DNA of 11,372 nucleotides, taken from NCBI GenBank assembly GCA_950072105.1, contig CATMOE010000088.1, positions 1-11,372 of the forward strand, given 5' to 3'. The DNA comes from an uncultured Dehalococcoidia bacterium. GTDB taxonomy: Bacteria > Chloroflexota > Dehalococcoidia > Lucifugimonadales > UBA3495. The notes under the pieces are model-generated. The model saw nothing but the letters and a program-made list of their open reading frames with translations. It was not told where the DNA came from and ran no database searches. Positions 1 to 11,372 of this stretch are shown here, piece after piece. A program made the position numbers and the translations under genes. How positions within the stretch are numbered: position 1 is the stretch's first letter; each line of letters opens with the position of its first letter.

Positions 1-75
1 AAAGCCAAAAAGGAAAAACAGACAACTGCACAACATACTCTAAAGGAAAAACGTAAATTGAAAAAAGAGAAGTAG
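1..75 (+). CDS. 3' end of a small lysine-rich basic protein (partial, runs off the window start)
   Basis: Frame 1 reads KAKKEKQTTAQHTLKEKRKLKKEK* (TAG 73-75). It resembles the widespread ~30-aa basic hypothetical peptides with a 'TLKEKRxxKKEK' tail (recognised from memory). Not in the ORF track. Confidence 0.5.
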   Translation, partial: KAKKEKQTTAQHTLKEKRKLKKEK

Positions 76-345
76 ATATAGGGCGCTTTCACTACGCGGA
101 CGAAGGAACGAGTCTGTTCGCTCAGCTTCTCAGCGGCCCTGGCCCTGTAGACATCTAACTGAGATGGAGTTGCTCCTCTCCCGCTCCCCCTTCTCGGGTT
201 TTTACCCCCCACCAATGTGTCCCATTATCGCTGAACGCCTACAGCGATACACTAGCTCGGCGTTGGCTAATTTCCATGGCCCGTATCTTCCTCAAATCTT
301 CCGGACCAAATCCAAGTCCTTTTGGTGCCCCCAATTCTGCGCCTG

Positions 346-1470
346 TGTTGTAGGTCTACAATTTTGTCAGTAGCTAACTGGTCAGGGAAAATGTCAGTTC
401 ATGGAAGGACTGACAATGATTACCAAAGAGCAGAACCGTTTACATATCTTGAATGGAGTGCTAGAGCGATACTGGACGATGAAGGAGGCGGCGCCGTCGC
501 TGGGGGTGAGTGAACGTCAGGGTTGGCGACTGCTAGCGGCCTATCAAAGGGAAGGGGCCAGAGGACTGGTGCATCAGAACCGGGGCCGGGTGCCGCCCAA
601 TGCCACTCCAGGGGATATTCGGCAACAAGTGGTGGCCCTGGCCCAGCAACGATATAGCGGCATCAACCATACTCACCTGACCGAGTTGTTGGCCGAGCGG
701 GAGGGAGTAATGTTGCCCCGCCCCACCGTGAGGAGGCTCTTGATCAGGGGCGGGTTGACCAGCCCACGCCAGCGCCGGCCGCCGCGGCACCGGTGCAGAA
801 GGCAACGGATGCCCCAGGAAGGGATGCTGCTCCAACTGGATGGGAGCCACCATCTATGGTTGGAGGACCGGTGGCCCTGGCTGACTTTGCTGCTGGCAGT
901 GGACGACGCTACCGGGAAGGCGCCCCATGCCCTATTCCAGGAACAGGAGGACACCCGAGGCTATTTGTCCCTGCTCCAGGGCATCATCGAACGTCTTGGT
1001 GTGCCGATGGCAGTGTACACCGATAGGCATGCCGTCTTTCAGTCCCGGCGTAGTCCATCGGACCGATCCCCAGTTCGCCAGAAAGGGCCTTCAACCCAAT
1101 GGGGCCGGGATCTGGGAGAGCTGGGGATCACCCAGATATTGGCCCACAGCCCCGAGGCCAAAGGGCGGGTGGAGAGGGCCAATGGAACTTTCCAAGACCG
1201 GTTGGTGGCGGAACTGCGGCTGGCTGATGCCTGCACATTAGAAAAGGCGAATCAGGTGCTGGCCGAGTTTCTGCCACGGTTCAACCAGCGCTTCGGGGTG
1301 CCCGCCGACCAGCCGGAATTAGCCTACCGGCCGGTGGACCCGGAGTTGGACCTGGGCGGCGTGCTTTGCATCAAGGAGTTGCGCCGAGTGGCTAAGGACA
1401 ATACGGTGCAATACCACGGTAGGACCTTGCAACTCTATCCTGGGACGAAGCGACCCCAGCTATGGGCGGG
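346..1470 (+). mobile_element. ISNCY/IS1202-type insertion sequence, left end intact, right part missing
   Basis: Begins TGTTGTAG at 346, followed by repeated GTCAG motifs (TTTTGTCAG, CTGGTCAG, AAATGTCAG) just before the transposase ATG, as expected for the multi-repeat TGT ends of this group. No matching right end (…TGACA…CTACAACA) was seen downstream. Confidence 0.7.
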
Positions 1471-1495
1471 AACGACTTTGGGAGATTCATCATAG
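401..1495 (+). pseudogene. ISNCY/IS1202-type DDE transposase (HTH + integrase core), C-terminally frameshifted and truncated
   Basis: N-terminal HTH (EAAPSLGVSERQGWRLL…GLVHQNRGR); DDE triad LQLDGS / VYTDRH / KGRVERAN, plus AVDDATG. After LYPGTKRP the frame appears shifted: removing one C from CGACCCCAGCTAT gives the family-like RPSY, and resemblance ends near 1470. Alternative start at 416 with GAAGGA as RBS. Confidence 0.8.
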
Positions 1496-1503
1496 AGTGG
1501 ACT

Positions 1504-1633
1504 TCGTGCCGTGGCGGCTATGCAACACCATTCTAGCAGACAGGGTTTACAACGCCGCCCCGGGCCAGGTCGTCCTCCAGTGGTTCCATCAGGCCAGGGG
1601 TACTGGTGGGGTGGAGGGGGTGCTAACGACAGC
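1504..1633 (+). repeat. Dispersed G-rich repeat, copy 1 (subfamily A; core 1582-1633 plus an upstream block shared with copy 2)
   Basis: Core GGTTCCATCAGGCCAGGGGTACTGGTGGGGTGGAGGGGGTGCTAACGACAGC. 1582-1619 is identical to 6750-6787 (38/38). 1504-1557 matches 5423-5476 at 46/54. Confidence 0.95.
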
Positions 1634-1646
1634 AACCCCAGCGGAC

Positions 1647-1948
1647 ATGGGAATCTACAACAAACCGGAGATCGTCTTGGCGGAAACACCGGGCACTCGA
1701 CAGTACAACCAGCGTGTGGTGGCCGACCAGGGCTGGACGTGGACTTTGTGGCGGTTTGTGACGCCGTCCTGGGTGCATGGAGTGGCAGCGGGGAGACCGT
1801 CACAGAAATAGCTGAAAGGTTCGGCGTCAGCAGGGGATGGATCTGGAAGTGGGTTTACCCGGCCCTGGGCTATGAAAGATCTAGACCCTGTGGCACCAAC
1901 GCCGGTGAGTCATCAGCGAGGGGTCGTCGATCAGACAAGGCGTTTTAG
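1647..1948 (+). pseudogene. Small resolvase/invertase-type helix-turn-helix DNA-binding protein, probably frameshifted
   Basis: From 1718: GGRPGLDVDFVAVCDAVLGAWSGSGETVTEIAERFGVSRGWIWKWVYP, a GRP arm plus HTH like the Hin/resolvase C-terminal domain. The annotated 1511 start runs through the non-coding repeat. The ATG at 1647 joins this frame if one GT of GTGTG (1714-1718) is removed. Confidence 0.5.
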
Positions 1949-1979
1949 TGCACCTGTAGGATAGGTGGGAGCCCCGGGC

Positions 1980-2957
1980 CTAATCCCGGAAGCTGTACTC
2001 CTCTCTCCACTCTAGATAGGCGTTTAGGCCCGCTGCCAGGTCATGTTCCGCGGTAAATCCTATGTCATCCCGCAGCCGTGAGACATCCATCCGGGACCTG
2101 GAGCCGCCGTATGAGATGTCATTGGCGTCCCCTGGAGAAGCCTCCACCACCTGCATGCCGGGCCGCAGCTCCTGCAAGGCATCTAGTATGTCCCCTACGC
2201 TTAGCCACCGTCCGGCGGAGATGTTGTAGGCGAAGTGGGAGGGGTTGGCTGCGTCCAACACGCTACAGATCCCGCTGGCTATGTCGGCCACGTAGGTGAA
2301 GTCGCGGCCCAGGGTGCGGTCACTCACGGCTATGGACTCACCGCGAACAACCCTTCCAGTAAGGTCCTTCACAACCGACTGGTTGGCCCGGTGGCCGGTT
2401 ACCCGCTCCATGGGACCGTAGGGTGAGCTAAGCCTGGTGGCGACGGTGGGGAAGCCGTGCATCTCACCGAACCGGCGGGTCAGCAGCTCGCTAACGTACT
2501 TGGTCGATTCATAAAGGGTGTGAGGATGAAGATCGGCGTCCTCCCGGAGCACCTCCTCCTGGTCGGGACGGTCACCGTAGACCGAACCGGAGCTGACGTA
2601 GAGGAAGCGTTGGGGGATTATCCGCCGGGCCAACTCCAACAGGTTAGTGGTGCCCATAACATTGATGTCCACAATGGATCGGCTACGGCTGGCTTCCACA
2701 TCAGGCAGGACCCCGGTAAACACGGCGGCGTGCACAATCTTGTCGATGTCATGGTCCTCGGCCTGCTCCAGGTCGCCAGGGGCCAGGATGTCCCCCTGTA
2801 GGAAGGTGACCTTGTCGGCCCAGGGTTGGATATACCGGGTGAGCAGCTCGTTGGGGGGCACCAGGTCGAAGCAGACGACCCGGTGTCCCAGCTGAGCCAG
2901 GGTCCTTACTATGTTGCTGCCGACAAATCCCGTACCACCGGTAACCAGAGTGGCCAT
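1980..2957 (-). CDS. NAD-dependent epimerase/dehydratase family protein (extended SDR)
   Basis: LVTGGTGFVG Rossmann motif, IVHAA, YVSSGSVYG, catalytic YESTK, RDFTYVAD. GGAGG RBS 8 nt upstream of the ATG. Confidence 0.93.
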   Translation of the reverse strand: MATLVTGGTGFVGSNIVRTLAQLGHRVVCFDLVPPNELLTRYIQPWADKVTFLQGDILAPGDLEQAEDHDIDKIVHAAVFTGVLPDVEASRSRSIVDINVMGTTNLLELARRIIPQRFLYVSSGSVYGDRPDQEEVLREDADLHPHTLYESTKYVSELLTRRFGEMHGFPTVATRLSSPYGPMERVTGHRANQSVVKDLTGRVVRGESIAVSDRTLGRDFTYVADIASGICSVLDAANPSHFAYNISAGRWLSVGDILDALQELRPGMQVVEASPGDANDISYGGSRSRMDVSRLRDDIGFTAEHDLAAGLNAYLEWREEYSFRD

Positions 2958-3082
2958 GGTGTCACCCTCCTCTGTTGTTGGACGTCCTCAAGGTGCCTCC
3001 GCTGAATCAGAAACAGGCGCACTCCACCGGATAGATGCCTTAGAGGCTCCCAGCCCATTCTTCCAGCGGATCAAACCTTTTC

Positions 3083-3934
3083 CTATGCGATCAGCGCGTC
3101 GGCCATTCGCTCCAGTTGCTCACCCATCTCGGCTTCGGTCTCGCAGTGCGAGGCCCACACCGAGACCCGTTCCGCACCGGCGTTCAGGAAAGCTTCTATC
3201 TGGTCTCGATCCGTCTCCGGCGGTTGACCGAATACCGATATGGTCAATGACGCCGGGTCCCGGCCCCTCTCCACAGCCAGGGTGTCGAGGATCTTCCGGC
3301 CCTCTTCGACTTGGGCCGGACTAACCCTCGTTGGAAGCCACCCGTCACCCCACCGGGCTACCCTCTGAAGAACGTTGGGAGCATTGCCACCGAGCAGGAC
3401 CGGTGGGTGAGGCTTCTGCACTGGCTTGGGATAGCAATAGACCGGAGGGAAATCGTAATACCGGCCATGGAACTCAGCTTCATCTTTGGTCCACAGCTCC
3501 TTCATTGCCAGGACCGCCTCACGGGTCTGGGCCCACCGGTGGTCGAAATCGCCCCCCATGATGGTAGTCTCCTCCCGGTTCCAACCAGCTCCGATGCCGA
3601 ACAGAAATCTGCCGCCGCTGTAGTGGTCCAGTGCCGCTATCTCCTTGGCGAGGATCAGCGGGTTCCGCTCGGGGACCAGGGTAATGCCGGTGGCCAGTAT
3701 GATTCTGTCGGTGACGGCGGACGCCCTGGCCAAGGCGATGTAGGGATCGGTCAGGTGCCTGTAGGTCTCCGGGATATCACCCCCAGTTGCAGGAAACCCA
3801 GTGTCACTGTGAACCGGCAGGATAGGGTGTTCGTGATACCAGATAGACTCGAATCCCAATCCCTCGGCTTTCTGGGCGATGAACGCGGCATCGACGGTGT
3901 ACGCGGGCAGGGGGGCTACAATACCAACGGCCAT
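3083..3934 (-). CDS. LLM-class (luciferase-like) flavin/F420-dependent oxidoreductase, Rv2161c-like
   Basis: AEGLGFESIWYHEH, DPYIALA, RNPLILAKEIAALDHYSGGRFLFGIGAGWNREE, PKPVQKPHPPVLLGG, GDGWLP. Start moved to ATG 3934 (MAVGIV) because AAGGAGG lies 7 nt upstream. F420 use is inferred from family resemblance. Confidence 0.92.
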   Translation of the reverse strand: MAVGIVAPLPAYTVDAAFIAQKAEGLGFESIWYHEHPILPVHSDTGFPATGGDIPETYRHLTDPYIALARASAVTDRIILATGITLVPERNPLILAKEIAALDHYSGGRFLFGIGAGWNREETTIMGGDFDHRWAQTREAVLAMKELWTKDEAEFHGRYYDFPPVYCYPKPVQKPHPPVLLGGNAPNVLQRVARWGDGWLPTRVSPAQVEEGRKILDTLAVERGRDPASLTISVFGQPPETDRDQIEAFLNAGAERVSVWASHCETEAEMGEQLERMADALIA

Positions 3935-4111
3935 ACCATTTCCTCCTTGACTCTTATTGTATTCCGTGGGCCTGCGGGCACCCAAGGTGGTCTTGGGCTG
4001 GGGATTGCCTACGGGCCTCCCCTTGGAGCGATGAGGCTCCCTCTCGTCTACTAAAGCTGCCGTGGCGGTATTGGAACGTACTAAGCCAGTCGGCCCATGG
4101 AACGGAGCCGA

Positions 4112-5263
4112 CTACCGTAGCCCCCGGAAGAAATCCCGGATGTCCTCAACCAACCTGGTCGGCTCCTCCAGGGCAGCGAAATGCCCGCCGCTGGGCATTT
4201 CAGTCCAACGGCGCACGTCGTAGGAGCGTTCCGCCCACTCCCTGGGAGGCTTTGCAATTTCCTGAGGGAATAGGGCTATGCCTGCCGGAGCCTTGACCCG
4301 TTCTTCTGGTCCCATGCCCCAGGTGTGCGTCTGGTTTTCGAGGTACATCCTGGTTGATGAACTTATCGTCTGGGTGACCCAGTAGATGGTTATGGTGGTC
4401 AACAACTCGTCCTTACTGAACCGGCTTTCTACATCACCGTGACAGTCGCTCCAGGTGCGGTATTTTTCCACGATCCAGGCTGCGAGTCCCGCCGGAGAGT
4501 CGTTTAGACCATAGGCCAGTGTCTGTGGTTTGGTACCCTGGATGTGGGCATACCCACCTTCATCTCGCTGCCATTTCTCCCGTTGGGCTGAATGCGCCGC
4601 TTCGGCCTTATTAAGGGGTCTGGATCCTGGGCCCAGGTAAGGCGTCGGGCGGGTTATGGACGTGAGATGGATGCCGGTCAACTTGTCGGGATGAGCGAAA
4701 CCCAACCGGGACGTTACACCCGCTCCGATATCCCCTCCCACGGCAGCAAACCGCGGGTAGTCGAGGTTTTCTGTCATCAGCTTTGCCCACATGTCGGCCA
4801 CTTTCAGCACCTGCATGCCTCGCTGCGTAGGGTGGTCCGAAAATCCAAACCCGGGCAAAGACGGAGCAACCACATCGAAAGAGTCTTCTTGATCTCCGCC
4901 GTGGCTGGCGGGATCACTCAGCATGGGTATGACCTTATACATCTCGAAGAATGTGCCAGGCCATCCGTGGGTGATCACCAGAGGCATGGGGTTTGGGCCC
5001 ATGCCCTTCTCGTGGATAAAATGGATTCCCATTCCGTCTACATCGGTCTTGAAATGGGAGAAGGAATTGATCAGCCTCTCCTGGGACCGCCAGTCGAACC
5101 TGGTGCGCCAGTATTCCACCAATTCCTTGAGGTAGTCCAGGTTGGTCCCGTAGTCCCAGTTGGAGCCGGGGATTTCATCGGGCCACCGGGTACGATCCAG
5201 CCTTTCCTTCAAGTCCTGCAAGGTGGCGTCTGGCACTTCTACCTTGAAAGGCGTAACGGCCAT
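4112..5263 (-). CDS. Epoxide hydrolase (microsomal/EHN type, alpha/beta fold)
   Basis: N-terminal EHN segment (LKERLDRTRWP…YWRTRFDWR), HGWP oxyanion motif, nucleophile GGDIGA, GYAHIQGTKPQT, GGHFAALE. AGGAGG is 8 nt upstream of ATG 5263 but only 2 nt from 5269. Confidence 0.95.
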   Translation of the reverse strand: MAVTPFKVEVPDATLQDLKERLDRTRWPDEIPGSNWDYGTNLDYLKELVEYWRTRFDWRSQERLINSFSHFKTDVDGMGIHFIHEKGMGPNPMPLVITHGWPGTFFEMYKVIPMLSDPASHGGDQEDSFDVVAPSLPGFGFSDHPTQRGMQVLKVADMWAKLMTENLDYPRFAAVGGDIGAGVTSRLGFAHPDKLTGIHLTSITRPTPYLGPGSRPLNKAEAAHSAQREKWQRDEGGYAHIQGTKPQTLAYGLNDSPAGLAAWIVEKYRTWSDCHGDVESRFSKDELLTTITIYWVTQTISSSTRMYLENQTHTWGMGPEERVKAPAGIALFPQEIAKPPREWAERSYDVRRWTEMPSGGHFAALEEPTRLVEDIRDFFRGLR

Positions 5264-5422
5264 TATCATGTCCTCCTATAACAACATAGAGACTAGGGTG
5301 ATCCACCGTGCGATCCAATCGTCGATTAATCTAAAGAATCGGAGAGGCTGCTGGCGAATAGCTTTCGAGCTCGATTTGGTGCGGCAGCGTCTGTGGTAGA
5401 CGCCGCGTTGAGGTTGTGCATG

Positions 5423-5546
5423 TCGTGCCGTGGTGGCTATGTAGTGCCATTCTAGCAGACCTGGTTGACAACGCCGTTCTGCGGTAGGGGTAACCCTGGT
5501 GGTTCCATCAGGCCGGGGGTACTGGTGGGGTAGGGGGGGTGCTAGC
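5423..5546 (+). repeat. Dispersed G-rich repeat, copy 2 (subfamily A; core 5501-5546 plus upstream block)
   Basis: Colinear with copy 1 at a constant offset of 3919: 46/54 identity (5423-5476), a divergent 22 nt, then 43/46 (5499-5544). Confidence 0.95.
5449..5457 (-). promoter_or_regulatory. Putative extended -10 promoter (TGCTAGAAT) facing the epoxide hydrolase cluster
   Basis: Minus strand reads TG-C-TAGAAT, inside the 14-mer CCATTCTAGCAGAC that is invariant between repeat copies 1 and 2. It lies about 185 nt upstream of ATG 5263. Confidence 0.4.
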
Positions 5547-5724
5547 TAAATAATCCTCCTGCCATCAGCTAGATTCAGCTGCTAACCTGGTCCCACCGCA
5601 CCGTCACTACCTCCCCGTTGTCCAGCACGACATGGTAACCTGGCGCGTATTGACCTAGGTCGTCATGATGCGCTGGAACACCGCGATGTGGACCACGCAG
5701 ACCCGGCGATCAAGCTGAAGCATT

Positions 5725-5730
5725 TATAAT
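5725..5730 (+). promoter_or_regulatory. Putative -10 box for a leaderless transcript of the protease gene
   Basis: Perfect TATAAT ending 6 nt before ATG 5737, with no Shine-Dalgarno in between. Confidence 0.45.
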
Positions 5731-5736
5731 GGTACG

Positions 5737-6669
5737 ATGTGGCTTCACTCTGGATGTAGAGCGGTTGCGGTGGTTTTCGTGTCCGCTGTTGTTATCAGTT
5801 GCAGCCCGTCGGAACAAGATGTACGCCGGGTATCGGAAGAAACGGTCGCAACCGCCATCGCCTCGATACCTAGGCCAACATCAGCTCCGACTGTAACCCC
5901 ACAACCGACTCCGACGCCGATTGAATTGCCGCCGACGGTTACTCCGGCGTTGACACCGACTCCACAGCCAAGCGCAACCCCGGTAATTTTTGCCCCTGAC
6001 GCGAGTCCTCAGCCAACAGCAACACCACAGCCGACCCCTACTCCACAACCTACGTTGCGACCGTACCCAAACTTCAATAAAGTCTATCTTTCTGCGTGGC
6101 CGTCAGTATTCCGTGTCGACACAAGAGAGGGAAGCGGTTCAGGATGGCTTGTCTCACCAGGCCATATATTGACTAATCATCATGTCGTTGAAGGCGGCGA
6201 TTCGGTCACTGTCAGACAGGCCGATTCTCCAAGCTTTCCTGCCGTCGTAGCCGCAGTCGATTTAGATAGAGATATTGCGCTCCTAAGATTCGATGAGCCT
6301 GCCGAGATATTGGATCCGCGTGCGAAGCCATTGCAGTTAGGAACAATCACTAGCGACGACGTGGCAAAACCACTCTTGATATTAGGATACGATGGCGCTC
6401 TCGCCCTGACGGTAAATGGAGCGGCAGGTAAAGCCAATGCTCATGTTGGCGTATTGTCCTTAGTATTGGACCTAAGAGTTATTGGGCGAGGTGTGCATCT
6501 AGTTATTGACGCAACGGTAGACCCAGGAGACAGTGGAGGGCCTGTGCTGAACTCTGACGGCCAAGTGATCGGCATGACACGCTCGGTTGACGAGGGTACA
6601 TTGTTCGCCATTCCTGTGGATGAAATACACGATTCCTTGTCAGCGTTAACGCGGGGTGAGGGCCGATAA
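5737..6669 (+). CDS. Trypsin-like (S1) serine protease with lipoprotein-like signal and Pro/Thr-rich linker, no PDZ domain
   Basis: Hydrophobic N-terminus ending [16 protein letters not shown] / [14 protein letters not shown] linker; GSGSGW, TNHHV (His), DRDIALL (Asp), PGDSGGP (Ser). Confidence 0.9.
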
Positions 6670-6749
6670 AAGGTGAATGTAGAAAACCAGGTCCCTAAAA
6701 GTCGTCTACGGTACGCTGACATCTGGCCTATCCACCGCGCTAACTGAAC

Positions 6750-6810
6750 GGTTCCATCAGGCCAGGGGTACTGGTGGGGTGGAGGGGAGGCGGCGACAAC
6801 CCAGGCTTTT
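6750..6810 (+). repeat. Dispersed G-rich repeat, copy 3 (subfamily A)
   Basis: 6750-6787 is identical to 1582-1619. The tail GCGACAACCCAGGCTTTT resembles the copy 4 tail GCGACAGCCTAGGCTTTT. Confidence 0.95.
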
Positions 6811-6831
6811 AAGGATCTCAGGCATGAAAGA

Positions 6832-6861
6832 TTGACAAGATTCGTCTGAACATGCTAAGAT
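6832..6861 (+). promoter_or_regulatory. Putative sigma70 promoter
   Basis: TTGACA (6832-6837), 18-nt spacer, then TAAGAT (6856-6861) preceded by TG-C (extended -10). Confidence 0.6.
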
Positions 6862-6865
6862 AGCG

Positions 6866-6902
6866 GAGCGTTCTCACAAACTAGTGAAGGCGCTCTTTTT
6901 TT
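6866..6902 (+). terminator. Terminator-like hairpin 1
   Basis: GAGCGTTCTCAC-AAACTA-GTGAAGGCGCTC (12-position stem with two G-U pairs and one mismatch) followed by T7. Confidence 0.55.
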
Positions 6903-6923
6903 GCCCAACGCCACCGACAGCAG

Positions 6924-6949
6924 AAGCCCCCTAAAGCGAGGGGGCTTTT
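6924..6949 (+). terminator. Terminator-like hairpin 2
   Basis: AAGCCCCCT-AAAGCG-AGGGGGCTT, a perfect 9-bp inverted repeat that runs into TTTT. Confidence 0.55.
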
Positions 6950-7126
6950 CTAGTTTTGAGAAACCCCACCATTGGGACCGCATGGGGTGGTGTACGATTG
7001 GCTATAATTGGGTGTCAACAACATTTACGCCGTTTGCGGCAGGGTCGGCGCGTCCCTAGAATTGGGGCGAGAATCCCAGCCCAGATTTGCTCAACCGGGC
7101 GACAACTATTTGTGAGGGTTTGAGAG

Positions 7127-7996
7127 ATGCTAGTCGAATTGGTCAGTCTGTTAAATGATGACGGCCTCCGCTTGGACGGCGCGTTTTATGCGCCCACCGG
7201 GGATGGGGATCGGGCCGGGCCGGTGGATGCGGTGCTGTTGATACACGGTTCCAGGGGGAACTTCTATGACGGCGCGACCAAGTCGATGGCCCAGGACCTT
7301 AGCGCCCAGGGTTACGCCTGTTTGCCGCTGAACACCAACGCCCATGACACCGCCTGGTACAACCCAGGTGGCCAGAACTTTAAAGGCAACGCCTTCGAGG
7401 TGTTGGCCCACACCTGCATCGACCTTCGGGCAGGCATCGATCACTTGACCGAAAGAGGTTACCGGAGGATCGGCCTTCTGGGTCATAGCATGGGCGCAGT
7501 GCGGGTCGCTTACTACGCCGCCACCCAGGACGACGGCCGGGTGGCCACCGTCGTGCCGGTCTCACCGGTGCGTCTGTCCTACTCCTATTTCATGGAGTCC
7601 GAGGACTCGGAGGAGTTTGCCGCCAATATCGAAATCGCGCGCCGGCTGATTGCCGAGGGCGACCCGGAAGGCGTATTTAGAGTCGAGCACCCCATCCCCC
7701 AATTGTTCAGCGCCGCTTCCTTTCTGGATAAACACGGGCCCGAGGAGAAATACAATCTGATTAACCACGCCCACGGAATCCGGGTGCCGATGCTGACCTT
7801 GAACGGGTCTCGGGAGACCCATAGCCGGCTGCGGGACATGGCTCAGGACCTAGCGGCGGCAGCTGTCAATAGCCCGAAGGCCGAGACCCTGATGGTGGAG
7901 GAAGGAGAGCATTCCCTGGTGAACCGGACCACAGAAGCTTCGGATGCCGTGCTTAAGTGGCTGGCTGCGCTCACGCCCGAAAAGGCCCGGGTCTAG
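7127..7996 (+). CDS. Alpha/beta fold hydrolase
   Basis: LLIHGSRG oxyanion region, nucleophile elbow GHSMG, C-terminal EGEH (His). A TATAAT lies at 7003-7008 upstream. Confidence 0.88.
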   Translation: MLVELVSLLNDDGLRLDGAFYAPTGDGDRAGPVDAVLLIHGSRGNFYDGATKSMAQDLSAQGYACLPLNTNAHDTAWYNPGGQNFKGNAFEVLAHTCIDLRAGIDHLTERGYRRIGLLGHSMGAVRVAYYAATQDDGRVATVVPVSPVRLSYSYFMESEDSEEFAANIEIARRLIAEGDPEGVFRVEHPIPQLFSAASFLDKHGPEEKYNLINHAHGIRVPMLTLNGSRETHSRLRDMAQDLAAAAVNSPKAETLMVEEGEHSLVNRTTEASDAVLKWLAALTPEKARV

Positions 7997-8105
7997 CCCC
8001 TCTGGCCCGGGTGCTGTCGGTAAACGCCTTCATCTACCATAGCTTGCTGCCTCAGGAAATGAAGGCGAGGGGCCAGCTGGAGTTCCCCGTTTAAGAGGAG
8101 GAGAC

Positions 8106-8903
8106 GTGGCATCGAATGAGAGCAGAGAGCAGAATGCTGCCCAGTTTTTATTCCAGGCGCATGATGCCCGAGAGCCTTATCATCCGATTCCGGAGCAATT
8201 CGCTCCCAGAACCATCACGGAAGCCTATGCCATGCAGGATGCCTATCATGAGTTGATAACCAGCAGCCGGGGACCCATCGTCGGCTACAAAGTTGCTCTG
8301 ACCACACCGGTTATGCAGCGAATGGTCGGATTCAATGAGCCCTGCGCAGGCGCAGTCTTTGCCAACGGTGTCCACCAATCGCCCGCGTCCATTAGAGGTG
8401 CCGCCTATGTCCACCTGGGTGCGGAGTGCGAGGTTGCGGTGCTCTTAAACCGGGACATGCCAGCCGAATCGGCTCCTTATGACCGTGCCAGTGCAGGCGA
8501 GGCAGTGGGGGCCTTGATGCCAGCTTTCGAGTTGGTGGATGATAGGGGCGCAGATTATTCGGACCTGTTTTTCTTAGGGGTTGTGGCTGACAACACCTGG
8601 AATGCGGGCGTGGTGCTGGGGCCCCAGGTCACTGCCTGGCGCAATATCGACCTCGCAGCAACTCGTGGTGCAATGATCATCAACGGCCAGCGGGCAGGTG
8701 AAGGGAAAGGTGGTGATGTGATGGGACATCCCTTGGAGGCGCTGGCATGGCTGGCCAACACGCTGGCGGCCCGGGGAAAGAGCCTGTCACAGGGAATGAT
8801 CGTGATGACCGGCAGCATCGTCAGCACCAAATTCCTTAATACCGGTGATACCGCTACCGTTTCGATTGATGGCTTGGGAGAAGCCAGGCTGACAGTGACG
8901 TAG
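8106..8903 (+). CDS. 2-keto-4-pentenoate hydratase-like protein (fumarylacetoacetate hydrolase family, MhpD/HpcG-like)
   Basis: EAYAMQ, GYKVALT, AECEVA, PAFELVDDR, VADN, VMGHPLEALAWLAN, IVMTGS. GTG start with a GAGGAGG RBS. Confidence 0.9.
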   Translation: MASNESREQNAAQFLFQAHDAREPYHPIPEQFAPRTITEAYAMQDAYHELITSSRGPIVGYKVALTTPVMQRMVGFNEPCAGAVFANGVHQSPASIRGAAYVHLGAECEVAVLLNRDMPAESAPYDRASAGEAVGALMPAFELVDDRGADYSDLFFLGVVADNTWNAGVVLGPQVTAWRNIDLAATRGAMIINGQRAGEGKGGDVMGHPLEALAWLANTLAARGKSLSQGMIVMTGSIVSTKFLNTGDTATVSIDGLGEARLTVT

Positions 8904-8973
8904 CCGCTACACAATCAGCATCGCGCCCCCACCGAATATGGACCCGGTTCCACCGCGCTGTAACACCAATCCA

Positions 8974-9038
8974 TGGGTCCCATACCAGGTGGGTGTACTG
9001 GTCGGGTAGTGGGGGTGCTAGCGACAGCCTAGGCTTTT
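8974..9038 (+). repeat. Dispersed G-rich repeat, copy 4 (subfamily B)
   Basis: TGGGTCCCATACCAGGTGGGTGTACTGGTCGGGTAGTGGGGGTGCTAGCGACAGC (8974-9028) is 48/55 identical to 10624-10678 and shares GTACTGGT…GGGGGTGCTA.CGACAGC with copy 1. Confidence 0.92.
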
Positions 9039-9234
9039 TGCCCGGCGGCATAGATGACAGAACCCGCCACATTTGATGGGCCCCTTCTTTTGCGCCGCAT
9101 CCTGGGCCTTGAAGGGCAAATGGATTTGCTCCTTTTTGCCGGAAGTAGTAAAAAGGTATGCAAGGTCATGCCCGTCCACGTTGTCCCCGACGACCTGATT
9201 TCACGATTCACCATGCCGAAGGAGTCCTTCTCGA

Positions 9235-10554
9235 TTGAACTCGGTCCGGTGGCGTAACAAGCTGGCTGACTCCCTGCCCTTCTATTACGGGTGGGCGATC
9301 TTCGCCAGCACGGTGTCGGTCAGTTTGTCCTCCCGTACCATCATGGCGGTGGCCACCCTCTCGGTGTTCGTCGTCCCGATGACCGAGGACCTGGGTTGGA
9401 GCAGAGGATTATTCTCCGGCGCAATCAGCCTGGGCGGCCTTTGTGCCGTGTTTATCTCCCCCCTGGTGGGCAAGTGGGTGGACCGGTACGGGTCTGGATT
9501 GTTGCTCTCCGTGTCGTCTGCTCTGACCGGTCTTCTGGCCGTCGGACTGGCTTTAGTGGGCAACCCGGCAGCCTTCTACGCTTTATACGTCCCGGGACGG
9601 CTGCTTTTCTCGGGTCCTTTGGAGCTGGGCATCCAAACGACGATAAGCAACTGGTTCATCCGCCGGCGCCCCTTGGGACTGGCCGCCGACACCGTTGCCA
9701 AGGGCGCAGGACTAACCATGGTGCCTTTGCTAGCTCAGTTCATTATCACAGGCTCGGATTGGCGTACAGCATGGTTTACGTTGGGGATATTGGCCTTTGC
9801 ATTGGGGGTCGTTCCTCCGGTTCTGTTCATGGCCAGGCGCCCCGAAGACATGGGGCTGGAACCGGATCCGATTCCCCAAGACCAGTTGGGATCTGAACCT
9901 ATCACTTCGGGAAGTGAGTCAGGGTCAAAGACCGCTGGCATAGAGTCTGCCTTTACTGTGGGTCAGGCGTTCCGGACCCGGGCGTTCTGGTTGCTTGCGG
10001 CGTTCAGTATGGCGGGATACATGGTGCAGGGGGGGACAAGTCTCCACCAAGTCGCCCACTACATCGACCAGGGTTTGTCCGGACCCTCGGCGGCTCTGAC
10101 CGCCAGCGCCTTCGCCTTCTCTCAGATATTGAGCGGCATTTTTTTGGCGGTGTTGGGGAGGAGAGTCCCCGTAAGATTTCTGTTGTCGGCGGCAGCCTTC
10201 GTCATGGCGATGGCGGTCTTCGGTAGTTCGATGAGCACATCTCTGCCTCCAGCGCTGATTTCGGCTGCCACTATTGGATTCGGGGCGGGCGCCTTGCATC
10301 TGTTGCTAAGGCTTGCCTGGGCCGACTACTACGGGAGAGAGCATCTGGGGACGATACGGGGTTTCACCATGTCAGCCCAGATCGGGGGCCAGGCTGCGGG
10401 CCTGGTGGTTGCCGGGTTCTTGTTCGATGCCACCGGGTCCTATCAATTGCCCATCATGGTGTTTACCGGCTCAGCGGCGTTGGCCGGGTTGTTGGCTTTG
10501 TTCGCCACCCCACCCAGACTCCGGGTTCCGCAAGCGCATCCTGCTTCGGGCTGA
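9235..10554 (+). CDS. MFS transporter (OFA/MCT-like)
   Basis: About 12 hydrophobic segments, FYYGW N-terminus, motif A-like GKWVDRYG, NWFIRRR, ADYYGREHLGTIRG, GFLFDATGSY. TTG start with AAGGAG upstream; the start is uncertain. Confidence 0.92.
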   Translation: MNSVRWRNKLADSLPFYYGWAIFASTVSVSLSSRTIMAVATLSVFVVPMTEDLGWSRGLFSGAISLGGLCAVFISPLVGKWVDRYGSGLLLSVSSALTGLLAVGLALVGNPAAFYALYVPGRLLFSGPLELGIQTTISNWFIRRRPLGLAADTVAKGAGLTMVPLLAQFIITGSDWRTAWFTLGILAFALGVVPPVLFMARRPEDMGLEPDPIPQDQLGSEPITSGSESGSKTAGIESAFTVGQAFRTRAFWLLAAFSMAGYMVQGGTSLHQVAHYIDQGLSGPSAALTASAFAFSQILSGIFLAVLGRRVPVRFLLSAAAFVMAMAVFGSSMSTSLPPALISAATIGFGAGALHLLLRLAWADYYGREHLGTIRGFTMSAQIGGQAAGLVVAGFLFDATGSYQLPIMVFTGSAALAGLLALFATPPRLRVPQAHPASG

Positions 10555-10623
10555 CGCCCCGTACTCAGAAAGTTCAACTGGCCAGCAGCTCCTTCAGGCC
10601 GCCGCCGATTGGGGGGTACCCCG

Positions 10624-10678
10624 TGGGTCCCATACCGGGCGGGGGTACTGGTTGGGCAGTGGGGGCGTTAGCGACAGC
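10624..10678 (+). repeat. Dispersed G-rich repeat, copy 5 (subfamily B)
   Basis: TGGGTCCCATACCGGGCGGGGGTACTGGTTGGGCAGTGGGGGCGTTAGCGACAGC. It is preceded by GGGGTACCCC, similar to GGGGTAACCC before copy 2. Confidence 0.92.
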
Positions 10679-10827
10679 ATCCGTTAGAATCCGCATCCAG
10701 TTGCTATCAAGGTATTTCGGTTAATGCGAGCTAGATGCTTGTAACTTTCCGTATAGATTGCTATGTAACGGTGTTGCGAATTAGATCAATTAGGCACACT
10801 TTCAGATTGGTGAAAATAATGATTCGC

Positions 10828-11019
10828 TCAACTCCGCCCAAATTCCTTCAGTAGATTGGAAATCGCCTGCGGCCTTCCTTGAATGACTTCAGGATTGACC
10901 GGACCACTTGGCTGCCGCGGACCTCGTATGTCTGGAACGGTTTTCACGCAAACCAAGACCAGCCTCGGCTTTTTTAAAACTTCTTCGGCCTCATTGTCAA
11001 AATCCTCCAACTCATCGAA
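10828..11019 (-). pseudogene. C-terminal gene fragment, possibly from a thiamine-pyrophosphate enzyme (ComE/decarboxylase-beta-like)
   Basis: *FDELEDFDNEAEEVLKKPRLVLVCVKTVP… resembles the final helix and strand of TPP C-terminal domains. An in-frame TAG at 11020-11022 precedes it and there is no GDG motif. Confidence 0.35.
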
Positions 11020-11149
11020 CTAAGTGACCCTGATTCCTTATTCTCAATCACGGGCCAAATCCCGTGTACACGCCTACATGCATAATCGGAGCTCCATAAC
11101 TAATGTGTACAATAGGGAGGGCAGACGGAGCACAACAATGGAAGGATGA

Positions 11150-11372
<223 letters not shown>

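Follow-up and report, generated by a model that had tools for sequence, protein, structure and literature searches.

Tycheposons are integrated at tRNA genes by a tyrosine (sometimes a large serine) recombinase and carry xis, a primase/helicase module and cargo; their integration and replication modules swap, and the islands that hold them are remodelled (Hackl et al., bioRxiv 10.1101/2020.12.28.424599). PICMI satellites are about 6 kb long and consist of int, an AlpA-type regulator, a primase and few cargo genes (PMC10803314). In the additive flexible genomic islands of Alteromonas (PMC4898812) and the ssrA islands of Dehalococcoides (PMC3146451), as these reports outline them, cargo accretes in tandem at tRNA or tmRNA genes, cis-mobilisable derivatives occur, integration modules and cargo have discordant histories, and the cassette boundaries are direct repeats of the tRNA or ssrA gene. 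We have analysed a stretch of 11,372 nucleotides (the window) from an uncultured Dehalococcoidia bacterium that, taken with related loci, is like these islands in the first three respects, but its cargo blocks are parted by an internal segment of an integrative element, and exchange occurs inside that segment. The best explanation of the locus, and in our view a probable one, is a decayed additive island of tRNA-targeting elements in which copies of the segment act as exchange points.

The segment, a repeat that we call R, was recognised from the sequence GTACTGGT, which occurs exactly five times in the window, always on the plus strand, with starts at 1600, 5519, 6768, 8995 and 10645; shuffling the window 200 times gave a mean of 0.24 occurrences and a maximum of 2. 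A preliminary description had listed five co-oriented, intergenic copies at spacings of 3919, 1249, 2227 and 1650 bp, and all of this agrees with our counts, each copy lying between annotated genes. The gene content that it gave for the four intervals is also correct, and its two subfamilies reappear in alignments as type A (copies 1-3) and type B (copies 4-5). Two of its points need amendment. The element of ~55 bp is real, but R is about 60 bp long and starts ~12 bp further left, at the GGGGTACC motif; and the internal spacer of the two-gene unit is free of R, as stated, but a degenerate type-2 match (Table 1) places an additional copy within the interval after copy 3. Identity between pairs of the five copies ranges from 38/54 to 46/53 over the core; copies 1 and 3 have an identical 38-bp block in common, and copies 1 and 2 have 122 bp in common at 79.5%. 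A profile built from the five copies found a single further strong copy in the 4.08-Mb assembly (G000), at C18:35-84, and this sixth copy is the start of a contig that represents another route through the array. A broader type-2 profile found 7 copies on 6 contigs of G000, the window counted.

Table 1. Features of the window, in order of position
Feature	Position	Strand	Remarks
ISNCY-family transposase relic, cut-down	303..1495	+	ORF 401-1495, 364 aa; NF033594, 378 bits
'A-long' left flank	1452..1581	.	non-coding in window
R copy 1	1572..1633	+	type A, left motif degenerate
Small GRP-HTH gene relic, frameshifted	1647..1900	+	HTH_23 match, tblastn
Module 1 cargo: NAD-dependent epimerase, F420-dependent LLM oxidoreductase, epoxide hydrolase	1980..5269	-	
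R copy 2	5487..5546	+	type A
Module 2 cargo: trypsin-like serine protease, Pro/Thr-rich linker	5737..6669	+	
R copy 3	6750..6800	+	type A, without left part
Second repeated unit, S	6808..6949	+	promoter match, two hairpins
Degenerate type-2 R copy	6959..6997	+	31.7 bits, E 5e-7; absent from the preliminary description
Module 3 cargo: alpha/beta hydrolase and 2-keto-4-pentenoate-hydratase-like gene	7127..8903	+	
R copy 4	8971..9028	+	type B
Module 4 cargo: MFS transporter	9235..10554	+	
R copy 5	10611..10678	+	type B, left motif complete
Putative attachment-arm relic	10699..10802	+	presumed arm

Intact relatives, which come from the sister genus g7, show R as an internal part of a 5.7-kb tRNA-integrated element with the order integrase, xis, primase-helicase, R, a 78-aa HTH gene, cargo and attR. 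In locus L052 the left part comprises a tRNA-Leu 3' piece, a tyrosine integrase, a 264-aa ORF, xis and Prim-Pol/AAA_25, and the right part R (4296-4355), the 78-aa HTH gene, CDF cargo and a second tRNA-Leu piece; the order is the same in L033/L071, at tRNA-Lys. A site-specific integrase at a tRNA gene with a duplicated tRNA piece is found in these relatives and not in the window, and the xis/AlpA-type gene (HTH_17/phrog_66) is followed by the primase-helicase module (Prim-Pol and AAA_25) and then by cargo (CDF). The tRNA sites are tRNA-Leu for L052/L066, tRNA-Lys for L033/L071 and tRNA-Pro pieces for L094. The att sites of L052 are the tRNA fragments at the element's ends, apart from R, so that the earlier proposal of R as an attachment site does not hold: in intact elements R is internal.

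Among 64 metagenome loci, the HTH gene starts directly behind the R match in 36. In 9 loci R follows the Prim-Pol gene, lying ~50 nt past its stop codon and behind a replicase-specific inverted repeat; in L102 and L122 it follows a different primase-helicase with no tblastn match to Prim-Pol. A tRNA or tRNA fragment of at least 40 nt is present in 16 of the 64, against 3.2 expected, the loci not being independent. The predicted location near a tRNA or integrase gene is thereby seen at related loci, as is clustering in one orientation rather than scatter in both, with R confined to a single strand in 25 of 27 multi-copy metagenome loci. Integrase-less derivatives keep att and R and are stacked at tRNA genes: in L071 three tRNA-Ser 5' fragments come after the intact head element, and a co-oriented full or partial type-2 R copy lies behind each of them. 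In the two genomes of the window's own genus type, g1 (G000 and G002), searches found neither an intact 78-aa HTH gene nor the Prim-Pol gene. Viral contigs gave no match to the R pattern and no relative of the HTH protein, and 44 neighbouring ORFs included no terS, capsid or HNH gene. A Synergistaceae match (L032, 14.4 bits) and the metagenome loci L084 and L089 were dropped as chance.

The parents of the window would then be a family of small tRNA-targeting integrative elements of tycheposon/PICMI-like build, belonging to one marine Dehalococcoidia family, with R as the conserved first segment of a right arm made up of R, the small HTH gene, a 70-bp tail and cargo. The likeness to tycheposons lies in gene build, module swapping and island remodelling; tycheposons occur in Prochlorococcus and other marine groups, and the account of them consulted here describes no conserved internal site between cargo blocks (10.1101/2020.12.28.424599). 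The parent element resembles PICMI in size, gene set and absence of identifiable packaging genes, but PICMI are satellites of Vibrionaceae with a known helper phage, and the parts of that report on which we draw mention no R/HTH module (PMC10803314). The window would represent an additive island of some age. Its att fragments, its integrases and most of its HTH genes would have decayed, and R would be what is left between blocks of cargo. Co-oriented copies of R would recombine with one another at variable positions, through short-homology recombination or unequal exchange, incoming DNA included, and such exchanges would delete, duplicate and swap modules.

Two relics in the window are in line with this anatomy, one behind copy 1 and one behind copy 5. 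The first is the HTH relic, which directly follows R in the slot of the 78-aa gene of intact elements; no significant match joins it to the 78-aa protein, and position and motif (GRP..DVD) suggest homology. It belongs to a divergent subtype with further examples in L068, L108, L119, C129 and C77. The second is the putative attachment arm, which is found again on C97, next to the 5' half of a tRNA-Val, and on C129, next to the 3' half of a reversed tRNA (Arg, read by eye); in the window the tRNA core beside it has decayed. ARAGORN found no tRNA in the window, and neither an integrase nor a tRNA piece is present in it or in the 2.9 kb upstream. Because the window has no tRNA piece, its tRNA location is deduced from the related array in G002/L094, which lies beside tRNA-Pro pieces. 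The A-long flank of copy 1 is shared with the flank of copy 2 (5423-5500) and with G002:C119, and BLAST over 401 genomes of the order gave, outside G000, short weak matches alone, taken as chance. To its left is the transposase relic, which we take to be IS1202-like and whose intact 514-aa paralog lies on contig C125; homology to C125 stops at 1462, and an 8-nt microhomology near 1453-1460 joins the relic to the next segment. R was also considered as a target of IS1202-type transposition and rejected, since the microhomology at which the relic is fused lies some 120 bp upstream of copy 1 and allows no target relation to be read.

On the island explanation, the original job of R may have been to act in cis as a mobilisation signal, for the start of replication or for packaging, a reading to which we give slightly less than an even chance. 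Such a role would explain the retention of R in derivatives. The adjacent HTH protein would read R through its GGTGGGGTA-type repeats, of which two are direct, with a spacing of 11 bp, and a third is inverted. The HTH gene is under purifying selection (dN/dS 0.18 over 22 sequences); Foldseek with a model of the protein returned no row at E 0.001 or better, and the ESM Atlas unnamed clusters alone. The SaPI ori, too, has short repeated motifs, some of them opposed, just downstream of a primase-helicase gene, but its 6-12 iterons surround an AT-rich centre and it is specific to its Rep (PMC9371898). R lies downstream of the replicase, but a SaPI-type ori is disfavoured, since R is G-rich throughout, has no AT-rich centre and is common to unlike replicases; it travels, moreover, with the HTH gene. 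R could also serve the HTH gene as promoter/operator or as a structured 5' leader; it would then have been kept for regulating the cargo downstream, with recombination incidental. It ends about 12 nt ahead of the HTH start codon, type-2 copies sit after the promoter-terminator unit S, and most single sequences fold as a hairpin, with a consensus stem of 6 pairs in 21 type-2 copies. We nevertheless regard the leader as rather unlikely: none of the window's R copies has a sigma-70 match, genes behind g1 copies point in either direction, covariation in the type-2 stem is weak and limited to 1 of the 6 pairs, and the 42-copy R alignment contains no compensatory pairs, observed and shuffled values being equal.

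Exchange of modules, predicted to have its breakpoints inside the repeat, is visible in population contigs, where modules 1-2 are missing from one arrangement and modules 3-4 are replaced in another. Contig L078 joins window positions 1-1617 to 6750-9153 and lacks module 1, L087 joins window 1-6787 to C18, and the left flank of copy 3 is connected to the gluconokinase-like path of C18 in both L087 and C18. Additional joins at R occur in L104, L100, L093 and G002:C213, and a joint from 1614 to 5541 in run X12 bypasses module 1. The MFS module also lies between two copies of R in G002:C213 and L100, where its outer flanks are different, and the module 2 protease heads a different array in L093. 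Read depth of the protease module was ~2x that of module 1 in 4 of 4 runs; depth not being equal to copy number, we do not count this in favour of exchange. In all, 36 unique genus-g1-type R copies represent 25 combinations of 16 left with 16 right flanks. The evidence consists entirely of short-read contigs, and with 38 identical bp in copies 1 and 3 the alternative junctions might be assembly artefacts at short repeats. This is most improbable: the junction copies of L078 and L087 have alleles of their own, the join of copy 3 to C18 was found in two assemblies, most joins pair flanks that are never both present in the window, and a second species has its own arrangements.

The exchanges follow no one position within R. 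Columns 53-66 track neither flank (mismatch 0.35 and 0.31, with reference values of 0.30 for unrelated pairs and 0.06 for same-flank pairs), and the polymorphisms of R do not fit a single fixed crossover position. The suggestion that R is a recombination site is right in that modules swap inside it; R is not att, and one fixed crossover is not supported. Point mutation or gene conversion might blur a crossover signal too.

At the left edge of R, 17 of 30 left-flank clusters (chosen for carrying the left motif) show a drop in conservation from 1.5-2 bits to about 0.1 bit over no more than 3 nt, and the homology of the GMC module to an R-free locus stops exactly at this edge, with 5-6 nt of microhomology. 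Such sharpness against unrelated flanks is not readily explained by passive decay and hints at active cutting. R might then be where an undescribed cassette-capture system cuts or primes: a nuclease or recombinase encoded by the element or a helper, guided by the HTH protein, would cut the left edge and release DNA that starts precisely at R; the agent could be the element's own proteins or a helper phage terminase redirected by the HTH protein. The R-led DNA would be joined to distant ends, at arbitrary chromosomal points, and the resulting circles of R and cargo would insert at other, existing R copies. The prevailing co-orientation of R fits such a system, module 1 lies between two diverged copies of the long flank and R, as circle insertion would leave it, and the top Foldseek rows of the HTH model are a small terminase, at a non-significant E of about 1.1. 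We consider it unlikely all the same, given the variable crossovers and the scatter of right junctions over many positions, one of them within an M28 peptidase gene. None of five genomes has an IntI above the cut-off (TIGR02249, 265 bits; best 81.6 bits), in assemblies that are 91-95% complete and with 0 of 14 control genomes over the cut-off, so that the search has no positive control. The Y1 transposase (PF01797) is present in one of the five and in neither g1 genome, and a Y2 transposase search, which gave no match in genomes or in controls, does not bear on the question. The HTH protein has no catalytic fusion among its longer homologues, the long matches being HTH-repeat proteins, and it was rejected as a resolvase tail. 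The excised-circle joints expected by the preliminary description were not among the joints listed for contigs of four runs, a weak negative, since rare forms are lost from contigs.

Integron attC sites have conserved inverse core and core sites and a folded single strand, and integron cassettes are mostly single, co-oriented, promoterless ORFs. In REP/RAYT systems, palindromes are numerous, lie dispersed in both orientations and are accompanied by a Y1 transposase. The window is like integron arrays, and like pdif arrays as far as these are described (PMC10132070), in that its modules are parted by one kind of short site and are rearranged between strains. It differs from integrons, as had been proposed, in having no attC structure: inspection of alignment A1 by eye revealed no attC cores, and a single-strand hairpin for types 1/A/B was rejected, there being no covariation. 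The modules, moreover, contain 1-3 genes on either strand rather than single co-oriented ORFs. In a pdif site, a 6-bp spacer separates two inverted sites of 11 bp each, and the sites that bound a module are inversely oriented (PMC10132070); a pdif/XerCD site was rejected, R being about 60 bp long, asymmetric and co-oriented, without the 11-6-11 bp structure and not in inverted pairs. A piece of tRNA or ssrA was rejected as well: ARAGORN and Rfam (no matches to E 1) found nothing on the window, the genome's tRNA genes have no match to it of at least 14 nt, and the att sites of L052 lie elsewhere. R as a coding remnant was dismissed on the shifting of reading frames among copies, and REP/RAYT on a count of 6 type-A/B and 7 type-2 copies in G000 and on the distribution of PF01797, which neither G000 nor G002 has. 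That R, or R with the HTH gene and tail (about 370 bp), is a small MITE/REP-like unit inserting at new sites is very unlikely. The larger unit is sharp-ended on both sides, a protein search found 234 HTH homologues, and type-2 copies are spread over 6 contigs of G000; but no terminal inverted repeats or target duplications were seen by eye, the copies are clustered and co-oriented, and the HTH gene is under selection. No empty site with both flanks joined was found among the sequences compared, in which R-free homologues matched one flank.

SAR202-type Dehalococcoidia have large, variable sets of oxidative enzymes. A literature search on integrative elements of these bacteria found no report, and the movement of the enzyme sets is little described; the small tRNA-targeting elements provide a concrete vehicle, and R a concrete point where catabolic blocks are acquired, lost and exchanged in wild populations. 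R can also be used as a marker for flexible islands in fragmented assemblies. If the sharp left edge does reflect enzymatic cutting, it would represent a new route to cassette arrays, and if DNA is captured in this way, SAR202 would assemble its catabolic arrays and rearrange them with no integron integrase.

Unit S contains a match to a sigma-70-type promoter, with its -35 at 6832 and an extended -10 that ends at 6861, followed by a GC hairpin with a T-run and a second terminator-like hairpin, and from these features it is a candidate multi-copy small RNA gene. Rfam searches of four related loci gave sub-threshold terminator-like rows alone. A weak remnant of S is also present behind R copy 4 (9035-9082, E 0.018).

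The five co-oriented copies of R that the preliminary description had reported were all recovered at the stated positions on the plus strand: GTACTGGT occurs five times in the window, against a mean of 0.24 and a maximum of 2 in shuffled sequences. The window is the complete contig C88 (11,372 bp) of an assembly of 4.08 Mb in 164 contigs, and the proposed search of the whole genome with a profile of the five copies gave a single further strong copy, at the start of contig C18, whose first 73 bases match part of the window at 97%. The exact pattern was present in two of 60 related genomes, six times in the window's own genome (G000) and twice in G002, and the reversed control gave zero. Co-oriented copies in G002 lie in the last 4.4 kb of its contig C4, with two more in C119 and two in C213. 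The motif-bearing named relatives are Dehalococcoidia MAGs, and the sequencing runs that contain the window stretch are mostly marine. A putative SAR202 affiliation would agree with the genes for F420-type LLM enzymes.

The consensus of R consists of a left GGGGTACC motif and a nearly invariant CCAT, followed by GGGGTAC/GGGGTAG repeats 11 bp apart, and an inverted relation is present among the repeats. A test of covariation did not support folding in 42 copies and gave little support in 21 copies of the related type-2 form (one of six pairs). At its right edge R is ragged, and one copy abuts mid-gene sequence of an M28 peptidase. On the left the edge is sharp: conservation falls to about 0.1 bit three bases left of the motif (in 17 of 30 left clusters, those keeping the motif), and the match of a GMC module to an R-free locus on C132 ends exactly there. 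Active cutting at this edge is a live alternative to passive exchange, albeit an unlikely one.

The setting of R was defined by a motif scan of the genome collection, which yielded four stretches, and a metagenome scan, which yielded 68 loci; removal of the window's own two contigs and two chance matches left 64 for analysis. At the related locus L033, a tRNA-Lys is followed by a tyrosine integrase, a 264-aa ORF, a xis-type gene and a Prim-Pol/AAA_25 gene, with the R motif about 50 nt behind. A homologue in genome G525 led to a complete 5.7-kb element, with the order tRNA-Leu piece, integrase, 264-aa ORF, xis, primase-helicase, R, 78-aa HTH gene, CDF-type cargo and second tRNA-Leu piece; its integrase is apparently broken, and the CDF-type label was given by eye. 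Because the tRNA-Leu pieces lie at the ends of this element and R inside it, R is an internal segment and the tRNA fragments are the att sites, contrary to the proposal that R is itself an attachment site.

Other loci share this anatomy in part. The HTH start lies directly behind the first R match in 36 of the 64 metagenome loci, and a tRNA or fragment of at least 40 nt occurs in 16, versus 3.2 expected from length-matched G000 windows, the loci not being independent (five are one tRNA-Leu locus). R is preceded by a Prim-Pol gene in nine loci, by a primase-helicase of another kind in L102 and L122, and by truncated ends of replicases in L056 and the serine-integrase element L120. Some loci are derivatives that keep att plus R; in these, a tRNA-Leu or tRNA-Thr precedes R at about 100-250 nt, and the intervening sequence contains no integrase. 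Stacking is seen at L071, where an intact element at tRNA-Lys is followed by three tRNA-Ser 5' fragments, each leading into a full or partial co-oriented type-2 copy and cargo. The island modules at L071, L070, L073 and L124 have 5' halves of tRNA-Ser or tRNA-Thr at their boundaries, where 3' pieces would be usual.

The HTH gene, with a dN/dS of 0.18 across 22 sequences, is a real gene that encodes a stand-alone three-helix protein. It occurs in seven of 202 family genomes, six of them in g7, the sister genus of that of the window, and in one of 401 class genomes. No intact copy was found in G000 or G002, and a frameshifted relic of another subtype lies behind copy 1 in the window. Residues 5-9 of the HTH protein P0001 include a conserved QL-x-L stretch, which may resemble a sliding-clamp motif. 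In about 20 loci the HTH stop is followed by some 70 nt of conserved sequence, a tail that ends sharply on its right. A packaging role of R may be hinted at by a fold match to a small terminase (E 1.1, non-significant), and no packaging gene was found among 44 ORFs chosen out of 85 short representatives, themselves drawn from 230 neighbouring ORFs.

The expected clustering near an integrase or tRNA was borne out at related loci (L033, G525, L071, and L094, where a related array has tRNA-Pro fragments and an integrase piece at a distance of about 4 kb); the window itself contains no integrase, tRNA or tRNA fragment. Behind copy 5 lies an arm that elsewhere in G000 abuts tRNA halves, and its meeting with both kinds of half at the anticodon loop suggests an integrase that uses this loop in either orientation. 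On C18, 1.5 kb behind the R copy, there is a fragment of a serine recombinase. The integron-like reading of the layout failed; no IntI exceeded the cut-off in any of five genomes (a search run with no positive control); one of the five has a Y1 transposase. R arrays also fail the tests for REP and for pdif, the latter as outlined in the available part of PMC10132070.

Coordinates of features in the window and at related loci (contigs are of G000 unless stated)
Sequence	Positions	Feature
Window	192-349	Left end of ISNCY-family element, repeated at many G000 contig ends; the family is therefore abundant and breaks assembly
Window	6715-6787	Match to first 73 bases of C18
Window	6808-6949	Second repeated unit, S
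Window	10699-10802	Arm, also on C97 end, C129, C107 and C142; joins tRNA-Val 5' half (C97) and reversed tRNA 3' half (C129), both at anticodon loop
L078	window 1-1617 + 6750-9153	Joint, 99.8%
L087	window 1-6787 + C18	Joint
Run X12	window 1614 -> 5541	Joint, depth 3.6
C129	4012-5174	HTH relic and epimerase pair as in module 1, without R; epimerase 86% DNA identity
C23	17631-22111	29 tRNA genes, one strand (ARAGORN); serine recombinase gene about 15 kb away on same contig; may belong to mobile element
L009 (G002:C4)	8359-8444, 6139-6180, reverse strand	Two other dispersed intergenic repeat families, dozens of G000 matches, unrelated to R
L096	792-1151	120-aa HTH-like ORF behind R; small-terminase-type look by eye; neither Pfam nor PHROG match

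Modules are exchanged at R. The joint in L078 leaves modules 1 and 2 absent, and that in L087 replaces modules 3 and 4. Single window flanks are joined to other DNA in L104 and L100. In L093 the protease module comes before the CoxL-like and LLM modules of the G002 array, and in G002:C213 a copy of R stands on either side of the MFS module, with the flank that in the window follows copy 3 coming next. Three observations argue against misassembly of such junctions, which are known from short-read contigs with no long read among them: the alleles at the junctions, the evidence of a further assembly and that of another species. The X12 joint was found when the contigs of four DNA runs, X12 among them, were examined, of 19 containing the stretch; the suggested check for excised circles found no backward joint listed in these same contigs.

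Flank clustering over 100 copies gave 30 left and 21 right clusters. In the 36 unique copies without an HTH-type right flank, 16 different left flanks and 16 different right flanks are paired in 25 ways; seven of the left flanks occur with two or more right flanks, and three of the right flanks with two or more left ones. Columns 9-19 of the R alignment track the left flank and columns 67-77 the right, while columns 53-66 track neither (mismatch 0.35 and 0.31, the corresponding values being 0.30 in unrelated pairs and 0.06 in pairs that share the flank); the pairs are not independent, and gene conversion would give a like signal. Since this block tracks neither flank, exchanges fell on both sides of it. 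The predicted loss and swapping of modules at the repeat thus stands (L078, L087, X12, G002:C213), and a single fixed crossover does not.

The window is probably a decayed additive island whose R copies act as short-homology exchange points without a fixed crossover. As such an island decays, R copies would be left between modules, and these would recombine at variable positions. Within this model, the chances are a little short of even that R was formerly a mobilisation signal bound by the putative partner, the HTH protein. That R's original function was regulatory is somewhat unlikely; such a role is compatible with passive exchange, and the odds therefore overlap. The better ori candidate is a replicase-specific inverted repeat between the replicase stop codon and R, separate from R.

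The array is a real feature, combining the known process of tRNA-island accretion with an internal site so far undescribed, which persists when the remainder of the element is lost and marks the points of module exchange. Judged from the available parts of the cited papers, the parent element works like a cargo tycheposon (10.1101/2020.12.28.424599) or a PICMI (PMC10803314), and is a putative member of either class. Its stacking resembles that of additive islands (PMC4898812) and Dehalococcoides ssrA islands (PMC3146451), but boundaries there are att repeats and here an internal site. R occupies the position of the SaPI ori (PMC9371898), but is less fit as an ori of that type because it has no AT-rich centre and is common to unlike replicases. 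Neither R nor such elements in SAR202 were described in the titles and abstract starts covered, few of them from subscription papers.

The unit S comprises a conserved upstream motif, a sigma-70 promoter with an extended -10, a GC hairpin of about 45 nt with a T-run, and a second terminator. It has no Rfam family and is a candidate for an undescribed small RNA gene. Of 202 family genomes, 20 have matches, and 15 of these belong to g7; the unit is multi-copy, often alone and sometimes in tandem (L144, L170, L171).
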